Program-made: the position numbers and the translations under genes | The notes under the pieces: model-generated | What the model saw: the letters and a program-made list of their open reading frames with translations, nothing else | Database searches by the model: none | Told to the model about the DNA's origin: nothing | Source of the DNA: an uncultured Pseudomonadota bacterium | Lineage (GTDB): Bacteria; Myxococcota_A; Polyangia; Fen-1088 | DNA length: 64,000 bases | NCBI GenBank assembly: GCA_963847705.1 | Contig: CAWKBC010000029.1 | Coordinates: 324,968-388,967, forward strand | Direction: 5' to 3' | Shown: one piece after another, positions 1 to 64,000 of the stretch | Position numbering within the stretch: the stretch's first letter is position 1 | Layout: each line of letters starts with the position of its first letter

Positions 1-353
1 CGCTGCCGGAAATTGAAGAGCGTTCCCTGAGAAAACAGGGGCTCCTCGGCACCCAGGCATCCGAGCACCATCTGCCAGCGTCGGTCCATGACCGTCAGCT
101 CCACGACCTCGTGATCGGGCACGCCCAACGCCGCCTGAAGTAGGAGTGCCATCGCCACTTGAGCGGGCGGAATTCGCTCCTTTCCGCGCACCAGCTCTGC
201 GTAAGCCGCGGCCAGCTTCGCCTGCAAGGCCTCGTCGAAGATGCGGTGCCGCAGCTCCCGCAGAAACACGAAGACACGCCGCTTTCCACACCGCTTGACG
301 ATCCGCTCCTCCAGGCCCGTCAGCGTCGTCTCGGTCGTCCAGATCGTGTCCAT
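1..353 (-). CDS. IS1182-family transposase, N-terminal part (runs off the window)
   Basis: Manual translation: MDTIWTTETTLTGLEERIVKRCGKRRVFVFLRELRHRIFDEALQAKL...PPAQVAMALLLQAALGVPDHEVVELTVMDRRWQMVLGCLGAEEPLFSQGTLFNFRQ, resembling the DUF772-type N-terminus of myxobacterial IS1182 transposases. AGGAGG SD upstream of ATG at 353. Not in the ORF track because it has no stop in the window. Confidence 0.8.
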   Translation of the reverse strand, partial: MDTIWTTETTLTGLEERIVKRCGKRRVFVFLRELRHRIFDEALQAKLAAAYAELVRGKERIPPAQVAMALLLQAALGVPDHEVVELTVMDRRWQMVLGCLGAEEPLFSQGTLFNFRQ

Positions 354-470
354 CGATTCCCTCCTGGAACCGTTTGATCACAATCCGCGATCCGCGTCGA
401 TCCCCTTTCTTCTAAGGGATCCAAACGCTTAGGCTTTTCCCTCAGCGACCTAAATTGATCCGGTCTCTAG
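1..470 (-). mobile_element. Left end of an IS1182-like insertion sequence
   Basis: Transposase 5' end plus a lower-GC leader ending at CTAG (467-470), a possible target site. The boundary is a guess because the other end is outside the window. Confidence 0.55.
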
Positions 471-566
471 CGCGTGGACGGAGCCGGGCTCTGCCCGGCG
501 TGGTCCTTGGCGGGAGGGCGCGGGAGCCCTCTTAGGGCGCCTGCAGTGCTAGACTGCCGCGCCTCG

Positions 567-1499
567 ATGCCGGCTTACGCGGTCAACAGCATGCTCGATC
601 TCATCGGCGGGACGCCGCTGGTGAGATTGCGCCACCTCGTCGAGCCCGGGATGGCCGACGTCTTCTGCAAGTGCGAGCAGTTCAACCCGGGCGGCTCGCT
701 CAAGGACCGGGTGGCGCTCTCGATGATCGAGGCGGCGGAGCGCGACGGGAAGATCACGCCGGGCGAGTCGGTGATCATCGAGCCGACCTCGGGCAACACC
801 GGCGTCGGGCTGGCGCTGGTCTCGGCGGCCAAGCGCTATCGCCTCATCCTCACCATGCCCGACAACATGTCGCTCGAGCGGCGCGCGCTCCTCAAGGCGT
901 ACGGCGCGGAGCTGCACCTGACACCGGCCGCGGCCGTCATGCGCGGCGCCGTCGAGCGCGCGCAAGAGCTTGCCGCCGACAACCCGCACGCCTTCATGCC
1001 GCAGCAGTTCAACAACCCGGCCAACGTCGCCGCCCACCAGCGGACCACCGGCCCGGAGATCGTCGCCCAGCTGGGGAACCGCAGCCCGGATGCCTTCGTG
1101 CACGGCGTGGGGACCGGCGGGACGATCACCGGCGTCGGGCGCATCCTGCGCGAGCTGCGCCCCGACGTCCGCATCGTGGCGGTCGAGCCGGAGAAGAGCG
1201 CCGTGCTGTCCGGGGGCCCGCCGGGCGAGCACCGGATCGACGGCATCGGCGCCGGGTTCGTGCCGGCCATCCTCGATCGCTCGGTGCTCTCGGAGGTGCG
1301 GACCATCTCCGAGCGGGACGCGCAACGGACCAAGCTGGCGCTGGCGCGGCGCGAGGGGCTGCTGGTCGGGATCTCGGCGGGCGCCTCGGTGAAGATCGCG
1401 CTCGACGTCGCGCGCGAGCTCGGCCCGGGCAAGACGGTCGTCACCATCCTCTGCGACACCGGCGAGAGATACTTCTCGTCGGACGCTTATTTCGAATGA
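567..1499 (+). CDS. cysK: Cysteine synthase A (O-acetylserine sulfhydrylase family, PLP)
   Basis: IGGTPLV, NPGGSLKDR (PLP Lys), EPTSGNTG, QQFNNPAN, GVGTGGT, GIGAGF, DTGERY motifs. Start at ATG 567 chosen over GTG 474. Confidence 0.9.
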   Translation: MPAYAVNSMLDLIGGTPLVRLRHLVEPGMADVFCKCEQFNPGGSLKDRVALSMIEAAERDGKITPGESVIIEPTSGNTGVGLALVSAAKRYRLILTMPDNMSLERRALLKAYGAELHLTPAAAVMRGAVERAQELAADNPHAFMPQQFNNPANVAAHQRTTGPEIVAQLGNRSPDAFVHGVGTGGTITGVGRILRELRPDVRIVAVEPEKSAVLSGGPPGEHRIDGIGAGFVPAILDRSVLSEVRTISERDAQRTKLALARREGLLVGISAGASVKIALDVARELGPGKTVVTILCDTGERYFSSDAYFE

Positions 1500-2266
1500 G
1501 CGGGCCGTCAGCCGGGAGCGTGCTGATTCTGGGCGCCGGCGGCCTCGGCTGCCCGGCCGCGCTGGCGCTCGCCGCGGCCGGCGTCCTCCGGCTCGGCATC
1601 GTCGACGATGACCGCGTCGACGCCAGCAACTTGCACCGGCAGGTCCTGTTCGCTGACGCCGACGTCGGCGAGCTGAAGGTGACCGCCTTCGCGCGCGCCC
1701 TCGCCCGCCGGTACCCCGCCCTGCGCGTCGAGCCGCACCCGGTCCGCTTCGACGTGACCACGGCTGAGGCGCTGGTCGCGGCGTACGACGTCGTCGTCGA
1801 CGGGACCGACAACTTCGCGGCCAAGTTCCTGGCCAACGACGCGGCCGTGCTGGCAGGAAAACCGCTGGTGCACGGCGCGGCGGTCGCGCTGGGCGGCCAG
1901 ATGGTGACTGTCCCGGGCGCAAAGACGGCGGCGGGCTCTGCCCGACGCCTGGGCGGCCGCCCCTGCTACCGCTGCCTGTTCGAGGAGCCGCCGCCCGCGG
2001 GCGTCGGCCCCTCCTGCGCCGAGGCCGGCGTCCTGGGGCCGGTGCCCGGCGTCATCGGGGCCCTTCTGGGGGTGGAAGCCGCCCGGCTGGCCAAAGGCGA
2101 AACTCCCGCTTTCGTCGGGCGCCTGGTCCAGTATGATTCCCGTTCCATGTCGGTCCGGGCCGTCCGCTTCAACCCCAACCCGCAGTGCGCCGTCTGCGCC
2201 CCCGGAGCGCGGATCCACGCGCTCGCCGCAGCCGACTACCCTGCTGCTGAGTGTTCACCGCAATGA
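1496..2266 (+). CDS. ThiF/MoeB/HesA-family E1-like adenylyltransferase, catalytically intact but lacking the N-terminal helix; no rhodanese domain
   Basis: GAGGLG, DDDRVDASNLHRQ, GELK, DGTDNF, CYRC, PSCAEAG, CAVC. ATG overlaps the cysK stop (ATGA). Confidence 0.9.
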   Translation: MSGPSAGSVLILGAGGLGCPAALALAAAGVLRLGIVDDDRVDASNLHRQVLFADADVGELKVTAFARALARRYPALRVEPHPVRFDVTTAEALVAAYDVVVDGTDNFAAKFLANDAAVLAGKPLVHGAAVALGGQMVTVPGAKTAAGSARRLGGRPCYRCLFEEPPPAGVGPSCAEAGVLGPVPGVIGALLGVEAARLAKGETPAFVGRLVQYDSRSMSVRAVRFNPNPQCAVCAPGARIHALAAADYPAAECSPQ

Positions 2267-3543
2267 CCACCGCCTCAGCCCCCATGAACAAAACCATTCC
2301 CTCCTACGTCGAAGGCCTTCGCTGCCGCGAGTGCGGCTCTGCTTATGACAAGGCGCCCGTTCACGTCTGCGAGATGTGCTTCGGACCGCTGGAGGTGGCC
2401 TACGACTACGCGCGCATCGGCAAGGTGCTGACCCGCGCGGCGATCGAGGCGCGCCCGCACTCGATGTGGCGCTACGCCGAGCTGCTGCCGCTCGACGGGC
2501 CGCCGGCCGTCGGCCAGCAGACCGGGATGACGCCGCTCGTGCGCGCCGAGCGCCTGGCCAAGCGGCTCGGCCTCAAGGAGGTCTGGGTCAAGAACGACGC
2601 CGTCAGCTACCCGACGCTGTCGTTCAAGGACCGGGTGGTTTCAGTCGCCGTGTCGAAGGCGCTGGAGTTCGGCATCGGCACCATCGCCTGCGCGTCGACC
2701 GGCAACCTGGCCAACGCCACCGCCGCCCAGGCCGCCGCCGCGGGCCTGCCCGCCGTCGTCCTGGTCCCCTTCGACCTCGAGCCGGCCAAGATCCTGGGCA
2801 CCAGCATCTACGGCGCGCGCGTGGTCGGCGTCAAAGGGACCTACGACGACGTCAACCGTCTGTGCTCGGAGATCGCCGGCAAGTACGGCTGGGGGTTCGT
2901 CAACGTCAACCTCCGCCCGTTCTACGCCGAGGGGTCGAAGAGCTACGCCTACGAGATCGCCGAGCAGCTCGGCTGGCGGCTGCCGGCGCACGTGGTCGTC
3001 CCGATGGCGGGCGGCTCGCTGGTCACCAAGGTCGGCAAGGCCTTCGGCGAATTCGAGAAGCTGGGCCTGGTCCCGGCGCCCGCGCGCAAGACGCGCATCC
3101 ACGGCGCCCAGGCCGAAGGGTGCGCGCCGATCATCGACATGGTGCTGGAGAACCGCGATCATGTCCGGCCGGTGAAGACGCCGACCAGCATCGCCAAGTC
3201 GCTGGCCATCGGCAACCCGGCCGACGGCTTCTACGCGCGCCAGACGATCATCGGCTCGGGCGGCTGGGCGGCCAAGCCGAACGACGACGAGATCCTCGCC
3301 GCCATGCGGCTGCTCGCCGAGACCGAGGGGATCTTCACCGAGACCGCCGGCGGCGTGACGCTGGGCGCGGCGCTGAAGCTGATCGCCGGCGGCCAGATCG
3401 GCAAGGACGACGGCCCGGTGGTCCTCTGTATCACCGGCAACGGGATGAAGACGCAGGATCCGCTGGTCGGCAAGCTGCCCACGCCGGCGCTCATCGGCCC
3501 GCGATTGAACGACTTCGACGATCTGCAAGCGACCTGGACCTAA
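2263..3543 (+). CDS. Threonine synthase-like PLP enzyme with N-terminal Zn ribbon (possibly carrier-dependent homocysteine synthase)
   Basis: CRECG...CEMCFGPL, PTLSFKDR, ASTGNLA, NVNLRPFYAEGSK, IAKSLAIGNP, TGNGMKT. Confidence 0.85.
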   Translation: MTTASAPMNKTIPSYVEGLRCRECGSAYDKAPVHVCEMCFGPLEVAYDYARIGKVLTRAAIEARPHSMWRYAELLPLDGPPAVGQQTGMTPLVRAERLAKRLGLKEVWVKNDAVSYPTLSFKDRVVSVAVSKALEFGIGTIACASTGNLANATAAQAAAAGLPAVVLVPFDLEPAKILGTSIYGARVVGVKGTYDDVNRLCSEIAGKYGWGFVNVNLRPFYAEGSKSYAYEIAEQLGWRLPAHVVVPMAGGSLVTKVGKAFGEFEKLGLVPAPARKTRIHGAQAEGCAPIIDMVLENRDHVRPVKTPTSIAKSLAIGNPADGFYARQTIIGSGGWAAKPNDDEILAAMRLLAETEGIFTETAGGVTLGAALKLIAGGQIGKDDGPVVLCITGNGMKTQDPLVGKLPTPALIGPRLNDFDDLQATWT

Positions 3544-3556
3544 GGAGACGACAGCT

Positions 3557-3829
3557 ATGGCCACCATTCGTATACCGACGCCGCTTCGCAAGCTGACGCA
3601 GGGCAAAGAGGAGGTGACGGCGACCGGCAGCACGATCGGCGCCGTGATCACCAGCCTCGAGACCCAGTACCCGGGGATCAAGGAGCGGATCTGCGACGAG
3701 AGCGGCCAGGTCCGGCGCTTCGTGAACATCTTCGCCAACGACGAGGACATCCGCTTCCTCAAGAATCTCGAGACGACCGTGAAGGACAGCGACGAGATCT
3801 CGATCGTTCCGGCGATCGCCGGCGGATGA
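3557..3829 (+). CDS. MoaD/ThiS/CysO-family ubiquitin-like sulfur carrier
   Basis: 90 aa, IPTPLR...RFVNIFANDEDIRFL...IVPAIAGG with free C-terminal GG. AAGGAG SD. Confidence 0.95.
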   Translation: MATIRIPTPLRKLTQGKEEVTATGSTIGAVITSLETQYPGIKERICDESGQVRRFVNIFANDEDIRFLKNLETTVKDSDEISIVPAIAGG

Positions 3830-4407
3830 ACGTCGCAGAGGTCCAACGCTTCGCCCGGCAGATCGCGCTCCCCGAGATCGGCCCGGATGGACAGCGGCGC
3901 ATCGGCGCCGCGCGGGTGCTGGTGACCGGCGGCGGCCTCGTGGCCGAGACCGCGGCGTCGTATCTGACGGCCGCCGGGATCGGCCAGGTGGTCGCACGCG
4001 CGGTTCCGCCAGCCGACGGCAACGCCTGGCTGGAGGCGCTGGCGGGGATCGACCTGGTGGTGCGCGCCGGCTTCGACGACGACGCGATGCTGGGTGCCGC
4101 CAAACGCCTCGGCCTCCCGGTGATCGTGGCGCGCGCGATGCCCGCGCAGATCGACGTCATCTCGTTCCCGCGGCGCGCCCCGGCGCCCGAGGCGTCGCTG
4201 GAGGTCCCGCCGCAGGCCGCCACCTCGTCGGCCCCGGGCGCAGCCGACGTCGTCGCCGGAACGCTGGCCGCCGCCGAGGCGCTGGTCCGGCTGGCGCACG
4301 TCGACGGCCCTGTCGACCAAGGCCATCTGGACGGGCGGCGCATCCGCCACCTGCGCCTGCCGCTCGATGGGGGCGCCCCGCTGGCGCAGGAGCTCGGCGC
4401 CTCGTGA
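3826..4407 (+). CDS. Degenerate ThiF/MoeB-like protein (inactive adenylation domain)
   Basis: Keeps RFARQIALPEIGPDGQRRI, VLVTGGG and the VVAGTLAAAEAL helix. Lacks DxD..SNLxRQ, has no cysteines. ATGA-coupled to the carrier gene. Confidence 0.75.
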   Translation: MNVAEVQRFARQIALPEIGPDGQRRIGAARVLVTGGGLVAETAASYLTAAGIGQVVARAVPPADGNAWLEALAGIDLVVRAGFDDDAMLGAAKRLGLPVIVARAMPAQIDVISFPRRAPAPEASLEVPPQAATSSAPGAADVVAGTLAAAEALVRLAHVDGPVDQGHLDGRRIRHLRLPLDGGAPLAQELGAS

Positions 4408-5387
4408 ACGAGCCGATGGACGCCATCCGCCGCGCCCGGCTGCGGGTCGCCGAGCGGGTCACCGATCTCATCGGCGACACGCCGATCGTGCGGCTGCAGA
4501 AATTCGAACGCGACACGCCCGGCGTCGAGCTGTGGGCCAAGTGCGAGTTCCTCAACCCGGGCGGTTCGGTCAAGGATCGCGCCGCCTACCAGATGATCCG
4601 CGACGCCATCCGCACCGGCGCGCTCAAGCCCGGCCAGACGATCATCGATTCGACCAGCGGCAACACCGGCGTCGCCTACTCGCTGATCGGCGGCGCGCTC
4701 GGCTACCCGGTCACGCTGGTGATGCCGGGGAACGTCTCCTGGGCGCGGCGCAAGATCAGCGAAGCGTTCGGCACCAAGCTGGTCTTCTCCGATCCGATGG
4801 AGGGCTCCGACGGCGCGATCCTGCTCTGTCGCAAGATGGTCGAAGAGAACCCCGGCCTCTACTTCTATCCTGACCAGTACTCCAACCTGTCGAACCCGCT
4901 CGGCCACTACAACACGACCGGGCGCGAGATCTGGGAGCAGACCGAAGGGCGGGTCACCCACTTCGTGACCGGCATCGGCACCACCGGCACGGTGATGGGG
5001 ACGGGGCGGCGGCTGAAGGAGTATCGCCGTGACATCGAGGTCTACGCCGTCGAGCCGGCGGACGCGCTGCACGGCCTCGAGGGGCTCAAGCACATGGAGA
5101 GCTCGATCATCCCGGGCATCTATCACCCCGATGAGCTCGACGGCGTGCTGGCGATGGAGACCGACGAGGCGTGGGACGTGTCCGATCGGCTGGCCAAGGA
5201 AGAGGGGCTCCTGGTCGGCCACTCGTCGGGGGCGTCGCTGGCGGGCGGGCTGCGCATCGCCAAGAAGCTGGTGGCCGCCGGCAAACCGGGCGTCATCGTC
5301 ACGCTGTTCCCCGATCGCGCCGAGCGCTACTTCGAGGCGCCGATCCCGCCCCCCAAGCCAACGATGACCGAGAAGTCATCGGCATGA
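4404..5387 (+). CDS. cysM: Cysteine synthase B-like PLP enzyme (CysM-type, probably carrier-dependent)
   Basis: IGDTPIV, NPGGSVKDR, STSGNTG, GIGTTGT, GLEGLKHM. Adjacent to the carrier and JAMM genes. Confidence 0.75.
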   Translation: MNEPMDAIRRARLRVAERVTDLIGDTPIVRLQKFERDTPGVELWAKCEFLNPGGSVKDRAAYQMIRDAIRTGALKPGQTIIDSTSGNTGVAYSLIGGALGYPVTLVMPGNVSWARRKISEAFGTKLVFSDPMEGSDGAILLCRKMVEENPGLYFYPDQYSNLSNPLGHYNTTGREIWEQTEGRVTHFVTGIGTTGTVMGTGRRLKEYRRDIEVYAVEPADALHGLEGLKHMESSIIPGIYHPDELDGVLAMETDEAWDVSDRLAKEEGLLVGHSSGASLAGGLRIAKKLVAAGKPGVIVTLFPDRAERYFEAPIPPPKPTMTEKSSA

Positions 5388-5875
5388 GCGCGCCCGAGAT
5401 GCCGCCGCCCCACCCCACCGTCTCCGTCGAGGCGCTGGCGGAGATGTACGCGCACGCGCGGCGCGACTACCCCAACGAATGCTGCGGCATCGTGTTCGGC
5501 CCCAAGGGAGCGCCGGGCGCCGACCGCGCCGTCGCCTGCGTCAACACGCAGAACGACCTGCACGCGCAGGATCCGGCGACCCACACGCGCGACGCCCGCA
5601 CCGCCTACAACCTCGGCGCGGGCGATCTGTTCAAGCTCGGCAAGAGCCTGCGCGGCGACGCGCCGGCCAAGATCATCTACCACTCGCACGTCGACGTCGG
5701 CGCCTACTTCAGCGATACCGACCAGGCCGCCGCGGTGATGGACGGCGAGCCCTCCTACCCCGTCGAGTACATCGTCATCGACGTCCGGAAGGACAGCGTC
5801 GGCGGCGCCGCGCAATTCGCCTGGGATCCCGACCGTCGCCGCTACGTCGAAGTCGGCCGCTACCCCGCGGGCTGA
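5384..5875 (+). CDS. JAMM/MPN+ (M67, Mec-like) metallopeptidase
   Basis: YPNECCG and YHSHVDVGAYFSDTD (HxH-x7-SxxD). ATGA overlap with the previous gene. Confidence 0.92.
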   Translation: MSAPEMPPPHPTVSVEALAEMYAHARRDYPNECCGIVFGPKGAPGADRAVACVNTQNDLHAQDPATHTRDARTAYNLGAGDLFKLGKSLRGDAPAKIIYHSHVDVGAYFSDTDQAAAVMDGEPSYPVEYIVIDVRKDSVGGAAQFAWDPDRRRYVEVGRYPAG

Positions 5876-5946
5876 CCGCGGCCGCCGTTGACCGGGCCCG
5901 GAGGCGCGCCTGCCCCGACGCGGCAACCGCTCGGCGGCCCGCGCGG

Positions 5947-5975
5947 TTGACAGGCCCGGAACCGGCGCCGAGACT
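5947..5975 (+). promoter_or_regulatory. Putative sigma70 promoter of the GH16 gene
   Basis: TTGACA-17 nt-GAGACT, followed by GAGGAGG SD before the ATG at 6003. Confidence 0.4.
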
Positions 5976-6002
5976 GCCTGTTTCCCCCCGAGGAGGCTGT
6001 TG

Positions 6003-7193
6003 ATGCGTGTCCCCCGCGCGCTCGTCTCGTTGTTGATCGCCGCGCCCTTGGCCTGTTTTTACGGCTGCGGCGGCTCGACTGATGGCTCTGGCCAAGGTGG
6101 CAGCTCGGCGACCGGCGGCAGCCCCGCGACCGGCGGCAGCCCCGCGACCGGCGGCTCACCCGCGACCGGCGGCTCACCCGGCAGCGGCGGCGCCGGCGCG
6201 ACCGGCGGCAGCGCTGGCCACGGCGCGACCGGCGGCAACTCCGCGGGCGGCGCTGGCGGACATGCGGGCGGCAACGGCGGAACCGCGGCCGGCAGCGGCG
6301 GCGCCGGCGGGCGCTTCACGGGCGGCGCCGGCGGAGCCGCCACCGGAAACGGCGGTGCCGCGGGACACGCCACCGGCGGAAGCACGGGCGGCGGCGGCAG
6401 CGCGCCCGACGGCGGTGCCCCGCCGCAGACGATCACGACGGCCGGCGGCACCTGGAACCTGGCCTGGTCGGACGAGTTCAACGGCAGCGGCGCCCCCGAT
6501 CCCTCGAACTGGGGGTACGAAAAAGGCTTCGTCCGCAATCAAGAGCTGCAGTGGTACCAGCCCGACAACGCGACGGTGGCCAACGGCCTGCTGACCATCG
6601 CCGCGCAGAAGGTCCACATCCTGAACCCGAACTACGTGGCCGGCAGCAGCGACTGGAAGACCAACCGCCAGTACTACGACTACACCTCGACCTCCATGAC
6701 CACGTCGGGCAAGCACGACTGGCAGTACGGCCGGTTCGAGATGCGCGCCAAGATCGACATCCGCCAGGGGAGCTGGCCGGCCTTCTGGATCCTGGGCAGC
6801 GGCACCTCCTGGCCGGCGTCGGGCGAGGTCGACATCATGGAGTACTACGCCAACAAGGTGCTGGCCAACGTCTGCACGCCCGCCGGCAGCAACTGCACCT
6901 GGGACAGCACCAACCAGTCGCCCGCCTCGCTGGGGAGCAGCTGGGGCGACGACTTCCACGTCTGGGCGATGGAGTGGGACGCCACCACCATCAACCTCTA
7001 TCTCGACGACAAGCTGGTGAACACCTACGCCGTCTCCACCGCCGGCACCGGGACCGGCAACCCCTACGACAACAAGAAGTTCTACATCCTGGTCAACCTG
7101 GCCATCGGCGCCAACGGCGGCGATCCCAGCGGCACGACGTTCCCGATCACCTACGAGGTCGACTACGTCCGCGTGTACCAAAAGGCCAGCTGA
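6003..7193 (+). CDS. GH16 beta-glucanase-like lipoprotein with Gly/Thr-rich linker
   Basis: Signal peptide with FYGC, (ATGGSP)n linker, WSDEFNG, GSWPAFW, catalytic GEVDIME, FHVWAMEW, VDYVRVYQ. Confidence 0.9.
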   Translation: MRVPRALVSLLIAAPLACFYGCGGSTDGSGQGGSSATGGSPATGGSPATGGSPATGGSPGSGGAGATGGSAGHGATGGNSAGGAGGHAGGNGGTAAGSGGAGGRFTGGAGGAATGNGGAAGHATGGSTGGGGSAPDGGAPPQTITTAGGTWNLAWSDEFNGSGAPDPSNWGYEKGFVRNQELQWYQPDNATVANGLLTIAAQKVHILNPNYVAGSSDWKTNRQYYDYTSTSMTTSGKHDWQYGRFEMRAKIDIRQGSWPAFWILGSGTSWPASGEVDIMEYYANKVLANVCTPAGSNCTWDSTNQSPASLGSSWGDDFHVWAMEWDATTINLYLDDKLVNTYAVSTAGTGTGNPYDNKKFYILVNLAIGANGGDPSGTTFPITYEVDYVRVYQKAS

Positions 7194-7270
7194 CGGGTGC
7201 GATTGACCCCCGGCGGGCCGCCGCCCTTCTGGCGGAGCGGCCGGCGCGCGACTCGGCTAGAGTATCCCGC

Positions 7271-8287
7271 GTGACTGCCCCCCTCTTTCTGCGTGCCTGT
7301 CGCGGCGAAATCACGGAGCGCGCGCCGCTCTGGCTGATGCGCCAGGCGGGGCGCTATCTGCCCGAGTACCGGCAGGTGCGCTCCGGCGTCAGCTTCCTCG
7401 AGCTCTGCAAGACACCCAAGCTGGCGGCGGAGGTGACGCTGCAGCCGATCCGGCGGTTCGGTTTCGACGCCGCGATTCTCTTCTCCGATCTGCTGGTGCC
7501 GCTGGAGGCGATGGGGCTGGCGGTCGAGTTCACCGACGAGGGGCCGCGGCTCCCCGCGCCCGTGCGCACCTCTGCCGATCTCGGGCGGATCTCGCGCTTT
7601 GATCCGGCGGCCCGCACCCCGTTCGTCATGGAGACGATCGAGGCGGTCACGGCGGCGCTCGGTCCGGAGACGCCGGTGATCGGGTTCGCGGGCGCGCCCT
7701 TCACGGTCGCGACCTACGCGGTCGAGGGGAAGACCTCGAAGACCTTCTCGGAGACGAAGCGCCTCTTCTATCAGCGCCCCGACGACGCGCACCGGCTGCT
7801 GGCGCTGCTCGGCGAGGCGACGCGCGACTATCTGCTGGCCCAGATCCAGGCCGGCGCTGCCGCGGTGCAGCTGTTCGATTCGTGGGTCGGCGTGCTTTCG
7901 GCGGAGGACTTCGAGACGTTCGCCTTGCCGCCGACGCTGGCGCTGGTCTCCGCGCTGCGCGCCACCCGTGTGCCGGTGATCTATTTCGCCAACGGCGCGG
8001 CGTCGATCCTCGATCGCGTGGCGCGCGTCGGCGCCGACGTCTACGGCCTCGACTGGCGGCTGCCGGTTGATGAAGGGCGCGCGCGGCTGGGCGGCGCGCG
8101 CGCGGTGCAAGGGAACCTCGATCCGGCGGTGTTGCTGGGCCCGCCGGCGGAGATCGAGCGGCGCGCGCGCGACATCGTCCGGCGCGGCGGCAAGCGCGGC
8201 CACATCTTCAACCTGGGACACGGGATCACCCCCGACGTGCCGATCGAATCGGTGACCGCGCTGGTGGCCGCCGTCCGGAGCGCCTGA
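7271..8287 (+). CDS. hemE: Uroporphyrinogen decarboxylase
   Basis: WLMRQAGRYLPEY, DAAILFSD, IGFAGAPFT, QLFDSW, VQGNLDP, HIFNLGHGI. GTG start at 7271. Confidence 0.96.
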   Translation: MTAPLFLRACRGEITERAPLWLMRQAGRYLPEYRQVRSGVSFLELCKTPKLAAEVTLQPIRRFGFDAAILFSDLLVPLEAMGLAVEFTDEGPRLPAPVRTSADLGRISRFDPAARTPFVMETIEAVTAALGPETPVIGFAGAPFTVATYAVEGKTSKTFSETKRLFYQRPDDAHRLLALLGEATRDYLLAQIQAGAAAVQLFDSWVGVLSAEDFETFALPPTLALVSALRATRVPVIYFANGAASILDRVARVGADVYGLDWRLPVDEGRARLGGARAVQGNLDPAVLLGPPAEIERRARDIVRRGGKRGHIFNLGHGITPDVPIESVTALVAAVRSA

Positions 8288-9297
8288 TGTCCGTCCCGGC
8301 CGCGGCGAAATCCGCACCCGGCGAGATCGGCATCATCGCCCTCAACCTGGGCGGTCCCGACTCGCTGGACGACGTAAGGCCGTTCCTCAAAAACTTGTTC
8401 AACGATCCGGAGGTCCTCCAGATCAGGTGGAGTCCGCTGCGAAAATTCGTGGCCTGGTCGATCGCCCGCTCCCGCGCGCCGTTCTCGCGCGCAGCCTACG
8501 CGCAGATCGGCGGACGCTCGCCGATCCTGGCGGAGACGACCGCCCAGGCGCGGGCCGTGACCGATGCGTTGACGGCGCGCGGGATTGCCACCGTCTCGGT
8601 CGTGGCGATGGCCGCCTGGCACCCGCAGGCAGACGAGGCGCTGGCGACCCTGGCGGCGCGCGGCGTCCGGCGGGCGATCGCGCTGCCGCTCTACCCGCAG
8701 GAGTCGCGCACCACGACCGACTCCTCGCTCAACCAGATCGAGGCCGCACGGGCGCGCCAGCCGGGGATGGAGATCGCCGCGATCCGGCGCTACCCCGACG
8801 CCGAAGGCTACCTGAGCGCGGTCGTGGCGCGGATCGAGGAGGCGATCGCCACCCTGCCGCCCGAGCACGCGGCGGCCGCGCCGGTGCTGTTCTCGGCGCA
8901 CGGGCTGCCCGAAGACTACATCCGCAAGGGCGACCCCTACCTCGACGACATCCGGATCACGGTGGAGGCGGTCGCGCGGCGGATGAACCTCGGCGCGCGC
9001 GCCCGCCTCTGCTTCCAGAGCAAGGTCGGACGCAAGCGCTGGCTCGGCCCCTCCACCGAGACGCTGCTCGACCAGCTGGCCGCCGCGGGCGAGCGCGCCG
9101 TCGTCGTGGTCCCGATCGCCTTCACCGGCGAGCACATCGAGACCCTGCAGGAGATCGACATCCTCTTCCGCCAGCGGGCCGAGAAAGCCGGGATCGTTCA
9201 CTTCGCCCGCGCCCGCACCGTCGGCACGCACCCCGCGTTCATCACCGCGCTGGCCGACCTGGCCGAGGCCGCCGCCCGCGGACGCGGTTGGATCTAG
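8287..9297 (+). CDS. hemH: Ferrochelatase
   Basis: NLGGP, LPLYPQ, FSAHGLP, GDPY, FQSKVG..WLGP, EHIETLQEID. Confidence 0.95.
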   Translation: MSVPAAAKSAPGEIGIIALNLGGPDSLDDVRPFLKNLFNDPEVLQIRWSPLRKFVAWSIARSRAPFSRAAYAQIGGRSPILAETTAQARAVTDALTARGIATVSVVAMAAWHPQADEALATLAARGVRRAIALPLYPQESRTTTDSSLNQIEAARARQPGMEIAAIRRYPDAEGYLSAVVARIEEAIATLPPEHAAAAPVLFSAHGLPEDYIRKGDPYLDDIRITVEAVARRMNLGARARLCFQSKVGRKRWLGPSTETLLDQLAAAGERAVVVVPIAFTGEHIETLQEIDILFRQRAEKAGIVHFARARTVGTHPAFITALADLAEAAARGRGWI

Positions 9298-9298
9298 C

Positions 9299-10639
9299 GT
9301 GCGCGTCGCGGTCATCGGCGGCGGGATCTCCGGGCTGACCGCCGCGCACCTCCTGGTCGGCGCCGGGCACGACGTGGCGCTGGTCGACGACGCGGCCGAG
9401 CCGGGCGGGCTCATCGCCGGCGCGCGCGTCGACGGCTTTCTCTGCGAGCGCGGGCCGCAGGCGGTGCTCGACGGGTCGGAGGCGGTGCGGGCGCTCATCA
9501 GCAGCGCCGGCCTCGAGGCGCGGATCGTCCGCGCCCTCCCCGCCGCGCGCCGCCGCTCGGTCTACGTCGCCGGAAAGCTGCGGCCCTTTCCCGCCAGCCC
9601 GCCCGCGCTCCTCAAGACGAATCTGCTCAGCGCGCGCGGCAAGCTGCGGCTCCTGCGCGAGCCGTTCGTTCGACGCCGAGGAGAAGCGGAGGGCGAAGAC
9701 GATGAATCGGTGTTCGACTTCGTGGCCCGCCGCTTTGGCAAGGAGGCGGCCGAGCGCGCGGCGGGCCCCGCGCTCATCGGCGTCTACGCCGGCGACGCGG
9801 CCGCGCTGTCGGTGCGGGCGGCGTTGCCGCGCCTCGCCGCGCTCGAGCGCGAGCACGGCAGCGTCTTGCGGGGCATGTTTCGCGCGCGCGGGACCAACCG
9901 GCTCGGTCGCCCCATCACGTTCCCCGAAGGTCTGGGCGAGCTGCCGCGCGCGCTCGGCGCCGCGCTCGGGGCGCGACGTCGGGCGGCGCGCGCGATGGGG
10001 ATCGCGCGGCGCACTGGCGGCTGGACGGTCGCGCTCGAGGGTGGCGCGGCGCTCGAGGCCGAGCGTCTGGTCCTCGCCACCCCGGCCGCCGCGACCGCCG
10101 CGCTGCTGGCGCCGCACGCGGCCGGCGCCGCCGAGGCGCTGCGCGCCATCCCGCACGCGCCCGTCGCCGTGGTCTGCCTGGGCTTTGGCGCCGCCGGCGC
10201 CGGTGCGCTGGGGATCGACCTCGACGCCTACGGGTTCGTGGTGGCCCGCGGCGAAGGGCTCTCCCTCCTCGGTTGCCAGTATGACTCCTCGGTCTTCCCG
10301 GGCCGCGCGCCCGCGGGCGGCGTGCTCCTGCGCGCGCTCTGCGGCGGGACGTTCGAGCCGGGGCTGGTCGACGCCGACGACGCCACGATCACCGGACAGG
10401 TGCTCGGCGATCTTCGCCGCAGCGCCGGGCTCCGGGGCGATCCCGAGGTCGTTCAGATCTGGCGCGCGCGTCCCGGGATCCCGCAATACGATCGCGCACA
10501 CCGGGCGCGCGTCCGCGCCGTCGACGAGGCCCTGACGCGCCTCCCGGGCCTGTCGGTGATCGGACACGCCCTGCGCGGCGTCGGCGTGAGCGCCTGCATC
10601 GGGGCCGCCACCGCGCTCGTCGGTGAGATCGGAGCTTGA
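9299..10639 (+). CDS. hemY: HemY-type proto/coproporphyrinogen oxidase
   Basis: VIGGGISGL FAD motif, ERGP, GVYAGD..LS, GIPQY, GVGVSAC; follows hemH. Confidence 0.9.
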   Translation: MRVAVIGGGISGLTAAHLLVGAGHDVALVDDAAEPGGLIAGARVDGFLCERGPQAVLDGSEAVRALISSAGLEARIVRALPAARRRSVYVAGKLRPFPASPPALLKTNLLSARGKLRLLREPFVRRRGEAEGEDDESVFDFVARRFGKEAAERAAGPALIGVYAGDAAALSVRAALPRLAALEREHGSVLRGMFRARGTNRLGRPITFPEGLGELPRALGAALGARRRAARAMGIARRTGGWTVALEGGAALEAERLVLATPAAATAALLAPHAAGAAEALRAIPHAPVAVVCLGFGAAGAGALGIDLDAYGFVVARGEGLSLLGCQYDSSVFPGRAPAGGVLLRALCGGTFEPGLVDADDATITGQVLGDLRRSAGLRGDPEVVQIWRARPGIPQYDRAHRARVRAVDEALTRLPGLSVIGHALRGVGVSACIGAATALVGEIGA

Positions 10640-10682
10640 TTCTCGGCCCGGGCGGCCCGATTCTCCTGCCGAGGAGGTGAGC

Positions 10683-11462
10683 ATGCGCGCCCTGAGAAAT
10701 CTGTTCGCATTGGCCGTGATCGTCGCCGTCCTGGGCGGCGGCGCGCTGGTGGCGTTTCGTATCGCGCGCCAGAAGCCGTCGACCCCCGAGGAGATCAAGC
10801 CGAACCTCATGGCGGTCAGCTCCGCCGGCTCCTACCTCTACGGCGCACGGGCCGGACAGCGCGTGATTCTGTTCGACACCGGCGCTGACCCGGCCGGCAA
10901 TCCGGTCGACATCGCCCTCGCCGGCCTTCACGCCGGGCGCGGCGACGTCTCCGACATTTTCCTCACCCACGCCCACGGCGATCACACGGCCGGCGCGAGC
11001 GGCCTCACCGGCGCGCACGTCCATCTCGGCCAGGCGGACGTCCCCTTCGCCGAAGGGCGTGCCCCCTGGGACAACCTGCTGCTCCGGCTGATGAGCAAGG
11101 GGATGGGAGCTCCCTCGATCAACGTCAGCAACCCGCTCGACGGGGTGCAGGTCGTCGAGCTCGGCGGCGGAAAGACCGTCAAGGCGATCCCGGTGCCCGG
11201 CCACACGCCCGGCTCGTATGTGTTCTTCTACGACGGCGTTCTCTTCACCGGAGACACGGCGATCTTCAAGCAGGGGCGGCTCGACCGCGGACCGGGCCTC
11301 TTCGACAGCAACAGCGAGCAGGTGAAGGCCTCGGTGACGGCGCTGAAGCAGCAGCTGGCCGGCGCCGAGATCGAAGCCGTCTGCACGGGGCACGGCGGCT
11401 GCACGCCGATCGGGCTCGGACGCACGCTGTTCGATGACTTCGTCGGACGGGTCGGCGGCTGA
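10683..11462 (+). CDS. MBL-fold metallo-hydrolase with N-terminal membrane anchor
   Basis: FDTG, THAHGDH, PGHTPGS, LFTGD, TGHG. GAGGAGG SD. Confidence 0.88.
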   Translation: MRALRNLFALAVIVAVLGGGALVAFRIARQKPSTPEEIKPNLMAVSSAGSYLYGARAGQRVILFDTGADPAGNPVDIALAGLHAGRGDVSDIFLTHAHGDHTAGASGLTGAHVHLGQADVPFAEGRAPWDNLLLRLMSKGMGAPSINVSNPLDGVQVVELGGGKTVKAIPVPGHTPGSYVFFYDGVLFTGDTAIFKQGRLDRGPGLFDSNSEQVKASVTALKQQLAGAEIEAVCTGHGGCTPIGLGRTLFDDFVGRVGG

Positions 11463-11464
11463 GC

Positions 11465-12385
11465 GTGCACCTCGTCGTTTTCTCCGCCTCCAGGCTGTTT
11501 CAGGTCTTTCAGATCTTGGCCGCGCTGCTGGCGCTCGGCGGGTCGCCGCAGCGCACGCCGACGCCCGACGAGCTGCGCCTCTTCGATGAAGGGACGCGCG
11601 CCCTGGCGGCCGGCGACGCGCGCGGCGCCGAGAAGGCCTGGCGGGCCGGCTACGAGATCGCCCACGATCCGGCCTTCCTGGTCCACCTCGGCGAGGCGGA
11701 GGAGAAGGCCGGTCAGACGACCGAAGCGATCGACAGCTATCGACGCTATCTGCGCGAGGTCCCCGACGCCTCCGACCGCGCGGACATCGAGCAGCGGCTG
11801 GCCCGCCTCGCTCCCGCAGCGCCGGCGCCCGCCCCGGCGCCCAAGGTGGAGACGCCCGGCGAGTTCGGCGGCGCACCACCGGCCAGCGCGCCGGCCGCCC
11901 CCGCGGCCCCGCCCGCCCCCGCGCCGGCTGCCGCCAACGCCGCCCGCATCGACGCGGAGCACCCGGCCGGCCAGGAGCAAGAGGACTCGGGATGGAACCG
12001 CTACAACACGACCGCCGTCATCGCCTCGGGCGTCACCATCGCGCTCCTGGGCACGGCGGCCTTCTACGGCGCCGAGGCGAGCTCCAAGGAGGGCGACATC
12101 AACCGCCTGGTCACCTACCGTTTCCCCCCGCCGCAGTACTCGTCGGTGGCGGCGACGTACACCAGCGACCTGGCTGACGGACACAGCGACGCCCATACGT
12201 CCAGGATCCTGCTGCTGTCGGCGGCTGGGACAGGGGTCGTCGCCGCCGTCTTCTTCATCCTCGACGCCGTCCGGACACCGTCCGAGCCCGCCCCGGCAGC
12301 GCCGGTTCGCCCGGCCGTCTCCGTCTCGATCGCGCCGGCCGGAAGCGGATTCGGCGCCCAGGGAGCTTGGTCATGGCGATTCTGA
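11465..12385 (+). CDS. Hypothetical exported TPR-like protein with Pro/Ala linker and C-terminal hydrophobic segments
   Basis: TPR-like helices (AIDSYRRYL), two hydrophobic stretches, ends WSWRF. Start uncertain. Confidence 0.65.
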   Translation: MHLVVFSASRLFQVFQILAALLALGGSPQRTPTPDELRLFDEGTRALAAGDARGAEKAWRAGYEIAHDPAFLVHLGEAEEKAGQTTEAIDSYRRYLREVPDASDRADIEQRLARLAPAAPAPAPAPKVETPGEFGGAPPASAPAAPAAPPAPAPAAANAARIDAEHPAGQEQEDSGWNRYNTTAVIASGVTIALLGTAAFYGAEASSKEGDINRLVTYRFPPPQYSSVAATYTSDLADGHSDAHTSRILLLSAAGTGVVAAVFFILDAVRTPSEPAPAAPVRPAVSVSIAPAGSGFGAQGAWSWRF

Positions 12386-12678
12386 GCGGGCGCGCCTGGA
12401 CGCGCTGGACGAAGACGCTCCGGACGCCGGTGCGGCTCGGTCTGCTGCTGCTCGCCGTGGCGCGCTTGACCGCCTGCTTCAACCCGGCGCAGCCGGGGTG
12501 CGCCTTCTCCTGCGCCGGGGACGGCGTCTGTCCGTCCGGCTACAGCTGTGGCACCGACCTCATCTGCCACCGGGACGACGGTCAAGGAACCTGCTCCATC
12601 CAGGCCGACGCCGCGACGACCGACGGCGAGGCAGACAGCAAGACCGGCACCACCTCCGACGCGACGTCCGGGCAGTAG
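12373..12678 (+). CDS. Small Cys-rich lipoprotein
   Basis: LTAC lipobox, then CAFSC...CPSGYSC....IC. Confidence 0.6.
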   Translation: MAILSGRAWTRWTKTLRTPVRLGLLLLAVARLTACFNPAQPGCAFSCAGDGVCPSGYSCGTDLICHRDDGQGTCSIQADAATTDGEADSKTGTTSDATSGQ

Positions 12679-12743
12679 AGCCCAGAGCGCTTTTCGCGTG
12701 GAGCCTGCCCGGCTCCCGTATAGACTCCCGCGCGGAAACCACC

Positions 12744-13493
12744 ATGGGCGTTTTCGACATGTTCTCGAAGGAGCGGTCGCGCGAGCGGAACGCCGGCCGC
12801 GCCATCAACAAGTACGCCCAGTCGCCCGACCGCCTGAAGGCGATGCAGACGCTGCTCGAAGAGGGGTCGCCCGAGGCGCTCTACGCCGTCATGCGCCGCT
12901 TCGGCATGCTCTACGACAAGACGATCGACGACGAGCAGGAGAAGGAATACCTGTTCGACAGCCTGGTCGAAAAGGGGGGCGTGGTCCTCGAGCCCCTCAA
13001 GAAGTACCTGCTGGCGGCTGAATCAATCTCCTGGCCGCTGCGCGTGCTCGACAAGGTGGTGGCGACCAAGGATGAGGTCGTCGACGTGCTGGCCGAGGTG
13101 ATGAAGCGCCACGAGCCCGGCTACGAGCGCGATCCCACCAAGAAGATTCAGCTGCTGACCCACCTGGCCGGGATCAAGAGCCCGCGCGTGCCGCCGCTGG
13201 TGGCCCCCTACCTCGCCGACATGGACATGGGGGTGCGTTACGCCGCCGCCGAGGCGCTGCTCACGCAGGGGGACGAGGCGGCGGCGAGCGAGCCGCTGTT
13301 GACGGTCTTCGTGTCGGCCGAGGAAGAGAGCCTTCGCCTCCGCATCCGGATCGCCGACGGCTTCGCCGAGCTCGGATGGTCGCTGGGCGACAAGCGCGCC
13401 GAGGTCGAGAAGCGTCTCCCCGATGCGTTCACCATCGAGGGGCGCGGCAAGGAGCCGGCCCGCATCAAGAAGAAGCCGACCCCGAAGGAATAA
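12744..13493 (+). CDS. HEAT-repeat protein
   Basis: MGVFDMFSK start; helical repeats such as YLADMDMGVRYAAAEAL. Confidence 0.75.
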   Translation: MGVFDMFSKERSRERNAGRAINKYAQSPDRLKAMQTLLEEGSPEALYAVMRRFGMLYDKTIDDEQEKEYLFDSLVEKGGVVLEPLKKYLLAAESISWPLRVLDKVVATKDEVVDVLAEVMKRHEPGYERDPTKKIQLLTHLAGIKSPRVPPLVAPYLADMDMGVRYAAAEALLTQGDEAAASEPLLTVFVSAEEESLRLRIRIADGFAELGWSLGDKRAEVEKRLPDAFTIEGRGKEPARIKKKPTPKE

Positions 13494-13522
13494 GACAGCA
13501 GGAATAAGAGGTAAGGACAGAC

Positions 13523-16852
<3,330 letters not shown>

Positions 16853-16854
16853 TC

Positions 16855-17337
16855 ATGGCCAAGTTCCCGATGACACCACGCGGGCAGCAGGCCCTGCGCG
16901 AAGAGCTCAAGCGGCTGCGCGAGGTCGAGCGCCCCAAGAACGTGCTCGACATCGAAGAAGCACGCGCACACGGCGACCTCAAGGAGAACGCGGAGTACCA
17001 CGCCGCCAAGGAGCGCCAGGGGTTCATCGAGGGGCGCTCGCGCGACATCGAATCGATCCTGGCGCAGGCCGAGGTGATCGATCCGACCAAGCTGTCCGGC
17101 AGCAAGGTGGTGTTCGGCGCGACCGTGAAGCTGACCGACACCGACAGCGGCGAAGAGGTGACCTACATGGTCGTCGGCGACCATGAGGCCGACATCAAGG
17201 CGGGGCGCATCGCCGTCTCCGCCCCGCTGGCGCGTGCCATGATCGGCCGCGAGCGGGGGGAGTCGGTCACGCTCAAGACAGGCAAGGGGACGCGCGAGTA
17301 CGAGATCTCCGAGGTCCGCTTCGTCGCCGCAACCTGA
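16855..17337 (+). CDS. greA: Transcription elongation factor GreA
   Basis: [34 protein letters not shown]. Confidence 0.96.
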
Positions 17338-17406
17338 TCGCGGCGGAGCGCCCGGGCGGAGCGCCCGAAGCGCAGCACCTCGAGCGGAGCGCCTGCGGCG
17401 GCGCGC

Positions 17407-17916
17407 CTAGAGATCGGCAGCGGCGTCGGTCGCGCCGCCGTCAGGGCCACCGCCGCCGGCGACCCCCGTCGTGCTCCCGCCCTGGCCGCCTGGCGCGCTG
17501 GCCCCGGCTGCGCCGCCCAGGCCGGTCGCACCCGCCGCGCCGCCCAGACCGGTCACCCCGGCCGCGCCGCCCAGGCCCGCCGCCCCGGCTGCGCCGCCCA
17601 GGCCCGCCGCCCCGGCTGCGCCCGCTGCTCCGGCTGTGCCGCCGGTCCCCGCGGCTCCCGCGCCCGCGGCGCCGTTGCCACCCGCTCCACCGGTCCCAGT
17701 CGTCCCACCGGTCCCCGTCGTCGGAACGTTGGTGGTCCCCGGAGCCACGCAACGGCCCCCTTCCATCGTCTCACCGGTGGACGAGCACATGTTGCTGGCG
17801 CAGTCGCTGTCCTGGACGCAGCGGCCCCCGATCCCCTGCGTGCAGGCGACCGCGGCCAGGCCGGCAAAAAAAGACGCGACCAAAACCGAACGGAGACGAA
17901 AAGAGATCCGACGCAT
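17407..17916 (-). CDS. Small Cys-motif lipoprotein with Gly/Ala-rich repeats
   Basis: MRRISFR...AVAC, CVQDSDCASNMC, (GAAGLGGAA)n. This is the 3' part of the ORF-track entry 17407..19686. Confidence 0.6.
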   Translation of the reverse strand: MRRISFRLRSVLVASFFAGLAAVACTQGIGGRCVQDSDCASNMCSSTGETMEGGRCVAPGTTNVPTTGTGGTTGTGGAGGNGAAGAGAAGTGGTAGAAGAAGAAGLGGAAGAAGLGGAAGVTGLGGAAGATGLGGAAGASAPGGQGGSTTGVAGGGGPDGGATDAAADL

Positions 17917-17985
17917 GAGAGGTCGCTCAGTTACCACGCACCCACCTGACTGTCTATGGCCGATACCTTGAGGTACGTTCCAGGC

Positions 17986-19917
17986 ATGCGTGCTTCGATT
18001 CGGCGGGCCCTCCCTCAGGTTGCCTCGATCGTCGCCTCGATCGTCGCCGGGGTCGGCGTGACGGTCGTCGCCACCGGCGGCGGAGCGGAGGCCGCCCCGA
18101 AGCCGCCCTCCACCCCTCCCGGGCTCTCCGGGCCTGCCGACCACCCTGCCAGGCCAGCCAAGCCTTCCCGGAAGTCGGCGGCCTCGGCCACCGAAAAGGA
18201 GGCGCAGGCATTCCTGACCACCGTGACCAGCCTGCTCGCGCCCGTCGCGGTGAGCGCCAATCTGGCCGACTGGACGTCGCTCACCGACGTGACCCCCGAG
18301 CACACCGGCCAGCGGACCGGGGCCGACAAGACGCTGGCTGCGCTGGCCGGCTCGAAGCTCATCATCGAGAAGACCAAGGCGCTCCTCAAGAACAGAAAGC
18401 AGCTCGACGAGGAGACGGCGCGGCAGCTGGAAAAGCTGCTGCTCGGCGCGGCCGAGAGCCCGGGGACGATCCCGGACGTGGTGGCCAGGCGGGTGGAGGC
18501 GGAGGCCCACCAGTCGAGCATCCTCGACGGTTACACCTTCTGCGCGGCGCCGGCAGGAAAAGGCGGGGCTTGCGCGCACCCGATGACGGCCAACCAGATC
18601 GACGACATCCTGCGCAAGTCGCGCGATCTCCCCGAACGGCTGCGCGTCTGGACGGCGTCGAAGGAGATCGGGCGCCCGCTGAAACCCGGCCTGGTCGAGC
18701 TCATCAAGCTGCGCAACCAGGTGGCCCAGGAGATGGGTTACCATTCCTACTTCGCGCTCCAGGTCGCCGACTACGGGATGACCGTCGAGGAGATGATGAA
18801 GCTCCTCGACGACGCGCTCGAGACCACCAAGCCGCTCTTCGACGGGCTCCATTGCTTCGCCCGGTACGAGCTGGCGGCACGCTTCAAACGGCCGCCGCCG
18901 CGGCTCATTCCGGCACACTGGCTGGGAAATCGCTGGGCGCAGAGCTGGCCGGGGCTGGTTGAATCCGCCAACCTCGATCCGCTGTTCAAGGGGGCGACCG
19001 CGGAGAGCATCGTCAAGAGCGCCGAGAACTTCTATGTGTCGCTCGGCTTCCCCAAGCTGCCCGCCGCGTTCTGGGAGCGCTCGGACCTCTATCCCGTCCC
19101 ACCGGGCGTGGGGCGCAAGAAGAACGCCCACGCCTCCGCCTGGGACATCGATCGCGCCGGCGACGTCCGCTCGCTCATGAGCGTCGAGCCGAACGCGGAG
19201 TGGTTCGACGCCGCCCACCACGAGCTCGGCCACGTCTACTACTTCATGTCGTACGATCGACCGGAGGTCCCCTACCTGCTGCGCGATGGCGCCAACCGGG
19301 CCTTTCACGAGGCGGTGGGCGAGCTGGCCAAGCTGGCCAGCGAGCAGACGCCCTACCTGGTGAAGGTCGGCGTGATGCCGGAGGGCAAGCAGCCCGACCC
19401 CACGGAATGGCTGCTCCAGTCGGCGCTCGACTCGATCGTGTTTCTCCCCTTCTCCGCCGGCACGATGAGCCACTTCGAGCACGATCTGTACGAAGAGGAG
19501 CTCCCGCCGACCGAGTGGCAGCAGAGATGGTGGGACGACGTGGCGACATTTCAAGGCGTGGTGCCGCCGGGAAGCCGCGAGGGGGATCTCTGCGACGCCT
19601 GCACCAAGACGCACATCAACGACGACCCGGCGCAGTACTACGATTACGCGCTGGCCACGATGATCAAGTTCCAGCTCCACGATCACATCTGCAACACGAT
19701 CCTCAAGCAGGACGTACGGGCCTGCGACTACTCGGGCAACAAGGAGGTGGGCGCGTTCTTGAAGGGGATTCTCTCTCTGGGCGCGACGCGTGACTGGCGG
19801 ACGGTCATCAAGGACGCGACCGGCGAGCCGATCTCGCCGCGCGCGCTGATGGCGTTCTATCAGCCGCTGGTCGAGGTGCTGGCCAAGCGCAACGAAGGCC
19901 GGGACTGCTCGCGGTGA
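17986..19917 (+). CDS. M2-family metallopeptidase (ACE-like peptidyl-dipeptidase), exported
   Basis: IPAHWLGNRWAQSW, HASAWD, HHELGH, GANRAFHEAVGE, FQLH; signal peptide. Confidence 0.92.
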   Translation: MRASIRRALPQVASIVASIVAGVGVTVVATGGGAEAAPKPPSTPPGLSGPADHPARPAKPSRKSAASATEKEAQAFLTTVTSLLAPVAVSANLADWTSLTDVTPEHTGQRTGADKTLAALAGSKLIIEKTKALLKNRKQLDEETARQLEKLLLGAAESPGTIPDVVARRVEAEAHQSSILDGYTFCAAPAGKGGACAHPMTANQIDDILRKSRDLPERLRVWTASKEIGRPLKPGLVELIKLRNQVAQEMGYHSYFALQVADYGMTVEEMMKLLDDALETTKPLFDGLHCFARYELAARFKRPPPRLIPAHWLGNRWAQSWPGLVESANLDPLFKGATAESIVKSAENFYVSLGFPKLPAAFWERSDLYPVPPGVGRKKNAHASAWDIDRAGDVRSLMSVEPNAEWFDAAHHELGHVYYFMSYDRPEVPYLLRDGANRAFHEAVGELAKLASEQTPYLVKVGVMPEGKQPDPTEWLLQSALDSIVFLPFSAGTMSHFEHDLYEEELPPTEWQQRWWDDVATFQGVVPPGSREGDLCDACTKTHINDDPAQYYDYALATMIKFQLHDHICNTILKQDVRACDYSGNKEVGAFLKGILSLGATRDWRTVIKDATGEPISPRALMAFYQPLVEVLAKRNEGRDCSR

Positions 19918-20972
19918 TCGGCCCGCGCTTCGCCGCAGCCATCGGGCTGGTGCTGGCCGCGCTCAACGGACCGCCCCCGTCCCCCCACCTCCCCGGCAGC
20001 GCGACCCTGCCGCCCATCACGGTCCCGCCGCCCCCGGCACCGCCCGCCGACCGGGAGCGCGGCGTGGCGCTCGGCCTGTTCGCCGAGGACGTGAGCTTCT
20101 CGTACGCGCCGCTGCTGGCCGAGATCGTGGCGCTGGGAGCCACGCACGTGGCCCTGGTGGTGCCGCTCTACCAGACCGACGGGACCAGCGTGGACCTTGG
20201 CCTCGACACCCGCTTCTCCCCCACCCTCGAGACCGTGGCCGAGACGGCGCGCGCGGCGAAGCGCGACGGGCTGGAGGTCACCATCTTCCCCATCGTCCGG
20301 CTGTCCGCGCCGCGCGCAGGCGAGTGGCGCGGCACGCTGGCGCCGCGCGATCGCGACGCCTGGTTCCGAAGTTACGGCGACAAGCTGGGCGATCTGGCCG
20401 GCATCGCCGCGATGACCGGCGCCAAGCGGCTGGTCGTCGGCAGCGAGCTGTCGACGCTCGACGGCGACCTCGATCGCTGGCGTCCCGTCATCGAGAAGGT
20501 GCGCGCCGTCTTCCCCGGCAAGCTCGTCTACTCGGCCAACTGGGACCACTACAAGAACGCGCCGCTCTTCGACCTCTGCGACGAGGAGGGGATCTCGGGC
20601 TACTTCAACCTGCGCGACACCAAGGCCCCCGACGACGACGCGACGGCGGAGGCGGGCTGGCGGCGGGTGCGGCAGGAGCTGGAGGCCTGGCGGGTCGGGC
20701 GCTCGGCCCCCTTCATCTTCACGGAGCTCGGCTACCGCTCGCGCGCCGGCGCGACCGCAGCGCCCTGGGACGAGGGTCCCGGCGGCACCCCCGATCCCGA
20801 CGAGCAGCGCCGCGGCTTCGCTGCCTTTCGCCGCGCCTGGACCGGCTCGCCGATCCTCGATGGGGTCTACATCTGGAACTGGTACGGCTACGGCGGCCCC
20901 GCCACCACCAGCTACACGCCCCGCGGCAAGCCCGCCGAGGCCGAGGTCCGGGCGCTGCTGGAAGCGCTTTAG
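19914..20972 (+). CDS. TIM-barrel glycoside hydrolase-like protein (GH113-like), exported
   Basis: WRG, VGSEL, YSANWD, FTELGY (clan GH-A style Glu pair). GTGA overlap with the M2 peptidase. Confidence 0.7.
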   Translation: MIGPRFAAAIGLVLAALNGPPPSPHLPGSATLPPITVPPPPAPPADRERGVALGLFAEDVSFSYAPLLAEIVALGATHVALVVPLYQTDGTSVDLGLDTRFSPTLETVAETARAAKRDGLEVTIFPIVRLSAPRAGEWRGTLAPRDRDAWFRSYGDKLGDLAGIAAMTGAKRLVVGSELSTLDGDLDRWRPVIEKVRAVFPGKLVYSANWDHYKNAPLFDLCDEEGISGYFNLRDTKAPDDDATAEAGWRRVRQELEAWRVGRSAPFIFTELGYRSRAGATAAPWDEGPGGTPDPDEQRRGFAAFRRAWTGSPILDGVYIWNWYGYGGPATTSYTPRGKPAEAEVRALLEAL

Positions 20973-20980
20973 GCCGAGAT

Positions 20981-22762
20981 CTACTGCGGATTCATCGCGC
21001 CGGCGGTGACGAGCGCGCCGATCGAGGTGAAGGCGGTCAACGGCAGCGTGAGATCCATCGTCCAGCTCTTGCCCACGCCGTCGCCGCCAGCGGTGAAGAC
21101 GAGGGGGATCGGCCCGCTGCCGCCGCGCGCGATCGCGGCCAGGCGCGGGCTGGCGCCCAGCGTCCCGACCAGGCCCAGGACCGGTGCCAGGTCGAAGTAG
21201 TAGAAGCCGTCTCGCCCCTTCGCCCCCGTCTCCGCCTCGGTGAACGACGCGCTCTTGGCGGTCACCGCCGCCTTGCCTGAAGCGATCGCGGCCAGGCGCG
21301 CCCGCGCGTCCCGACCGAAGGTGATCACCACGCGGGTCCCCGCCACGGCCTGGTAGAGGTCGAACCCCGATCCGAAGAACTTGCGGATCTCGGCGCTGTC
21401 GAAGGGGCTCTCCTTCTTGATCGTCATCCGGAAGTGGATCGCCTTGGCCTTGCCGACGCTCTCGCGCTTGGAGGTCCAATCGAACATCGCAGCCGAGTTG
21501 CCGAGCTGCGCCCGGAGCAGCGCCGAGGTCGCCTCCGCGTCCATGCGCCCGAGCGCCCCGCCCACCTTGGCGGCGGTCGCCGCGTCCTTGAGCGGGGTGG
21601 AGAACGCCCCCGTGAAGTAGGGCGCCTCCTTGGTCGCCGCCATCATGCCCGACTGTCCGCCGACCATGCCGGCCAGGAAGGCGTCGTAGTACACGAGCGC
21701 CGCCACCGCCCCCTTGGTCTTGTCCGCCGCCAGCCGGTCGCGGTAATGCCCGAGGATCTGCTTCCAGAACGTCCCGATGCTCATGGCGCCGATCATCACC
21801 GGCGCGCCCGTACCCCCCAGGATCGCCCGGTCGATCTCGAACGGACGCACCTCGCGGGCCGTCGCCTCCAGCATCGTCCCCGGGCGGGCCATGAGGCGCC
21901 CCCGCAGGATGAGCCCGCGCGCCGGATCGAGCGCCAGTCCGATCTCAATCCGCTCGGCGTCGCCGACGAGACCCAGCATCGTCCCGAAGGTCTCGTAGAC
22001 GTAGCTGTCCGGGGTCATGAACGAGGTCTGCGCCGTCTGCAGCTGGCGCATCTGCTCGAGGAACGCAGTGATGGCGCTCTTGACGTCGGTCCCGTGCGCG
22101 CGGGCAATCGCCTCGGGATAAATCGTCGTGGTGGCGTCGTCGGCGCTCCCGTGCCGCGCCTCGAGCGCCAGCATGGTCCCGCGCGCCATCGCGTCGACCT
22201 CGTCGCCCATGACCACCACGGCCCCGGCGCGGTAGACCCATCCCTGCGCCTTGCCAGAGGCATCGGCCAGCTTCGTCAACGGACCGCTGATCATGACCGG
22301 CTTGCCCAGCGCCGCGATCAACTTCTCGGCTTCGGCCGGGCCACGCGCCGGGATCGCCAGCACCAGGCCGCTGCGCCCCTTTTCGTCGAGCGCGACGACG
22401 ACCGCGCCGCAGGGGCTGGCGAGATCGAGGTTGGTCGCCACCTCGGGGGCGAGGCCGGCCTCCGACAGCAACATGTCGCGCACGCCCTCCGGTGTCATCG
22501 GAAGCGGGACCGCCGCTCCGACGAGCTTCACGCCGTTGGCCAGCAGGCGGTCGAACGAGCCGACGGAGACCGTGGCCATCTGATAGGGCCGCGCCGTCGC
22601 CGGCGGCAGCAGCGTGACGGGCGGAAGGACCGTGGGCCCGGGCGGCTTGATCGCCACCGCCGCCGGCGCCGCCGCGGCCGTTTTTGGCTGAGGCGCCGTC
22701 GCCGCGCAGGCCGTCGCCAGCACACAGAACAGGATCACACCCCTTCCGACGGGCTCGATCAT
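20981..22762 (-). CDS. Hypothetical lipoprotein (593 aa)
   Basis: MIEPVGRGVILFCVLATAC lipobox; long ORF with host-like codon use. Confidence 0.7.
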   Translation of the reverse strand: MIEPVGRGVILFCVLATACAATAPQPKTAAAAPAAVAIKPPGPTVLPPVTLLPPATARPYQMATVSVGSFDRLLANGVKLVGAAVPLPMTPEGVRDMLLSEAGLAPEVATNLDLASPCGAVVVALDEKGRSGLVLAIPARGPAEAEKLIAALGKPVMISGPLTKLADASGKAQGWVYRAGAVVVMGDEVDAMARGTMLALEARHGSADDATTTIYPEAIARAHGTDVKSAITAFLEQMRQLQTAQTSFMTPDSYVYETFGTMLGLVGDAERIEIGLALDPARGLILRGRLMARPGTMLEATAREVRPFEIDRAILGGTGAPVMIGAMSIGTFWKQILGHYRDRLAADKTKGAVAALVYYDAFLAGMVGGQSGMMAATKEAPYFTGAFSTPLKDAATAAKVGGALGRMDAEATSALLRAQLGNSAAMFDWTSKRESVGKAKAIHFRMTIKKESPFDSAEIRKFFGSGFDLYQAVAGTRVVITFGRDARARLAAIASGKAAVTAKSASFTEAETGAKGRDGFYYFDLAPVLGLVGTLGASPRLAAIARGGSGPIPLVFTAGGDGVGKSWTMDLTLPLTAFTSIGALVTAGAMNPQ

Positions 22763-22854
22763 GCCGGGACGATACCCGCAGGTAGGCCACGCCCCTAGCA
22801 TTTTTCCGAGGGCGAGGTTGCGGGGAGGGGCCACGCTTGCTACCGTCGGGCGAG

Positions 22855-23214
22855 ATGTCGCGATCGGCGCGAGCCCGACTGATCTGCAGCGCGATGGCTG
22901 CGTTGCTCGCCGGCGCGCTCGCGGGGGGCTGTGGAAGCTCGCCGCCGACGGACCGGAATTTCGGGACCAACCTCGGCGCGGACTTCCGAGCGCCAATCGT
23001 CGACGCCGGCTCCGGCGACACGAACGTGACGCCTGAGGCTTCCATCGACGAAGCGGGCACCGGCGGCACGACGGGCACCGGCGGCACGACGGGCACCGGC
23101 GGCACGACGGGCACCGGCGGCACGACGGGCACCGGCGGTGACGCCGGCGCGGCGGGACAGACGGGCGCGGGAGGCGCGGGCGGAAACGCCGGTGCGGCCG
23201 GCGGCGGGTCATGA
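22855..23214 (+). CDS. Small Gly/Thr-rich lipoprotein
   Basis: LAGGC lipobox, (GTGGTT)x4; TTGCGG-17-TACCGT promoter-like motif upstream. Confidence 0.6.
   Translation: MSRSARARLICSAMAALLAGALAGGCGSSPPTDRNFGTNLGADFRAPIVDAGSGDTNVTPEASIDEAGTGGTTGTGGTTGTGGTTGTGGTTGTGGDAGAAGQTGAGGAGGNAGAAGGGS
23056..23138 (+). repeat. 18-nt coding tandem repeat GGCACCGGCGGCACGACG x4+
   Basis: Directly visible. Confidence 0.85.
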
Positions 23215-23266
23215 AGGGCATGGACATCAGGCCCGATTTGGTCGAAAAAAGATCCTAGAGGAACCG

Positions 23267-24713
23267 ATGCAGGTCGTTTGCGCCACGTGCCAGCTCAGCT
23301 TCGATGCGCCCGAGGGAGCGACGGGCCTGGTCTGTCCGATTTGCCGCGGCCCGCTGCGACCGCAGGCGACCGCCGGAAGCGACGGTGACGGCGCCAGCAA
23401 GACGGCACACGATTGGAGCGGCGGCGATCTCGACGATCTCGATCGCCATCCTGAGCGCGCCTGCTGTCTCGGCGCGGGTCGAGGTGCTCGGCGCGACCGG
23501 TGACGAGGCCATCGGCGAGGTTCACCTGCTGGCGGGCGGCGTCTCGGACTCGATCTACCAGGGCAAGGCGACCGACGACGCGCTCGATCGGCTGCGGGCG
23601 GACAAGCCGACCCGATTCCGCGTGGAGCAGCGGCTCCCCAACCCGCTCGACGGCAACCTGAGCGAGCCGGGGCCGGAGACCGGAACGCTGGACGGGCGCG
23701 CGCTGGCGCACCTCATGCGTTACTGCGAGGACTACGTCATCAGCTGCGCCATCGACGTGTGGCGCGGCAACGAGACGGCGCGCGTGGAGTACAAGCGCGG
23801 CGAGATCAGCGGCGTCACCGTCGGCGGCATCGACGCCCCCGAACGGCTCGCCGAGGTGATGCAGTGGTCGTCGGGCAACTACCGGCTGGTCGTTCCCGAG
23901 TTCAAGCTGCCGGCCACCGCGCCCAAACGGGCCAAGTCGTCGACGGCCACGCCAGCGCCGGTCCCGGCCCCCGCGCCGTCGGCGCAGGCGGCGCGGAACG
24001 CTAGCTCCACCAAGACCATCTTCGGGATGCCCGTCGCCGAGGTCGCGAAGGCCCGTGCGGCCGCGGAGGCCGCGAAAGAGGCTGCCAAGGAATCTGCGGC
24101 GACCGCCCCAGACATGGTGCGACCAAGTGTCCAACCCGCGGCGCCGCGGGTGGCGACGCCGGTGCCGGTCGTCGCGCCCACCCCGCGCGTCTCGCCGCCC
24201 GGCATCGCGCCGAGCGCGACGCCCGCGCCGATGAGCGCCTCGCGCGACAGCGCCACCAAGACCATCTTCGGCGTGCCGGCGCCGCGCGCACCCGAGGGGT
24301 TCCAATCCACGGTGCCCGCGCAACGCGGGTCGCAGCCGGGCGCGCCCGCGATGACCGCCGACGCAGACTCGGCGCGCACGGAGACCGCCAAGGTCAATCG
24401 CAAGACGGGCGCCCGCAAGGTCGACGTCCCCGCGCCAGCCGTGGTCGCCCCGACGACGGCGCCAGCGGCAGCCCCGCCCCGTGCGGCGTCTGCGCCGATC
24501 GCTGCGCCGACTTCGGAGCCGAGCGAACGGCAACCGACGACGACGCCCGGATTTGATTCGCGCGGGGCCGCCCGCAAGCCGGGGGCAGCCGCACCCGCCT
24601 CTGACAAGCCGCCTCAAAAGCAAACGCAGCTCTGGACGTACGTCGGCGTGGGCTTCGCGTTCGGCCTGGTCCTGCTCGGCATCTACCAGCTCTACGGTCT
24701 CCTGGCCCATTGA
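23267..24713 (+). pseudogene. Zn-ribbon + 2x DUF4388 + Pro/Ala linker + C-terminal TM protein with a single-base frameshift near 23441 (or a sequencing error)
   Basis: MQVVCATC...CPIC...WSGGDLDDL in one frame continues as IAILSAPAVSARVEV in the next frame after one extra base. Confidence 0.7.
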
Positions 24714-24726
24714 GGGGACCGGCAAC

Positions 24727-25647
24727 GTGCTGAGCGCCGTCGTCGACGCCTATCGGCGGACACGGAAGCCGAAGGACATTTTCTGGAACAAGTTCGTCGC
24801 CCGACCGCTGGCCGCGGTGGTGATCGTCCCACTGGCCCGCACCCGTGTGACGCCGAACCAGATCACGCTGGCGACGCTGCCGGTCTTTCTCGCCGGCGCG
24901 GCGGTGATGGCGTTCCTGCCCAGCTGGCCGATGCTCTGTTTGGGCGTGGCGATCCTCGAGCTCTCCTATGTGCTCGACTGCGCCGACGGACAGCTGGCCC
25001 GGCTCAAGGGGACCTCGTCTCCCGTGGGGGCCCACCTCGATTTCCTGATGGACGAGCTCAAGGCCTTCACGCTGGTCGCCGCGGTCGCGGTCCGCCTCTG
25101 GTGGCCGTCTCACGAGGGGCGCTGGCTGCTCGAAGGGCTCGGGGGGCTCGTCATCGTGGCGGGGGCCATCAGCCTCACGACGTTCATGCGCCGTCCCGAG
25201 TACGCCGCGGCCACCGGCACCGCCGTCGCCAAGGGGGCCGGCGACTATGGAGAGGGGTTCGCCGCCGCGGCGCCCACCCGCCGTTCGCCGCTCGCCCTCG
25301 TCGAGGGGCTCGGCCGCTTCGTCGTCCACTACCCGAGCTACATTGTCTTCGTGGCGCTCGCCAACCGGATGGACCTGTTTCTCCACGCCTACCTGGCGAT
25401 GAACGCCGCCTACGCGGCGCGCGCGCTCCTGACCATCGGACGTTCGCTCGGGCGGGGACCCGGGAACCCCGGGAGGGTCCCTCGCGTGGACGTAGTCGGG
25501 CTTCGCCCGGCGCAGTCCGTCGCGGGGGGGAGCGGGGACCCTTCCAGGGTCCCCGACGATGATCGCGTGGACGTAGCCGGGCTTCGCCCGGCGCAGTCCG
25601 TCGCGGGGGGGAGCGGGGACCCTTCCAGGGTCCCCGACGACAAATGA
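24727..25647 (+). CDS. CDP-alcohol phosphatidyltransferase family protein with a repeat-derived C-terminal tail
   Basis: VTPNQIT, LDCADGQLARLKGTSSPVGAHLDFLMD signature. Confidence 0.88.
   Translation: MLSAVVDAYRRTRKPKDIFWNKFVARPLAAVVIVPLARTRVTPNQITLATLPVFLAGAAVMAFLPSWPMLCLGVAILELSYVLDCADGQLARLKGTSSPVGAHLDFLMDELKAFTLVAAVAVRLWWPSHEGRWLLEGLGGLVIVAGAISLTTFMRRPEYAAATGTAVAKGAGDYGEGFAAAAPTRRSPLALVEGLGRFVVHYPSYIVFVALANRMDLFLHAYLAMNAAYAARALLTIGRSLGRGPGNPGRVPRVDVVGLRPAQSVAGGSGDPSRVPDDDRVDVAGLRPAQSVAGGSGDPSRVPDDK
25482..25640. repeat. Two tandem copies (81-nt period) of a palindromic REP/RPE-like element
   Basis: Copies at 25482-25559 and 25563-25640 differ at one base. Each has CGGGC-TTC-GCCCG and GGGGACCCT-TCC-AGGGTCCCC hairpins. 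Confidence 0.85.
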
Positions 25648-26423
25648 AGGCGATCATCGTGGCCGCCGGACGCGGCCGCCGGCTCGGACAGGAGACCGAA
25701 GAGATCCCCAAGTGCATGGTCGAGGTCGCGGGGCGCGCGATCCTGCACCGGCAGCTCGACGCGCTGGCCGCCGCCGGCGTCGACGACGTGGTGATCGTGC
25801 GCGGCTATCGCGGCGACAAGATCGCGCCGCCGGCCGGAGGGCCGCCGCTCCGCTTCGTCGAGAACCCCGACTGGGCGGAGAACAACATCCTGACCTCGCT
25901 GCTCTACGCCGAGCGCGAGATGAAGGACGGGTTTCTGTTCTCCTACTCGGACATCGTCTTCGCGCCCGAGCACGCCCGCAGACTGGCGGAAGCGCCGGGT
26001 CCCGTGGCGCTGGTGATCGATCGGCGCTGGCGCGACGCCTACGAGGGGCGCACGCTCCACCCGGTGAGCGAGGCCGAGCTGGCTCGGGTCGAGGGGACCG
26101 GCGCCGCCGCCGCCGTCACGCGCGTCGGCAAGCGGCTGGTGGCGGCCGAGGAGGCCGCCGGCGAGTTCATCGGTCTGGCGCGCTTTTCGCCCGAGGGGGC
26201 CCAGGCGCTCGGCGAGGTCTGGCGCGAGGCCAGCGCCGCCGGCCGCAAGACCCCTTTCGGTGCCGCCGCCACGCTGGATCAGGCCTACCTCAGCGACGGT
26301 CTCAACGCGCTCACCGCGCGCGGCGTGGCGCTGCGCCCCCTCTTCATCGACGGTCTCTGGCGCGAGATCGACACCGAAGAGGACCTGGCGCGGGCCGAGA
26401 AGACGATCCGGTCGTGGACCTGA
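25644..26423 (+). CDS. NTP-transferase (LicC/IPCT-like cytidylyltransferase)
   Basis: MKAIIVAAGRGRRL...IPKC, YSDI, GEFIGL, WREIDTEEDL. Confidence 0.85.
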   Translation: MKAIIVAAGRGRRLGQETEEIPKCMVEVAGRAILHRQLDALAAAGVDDVVIVRGYRGDKIAPPAGGPPLRFVENPDWAENNILTSLLYAEREMKDGFLFSYSDIVFAPEHARRLAEAPGPVALVIDRRWRDAYEGRTLHPVSEAELARVEGTGAAAAVTRVGKRLVAAEEAAGEFIGLARFSPEGAQALGEVWREASAAGRKTPFGAAATLDQAYLSDGLNALTARGVALRPLFIDGLWREIDTEEDLARAEKTIRSWT

Positions 26424-26457
26424 CTCGGACCCGATCCAGGGCTAGATTGACGCTGAC

Positions 26458-26853
26458 ATGGCCGGCCCCGATCCCGCCCACTGGCTGCACCGACTGACCG
26501 CGGAGGAGTGGCTGGCCGCGGCTGCGACCGAAATCTCCCATGCCGAGGCGGCGCTCGCGCGGCGCGCGGCGCGCCCCGGCGTCACCCACGCGCGGCGCGC
26601 GGCCGGCATGGCCTGGAACGCCGTCCTCACCGCCCACCCCGACGACCGCGCGGGACGCAGCTACATGGAGCACGTGGTCGCACTGGCCGTCGACGCCGCC
26701 CTGCCGGACGAGGTCCGGGCCGCGGCCCAGCGCCTGCGCGACACCCCCGCGGCCCCGCCCGAGCTGGTGACGCTCGGCAAGCCCGACCTCGCCCCGGCCC
26801 ACGACGCCCGCACCATCCTCATCCACGCCCGCCGGCTCCTCACCCCGAACTGA
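26458..26853 (+). CDS. Hypothetical protein
   Basis: 131-aa ORF with host-like codon use; TAGATT box 9 nt upstream. Confidence 0.65.
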   Translation: MAGPDPAHWLHRLTAEEWLAAAATEISHAEAALARRAARPGVTHARRAAGMAWNAVLTAHPDDRAGRSYMEHVVALAVDAALPDEVRAAAQRLRDTPAAPPELVTLGKPDLAPAHDARTILIHARRLLTPN

Positions 26854-27167
26854 GCCGCCGCGCGCCGCGGGTGCGCTCCTGGGACGGGGCCGGCGTCCGG
26901 CTTGGTCCGGGCGGGCGGCCCCGGAGGGGGGCCGGTTCAGCTGCTTCCAGTATCTGGACCGCCCTGCACCAGCGCCCCGAAGGTGAGGCCGAGGAAAAAC
27001 CCTTTCATCTCGGTCGACCGTACACTACCTCAATGAGGCCGGGCGGCCGCCCTGCCGGGCGCCTTGACCTTGCCGAAGACAAGGCACTATCTTTAGCGGG
27101 TTTTGAAGCTGCGCAGTTCGCGGTTCCGGCAACAGTCAGAAAAACAACCCAGGAGAAAACGAAGCTC

Positions 27168-27449
27168 ATGAAGAAGGCTGATCTGGTCGACGTCGTGGCG
27201 CAGCAGAAGAATCTGCAGAGGCAGCAGGTAGAGATCACCATCGACGCGCTCATCGATGCCATTGCCGACGGGCTGTCCAAGGGCGAGCGGATCGACCTGC
27301 GCGGCTTCGGCGCCTTCGCGGTCCGCGAGTCTGCGGCCCGCACCGGGCGCAACCCCCAGACCGGCGCGCCGATCGAGATCGCCGCGCGCAAGGTTCCCAC
27401 GTTCAAGGCCGGCAAGGAGCTTCGGGACAAGGTCAACCGCCCCGCCTAA
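27168..27449 (+). CDS. HU/IHF-family DNA-binding protein
   Basis: MKKADLV...IDLRGFGAF...ARTGRNPQTG...PTFKAGKELR. Confidence 0.95.
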   Translation: MKKADLVDVVAQQKNLQRQQVEITIDALIDAIADGLSKGERIDLRGFGAFAVRESAARTGRNPQTGAPIEIAARKVPTFKAGKELRDKVNRPA

Positions 27450-27515
27450 ACTCTAAGTCAGACCGTCCACGCACCAAACCAGCAAGCAGACAGCAAGCAG
27501 ACACCAGAAGACGAG

Positions 27516-28130
27516 ATGGGTACCCGACTTTTCATTGGTAATCTTTCGTACAACGTCACCGAGCAGGAGTTGCGGGAGGCGTTCACCGGCGAGCAGATCG
27601 AGCTGCGAAGCGTCCGCGTCGCGCTCGATCGGGAAACCGGCCGTCCACGAGGGTTCGCCTTCGTGGAGACCGCAACCGACGACGGGGCCAAGGCTTCAAT
27701 CGAGAAGCTCTCCGGGCGCATCCTGCAGGGGCGTCCAATCATCGTCGAGGAGGCGCAAGCCAAGCCGGCGGGCCCGCGTCCGGCGGGCGGTTATGGCAGT
27801 GGCCCGCCCCGCCCCGGAGGCGGCGGCTTCAGCCCGCGTCCCCCGGGGGCAGCCGGTCCAGGCGGCCCGCCGCGTGGTCCGGGTGGGCCAGGCGGCTTCA
27901 GCGGCGGACCTCCTCGCCCGGGCGGTGCCCCAGGCGGCCCGCCCCGCGACTTCGGCCCGCCGCGGGCTCCGGGCGGCTTTCGGCCCGGGGGGTTCGGTGC
28001 GGCACCGGGCGCCCGCCCGAGCGAGGGCCCACCCCGGCGCGAGCGTCCCGAAAAGAAGCGTTCGACCCGCCCCAAGCCCGAGGAGCGCGAGCGGGGCAAC
28101 TGGCGCTGGGACGGCAAGGACGACGAGTAG
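27516..28130 (+). CDS. RRM RNA-binding protein with Gly/Pro/Arg-rich tail
   Basis: RNP2 LFIGNL, RNP1 RGFAFVE. Confidence 0.92.
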   Translation: MGTRLFIGNLSYNVTEQELREAFTGEQIELRSVRVALDRETGRPRGFAFVETATDDGAKASIEKLSGRILQGRPIIVEEAQAKPAGPRPAGGYGSGPPRPGGGGFSPRPPGAAGPGGPPRGPGGPGGFSGGPPRPGGAPGGPPRDFGPPRAPGGFRPGGFGAAPGARPSEGPPRRERPEKKRSTRPKPEERERGNWRWDGKDDE

Positions 28131-28187
28131 TCGGTTGAGCCGCGCCTAGCGGGCGCCCCTATGCGATAATCGCTCGAGGGCGCGCAC

Positions 28188-28991
28188 GTGACGCCGGGGC
28201 GGATTTTGGTTGTCGACGATGATCCGTGGATTCAACGGATCGTGGCGCGTGCGCTCGGCCAGCGCGGTCACCAGGTCAGCCTGGCCGGCGAGGCGACGGG
28301 TGCGTTCGTGGTCGCCTCCAAGATCAAACCAGATGTGATCCTGACCGCGATCTCGTTGCCCGCGATCGAAGGGTGGGCCTGGTGGGAGCGGCTGCGCACG
28401 CTGCCGGCCTGCGCCGACGCGCCGATCATCTTCCTGCTCTCGGACGTCGACGAGACGACGTCCATTTCCGGCGCCGGCCCGCGCGATCAGCGGCTGCGCA
28501 AACCGTTCCGGATGGAAGATCTGGAGGCGGCGGTCGTTACAGCTCTCGGGGGCGGGAAAGTGAATACCCTCTTGGGGCAAGCGCCGGCGCCGGCCGAAAC
28601 GACCGAGGTCAAACCCTCGGCCGGACACCGGCCGCTGTCGGCGCTGCGCGGCGCGCTCGATCAGCTGGGCCTGGCCAGCGTGCTGACGGTGCTGGAGATG
28701 GAGCGCAAGAGCGGCATCCTGCTCTGCGAGCGCGAGTCGGGGGTGGCCCGGCTCTTCCTGCGCAAAGGGCGGGTGGTCCGCGCCGACAGCGACGAGCCCC
28801 GCCTGTCGGGCGCTGCTGCGGTCTACGAGGCGCTCGCCTGGCGGACCGGCACGTTCGACTTTCTGAGCGGCGACATCGGCGGCGTCGACGACATCCAGTC
28901 CTCGACCACCTTCCTGCTGCTGGAGGCGGCGCGCCGGGTCGACGAGGCGAATGAAGCTCGCCGTTCGGGCCCGATCGAGAGCAAAATCTGA
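28188..28991 (+). CDS. Atypical receiver domain + DUF4388 protein
   Basis: ILVVDDD, PDVILTA (Asp replaced by Ala), KPF; LRGALDQLGLASVLTVLEMERKSG. Confidence 0.8.
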   Translation: MTPGRILVVDDDPWIQRIVARALGQRGHQVSLAGEATGAFVVASKIKPDVILTAISLPAIEGWAWWERLRTLPACADAPIIFLLSDVDETTSISGAGPRDQRLRKPFRMEDLEAAVVTALGGGKVNTLLGQAPAPAETTEVKPSAGHRPLSALRGALDQLGLASVLTVLEMERKSGILLCERESGVARLFLRKGRVVRADSDEPRLSGAAAVYEALAWRTGTFDFLSGDIGGVDDIQSSTTFLLLEAARRVDEANEARRSGPIESKI

Positions 28992-28996
28992 CCGCC

Positions 28997-29995
28997 TTGC
29001 AGGTCGAGACCTCAGAGCCCGGCGCCCGGGAGATCATCGAGCTTTGCATCGTCGTGCCGCAGGAGTGCGACGGCTGGCGGCTCGATCACTTCCTCAAGCG
29101 CCGGATCGGGCGGCTGTCGCGCACGCGCATCCAGTCGATCCTCCGGACACAGATCTTCTTCTCCGACGGACGGTCGGTGCGTCCGGCGGCCTCGGTGCAC
29201 GCCGGCGAAACGATCTTGCTCCGCCGGCCCGCCCCCGTCGAGCCGGAGGTCCCGCGCCACTTCGAGATCCTCTACGAGGACGAGAGCGTGCTGGTGATCG
29301 ACAAGCCGGCCGGCCTGCCGATGCACACCACCGCCAAATTCTGGCGCAACACGCTGACCGCGCTCTTGCGCGAGCGCTACCCGAATGAGTCGATGGAGGT
29401 CGCCCACCGGATCGATCGCGAGACCTCGGGCGTCCTGGTGATCGCGCGCGGCCACGAGGTGGCGAGCTTCCTCACCCGGGCCTTCGCCCGTCGCGCGGTG
29501 GAGAAGACCTACCTGGCGCTGGTCAAGGGACAGCCGCCCGACGAGGGTCGGATCGATCGGCCGCTCAAGCTGCTCGACTCGCCCTCGCACATCATGATGG
29601 GGACGGCGGTCGATGGCCTCACGGCGGTCACCCGCTACCGCGTGGTGCGGCGGTTCGCCGCGCACGCGCTCTGCGAGGCGCACCCGGAGAGCGGGCGGCA
29701 GCACCAGATTCGCGTTCACCTCCAGTCGATCGGCCACCCCATCGTGGGCGACAAGCTGTACGGCGCCAGCGAGGCGCTGTTCATGCGCGCCTGTGACGAA
29801 GGGGTCACCCCCGAGCTCCTCGCGCTGTTCGACGACCTGCCCCGCCATGCGCTGCACGCCCACCGCCTGACCTTCCCGCACCCGAAGACGAAACAGCCGC
29901 TCACCGTCGAGAGCCCGCTCCCCGCCGACCTGGTCGACTACATCGAGCGGTTGGAGCTCGCCCCCGAGAAGAGCGCGACTCCGCTCGGGCGTTAG
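28997..29995 (+). CDS. RluA/RluD-family pseudouridine synthase with S4-like domain
   Basis: RLDHFL, IDKPAGL, HRIDRETSG, GRQHQIRVH, GHPIVGDKLY, LHAH. Confidence 0.93.
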   Translation: MQVETSEPGAREIIELCIVVPQECDGWRLDHFLKRRIGRLSRTRIQSILRTQIFFSDGRSVRPAASVHAGETILLRRPAPVEPEVPRHFEILYEDESVLVIDKPAGLPMHTTAKFWRNTLTALLRERYPNESMEVAHRIDRETSGVLVIARGHEVASFLTRAFARRAVEKTYLALVKGQPPDEGRIDRPLKLLDSPSHIMMGTAVDGLTAVTRYRVVRRFAAHALCEAHPESGRQHQIRVHLQSIGHPIVGDKLYGASEALFMRACDEGVTPELLALFDDLPRHALHAHRLTFPHPKTKQPLTVESPLPADLVDYIERLELAPEKSATPLGR

Positions 29996-30879
29996 TCCGC
30001 GCTGGGCGTGTCGAGGACGCGCGAGATGCTGAGGTCGAGGCGGCTGACCAGCAGGCCCGCCAATGAGCGAAACTCGCCGGGCAGCATCCCCAGCTTGGAG
30101 CAGACCGCGCGCTCGGTCGCCTCGAGCACCTGTTCGCGGGCGCGCGCGATCCAGCGCGTGATCGTCGACTGATTGACGCTGTAGATGTTGGCCAGCTGCT
30201 CGTGCGACAGGCCGCTCACGATCGTCAGCTTGAGCAGCAGGCGGTCGCGATCGGGCAGGCCGGCCAGCGCCTCGCGCACCGCCGCCTCGAACTCCGCCTT
30301 GTACTTGGTCCGCAGGTAGTCGATCTCGGGGTGCTGATGGGCGGGGAGAACCTCGTCGGCGCGCGGATCCATGCCGGTCGTCCGCGCCTCCGATCGCCGG
30401 AGATCGAGCGCCACCCGCTGGGCGGCGACCGCCACCCAGGCCGCCAGCGGTCCGCGGCCGAGGTACGACTGGATGCGCGGCGATTTTCCCGCCGTCCCCA
30501 CGAAGATTCGCTGCCAGAGGATCTGGCGGACCTCGTCGCGAAGATCGGCGCTCCGGTCGACCCGCGCCACGGCGGCCGTGATCGCAGCGGCGCACAGCCG
30601 GTCACAGAGGGCCAGCGCGTTCGGCAGGCCGTCGGCACAGGCGACGGTGAGGGCCAGATCCTCGACGTGGAGATCGGCGAGGCCCGCCTCTCCGTCGTCG
30701 CCGGCCGCGCGGGCGATGGCCTCGACGAGGCGCGCCGGATCGATCGTCAGCTCCGGCCAGGCCTGCGCGGCGCGCGCGACGAGCGCCTGCAGGCGCGTCT
30801 CCAGGTCGGCGGGCCGACGCCCGGACGGACGCGTCCGCGCGTAGATCCCCGCCAAATCCAGCTCGCGCGCGCCCGGCAT
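29992..30879 (-). CDS. Myxobacterial ECF-like sigma-70 factor
   Basis: DLALTVAC, YLGRGPLAAWV..AAQR (region 2), LPDRDRLLLKL...LANIYSVNQSTITRW (region 4 HTH). Confidence 0.8.
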   Translation of the reverse strand: MPGARELDLAGIYARTRPSGRRPADLETRLQALVARAAQAWPELTIDPARLVEAIARAAGDDGEAGLADLHVEDLALTVACADGLPNALALCDRLCAAAITAAVARVDRSADLRDEVRQILWQRIFVGTAGKSPRIQSYLGRGPLAAWVAVAAQRVALDLRRSEARTTGMDPRADEVLPAHQHPEIDYLRTKYKAEFEAAVREALAGLPDRDRLLLKLTIVSGLSHEQLANIYSVNQSTITRWIARAREQVLEATERAVCSKLGMLPGEFRSLAGLLVSRLDLSISRVLDTPSAD

Positions 30880-30968
30880 GAAGCTCTTTACGTTACCAGA
30901 CGGCCGGCAGCCGGGCCCAGCCGCTCCCCTCGGGCCGCCGGTCTCTGCAATAATCGCGCGGCGATCCC

Positions 30969-33545
30969 ATGGACTGTCTCGACGAAGAGACCGTCGTTGC
31001 CTTTGTGAACGGCGCCTTGCGTGGCCCCGCGCTCGCCGCCGTGGAGCGCCATCTGCTCGACTGCCCTGCCTGCGCGACGCTGGTCGTGGTGGCCGCGCCC
31101 CCCTCGCGCACGGGCGGTCAGCCAGGCTCGCCGGCCCCGGAGCTGGCCGTCGGACGCTATCGCCTCTTGCACCTGGTCGGCCGCGGCGGCATGGGCGAGG
31201 TCTACGCGGCGTACGATCCCGAGCTCGATCGAAGGGTGGCCATCAAGATCCTGCGGGCCGACGCCCATCCCGACAACAACATCGAAGCGGCGCGTCTCGC
31301 CCGCGAGGCGCAGGCGGTGGCCCGGCTGTCGCATCCGAACGTGGTGGCGATTTACGACGTCGGGTCCTCGTCCGGGCGGATGTTCCTGGCGATGGAGCTG
31401 GTCGAGGGGGAGACGCTCGCGCTCTGGCTGGCGCGCCACACCCGCACCAGGAGCGAGATCCTCTCCATGTTCTTGATGGCGGGGCGCGGCCTGGCGGCTG
31501 CCCACCGCGCCGGGATCGTCCACCGCGACTTCAAGCCCCAGAACGTGATGGTGGCGCGCGATGGCAGCGCCCGGGTGATGGACTTCGGCCTGGCCGCCGC
31601 CGGCGGCGGCGCGGGGCGGACGCACCAGATCCGCCTGACCAAGGCGGGCGCCATCCTGGGGACACCGCTTTACATGTCGCCCGAACAGATGGTTGGCCAG
31701 ACCGTCGATCCGCGGGCCGACCAGTTCAGCTTCTGCGTGGCGCTGTGGGAGGCGCTGCACGGCGCGCGGCCCTTCGAAGGTTCGACGGTGCTCGAGCTGC
31801 GCGGCGACGTGCTGGCCGGGCGACCACGCCCTGGCCCCTTGCGCGGTCGGATCCCCCGGCGGATCCAGGCCGCGCTCGAGCGCGGGCTCTCCGTCGATCG
31901 CACGCGGCGCTTTGCCGAAATGAACGCGCTCCTCGACGAGCTCACCGCCGCGCCGACCGGCGCGCCGAAACGCACCGCCGCCGTCGGCCTGGCGCTCGGG
32001 CTGGCGCTGGCGGGCCTCGTCGGGGGCGGCTTCGTCTGGCGTGCGCGGGCCCGCCAGCTGGCCGCCTGCGATCCGGCACCGAAGCTGGCGCACGTCTGGG
32101 AGACCACGGCCGACGGGCTGACCCGCCTCGAGATGCGCACCGCCTTTCTGGGCGTCGCCAACGACGTCCCTGACGCCGGCGACCGCTTCGCGCGCGTCAG
32201 CCAGCTCCTCGACGGATACGCCAACGCGTGGTCGAGCGCCTCGCGCGGCGTTTGCGAGGCGGCCAGCCAGGCGGCGGACGGCACGACCGGCCTCCGCCTC
32301 GACTGCCTCGATCGGCGGCGCGCCGAGCTGGCGGCGCTGACCGACGTGCTCGTGCACGCCGACGCCAAGGTGGTCCGCCGCTCCATCGCCGCCGTCCTGT
32401 CCCTGCCGCGCGTCGACGGCTGTACCGATCTGGTCGCGCTGCGGAGCGCGCCGCTGCCACCCGACAATCGGGAGCTGCGGGCACGCGTCGACCAGCTGAC
32501 CGGCCGGCTGCTTTCGCTGCGGGCCAGCGCTGCGGCGGGGCACGACTGGCAGGCGCTGGAGCCCATCGGCGCGCTGACCGAGGAGGTGCGGGCCGCCAAC
32601 CACGAGCCGCTGTTGGTCGAAACGTTGCTCGTCGACGCGCGCATTCGTTCGCCGTTCGATCCAGAGGGGGCGATCCCACTTTACGAAGAGGCCTACCGGC
32701 GCGCGGGGGCGCTGCACCTCGATGACTTCGCCGCGGAGGCCGCCATTCAGCTGACCGCAATCGTGGGGACGTTCCAGCACCGCTTTGCCGACGGAGAGCG
32801 CTGGGCCAACCTCGCCGAGGCCGTGCTCGGACAGGCGGGTGAGCACGAGCGGCTGCGGGGCTGGTTCTTCGACGTGCGGGGCGCGCTCGAAGCGGCGCAG
32901 GGTCAGTGGCGGCGCGCCGAGATCGACTTCGCCTCATCGGCGTCGATTCGCGAGCAGGCGCTCGGCTCCGCTCACCCCGAGCTGGCGGCGTCTCTGGTGA
33001 ACCTCTCCAGGGCGGCGCTGATGCTGGACGAGGCCGCAGCGGCGCGCGACGCCGCCGAGCGCGCCTTCAAGCTGGCCAGCGCGGTCTTTCCAGCCGAGGC
33101 CTATGAAGTGAACGCGGCGCTGCTCGCGCGCGCGCACGCCTTCGTCGCGCTCGAGCGAGCCGCCGAGGCGCGCACCGAGGTGGCGACCGTCGAGGCCTCC
33201 TTCGAAAAGACGCTCGGCCACGACCACCCGTTCCTGGCCGATCCGATGACCGTCCTCGGCGAGGCGGCGCTCGCCGAGGGGCGGCCGATGGACGCGCGCG
33301 CCGTGCTGGAGCGGGCCTGGGAGATTCGCTCCACCCACGTGACCGACGCCGGCGCGCGAGAGGAGACCGCGTTCGCTCTCTCCCGCGCCATCTGGGGCTC
33401 TTCCGTGGCCGATCGCACCCACGCGCTGGAGCTGGCCCACGAGGCGCGCGACGGCTACGCGGGGATCCCGAATCTCGCGCCCCGGCTGGCGGTCGTGCAG
33501 CGGTGGATCGACGAGCGCGCCGATGCGTCCCGCGGCCGACGCTGA
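30969..33545 (+). CDS. Hanks-type Ser/Thr kinase with N-terminal Zn finger, TM segment and C-terminal TPRs
   Basis: HLLDCPAC, GRGGMGEVY, VAIK, HRDFKPQN, DFG, GTPLYMSPE, TM segment, LGSAHP/LGHDHP TPR-like repeats. Confidence 0.93.
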   Translation: MDCLDEETVVAFVNGALRGPALAAVERHLLDCPACATLVVVAAPPSRTGGQPGSPAPELAVGRYRLLHLVGRGGMGEVYAAYDPELDRRVAIKILRADAHPDNNIEAARLAREAQAVARLSHPNVVAIYDVGSSSGRMFLAMELVEGETLALWLARHTRTRSEILSMFLMAGRGLAAAHRAGIVHRDFKPQNVMVARDGSARVMDFGLAAAGGGAGRTHQIRLTKAGAILGTPLYMSPEQMVGQTVDPRADQFSFCVALWEALHGARPFEGSTVLELRGDVLAGRPRPGPLRGRIPRRIQAALERGLSVDRTRRFAEMNALLDELTAAPTGAPKRTAAVGLALGLALAGLVGGGFVWRARARQLAACDPAPKLAHVWETTADGLTRLEMRTAFLGVANDVPDAGDRFARVSQLLDGYANAWSSASRGVCEAASQAADGTTGLRLDCLDRRRAELAALTDVLVHADAKVVRRSIAAVLSLPRVDGCTDLVALRSAPLPPDNRELRARVDQLTGRLLSLRASAAAGHDWQALEPIGALTEEVRAANHEPLLVETLLVDARIRSPFDPEGAIPLYEEAYRRAGALHLDDFAAEAAIQLTAIVGTFQHRFADGERWANLAEAVLGQAGEHERLRGWFFDVRGALEAAQGQWRRAEIDFASSASIREQALGSAHPELAASLVNLSRAALMLDEAAAARDAAERAFKLASAVFPAEAYEVNAALLARAHAFVALERAAEARTEVATVEASFEKTLGHDHPFLADPMTVLGEAALAEGRPMDARAVLERAWEIRSTHVTDAGAREETAFALSRAIWGSSVADRTHALELAHEARDGYAGIPNLAPRLAVVQRWIDERADASRGRR

Positions 33546-33628
33546 CGCGCGCGGAGCGGGCGATCGGCGCTGGGCGGCCGGCCCAAATGGGGTCCGCGGT
33601 GCGGCGGGGGTTCGCGGTGCGGCGGGGG

Positions 33629-34096
33629 TCAGCCCTTCGGCGGCGCCAGCTCTTCGTCGACGATTCGCTTGACGGCCGAGGGGTCGAGCTTCCCCTTGTT
33701 CGCCTTCATGATCTCGCCCACGACACGTCCGGCGGCCTTCGGATCGGAGACCCCCAGCCGCACGACGGCCTCGCGCACGATCGATCGCGTCTCGTCATCC
33801 GAGGCGGCCTTGGGGAGAAAGCGCGCGCAAAACCCGATCTCGAAGTCGATCTGCGGGATGGCCTCGGCGCCGCGCGCACCGATCGCCACGTACTCCTCGC
33901 GCGACTTGCGGAGCTGCTTCTGATAGGCGGTGATCACATCCAGCCAGAGCGTGTCATCGAGCGGCCCCTTGAAGCCGGCCGCGGTGCGGCGCTCCATGTG
34001 CTTGGTCTTGATCATCCGGATGCAGTCGGTGGTGCGACTGTCCTTGGCGCGCATCGCCTCTTTCAGAAGATCATTGAGCTGGACGTCGATCGGCAT
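33629..34096 (-). CDS. GatB/YqeY domain protein
   Basis: LKEAMRAKD...IRMIK...FLPK...GRVVGEIMK. Confidence 0.85.
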   Translation of the reverse strand: MPIDVQLNDLLKEAMRAKDSRTTDCIRMIKTKHMERRTAAGFKGPLDDTLWLDVITAYQKQLRKSREEYVAIGARGAEAIPQIDFEIGFCARFLPKAASDDETRSIVREAVVRLGVSDPKAAGRVVGEIMKANKGKLDPSAVKRIVDEELAPPKG

Positions 34097-34250
34097 GACC
34101 GGGGAAGCTAGGCTGAAATCGGTAGCCCCGCAACCGCACGCTGTGAAACAGAGGCACGCTTCGGGGCCAGCGCGACCTTGCGGTGCTATATTGGCAAGCG
34201 TGTCTGCGCCGCCCTTGGTGGGCGCGCCGCTTGCTTCTTCGAAGGTGGTC

Positions 34251-35201
34251 ATGCGTCTCAAGACCTCACTATCGGCGCTCGTTGGAATGGTTGGCCTCGG
34301 GATCGCCGTGGCCGGCTCGGCCCACGCTCAGGCGGAGGCAGCCCCTCCCCCGCCCCCTTCGCCCGAGATGGCGCCGGCGCCGGGACAGGCACCCGGACCG
34401 GACCAGACCCAGATGCAGGTGCAGGCGGGGGCCCCCGATCAGGGCCCGCCCCAGCAGGACTATCCGATCCCCCCCAACGTTCAGGGAGCGGCCGTTCCCG
34501 TTCAGGGCGGGGGCTACTGCTTTGGAGGCCCGCACCCGGCGCCGGGCGGCGGATGGGAGGCCTCGCCGAACCCGCACGTGCACAACTACGCGCCGTTCGA
34601 CCTGCGGCTCTTCTCGTATCACAACGGCTGCTACTACTTCATCGGCGACCCGCGTGACTTCGGCTACACCGGGCAGTCGTACAGCTACTACGGCGCGCAC
34701 CCGATCGCCGACGAGTACGGCGGCGGATGGTGCTTCATGGTCGGCCCACACTCCCACTGGTGGCGGCCCTGGTCGCCCTACTTCACCACGGTCGGTCCCT
34801 GGTACTACTGGCAGGGCCCCTACGATCCGTTCTTCTGGGCCTACTGGCCGTTCTATTCGTTCTACTACCGCAGCTACTACCCCAGCTTCTACGCGGGTGG
34901 GCGCTACTTCCGGGGTGGCTTCCGCGCCGCTCCGCCCATCGCGCGTGTCCCTGCCTCGGTTGGCGCCGGCTGGCGTGGCGGGCCGGCGGTGGCCGGCGGC
35001 TATCGGGGCGCGGCGGGGGGAGGCTGGCGCGGCGCGCCGGCGGCTGGTGGGGGCGCCTGGCGCGGTGGGGCGGCGGGGCCAGGCGGCTGGCACGGCGGCG
35101 CGGCGGTCCCCTACTCTGCCCCGCGCATGGGCGGAGGTGGCGGCTTCCACAGCGGCGGCGGCTTCCACGGCGGCGGCGGCTTCCACATCCACGGGCGCTA
35201 G
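34251..35201 (+). CDS. Hypothetical secreted protein (Pro/Gln, aromatic Cys/His core, Gly/Arg tail)
   Basis: Signal peptide ending AHA-Q; Tyr/Trp-rich core; GGWRG and GGFH repeats. Confidence 0.7.
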   Translation: MRLKTSLSALVGMVGLGIAVAGSAHAQAEAAPPPPPSPEMAPAPGQAPGPDQTQMQVQAGAPDQGPPQQDYPIPPNVQGAAVPVQGGGYCFGGPHPAPGGGWEASPNPHVHNYAPFDLRLFSYHNGCYYFIGDPRDFGYTGQSYSYYGAHPIADEYGGGWCFMVGPHSHWWRPWSPYFTTVGPWYYWQGPYDPFFWAYWPFYSFYYRSYYPSFYAGGRYFRGGFRAAPPIARVPASVGAGWRGGPAVAGGYRGAAGGGWRGAPAAGGGAWRGGAAGPGGWHGGAAVPYSAPRMGGGGGFHSGGGFHGGGGFHIHGR

Positions 35202-35204
35202 CCG

Positions 35205-36701
35205 CTAGTTGTTCCCGTGGGGGAAGAAGCTGTCGTCGTAGGAAAACTCCGTGTAGCGATCGAAACCGATCGCCAGGAAAAGGTTGATGGCGAACGCGAC
35301 GACGATCAGCGCGCGGAACAGCTTGGTGAGCGGGCGGTTGCCGACGGCCAGCAGGACCATGAAGTAGATCATGTAGTCCAGGCTGAATCGATAGCCCCAC
35401 TGCACGTAGCCTGAGTTCTGATAAAGGAGAGACGGGAGCGCCGTCGTCAGGATGGTGATCCAGAGGGCCTTGGTGAGCACGCTCGGCTCCTGCGGCATCA
35501 CCGTGTAGGCCAGGTTGGGCGAGGTGACGAGCAGGCTCACGCCGTGCTGGCTCACCTTCACGTATGGGTAGCGCGTCATGATGCGCGGCAGGAGCACCAG
35601 CGCGGCGGCCAGGTTGCGCGACAGGAAGTGATAGTTGAACAGGCCGAAGCGGAACATCCGGTCCTGCCACTGCACCGGCATGAACCTGTGCCCGAACTCG
35701 AACGGGTTCTGGAAGCGCGCGTAGTTGTAGACGGCCAGCGCCGCGCCCCCCAGGGCGATCGGCGCGGCGAACTTGAGCAGCGACGAGAGCAGCGCGCGAC
35801 GCGATTTTGGGTCGCGCAGACCGTCGCGGCCACCCACCGCACGCACCGCCTCGAAGAGGAAGAGAGGCAACACCACCCAGGGGGGCCGGGTGGCGAAGCC
35901 GAGCGCCACGCAGATCCCGGCCAGCACCGGCCGGCGCGCCTCGATCGACGCCCAGACGTAGCCGATCGAGAGGGTGACGGCGATGATCTCGGCGGTGAAC
36001 CAGACCTCGCCGACGACGGCGCAGAAGTAATAGACCGAGCCCACCCCGAACATGGCGGTCAGCCACAGATCGTCGACCTCGCTGCGGCGCGAGAGGCCGC
36101 GGGCCCGCAACGCGCGGAGGAGCAGGAACAGCAGCATCGGGTTCAGCCCCGCCCACAGCGCCGTGAACAGCACGTCGTTGAAGTGCAGCCCCCAGATGGC
36201 CACGAAGGGGAGCATCGGGATCGCCGGGAAGGGCGGGAACGAGACCAGCCGGATCGTCGAGCGGGAGGCGATCTGGGCGGCCGGCACGGTGAAGGGGTCA
36301 CCGCGCAGCGGGTAGAGGCGATCGCTCGGGCCGCCGATGCGCCCGCCACCGTAGATCCCGCGCAGCTCGCGGCCGTCCTTCAGCTTGAGGACGTCGATCT
36401 TCGCCCAGTCGTTCTCGTTCGGCGGCGGTCCAGCGAGGGTCATCCGGCCGTGCAGCCAGCCGTCGGCGAGATAGACGTAGTGGTTGTACTGGGAGTGCGC
36501 GCGCAGCCGGGCCCCCGAGGCGCCCAGGTAGGCACCGACGAACGCCAGGTAGACGACCACCGCGCCCCGCCATCCGCGAAGGAGCCGCGACAGTCGGAGG
36601 CGCGACCGCCATCCCGACGACGAAGCACCGGCCGGCACTGGAGCTGCCGATTCGACCGACTTGTCGGCCGCGGTCTCCTCGGGGGATGGCGAGGTCGTCA
36701 T
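35205..36701 (-). CDS. Polytopic membrane protein, GT-C-like
   Basis: Many TM segments, FPPFPA, ATRP, YNYARF.NPFEFG, GYRFSLD. Confidence 0.65.
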   Translation of the reverse strand: MTTSPSPEETAADKSVESAAPVPAGASSSGWRSRLRLSRLLRGWRGAVVVYLAFVGAYLGASGARLRAHSQYNHYVYLADGWLHGRMTLAGPPPNENDWAKIDVLKLKDGRELRGIYGGGRIGGPSDRLYPLRGDPFTVPAAQIASRSTIRLVSFPPFPAIPMLPFVAIWGLHFNDVLFTALWAGLNPMLLFLLLRALRARGLSRRSEVDDLWLTAMFGVGSVYYFCAVVGEVWFTAEIIAVTLSIGYVWASIEARRPVLAGICVALGFATRPPWVVLPLFLFEAVRAVGGRDGLRDPKSRRALLSSLLKFAAPIALGGAALAVYNYARFQNPFEFGHRFMPVQWQDRMFRFGLFNYHFLSRNLAAALVLLPRIMTRYPYVKVSQHGVSLLVTSPNLAYTVMPQEPSVLTKALWITILTTALPSLLYQNSGYVQWGYRFSLDYMIYFMVLLAVGNRPLTKLFRALIVVAFAINLFLAIGFDRYTEFSYDDSFFPHGNN

Positions 36702-38500
36702 CGCGGCCCCCGCTCATAGAGCGTCACCATCGGGACACCCTCGCGCGCGCGAACGGCGATCGGCCGGGTCGTCCCGTAGGACTCCCAGAACCAAGCCTCG
36801 TACTTGGCCCAATGCTTTTCATAGAAGAGAATTCCGATCTCCGAACGCTTGATGCCGTCCTCGCCGAAGCCGGTGTCCCCGACCTCGAGCGAGAGCCGAC
36901 CGTCCCGTTTGTACATCGAGATCGCGTCGGAGAGGGTGTCGTGCCAGTAGAGCCTGCGGTTCTCGGGGACGCGGCGGTTCAGCTCGGGGAGCATCGGGAG
37001 CACCGAATAGCCCCAGAACTGCCGATTCATGCCCAGCGAAGCGCCCCCGGCGAAGCCGCCCGCCAGCAGGTTGTAGTGTCCGAGCCCGTCGGGGTGTGAG
37101 CGGCGCGTCTCCACCAGCGCGGGGAGACAGACGAGGACCGCCAGGGCCGCGGGCAGGACTACAGCGGGACGCCAGCGCGCCCGCGCCTCGGGGAGCGCCT
37201 CGCGCAACGCGCGCCCGAGGGCGACGAGGCCGAGCCCCGCCAGGAGGGCCAGGTAAGGCATCGCCGCCAGAAAGTGCTTCACCCCCCCGAAGATCGGGGT
37301 CGAGGGGACGGCCAGGACCGCCAGCGGCCCCAGCGTCTGGAAGAGGACGAACGCCCCGGGCGCGCGGTCGACGTCGGCGCCCGGGCGCAGCCAGCTGGGA
37401 CGCTCGGCCGTCGGGGCCTCCGTCTGCTGGCCTTCGGGATCGACCGGCGCGTCGCGCCGACGGCGCGCCAGCACGCCCGCGCCGAGGGCGGCCAGCGCCA
37501 GCGTGGTGACCGGAACGGTGAAGCCGGTCTCCACGAACGGCGCGGTGGCGCGCAGCCACTTCATCGCCGTGGTGGTCGGCGGCTGGTTGAAGTTGTAGCC
37601 GAGGTACTCGAAGTTGTAGTGCTCGTGGTCGAGGTGGCGCACCACGTAGGCGCGGGTCCGGGCCACCGGCGACACCCAGAGCCAGGGCCAGTGCGCGAAG
37701 AAGATGAGCGGCCCGAGCACCAGCATGGAGACGAACACCAGCGGGATCGGCGTCAGCCGGCGCGCCCGCAGATCGCCCCGCCTCATCCAGAGGTAGTGCG
37801 CCACCAGAAAGAACGGGATGAGCCAGGCGTTGTGCTTGACCCCCAGCGCGACGCCGAACAGCGCGCCGGTGGCGATCCCCCAGCGCGGCTCGCGCAGCGA
37901 CTTCCAGTAGCCGAACCCCACCGCGAAGGCCATGGTCACGATCGGCGCGTCGAAGCAGGCGATCTGCGCGTGGAAGAAGAAGTGCGGCTGCGCCAGCGTC
38001 AGCACCGCCGCCACCGCCGACGGCACGCGCGACAGCCAGCCGCGCGCGAAGCGGTAGACCAGGCCGACCAGCAGCGCCGCGAACAAGATGGCCGGGAAGC
38101 GAAAGGCGGTCGAGTCGCGCGCGAACAGCGGCAGCGTGGTGTGCCGTGCGGAGACGGGAACGGGGTGGTAACCGTGGGTCGCCCCCATGCAGGAGCAGGT
38201 GTGGAAGGCGCGCCAGGAGAGCCCGTAGAGCGCCTTCATGACCACCGGGTGATCGGGCGCGTTGTCACTCCAGTAGCGATCGATGTCGGAGGGGGTGAAG
38301 GAGCGACCCGGGCGGCCGTGCGCCAGGTTGTCGCCGAGCTCGCTGAACCAACCCCAGTAGCGCTCGCCCGCGCGCATGTACTGCGCCTCGTCGCGCCCGA
38401 TCCCCTGCCGCCCCTCGACCGCCAGCAGCCAGCTCACGGTTCCGAGCGCGAGCAGCGCGGTGATCAGCCAGTCGGCCCGACGTGGACCGAGTCGCCTCAT
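36698..38500 (-). CDS. ArnT/PMT (GT39/83)-like glycosyltransferase
   Basis: RDE motif after TM1, DHPVVMK, AFRFP, FDAP, GVALGVKHNA, many TMs. Confidence 0.8.
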   Translation of the reverse strand: MRRLGPRRADWLITALLALGTVSWLLAVEGRQGIGRDEAQYMRAGERYWGWFSELGDNLAHGRPGRSFTPSDIDRYWSDNAPDHPVVMKALYGLSWRAFHTCSCMGATHGYHPVPVSARHTTLPLFARDSTAFRFPAILFAALLVGLVYRFARGWLSRVPSAVAAVLTLAQPHFFFHAQIACFDAPIVTMAFAVGFGYWKSLREPRWGIATGALFGVALGVKHNAWLIPFFLVAHYLWMRRGDLRARRLTPIPLVFVSMLVLGPLIFFAHWPWLWVSPVARTRAYVVRHLDHEHYNFEYLGYNFNQPPTTTAMKWLRATAPFVETGFTVPVTTLALAALGAGVLARRRRDAPVDPEGQQTEAPTAERPSWLRPGADVDRAPGAFVLFQTLGPLAVLAVPSTPIFGGVKHFLAAMPYLALLAGLGLVALGRALREALPEARARWRPAVVLPAALAVLVCLPALVETRRSHPDGLGHYNLLAGGFAGGASLGMNRQFWGYSVLPMLPELNRRVPENRRLYWHDTLSDAISMYKRDGRLSLEVGDTGFGEDGIKRSEIGILFYEKHWAKYEAWFWESYGTTRPIAVRAREGVPMVTLYERGPR

Positions 38501-39348
38501 CGGCGGGCCTCGGCGGCGAAGGCGAAGAAACGATCGTAAGGCGCGGCCGAGGTGAGCTCCAGCTTGACGGGGACCGTCTGGCCCGCGCGCGCGGTGGTGT
38601 CGATCCGTGTCCGGGTCCAGCCGCTGTCGTCGCTGGTCACCGGTAGCTCGGTCGTCTGATCGCCGATGGTGAGGCGCGCCTCGACCGTGCCGCGCGCCGC
38701 CTTGCGCATCCAGGTGTCGTGGAGCCCGGTGGCGATCACCAGCACCCGCCCCAGCGGCACGGCGGGAAACTCGATCACCACCGCCGCACCGGCGACCGGC
38801 TCGGTGAGCAGCGCCTCCCGGAGTTTCTGATCGACCTCCACCAGCTGCCGGTGCAGGCTGTTGTTGCCCGGCGCCGGACAGACGATGCGCTCGCCGGAGA
38901 GCGCGCAGGTGACGACGGCGCCCCGGGCGTCGCGCCGGCTGACCCGGGCGTCGGCCCAGCGCGCGACGAAGTCGTAGCTGACGATCTCGGCGGGACGCTC
39001 GACCAGCCGGAGGCGCAACCGGCCGAACCTCTCGTCGACGGTGGTGGTCCCGACCGCCGCCGCGGACGCCTGCGCGCCACGCTGGCTCACCTCCCAGACG
39101 CGGGGGAAGCGATCGTCGTCCATCCGCGCGGCAACCTCGGGCGGGATCAGATCACCGAGGTGAACGCGCAGGATCGGATCGGCCCAGGCGGGCGCCGCGA
39201 CGATCAGATCGCCGGGGCGAAACCCGCCGCGGATGGCAGCGGCGGCCGCGGCCCAGTCAGCGTCGGTCGGGGCGCGAAACGGCGCCACCAGCGCCACCGT
39301 CGTCTCCACCAGCGCCAGCAGCGAGATGACGACGGCCGCGCCCAGCAT
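38497..39348 (-). CDS. Hypothetical membrane-anchored protein
   Basis: MLGAAVVISLL start (3' part of ORF-track entry 38497..40770); 4-nt overlap with the next gene. Confidence 0.65.
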   Translation of the reverse strand: MLGAAVVISLLALVETTVALVAPFRAPTDADWAAAAAAIRGGFRPGDLIVAAPAWADPILRVHLGDLIPPEVAARMDDDRFPRVWEVSQRGAQASAAAVGTTTVDERFGRLRLRLVERPAEIVSYDFVARWADARVSRRDARGAVVTCALSGERIVCPAPGNNSLHRQLVEVDQKLREALLTEPVAGAAVVIEFPAVPLGRVLVIATGLHDTWMRKAARGTVEARLTIGDQTTELPVTSDDSGWTRTRIDTTARAGQTVPVKLELTSAAPYDRFFAFAAEARR

Positions 39349-39374
39349 CAGGTTCCGGCGCCCCGCGCCGAGCC

Positions 39375-42206
<2,832 letters not shown>

Positions 42207-42271
42207 CCCGCGCAGGAAGCTACCACGACGTGCCCGGCAGCGACGGTGTCGGCCATCTCAGCCGAGCGCGT

Positions 42272-42390
42272 GATCGCGTGGGCGGAGCGCGGCCCGGGGT
42301 CCCCGCGCAGTCCGGCTGCGCGGGGATGCGGTTTTGCTGCGCGGAGTCCGGCGCGGGGGGGTTGGAGACCCTCTCAGGGTCCCCGACAAA
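42272..42390. repeat. Diverged third copy of the palindromic element seen at 25482-25640
   Basis: Shares the GATCGCGTGG start, GCG(C/G)AGTCCG.CGCGGGGGGG and the GACCCT...AGGGTCCCCGAC end. Confidence 0.7.
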
Positions 42391-43582
42391 GAGGCAGCGT
42401 CAGCTTGAAGCCGACGGGGATCCCCTGATGAGTCGCCATGCCGACGATCGCGCCGTGGCTGTTGATGCCGTTGGCCTGCTGCAGCTCCCAGCCCTGCGCG
42501 GGATCGACGTAGTCGTTGAGCGCGTGCAGGCCGCCCAGCCCGCCCCCGTAGACGACCGCGACGTTGCTGTGGGCGTCCCTGGCCACCCAGCCGACGACGT
42601 CGCCGGTCGGGTCGACCGCCCAACCGACGCTCGGCGCGCCGCCCAGGGTACCGAGATCGTCGATCTCGTCCGTGGCCAGGCTCATCCGGAAGCCATGGCT
42701 CTGCCCGTCGTGCAGCCCGTAGCCGACGACGAAGGCGTCGTTGACGTCGTTCGCCCCGCGCAGCACCCATCCGGACGTCTTCGCGCGGCTGTTGAGATCC
42801 TGCAGCGCCGGGTGCGCGGCGCGGGAATCGTAAAGGAATGCGTGGCCGACGTCGTCGAGCGCCGAGCCGGCGACCTGCGCGTTCCCCACCACCAGGCCCG
42901 ACTCGCTGATTCCGCTGGCCGAGCTGCGCGCTCCGCCCAGCGTCCCCAGAGGGCGCAGCCCCGCCGCAGGCGACCAGAGGAACGCCTGCCAGGTCGTCGC
43001 CTCGCGGCCGAGCAAGAGGCCAACCACCTGCCCGCTGCCGTTCAGGTCCCAGACCGAGCAGCCGCCCGGGCAAAGCTCGGTGTGGCCGCCGGAGGGCGTG
43101 TAGCGATAGCCGAACAGGGTTCCGGTGCCGTCGCCGTGATCCGCGTGACCACCGATGGCGCCGTCGGGGGCGATCGCCGTCGCGAAGCTCTGAGCCCCAA
43201 ATCCGGGGAGCGCACCCAGGTCCTGGACGCCGCCCAGATCGGTGTGGCGAAAGGCGTGGTAGCCGCCGCCCGCGATCTGCGCCGAGCCGACCGCCACGCC
43301 GTCGTCGTTGATGTCCTGCATGAAGACGAGGCCGGTCCCGAGCGGCGGGATCTCGGTGATGGTCGCGTAGGCCTCGGCCGGGGGGGAGAGGCCGGCCGTG
43401 CAGTGGGCGCGAAGCTCGGCGTTCGCGGCGATGCGCGCGGCCACGCTCAGCGGCGGCGCCAGCGCAGGCTCATGCGCGTGCTCGTCGGTGCAGGCGCCGC
43501 AACCGAGCGACGTCGCGACGAGCGCCATCGACAGAGCCGTCTGAAACCTGAGCCCCAAAACGGATTGACAGATGAATCGCAT
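42374..43582 (-). CDS. HAF-repeat extracellular lipoprotein
   Basis: Repeated IND.G.VVG...HAF...DLGTLGG units. Start uncertain. Confidence 0.85.
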   Translation of the reverse strand: MRFICQSVLGLRFQTALSMALVATSLGCGACTDEHAHEPALAPPLSVAARIAANAELRAHCTAGLSPPAEAYATITEIPPLGTGLVFMQDINDDGVAVGSAQIAGGGYHAFRHTDLGGVQDLGALPGFGAQSFATAIAPDGAIGGHADHGDGTGTLFGYRYTPSGGHTELCPGGCSVWDLNGSGQVVGLLLGREATTWQAFLWSPAAGLRPLGTLGGARSSASGISESGLVVGNAQVAGSALDDVGHAFLYDSRAAHPALQDLNSRAKTSGWVLRGANDVNDAFVVGYGLHDGQSHGFRMSLATDEIDDLGTLGGAPSVGWAVDPTGDVVGWVARDAHSNVAVVYGGGLGGLHALNDYVDPAQGWELQQANGINSHGAIVGMATHQGIPVGFKLTLPLCRGP

Positions 43583-43760
43583 CGCCAACACGGTTACCCG
43601 TGCGCGATCAGCCTACACCCAAGCTCATCTTTGCGACCACGACAATGGAGGCGCGCGCTCCCATTTCGAGGCGCGCCGCGTTCGTCGGTCGCCAGATCTC
43701 TGGCGCCAGAAGCGCGACGCGCCCCGAAGAGGGCGTCGCCTGCGCGGACCCGTTGGCCCG

Positions 43761-46700
43761 CTACTTCTTGGCCGCGGCGGCCGGAAACGAGGCCTGCGCG
43801 CCCGCTGGCTGGGCCACCAGGTTGGGGTCGGTCCGCTTGAGGACGACCACCGTCTGCAGCGACTGCACGTCGTTGGACTCGCGGGCGAACACCTGCACCA
43901 GGTTGCTGCCCGCTCCGATCGGGACCTCGGCGTCGAAGTCCATCTTGGTGCGATCGCCGGTGAGCCGGTTCGGTTGGTAGAACGCCTTCTTGACCGGAAT
44001 CTTCGCGTTGCGATTCCAGACCCGGATGTAGACGTCGCGCACGACGCGCTCGTCGCTGGCGTGTCCCTTGATGTGCACGGTGTCGCCCGCGGCGATCGTC
44101 GGTGCGGTGACGGTCAAGAGCGGCGGCGTCACCTCCCAGTCGGGTTTGAACGTCCCGTGGACGGCGCCGCCCGACTTCAGGTCGGCGCTGGCGACGAAGG
44201 CCGAGCGGGTCGCATCGACGTCGACCCGCGTGAAGGCCCCCAGCTTGCCGGTCACCTTGAACGCGGTCCCCTTGCCGGCGTGCCCGACCACCAGCGATCC
44301 GTCGGCCGGCGTCTCGCGCAGCGGAACGTCGTCGCGGACGATGGTCGCGGTGCCGCTCTCGGTCTCCGGGGCCGGGCCGGTCGGCGCGATCTTGACCTTG
44401 ATCTTGTCGGTGACCGACTCGCCCAGCGTGGTGTCGCCGACCGACATCTCCAGCTGGTAGTCGTCCCCTTTGTACTCGGGGCGGACCTCGTAGACGAACG
44501 AGAAGGTCTTCGATTCACCCGGGCCGAGATCCTTGGTCTCGAATCGACCCGCGCTGATCAGGATCCCCTCCTGGCCGGTTCCGTTGCGGAGCACCGCCTC
44601 GGTGTGCATGGCGCGCCCCTGGCCGATGTTCTTCACCGTCACGAGGGTGCGCACCTGCTCGCCGCGCTGGACCAGGCCGTCGTGGTTGGCGCCCTTCTGA
44701 TCGTCGATGGTCTGGTAGCTGTAGGCGAACATCGGGCGCTGCTTCCCCTCGATGTTGACCAGCATGTCGGCGGCGACCGCCTTGGTCACCCCGCGCTGCG
44801 TGTAGAGCGTCGCCTTGATCTCGTCGGTGCGGGTGAAGGTCGAGGTCGGCACCTTGACCGACAGCTCGTAGCTCTTCGATTCGCCCGGCGCGATCTTGCC
44901 GAACACCATCTCGTTCTCGTCGAAGAGCGGGTTGTCGCTCTCGAACACCGCCCGCACCCGGTAGGCCGTCGTGTGACCGACGTTCTTGACCACCCCCTTG
45001 AGGTGGGCGGTCGTTCCCGCGTCGATCTTCGCGTCGCTGGACTTTGCTTCGCCGGCTTTTGCTTCGCCGGCTTTTGCTTCGCCGGCTTTTGCTTCGGCTT
45101 TGCCGTCACTCATCGTCTGCAACGTCAGCTGCAGGTCGGGATCGGCGCCGGTGGCCGGACCGGCCGTCCAGTCGACGCCCAGCTTCTCGAGCGCCTGTGA
45201 GACCTTCTTGTCCTCGACCCCGCGAACCTTGTCGAGATAGGCCTTCGACTGTTGCACCAGATCGCGCCGCTTGCTGCTCTTCGCCTGGACCAGCAGATCG
45301 CGCGCGAAGTCCATCAGGAAGTCGGTCTTGGTGTTCTCGTCGTCGCTGTCCGCCTGGTCGTCGGCGTCGTCGTCGTCCATCTCGTCGTCGTCGCCGTGGG
45401 GCTTGGCCTTCTCGTTGGGCTTCGGCTGGAAGAGGTAGGTCACCGTCTCCTCCGGCTTTTCGCCGTGGCGGGCGCTCGGGTGCTCGAGGTGCCACTCGTA
45501 GTCGGACTCGCGCCGCTTGTGCACCGACGGCTGCAGCCGAATCCAGGACCGCTCGCCGTCCTTCTGGACCAGCAGCGCGTCGGTCTCGATGTCCGGCACC
45601 ACCCCGACCCCCTGGATCGAGATGTCGCCCGGCGTGAGGTACTGCGCGGTCGTCAGCTTGAGCCCCAGCTTGTCGTCGTCGGCGCCGTCCCCGAACGAGA
45701 TCGGCGAGGGGATGTCGAACAGCACCTGGACCGAGCCCTTGCCGAAGGTCTCCTCGCCGATCACCACGCCGCGGTCGAGGTTCTTCATGGCGCCGGCCAC
45801 GATCTCCGAGGCGCTGGCGGAGTTCTGGTTCACCAGCACCGCCAGCGGGACCGTCGGCTCGTGACCACTGTCGGTCGCCGTCTCGTCCTTGCGCTGCGCG
45901 CCGCCGACGCCGACCATCGAGACCAACGTCCCCGACTTCACGAAGGCATCCGCCACCTTCTGCGCCTGCTCGTAGAGCCCGCCCGGATCGCCGCGCAGGT
46001 CCATGATGATCCCCTTGACGTGCTCCCGATCGAAGAGCGCCAGCGCGTCGGCCAGATCGCCGGCGCTGTTGGCCGAGAAGTGCTGCATGTGGAAGTAGCC
46101 GACCTTGGCCGGCGACTGCCCTGGACCCGACGACACCGAGAGGATGCGGGCCGCCGGATCGATCGAGGGCGGGCGGATGAAGGCGCGCGTGATGGTGAAC
46201 TTCTTCACCCCGGTGACGCCGTCGCGCTCGACATACACATCGACATTCGTATCGACGTCGCCCCTCAGCCGGTCGACCGCCTCGGTCAGCGTCATGTTGA
46301 CGGTCGACTCGTTGTTGATGCGGACGATGTGATCCTTGGGCTTCATTCCGACCCGGATGGCCGGTGTGTCGGGCATCGGGCGCTTGACCGTGATGCGGTT
46401 CTTCTTGTCCATCTCGATCACGATCCCCAGGCCGCCGAACTTCCCCTGGGTCTGCGTGCGCATGTCCTTGTAGGTCTCGACGTCGAGCAGGACCGAGTGC
46501 GGGTCGAGCGTGTAGAGCATCCCGTTCGTGGCCGCCATCTCGATCTCCACCAGCCGCCGCGCCTCTTCCTTCTCGGGCACCGGCTGCAAGTTGGGCTGCA
46601 CGAACTGGAAGATCTCCTGCAGCTTGCTGCGCAGGCTCCAGGGCGCGTCCACCTTCTCGATCGAGAAGCTCTTCTGCTGGCCATTGACCCGCACCGTCAC

Positions 46701-47015
46701 CTGCTTGGGGTCATGCTCGGGCCAGCGGTCGATCAAGATCTCCGGGACGTCGCGCTGAACGAAGTCGAGCGCGCCCACCAGCATCCGCCTGGGATCGAGC
46801 CGGTTCTTGTCGAAGTAGTTCTCGCGGACGTAAAAGAGGGTCTTCGAGAAGATCGGCAGCAGCGCCAGGTCGTACTTTCCGGCCGCCGGACGGGTGGCCG
46901 CGCGCAGCTGGCTGTCGGCGCCCACGCGAATGCCGTCCCCACCGTGGCGAATGGTCAGGATCAGCGCCGCGCTGCAAGCGGCCGAGAACGCAAGAACCTT
47001 ACTGAACCGCCGCAT
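43761..47015 (-). CDS. Large S41 C-terminal processing protease (PDZ + Ig-like extensions)
   Basis: LDPHS, FGGLGI, DLRGDPGG, SASASEIVAGA, TFGKGSVQ, IQGVGVVPD. Alternative starts at 47087 and 47099. Confidence 0.9.
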   Translation of the reverse strand: MRRFSKVLAFSAACSAALILTIRHGGDGIRVGADSQLRAATRPAAGKYDLALLPIFSKTLFYVRENYFDKNRLDPRRMLVGALDFVQRDVPEILIDRWPEHDPKQVTVRVNGQQKSFSIEKVDAPWSLRSKLQEIFQFVQPNLQPVPEKEEARRLVEIEMAATNGMLYTLDPHSVLLDVETYKDMRTQTQGKFGGLGIVIEMDKKNRITVKRPMPDTPAIRVGMKPKDHIVRINNESTVNMTLTEAVDRLRGDVDTNVDVYVERDGVTGVKKFTITRAFIRPPSIDPAARILSVSSGPGQSPAKVGYFHMQHFSANSAGDLADALALFDREHVKGIIMDLRGDPGGLYEQAQKVADAFVKSGTLVSMVGVGGAQRKDETATDSGHEPTVPLAVLVNQNSASASEIVAGAMKNLDRGVVIGEETFGKGSVQVLFDIPSPISFGDGADDDKLGLKLTTAQYLTPGDISIQGVGVVPDIETDALLVQKDGERSWIRLQPSVHKRRESDYEWHLEHPSARHGEKPEETVTYLFQPKPNEKAKPHGDDDEMDDDDADDQADSDDENTKTDFLMDFARDLLVQAKSSKRRDLVQQSKAYLDKVRGVEDKKVSQALEKLGVDWTAGPATGADPDLQLTLQTMSDGKAEAKAGEAKAGEAKAGEAKSSDAKIDAGTTAHLKGVVKNVGHTTAYRVRAVFESDNPLFDENEMVFGKIAPGESKSYELSVKVPTSTFTRTDEIKATLYTQRGVTKAVAADMLVNIEGKQRPMFAYSYQTIDDQKGANHDGLVQRGEQVRTLVTVKNIGQGRAMHTEAVLRNGTGQEGILISAGRFETKDLGPGESKTFSFVYEVRPEYKGDDYQLEMSVGDTTLGESVTDKIKVKIAPTGPAPETESGTATIVRDDVPLRETPADGSLVVGHAGKGTAFKVTGKLGAFTRVDVDATRSAFVASADLKSGGAVHGTFKPDWEVTPPLLTVTAPTIAAGDTVHIKGHASDERVVRDVYIRVWNRNAKIPVKKAFYQPNRLTGDRTKMDFDAEVPIGAGSNLVQVFARESNDVQSLQTVVVLKRTDPNLVAQPAGAQASFPAAAAKK

Positions 47016-47167
47016 GCGCGACTCCGGGGGCAAGGGGGAGGGGGGAGACGACGAGGGATCCGGGGTTGGACCGTCGATGAGATCCATGAATTTTTTCATG
47101 ATAGCCAGCCCACCCCGTCGCTGCACGGGGAGATCGCGATATACTTGCATTCTTTCATGGAACGCCC

Positions 47168-48010
47168 TTGAAGGCGCTCGGCACGTTGGCCGTCGTCGCC
47201 ACGCCGCTCGGGGACTCGCGCGATCTGTCGCCGCGCGCGGCTGAGGCGCTGCGCCAGGCGGATCTGATCGTCGCCGAGGACACGCGCAGCGCGCGGCGCC
47301 TGCTCTCCGAGATCGGCGCCGAGCGCAAGACGGTGCTTTCCTGCTTCGACGCCAACGAAGCCGCGCGCGCGGCCGAGGTGGCCGAGCGGCTGGCGGAGGG
47401 CGCGCACGTGGTGCTGATCTCCGAGGCGGGGACGCCGCTGGTGTCCGACCCTGGATACCGGATCGTGGCGGCCGCCATCGCCGCAGGCGCGCGCATCGTC
47501 CCCATCCCCGGCCCGTCGGCGGTGCTGGCGGCGCTGGTCGGTGCGGGGCTGCCCACCGATCGGTTTCTCTTCCTCGGGTTCCCGCCCCGCAAGCAGGGGG
47601 GACGGCGGCGGCTGTTCGAGAGCGTGCGCGCCCTCCCCTACACGCTGGTGCTCTACGAGTCGCCCATGCGTGCCGCGGCGACGCTGGCCGACCTGGCGGC
47701 TGTGCTGGGCGCCGACCGCCGGGCCTGCCTGGCGCGGGAGCTGACCAAGCCACACGAGGAGCTGGTGCGCGACAGCCTGGCGGCGCTGGCCGCCCGCTAC
47801 GAGACGGATCGCCCGCTCGGCGAGGTGACGCTGGTGGTCGAGGGGGCGCCCGAGGACGCCGCCACCGAGGAGCTCGACGACGACGAGATCCTCGGACGCG
47901 CCGCCGAGTTGACCGCCGCCGGCCACTCGACGGGCGATGCCGCGCGCGCGCTGGCGGAGATCACCGGCCGCCCTCGACGCGAGATCTACAACCTGATCTC
48001 CAAGTCCTGA
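47168..48010 (+). CDS. rsmI: 16S rRNA (cytidine1402-2'-O)-methyltransferase
   Basis: VATPLG, AEDTR, SEAGTPLVSDPG, PGPSA, LYESP, ARELTK.HEE. Confidence 0.93.
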   Translation: MKALGTLAVVATPLGDSRDLSPRAAEALRQADLIVAEDTRSARRLLSEIGAERKTVLSCFDANEAARAAEVAERLAEGAHVVLISEAGTPLVSDPGYRIVAAAIAAGARIVPIPGPSAVLAALVGAGLPTDRFLFLGFPPRKQGGRRRLFESVRALPYTLVLYESPMRAAATLADLAAVLGADRRACLARELTKPHEELVRDSLAALAARYETDRPLGEVTLVVEGAPEDAATEELDDDEILGRAAELTAAGHSTGDAARALAEITGRPRREIYNLISKS

Positions 48011-48114
48011 GCGCGACCCGATCTCCAAGTCCTGAGCGCGATCTGATCTCCAAGTCCTGTTCGCGACCTGACCTCCAAGTCCTGAGCGCGACCTATCTCC
48101 AAGTCCTGTTCGCC
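47991..48114 (+). repeat. Five tandem ~25-nt copies of the rsmI stop region
   Basis: Unit ACCTGATCTCCAAGTCCTG(AG/TT)CGCG starting at 47991, 48016, 48041, 48066 and 48091. Confidence 0.9.
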
Positions 48115-48302
48115 CTGGCTGAAACCTCGACTCATTTTTCGTGCGGATCGAGCGCTGCTTCCCGCCGACCGCCGAGGCCCGCACGAAGCTTTTTCCGGCG
48201 CGTGGTCTGCAACAACATCAACGGCAGACCACGCGCCGGAAAAAGCCCACGCGCGGCCAGAAGCGCCCGGTCGAAACGCGGCGTTCGAGCCGCGCGCAGC
48301 TC

Positions 48303-48379
48303 GGGGCCGAGGGCCGGGGCCGAGGGCCGGGGCCGGGGGCCGGGGCCGGGGCCGAGGGCCGGGGCCGAGGGCCGGGGCC
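48303..48379 (+). repeat. G-rich microsatellite (GGGGCC / GAGGGCC)n
   Basis: Directly visible between the convergent genes. Confidence 0.8.
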
Positions 48380-48392
48380 AGGAGAAAGGCCG

Positions 48393-49706
48393 TCAGAACA
48401 TCAGGGAGCCCTGGACGAACAGGTGCCAGTCCCTGCTGTCCTCGACTCGAAAACGGCGCCCCGGGATATCGATCGACTCGCGGTAGGTCGGGTTGGCTTC
48501 CTTGGGATCGGTCGAGTCGACGCGGCCGTCGTGGTTGGTGTCGACCCCGGCGCTGGCGTTGGTGATGAAGTGGGCCGCGTCGAAGGTCATGCCGTAAAGG
48601 GCGCGGAAGCGGATGTACTTGCCGACCTGGATGTTGAGCCCCGCTTCGCCGCCGAACAATCCGTAAGCGTCGATGTCGGTCACGCCCGGGTAGGGGGCAG
48701 CGTGGGGCTGCCCCATGGCGTCGGTAGTGACGTCGAGGCTCTGGCGGCAGGTCTCGGTCACCGTCCCTCCAGAGAGCGTGCAGCCGGGGTGGCCCGAGAG
48801 CGGCTCCCACAGCTCGCTGGTGCCGCGGCCGGCGAAGTGCTCGGCGGCGTGCGCTTGCAGCTCGACGGTGACGCGCTGGTCGCCGGTGGGATTCTCCCAG
48901 GCGATCTGCTCGACGCCGATGATCACGGTGGCGAATTGCTGGGGGTTGACGGACGTCTGCCCGCCGCCCTGGTCCTGGTAGATGCTGCCGTTGGTCCGGA
49001 TCGGCAGCATGTAGGACGCGCCGAAGTAGGGATCGAAGTGACGGAAGCGCTTCGAGACCCAGGTCGACCATATGAGCTGGTGATAGCCGAGGCCGACTCC
49101 GGTGTTGGCGTCGGGAGCGGCGGGGTCGAACCGCATGTCCTTGAAGATGTCGAGATCGGCATCGAACCCCAGCGTCCAGGTCGGCTTGGTGTCGTCGCGC
49201 TTCTGGTTGAAGGCCGCCCACTGAATGCCCAGGCCGAGGTACTGCAGGCCGCTGCGGGTCGGGCTCTGGAAGACGGTCGACGACGTCCCGTTGTATGCGG
49301 GGTAGATGCCGTCGCGCACGAAGGTCGTGGTGCCCCCGGGGGCCGCCGGGTCGACCGTCAGGTTGTTCGACTGGGCGAGGATGATGGGGAGGTCGACGTG
49401 CAGGCCGACGTCCCAGAGGATGCCGAAGTCGGTGCGCAGGTCGAGCAGATCGGTGGTCTGGGCGTACTTGAGGTCGGGGACCACCTGGAGACCGGCGCCC
49501 GAGGTCTCGGACTCGCGGTTGATGGCGGCGCTGTGGGAGTCGTGGAACCAGGCGGCCGTCAGGTTGAAGTCGAAGGTGTCGTCCTCGTCGAGCGCGGTCA
49601 CCACCCGGGTCACCTCGGCGGCGCGCGCGGACCGCACGGAGACGCCAAGCAGCGTCAGTGCTCCCAGGATCGCCCAGGACTTCCGGTTGAAAGTGGCGGC
49701 GCTCAA
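48393..49706 (-). CDS. Hypothetical outer-membrane beta-barrel-like protein
   Basis: Signal peptide ending ARA, amphipathic beta strands, C-terminal FVQGSLMF. Confidence 0.7.
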   Translation of the reverse strand: MSAATFNRKSWAILGALTLLGVSVRSARAAEVTRVVTALDEDDTFDFNLTAAWFHDSHSAAINRESETSGAGLQVVPDLKYAQTTDLLDLRTDFGILWDVGLHVDLPIILAQSNNLTVDPAAPGGTTTFVRDGIYPAYNGTSSTVFQSPTRSGLQYLGLGIQWAAFNQKRDDTKPTWTLGFDADLDIFKDMRFDPAAPDANTGVGLGYHQLIWSTWVSKRFRHFDPYFGASYMLPIRTNGSIYQDQGGGQTSVNPQQFATVIIGVEQIAWENPTGDQRVTVELQAHAAEHFAGRGTSELWEPLSGHPGCTLSGGTVTETCRQSLDVTTDAMGQPHAAPYPGVTDIDAYGLFGGEAGLNIQVGKYIRFRALYGMTFDAAHFITNASAGVDTNHDGRVDSTDPKEANPTYRESIDIPGRRFRVEDSRDWHLFVQGSLMF

Positions 49707-49774
49707 GGAGGCGGCGACGATAACACGCGTGGACGAAGCTCGGCTATAGCCCGAGCGGTGCCTGGCCAGGCACC

Positions 49775-51205
49775 CTACTTTTCGCGCAGTCCGAGCTCCT
49801 TCATCTTCGTCTGGAGGCTCTTGCGCGAGATCTTGAGCTTGCGCGCCGCCTGGGTGACGTTGCCGCCCGTGGCGTCGAGCGCCCGCTGAATGAGCTCGCG
49901 CTCGACCCGCTCGGTCTCGGCCCGGACCGCCTCCTTGAGCGATTCTGGCGCGGGGCGCTGCGTCTCTTCGCCGGCAGGGTGGGAGGCAGCGGAGACCGAC
50001 TGAGGTGCGGCCGCGCCCGCCACCTCGGGCGGCAGATCCGACACCCGGATCTCGGGCCCCTCACAAAACAGGACCGTCCGCTCCATCAGGTTCTCGAGCT
50101 CCCGGATGTTGCCGGGCCACTGGTAGGCGACCAGGCGCTCGACCGCCTCGGGCGTGATGGCGGCGATCTCTTTCTTCAAGCGATCGTTGAACTTCGCGAT
50201 GAAATGGTCTGCCAGCAAAGGAATATCCTCGCGCCGCTCACGCAGAGGGGGGATGTGAATCGGCACCACGTTCAGTCGGTAGAAGAGGTCCTCGCGGAAC
50301 GCCCCGGCCCCCACCTCGGCCAGCAGATCGCGGTTGGTGGCGGTGACCAGACGGACGTCGACCTTGATGGTCTTGATCCCCCCCACCCGCTCGAACTCCG
50401 ACTCCTGCAGGACCCGCAGCAGCTTCACCTGCATCTCGATCGGGATCTCACCGATCTCGTCGAGGAACAGGGTCCCGCCGTGCGCCAGCTCGAACCGCCC
50501 CGGCTTGGCCCCGACGGCGCCGGTGAAGGCCCCCTTGTCGTAGCCGAACAGCTCCGACTCCATCAGGGTCTTGGGGATGGCGGCGCAGTTGATCTTGATG
50601 AAAGGCCCCGCGTGCCGCGAGGAGTTCTCGTGCAGCGCGCGTGCAATCAGCTCCTTGCCGGTCCCCGACTCGCCACTGATGAGGACCGTCGAGGGGGTGT
50701 TGGCCACCTTCTCGACGACGCCGTAGATCGTCCGGATGGCGGGCGACTGACCGACCAGGCGGAAGCGCCCGTGCCCCGAGGGCTCCTCGGGCCGCGCGTC
50801 CCGGCGGGAGAGCGCGTAGGTGTTGATCGCCTTGGCGACCACCTGCCGGATCTGCTCCTGCTCGAACGGCTTCTCCAGGTAGTCGAAGGCCCCCAGCTTC
50901 ACCGCTTCGACGGCGCTCTCGACCGAGCCGTGCGCCGTGATCATCACGACCGGAACGTCCGGGTACTCGGCCGACAGCCGCTTGAGCAGACCCATCCCGT
51001 CGAGCCCGGGCATCTTGAGGTCGGTGATCACGGTGTGGACCCCGCCCTTCGTCCCCATTCCCCCCATCGCCTCCATGCCGTTGGCCGCGGTGATGACGTC
51101 GTAGCCTTCCCGGCGCAGCATGGCCTCCAGCACGCGGCGCATGTTCAGCTCGTCGTCGGCGACGAGCACCCGTTTGACATCGAGAGCAGCAGCGGCAGCG
51201 GTCAC
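49775..51205 (-). CDS. Sigma-54-dependent response regulator (NtrC family)
   Basis: Receiver [35 protein letters not shown], Fis HTH. Confidence 0.96.
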
Positions 51206-53463
51206 GGCGACGGCAGCTTACCGCGTTCCGGCGCTGGCGGTGGCCGGCGCGTGGCGGGCGGCAACGGCGGAGGGTGCTTTCCGATGGGCGGCGGAGCCGG
51301 CAGAGGCGGGGGTGTGGCCGGGGTCCGGCGCGGCGCCTCGCGCGTCGCCTCCAGATAGGCCGCGTAAGCGTCCGCCTCGATCGGCAGCAGAACCGTGAAG
51401 GTGGCCCCCTCCCCCGGCTGCGAGCGGACCTCGATCGTCCCACCGTGGTTCTCGATGATGCGCTGGCTGATGGGGAGCCCCAGGCCCGTCCCCTTCTCCT
51501 TGGTGGTGAAGAACGGGATGAAGAGGTTCTTGAGATCGCCGGCCGGGATCCCCACGCCGGTATCGCGGAAACGCACCTCGAGGAAGGCGGCGGTCGCCCC
51601 GCGGCGGGTGGCCCGGCGGAGCGCGGTCGAGATGAAGAGCTTGCCGGGCACGCCCGAGGGCGCCACGGCCTGGATGGCATTGAGCGAGAGGTTGAGGAAG
51701 ACCTGCAAGAGCTGCTCGGCGTCGGCGCGCACGGGCGGCATCCGGTCGGCGAAGGTGGTCACGATCTCCACCGCGCCCTGCTCCGGCGTCTCCTTCTCCT
51801 TGGGGAGCAGCGAGAGGGTCTTCTTGAGCACGTCGGCGACCTCCAGCGGCCGCTGCTCGCCGCGGTAGGGGCGCGCGTAGTCGAGGAACTGAGAGACGAT
51901 CTTGTTGAGGCGGTTCACCTCCTCGACGATGATGTCGAGGAACTCCCGGGTCCCTTCCCGCGTCCCCTGCGCGTCCCGGCTACCTTCCTTCGCGCCGTCC
52001 TGGGCCGGCTGCAGGAACTGCGCGGCCCCCTTGATCGACCCGAGCGGATTCCGGATCTCGTGGGCCAGGCCGGCGGCCATCTGCCCGAGCGCCGCCAGAC
52101 GGTCGCGCTCCTTCATCCGCTCGTAGACCTGCGAGTTCTGCAGCGTGATGCCGATGGAGGTGGCCACCCCGCGGAAGATCTCGATCTCGTCGGTGGAGTA
52201 GGCCTCGCGCAGCCGGTCGTCGCGGATGACCAGGGCGCCCAGGAGCTGATCCTCGCTGGAGAATCCCAGCGCCACCGAGCCGTACATCTGCTCCAGCGTG
52301 CGCAGCATGAGCTGCAGGCTCTCCTGCTCCTCGGCCGAGACCGGGCGCCGCGCCGCCACCTCGCGCTCGATCCCCTCCAGCGTGATGACGCCCGTGCGGC
52401 GCAGCCGCTCGAAGAAGGCGCGGTGGGCGATGGCGTCGAAGCGCCCCTCCGGCTTGGGCCCGACATGGCCGCTGAGCTCGTAGCCAGAGCCGTCGGGATC
52501 GGCCAGGTAGACCGAGGCGTGGGTGATCCGGCGCGAGTCCTCGAGCGCGCCCAGGACGCGCGGCACGAGAACGCGCATGTCGATGACGTTGGCCAGCTCG
52601 CCCCGCAGCGTCTCGATCCGCCGCGACAGCTCGAACTTCTCCTGGAACATCCAGCGGCTGATCCCCCCCTCGACCCGGGTGCGCAGCGGTTCGATGAGGA
52701 TGACGATGGTGGCCGAGGCCAGCAGCGTGTTGAAGAAGAAGAGCCCGGGCTCGTCGGTGCCGACCCAGCGAACCATCACGCCGTAGATGAAGGCCAGGAT
52801 GAAGACCAGCGTCCCCAACACCACCATCCGCCCGAGCAGCTCGTTCAGATCGAGCAGCCGGTAGCGGACCAGATTTTGCGACAGGAAATAGAGGTAGACG
52901 ATGATGAAGATGTTGCCGAAGCTCGGCCCGTGCGGGATCGCCTCGACGACCGAGGCGGTGACGGTGGCGAAGCCGCCGACCAGCAGGTAAAGCAGCCGCT
53001 TCTTCTCCACCCGCGACGGCGTCGCCCGGTAGCGGCGGTAGAGATAAAAGACCGACAGGTAGAGGCCGGCGAACACGTAGGCCATGAAGGCGACGTGGAA
53101 CGACAGCGTCCGGTGCACCGGCTCGATGAAGCGCGAAAACAGCAGGATGCTGTAGAAGACCGCCGCGCCGAACACGGTCGAGCGGCTGAGCGGCGGCGGT
53201 CCCGCCTCGTCCCCGAGAAAGGCCTGAAAGAAACGCTGCGCCGTGGCCGGCAGCGAGACCGCCGCCAGCAGCGACGCCCAGTCCCACAGCGGCGACTCGA
53301 ACCGCTTGGCGACGAACGAGAGCGCGCAGTAGATCGCAATGTTGAAGGCGAACGTGGCGAACAGCACGTGCGCGCCGCGGCGCGGCTCGCGCAGGAGAAC
53401 CGAGCCCCCGAGCGCGAAGGTGACGATGGCCGCGACCAGCGCGGAGACGGGCTGAATGCTCAA
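51202..53463 (-). CDS. Multi-TM + GAF sensor histidine kinase
   Basis: N-terminal TMs, GAF region, [33 protein letters not shown]. Confidence 0.94.
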
Positions 53464-53545
53464 AGCGCCTGGATTTTAGCCCAGATCGACAGACAGGCGC
53501 AGTCGCGTGTCGCGCTGGAGGGAGCTGGGCACTGCCCGGCGCATT

Positions 53546-53574
53546 TTGCCGCGCCCTGGGCGGCCTGCTATGTT
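53546..53574 (+). promoter_or_regulatory. Sigma70-like promoter of a leaderless HNH transcript
   Basis: TTGCCG-17 nt-TATGTT with TG extension; the GTG start follows after a 6-nt gap. Confidence 0.6.
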
Positions 53575-53580
53575 CCGAGG

Positions 53581-64000: not shown

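Follow-up and report, generated by a model that had tools for sequence, protein, structure and literature searches.

The window analysed here, a 64,000-nucleotide stretch of DNA, contains an operon with two E1-like genes, E1-A and E1-B (Table 1). We consider it probable that the two are complementary degenerate copies of ThiF/MoeB, likely assembling into a heterodimer that has a single active site, and that they are kept mainly for the activation of ThiS, the sulfur carrier for thiamine. Operons combining an E1, a carrier, a JAB protease and a cysteine synthase are a described class in the available text of PMC1779556, and gene maps reveal that the thrC-family gene is absent from many related operons. 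A scan for promoters and terminators gave no signal above chance. Public sequencing runs contained relatives only (share at most 0.27), and pieces of the operon are covered by contigs from three metatranscriptomes, which do not show its transcription.

Table 1. Genes and sites of the operon (positions in the window)
Feature	Position	Strand	Basis and remarks
cysteine synthase of cysK type, opening the operon	567..1499	+	name from likeness to the cysM ORF
E1-A, catalytic adenylation subunit of ThiF/MoeB type lacking the N-terminal arginine arm	1496..2266	+	256 aa; motifs, profiles, invariant residues (51 rows)
SNLHRQ ATP-binding loop of E1-A, within the predicted interface	1625..1642	+	sequence and complex model
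thrC-family PLP enzyme (threonine synthase family)	2263..3543	+	TIGR00260 above cut-off; gene maps
MoaD/SAMP1-like sulfur carrier with a free C-terminal Gly-Gly	3557..3829	+	sequence, family profiles
E1-B, catalytically dead E1-fold subunit with arginine arm and dimer helix	3826..4407	+	193 aa; profile match to E1-A
Arg11 codon of E1-B, arginine-finger position (ThiF Arg11; MoeB Arg14)	3856..3858	+	alignments
E1-B helix 142–150 (VVAGTLAAA), predicted interface core with E1-A helix 182–193	4249..4275	+	complex model
cysM-type cysteine synthase	4404..5387	+	best match TIGR01138, below its cut-off
protease of JAB/Mec type, closing the operon	5384..5875	+	Pfam Prok-JAB

The catalytic elements of E1-A comprise GAGGLG (residues 13–18), D37/D39, SNLHRQ (44–49), K61 and DGTDN (102–106), together with the zinc pairs C157/C160 and C231/C234 and the crossover-loop (ThiF-type) cysteine C174 (PSC). 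The GxGxxG, DxD, NxxRQ, Lys, Mg-binding Asp, zinc pairs and cysteine of ThiF/MoeB adenylyltransferases are therefore all found, but the RYxRQ arm is missing from the chain that holds the active site. The Pfam ThiF profile is matched from position 22 to 237 of 238 at 212.9 bits (cut-off 28.1), while the scores for NCBIfam MoeB and ThiF fall below their cut-offs; by sequence, the nearer kin of E1-A are Uba4/MoeB/ThiF (E 1e-45 to 1e-32), with UBA3/SAE2 more distant (1e-14 to 1e-13). Its ATG overlaps the cysK stop (ATGA at 1496–1499), and no R[YF]xR[QH] motif occurs in frame from position 671 to this ATG. The Arg motif begins 25–27 residues ahead of GxGxxG in the 30 loci classed by script as full-length, and an in-frame stop lies fewer than 25 codons upstream in nine of the 77 loci not so classed, a set that includes three full-length proteins missed by the script's rule. 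Among the best 120 homologues of E1-A, none has the arm motif upstream. A start-codon or frameshift artefact is ruled out by the upstream stops and the motif-free upstream text. Thus, the original prediction of a catalytically complete E1-A without an arm, starting within the cysK stop and with no arm motif ahead of it, is borne out by the motif positions, the Pfam coverage, the ATGA and the in-frame text.

E1-B contains RFARQIALPEIGPDGQRRI and VVAGTLAAAEAL, and its 193 residues include neither an NxxRQ loop nor any cysteine, in agreement with its first description as a subunit that keeps the arm and the dimer-interface helix and lacks the SNLxRQ loop and cysteines. Pfam ThiF covers only profile positions 1–47, and the ATP-binding loop, lysine and zinc cysteines of an adenylyltransferase are all absent. 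In profile–profile comparison, 169 columns of E1-B align with E1-A (probability 96), and the ATP-loop/zinc-cysteine region is deleted in E1-B. In 51 paired rows, GxGxxG is present in 51 E1-A versus 1 E1-B sequences, NxxRQ in 51 versus 0 and the two zinc pairs in 50 versus 0. R11 of E1-B aligns with R11 of ThiF in PDB 1zud, and R[YFHA]xR[QH] is found in 117 of the 120 best E1-B homologues, the others being two with RLARQ and one fragment. The finger position is invariant in alignments A1 and A4, whose rows were partly picked by this motif; among partners found by HMM it is Arg in 45 of 48, Lys in two and Pro in one. G145 and A149 are conserved as well. Both E1-A and E1-B are under purifying selection, with dN/dS of 0.14–0.50 for E1-B in 13 of 13 pairs, which rules out a pseudogene. 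E1-B does range between 90 and 250 aa in length, changes more rapidly than the adjacent genes and is lost in one family (f11, below), as expected of a decaying duplication leftover whose complementarity arose by chance; but these dN/dS values, the same residues kept in 15 families, several fusions to E1-A and the joint loss of both genes make such an origin very improbable.

Complex prediction for the E1-A and E1-B of the window gave a score of 0.92, as compared with 0.00 for the best of three controls, none of which was an A–A or A–MoeB pair. In calibration, 116 of 157 solved and 2 of 215 mismatched pairs attained the mark applied, counts that are only roughly valid for these alignments. At least 98% of contacts recur between runs, and the partner pLDDT is at least 87. 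The score may stem from likeness to solved MoeB/ThiF homodimers. In the predicted complex, the helices of E1-B and E1-A pack together in the fashion of the MoeB dimer, with the arm of E1-B resting on the SNLHRQ loop of E1-A; arm and loop both appear in the predicted interface list, and the output contains no Arg11–ATP distance. In this arrangement Arg11 of E1-B would reach the ATP phosphates and, together with the scaffold, would raise the rate or stability without being strictly required, while E1-A would adenylate the C-terminal glycine of the carrier. Because the pair has no rhodanese domain, the thiocarboxylate would be made by a separate sulfur donor.

Natural fusions of the two genes were found in six of the 64 genomes with both, in the order B–A (G083, G142, G089 and G137) or A–B (G052 and G063), and they fall at four places in the tree. 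The fusion is the sole ThiF-family match in G052 and the sole match above 180 bits in G063, G083 and G142. A homologue search with the G142 fusion recovered one further fusion only (P0252) among 63 hits. The AlphaFold model of the G083 B–A fusion (pLDDT 86, pTM 0.90) best matches BilD (Z 31.6, rmsd 3.5, 352 aligned residues), UBA6 (Z 28.6, rmsd 3.0, 359 aligned) and Uba1 (Z 28.3, rmsd 3.3, 361 aligned), as compared with 222 residues aligned to one ThiF chain; the model supports a fold of the fused form like the IAD and AAD of BilD/UBA1. Single-sequence folding of the G142 fusion gave no confident structure (pLDDT 32), and an alignment in which fusions and free E1-B sequences were combined was excluded, as the E1-B rows fell on the catalytic half. 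The initial proposal of an active/inactive E1 pair is supported by conservation in 64 of 77 genomes, the six fusions, the predicted binding and this BilD/UBA1-like fold.

E1-B accompanies truncated E1-A in 64 of 77 Myxococcota genomes (loci read; 15 families), genomes that are incomplete and related to one another rather than independent, and in 64 of 64 outside f11. Eight loci (L065, L081, L117, L120, L127, L128, L133 and L139) were classed by reading their sequences. A second route to the loci found E1-B at 48 of 52, three of the four misses being cut at a contig end, and two genomes keep both genes apart from each other. A locus scan with one divergent E1-B as query found no relative among 601 stretches. 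In f11, E1-B is missing at 13 of 13 E1-A loci, and genome-wide search found none elsewhere in the six of the 13 genomes searched; f11 E1-A retains all catalytic residues. The anticipated co-occurrence therefore holds in 64 of the 77 genomes and fails in f11 (0 of 13), whose truncated E1-A without E1-B is one of the outcomes named beforehand as refuting the initial proposal; an obligate heterodimer is not supported, given f11 and the non-essential arginine finger of MoeB, ThiF and yeast Tcd1 reported in the available text of PMC13139853. These same two facts, together with a separate full-length rhodanese-MoeB with its own arm in this genome (contig C38), are what would be expected if E1-A were active without E1-B, as a homodimer or with rhodanese-MoeB, and E1-B were dispensable, acting as a modulator or decoy that controls the amount of active enzyme by binding to E1-A or MoeB. 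However, residue 189 of E1-A, central in the predicted interface, is the bulky F/H/M in 11 of 13 f11 sequences versus Ala/Gly in 41 of 43 others, which suggests that E1-A was remodelled after E1-B loss; in addition, the fusion genomes have no rhodanese-MoeB, and the finger Arg of E1-B is kept even where the neighbouring Arg8 is lost. We consider an E1-B-independent E1-A improbable.

For the heterodimer, loss patterns across genomes point to ThiS, more than to the operon's own carrier, as the probable client. Truncated E1-A was present in 0 of 24 ThiG-less genomes of the class, as compared with 32 of 42 ThiG-bearing genomes, plus one partial match, in one survey. In six ThiG-less genomes the operon carrier is retained and both E1 genes are cleanly gone; the other 18 do not separate ThiS from the operon carrier, because carrier retention is not shown there. 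MoaE is kept in 11 of the 24. Eight pair-bearing genomes gave no match to the operon carrier; for genomes bearing both the pair and ThiG, the number without a match is seven. Weak ThiF matches in ThiG-less G226 and G297, and those at G137:C10 and G183:C148, come from E1-like proteins that are unrelated. Where the pair is absent from ThiG-bearing genomes, four of these genomes carry another ThiF beside thiS/thiG. ThiS can also be activated otherwise, as ThiG and the operon occur without the pair in seven genomes of other classes and an E1 adjoins none of 20 further thiG loci. One fusion genome (G063, 94% complete) has no ThiG or MoaE match.

Alternatively, the heterodimer may form with the MoaD-like carrier between the genes as its main client, feeding CysM and the ThrC-like enzyme, or may serve all carriers alike. 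The pair adjoins this carrier, not thiS, and the carrier gene lies directly 5' of E1-B in most operons; G040 has a fusion of E1-A and carrier, and family f28 one of E1-B and JAB; operons of this composition are a described class, as noted above; and in G083 and G142, which have two carriers, the fusion is the only strong E1. By comparison, cysK–carrier–(cysM)–JAB persists without both E1s in the six ThiG-less and the seven other-class genomes, and the pair occurs in the eight genomes with no carrier match. The operon carrier, the client first proposed, is not supported, since the pair disappears along with ThiG and the carrier remains, and we regard it as unlikely, if less so than an E1-A that works alone. 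With ThiS as the main client, a further step would be needed in this genome, in which ThiS is fused in frame to ThiG and its C-terminus is blocked; the Gly-Gly of ThiS would therefore need to be freed first, plausibly by the JAB protease of the operon. The operon carrier and MoaD would be served by the separate rhodanese-MoeB.

In Nitrospirota the gene order is the same and both E1s are intact. In the tree, the first Nitrospirota E1 is not the sister of E1-A, and the ancestral reading therefore follows gene order only. In a broader scenario, to which we give a little less than an even chance, Myxococcota independently evolved a eukaryote-type active/inactive E1 within sulfur metabolism and every stage is still living: two intact E1s occupying the same pair of operon positions (Nitrospirota), the split heterodimer, fusions in UBA1 order and its reverse, and forms that have lost the dead half. 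In this scenario, the split pair is the missing ThiF and sorts ThiS from other carriers. If true, this would name a thiamine-pathway (vitamin B1) activator for a large bacterial class, assign a function to a common 'hypothetical protein' and make the origin of E1 asymmetry directly testable. We found no published description of the two-gene pair, although the 2009 survey of E1-like proteins by Burroughs, Iyer and Aravind may mention such pairs. As an active/inactive E1 encoded by two genes of central metabolism, and occurring naturally in fused, split, duplicated and solo forms, the pair would offer a small system (~450 residues) for measuring the contribution of the inactive half and of its arginine, and for asking why E1s turned asymmetric.

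Among known systems, E. coli ThiF–ThiS and MoeB–MoaD (PDB 1zud, 1zfn and 1jw9) share the fold, motifs, zinc site and ThiF-type cysteine with E1-A and the arginine arm with E1-B; sulfur-carrier chemistry would be common to both. Bacterial sulfur-carrier E1s are reviewed as homodimers in the accessible portions of PMC12355090 and PMC11354881, with two active sites in ThiF/MoeB according to the former, whereas the window pair, divided over two genes, would have one site. Yeast Tcd1–Tcd2, of the ThiF family (ct6A), is likewise a paralogue pair with one active site, in which the inactive subunit provides stability and a non-essential arginine finger; unlike the window pair, it is eukaryotic, acts on tRNA and has both subunits full-length, and the portion of PMC13139853 available describes no N-terminal truncation of the active subunit. 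Active/inactive asymmetry is already known in bacteria from BilD of the BilABCD defence system (PDB 8tz0 and 8tyz), whose inactive domain supplies one Arg to the active domain (PMC10557695, as far as its available text goes), as we propose for the pair. BilD is the one bacterial asymmetric E1 that we found in print, a single chain in phage defence, and the top structural match of the natural B–A fusion (17% identity in the structural alignment). A single BilD chain holds both IAD and AAD, whereas the window pair is encoded by separate genes and forms one chain only in the fusions of relatives. BilD also carries a helical CYS insertion of ~80 residues, works with an E2 in protein conjugation and is encoded with E2 and DUB genes in a defence operon; E1-A has no such insertion, and family profiles find no E2 among the operon genes, the neighbours being cysteine synthases, ThrC, the carrier and JAB. 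The FCCH, SCCH and UFD of eukaryotic E1s, which pass their carrier on to an E2, are absent from the pair, whose 256 and 193 residues are all adenylation fold. SAE1–UBA2 and NAE1–UBA3 have active and inactive subunits from separate genes, as the window does by sequence, and the single-chain UBA1 and UBA6 align with the fusion model over ~360 residues; the asymmetry of the pair likely arose in parallel to that of the eukaryotic E1s.

The operon at the start of the window divides an E1 between two genes (see the table): E1-A, a ThiF/MoeB-type adenylation protein of 256 residues without the N-terminal RYxRQ arginine arm, and E1-B, a catalytically dead E1-fold protein of 193 residues that keeps this arm and the dimer helix. 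Start and stop codons overlap as tetramers at five of the six gene junctions. The source genome (G000; 6.1 Mb, 85% complete), whose contig C29 holds the window, encodes one further E1, a full-length rhodanese–MoeB on contig C38, and two further carriers in frame with their partner proteins, on contigs C3 and C21. The named homologues of both E1-A and E1-B come from Polyangia. Just upstream of the operon, an open-ended ORF on the minus strand (1–353) presumably represents the start of an IS transposase, and the downstream region (6000–16852) contains what we take to be ordinary genes: a glycoside hydrolase with a Gly/Ala/Thr-rich linker, hemE/hemH/hemY-like genes and carB.

Genes of the operon and carrier fusions elsewhere in the source genome
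Feature	Coordinates	Place	Remark
cysK	567-1499	first gene, operon	
E1-A	1496-2266	second gene, operon	
thrC-like	2263-3543	third gene, operon	
MoaD-like carrier	3557-3829	fourth gene, operon	C-terminal Gly-Gly
E1-B	3826-4407	fifth gene, operon	
cysM	4404-5387	sixth gene, operon	
JAB protease	5384-5875	seventh gene, operon	
ThiS-ThiG in-frame fusion	G000:C3:8134-9264	outside window	internal Gly-Gly
MoaD-MoaE in-frame fusion	G000:C21:23766-24452	outside window	internal Gly-Gly

The original prediction of a complementary motif split between the two proteins held in every detail, by motif reading, Pfam and homologues. The Pfam ThiF profile is covered at positions 22–237 by E1-A and 1–47 by E1-B, and profile comparison (169 columns, probability 96) reveals E1-B as a whole E1 fold minus the ATP loop and the helices following it. 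In 51 paired rows, GxGxxG is found in 51 E1-A but one E1-B sequence, NxxRQ in 51 and none, and the two zinc pairs in 50 and none, respectively. RxxR occurs in all 51 E1-B rows, partly by construction since the rows had been picked by this motif; independently of that choice, it is present in 117 of the best 120 E1-B homologues. The finger position of HMM-found E1-B partners is Arg in 45 of 48, Lys in two and Pro in one, and the upstream Arg, read by eye, is lost in 12 of these partners. Over 13 pairs, dN/dS is 0.14–0.50 for E1-B and 0.15–0.26 for E1-A, indicating that E1-B is under purifying selection. The pair is real, conserved and selected.

Among 77 genomes with truncated E1-A whose loci were read (44 from the relatives sample, including G000, 20 from the phylum sample and 13 from the class sample), 64 from 15 families contain E1-B, which lies on another contig in four because of assembly breaks and is unlinked in two; the copy of G008 is frameshifted in an indel-rich assembly. 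Two fragmented genomes have E1-B on a contig that ends before E1-A. All 13 genomes lacking E1-B belong to family f11, and genome-wide profile searches in six of them (150 candidates scored per genome, out of 152–366) returned no E1-B and a full-length MoeB as the sole match. A separate E1-B was found at none of 30 loci with full-length E1; one of these loci, in G038, is the same operon carrying just one, intact E1. A second route through the best 80 of 598 loci with their record titles, possibly overlapping the first set, gave truncated E1-A at 52 loci and E1-B beside it at 48, including Sorangium cellulosum So ce56; three of the others stop at a contig end and one has no partner within 1.1 kb. 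None of the 28 full-length E1 loci on this route has E1-B. About six tandem copies of a 12-residue repeat form the C-terminal end of the So ce56 E1-A (L257:2663–4906), in which Ala replaces the last Gly of the P-loop.

The two proteins also occur as a single chain in six genomes, ordered B–A in G083, G142, G089 and G137 and A–B in G052 and G063, and the homologous protein P0252 is an additional B–A fusion. The fusions fall at four places in a tree with weak deep support. Apart from the fusion, G052 has no ThiF-family match, and in G063, G083 and G142 none but the fusion exceeds 180 bits. The G083 fusion was modelled (pLDDT 86, pTM 0.90) from 25 aligned rows, just five of which cover the B half. 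Among 1000 re-aligned chains, its best structural match is BilD (Z 31.6, rmsd 3.5, 352 residues), followed by UBA6 (Z 28.6, rmsd 3.0, 359 residues) and Uba1 (Z 28.3, rmsd 3.3, 361 residues). For a single chain of ThiF or MoeB the alignment spans 222 residues (Z 26.8 and 26.7). Other fusions join E1-A to the carrier, ending in Gly-Gly-Arg-Ser and followed by E1-B and JAB (L041:2931–3992, G040), and E1-B in frame to the JAB protease in family f28 (L114, L116, L122, L167, L168); at L068:4945–6606 (G053), E1-B continues in frame for about 400 more residues.

Predicted with ATP and Mg, the complex of E1-A and E1-B from the window scored 0.92 (best control 0.00), passing a mark attained by 116 of 157 solved pairs and 2 of 215 mismatched pairs. 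At least 98% of the contacts agree between runs, with a partner pLDDT of at least 87. The predicted core contact packs E1-B helix 142–150 against E1-A helix 182–193, and E1-B 7–12 and E1-A 43–50 both appear in the interface list. As MoeB and ThiF dimers are solved, the score may stem from likeness to these. Formation of the heterodimer is likely.

The heterodimer had been proposed to be obligate, with the E1-B arginine completing the ATP site of E1-A. This does not extend across the clade, in that f11 keeps E1-A without E1-B and with all ATP-site residues intact (13/13). The f11 proteins are nested among paired E1-A lineages, and interface position 189 is bulky in 11 of 13, compared with Ala/Gly in 41 of 43 others; this combination suggests, from sequence, that E1-B was lost secondarily and the interface remodelled. 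In these solo proteins (L074, L076, L186–L196), CTD/CSD replaces GTD. They offer a natural experiment on how active an E1 is when the arginine arm is missing. According to passages of PMC13139853, which credits Lake 2001 and Nagy 2016, neither MoeB (Arg14) nor ThiF (Arg11) strictly requires its arginine finger; mutating the equivalent residue of Tcd1 caused a 26% drop in that study, although Tcd2 depends on Tcd1 for its stability. Given the f11 loss and the non-essential fingers elsewhere, E1-B is best read as a scaffold with an accessory arginine, and a strict need for its Arg11 is unlikely.

As to the carrier served, the class sample (201 genomes) comprises 177 genomes with ThiG, the partner of the thiamine carrier ThiS, and 24 without (20 listed individually, four identified via family tallies). 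Profile searches found truncated E1-A in none of the 24, of which 17 were covered by one search, three by a second and four by a third at a stricter threshold; two weak matches among the 17 were rejected on reading the sequences. By comparison, it occurs in 32 of 42 ThiG-bearing genomes hand-chosen from the 177 (13 matches read, the rest assigned by profile range), with one further partial match. Fisher's test (0/17 versus 33/42) gives p ~1e-8, a value that is too favourable given the non-independence of related genomes. The telling cases for ThiS are six ThiG-less genomes from four families, 95–100% complete, that keep cysK–carrier–(cysM)–JAB with both E1 genes gone (G080, G098, G110, G120, G270, G297). 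A search for the operon carrier in 10 ThiG-less genomes gave no match in seven and just a distant one in an eighth, and these therefore cannot separate ThiS from the operon carrier. As a control, MoaE is kept by 11 of 24 ThiG-less genomes and absent from 4 of 56 E1-A genomes. In eight genomes with the pair, the operon carrier found no match, and seven of these have ThiG; in four ThiG-bearing genomes without the pair, another ThiF adjoins thiS/thiG (G031, G213, G145, G257); and in the phylum sample ThiG is present in 22 of 23 pair carriers versus 44 of 63 others. Against ThiS, the fusion-bearing G063 matched neither ThiG nor MoaE, ThiG and the operon occur without the pair in seven genomes of other classes, an E1 adjoins thiG at none of 20 further thiG loci, and G083 and G142 each combine two carriers with a single strong E1. 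ThiS is the likeliest reason for keeping the pair in Polyangia, other clients being possible, and, given the heterodimer, is probably its main client. In G000, ThiS would first have to be released from its fusion with ThiG before use; a JAB protease may do this, as in the MoaD–MoaE case. ThiS and ThiG are also fused at L210 in G144, a 97% complete genome with no ThiF-family match at E 1e-25.

Four Nitrospirota loci (L263, L264, L266, L288) have the order cysK–E1–thrC–carrier–E1(–JAB), in which a complete E1 occupies each of the positions of E1-A and E1-B, and this double-E1 operon would be the state in which reciprocal decay begins. In a 96-row tree, built after dropping 20 near-duplicate and 18 further rows, one group (SH-aLRT 85) unites 47 of the 52 truncated domains and contains no full-length E1. 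The tree does not resolve the Nitrospirota copies as sister to this group, and the succession of events is therefore read from gene order only. The asymmetric pair is probably of independent origin.

ThiF and MoeB are described as homodimers in parts of PMC12355090 and PMC11354881, and passages of PMC10557695 call all bacterial E1-like proteins homodimers except BilD, a single-chain IAD–AAD E1 with Arg9 from the IAD. PMC1779556 lists operons that combine an E1 with a carrier, JAB and cysteine synthase, the passages found containing no two-E1 or inactive-E1 form. Our search of mainly open-access literature, with a 2009 superfamily survey outside its scope, returned no description of a two-gene bacterial E1 pair. 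The pair is a new two-gene form of asymmetric E1. It is predicted to function in the manner of the canonical E1 adenylation core, whereas the absence of FCCH, SCCH and UFD places it outside the canonical E1 family.
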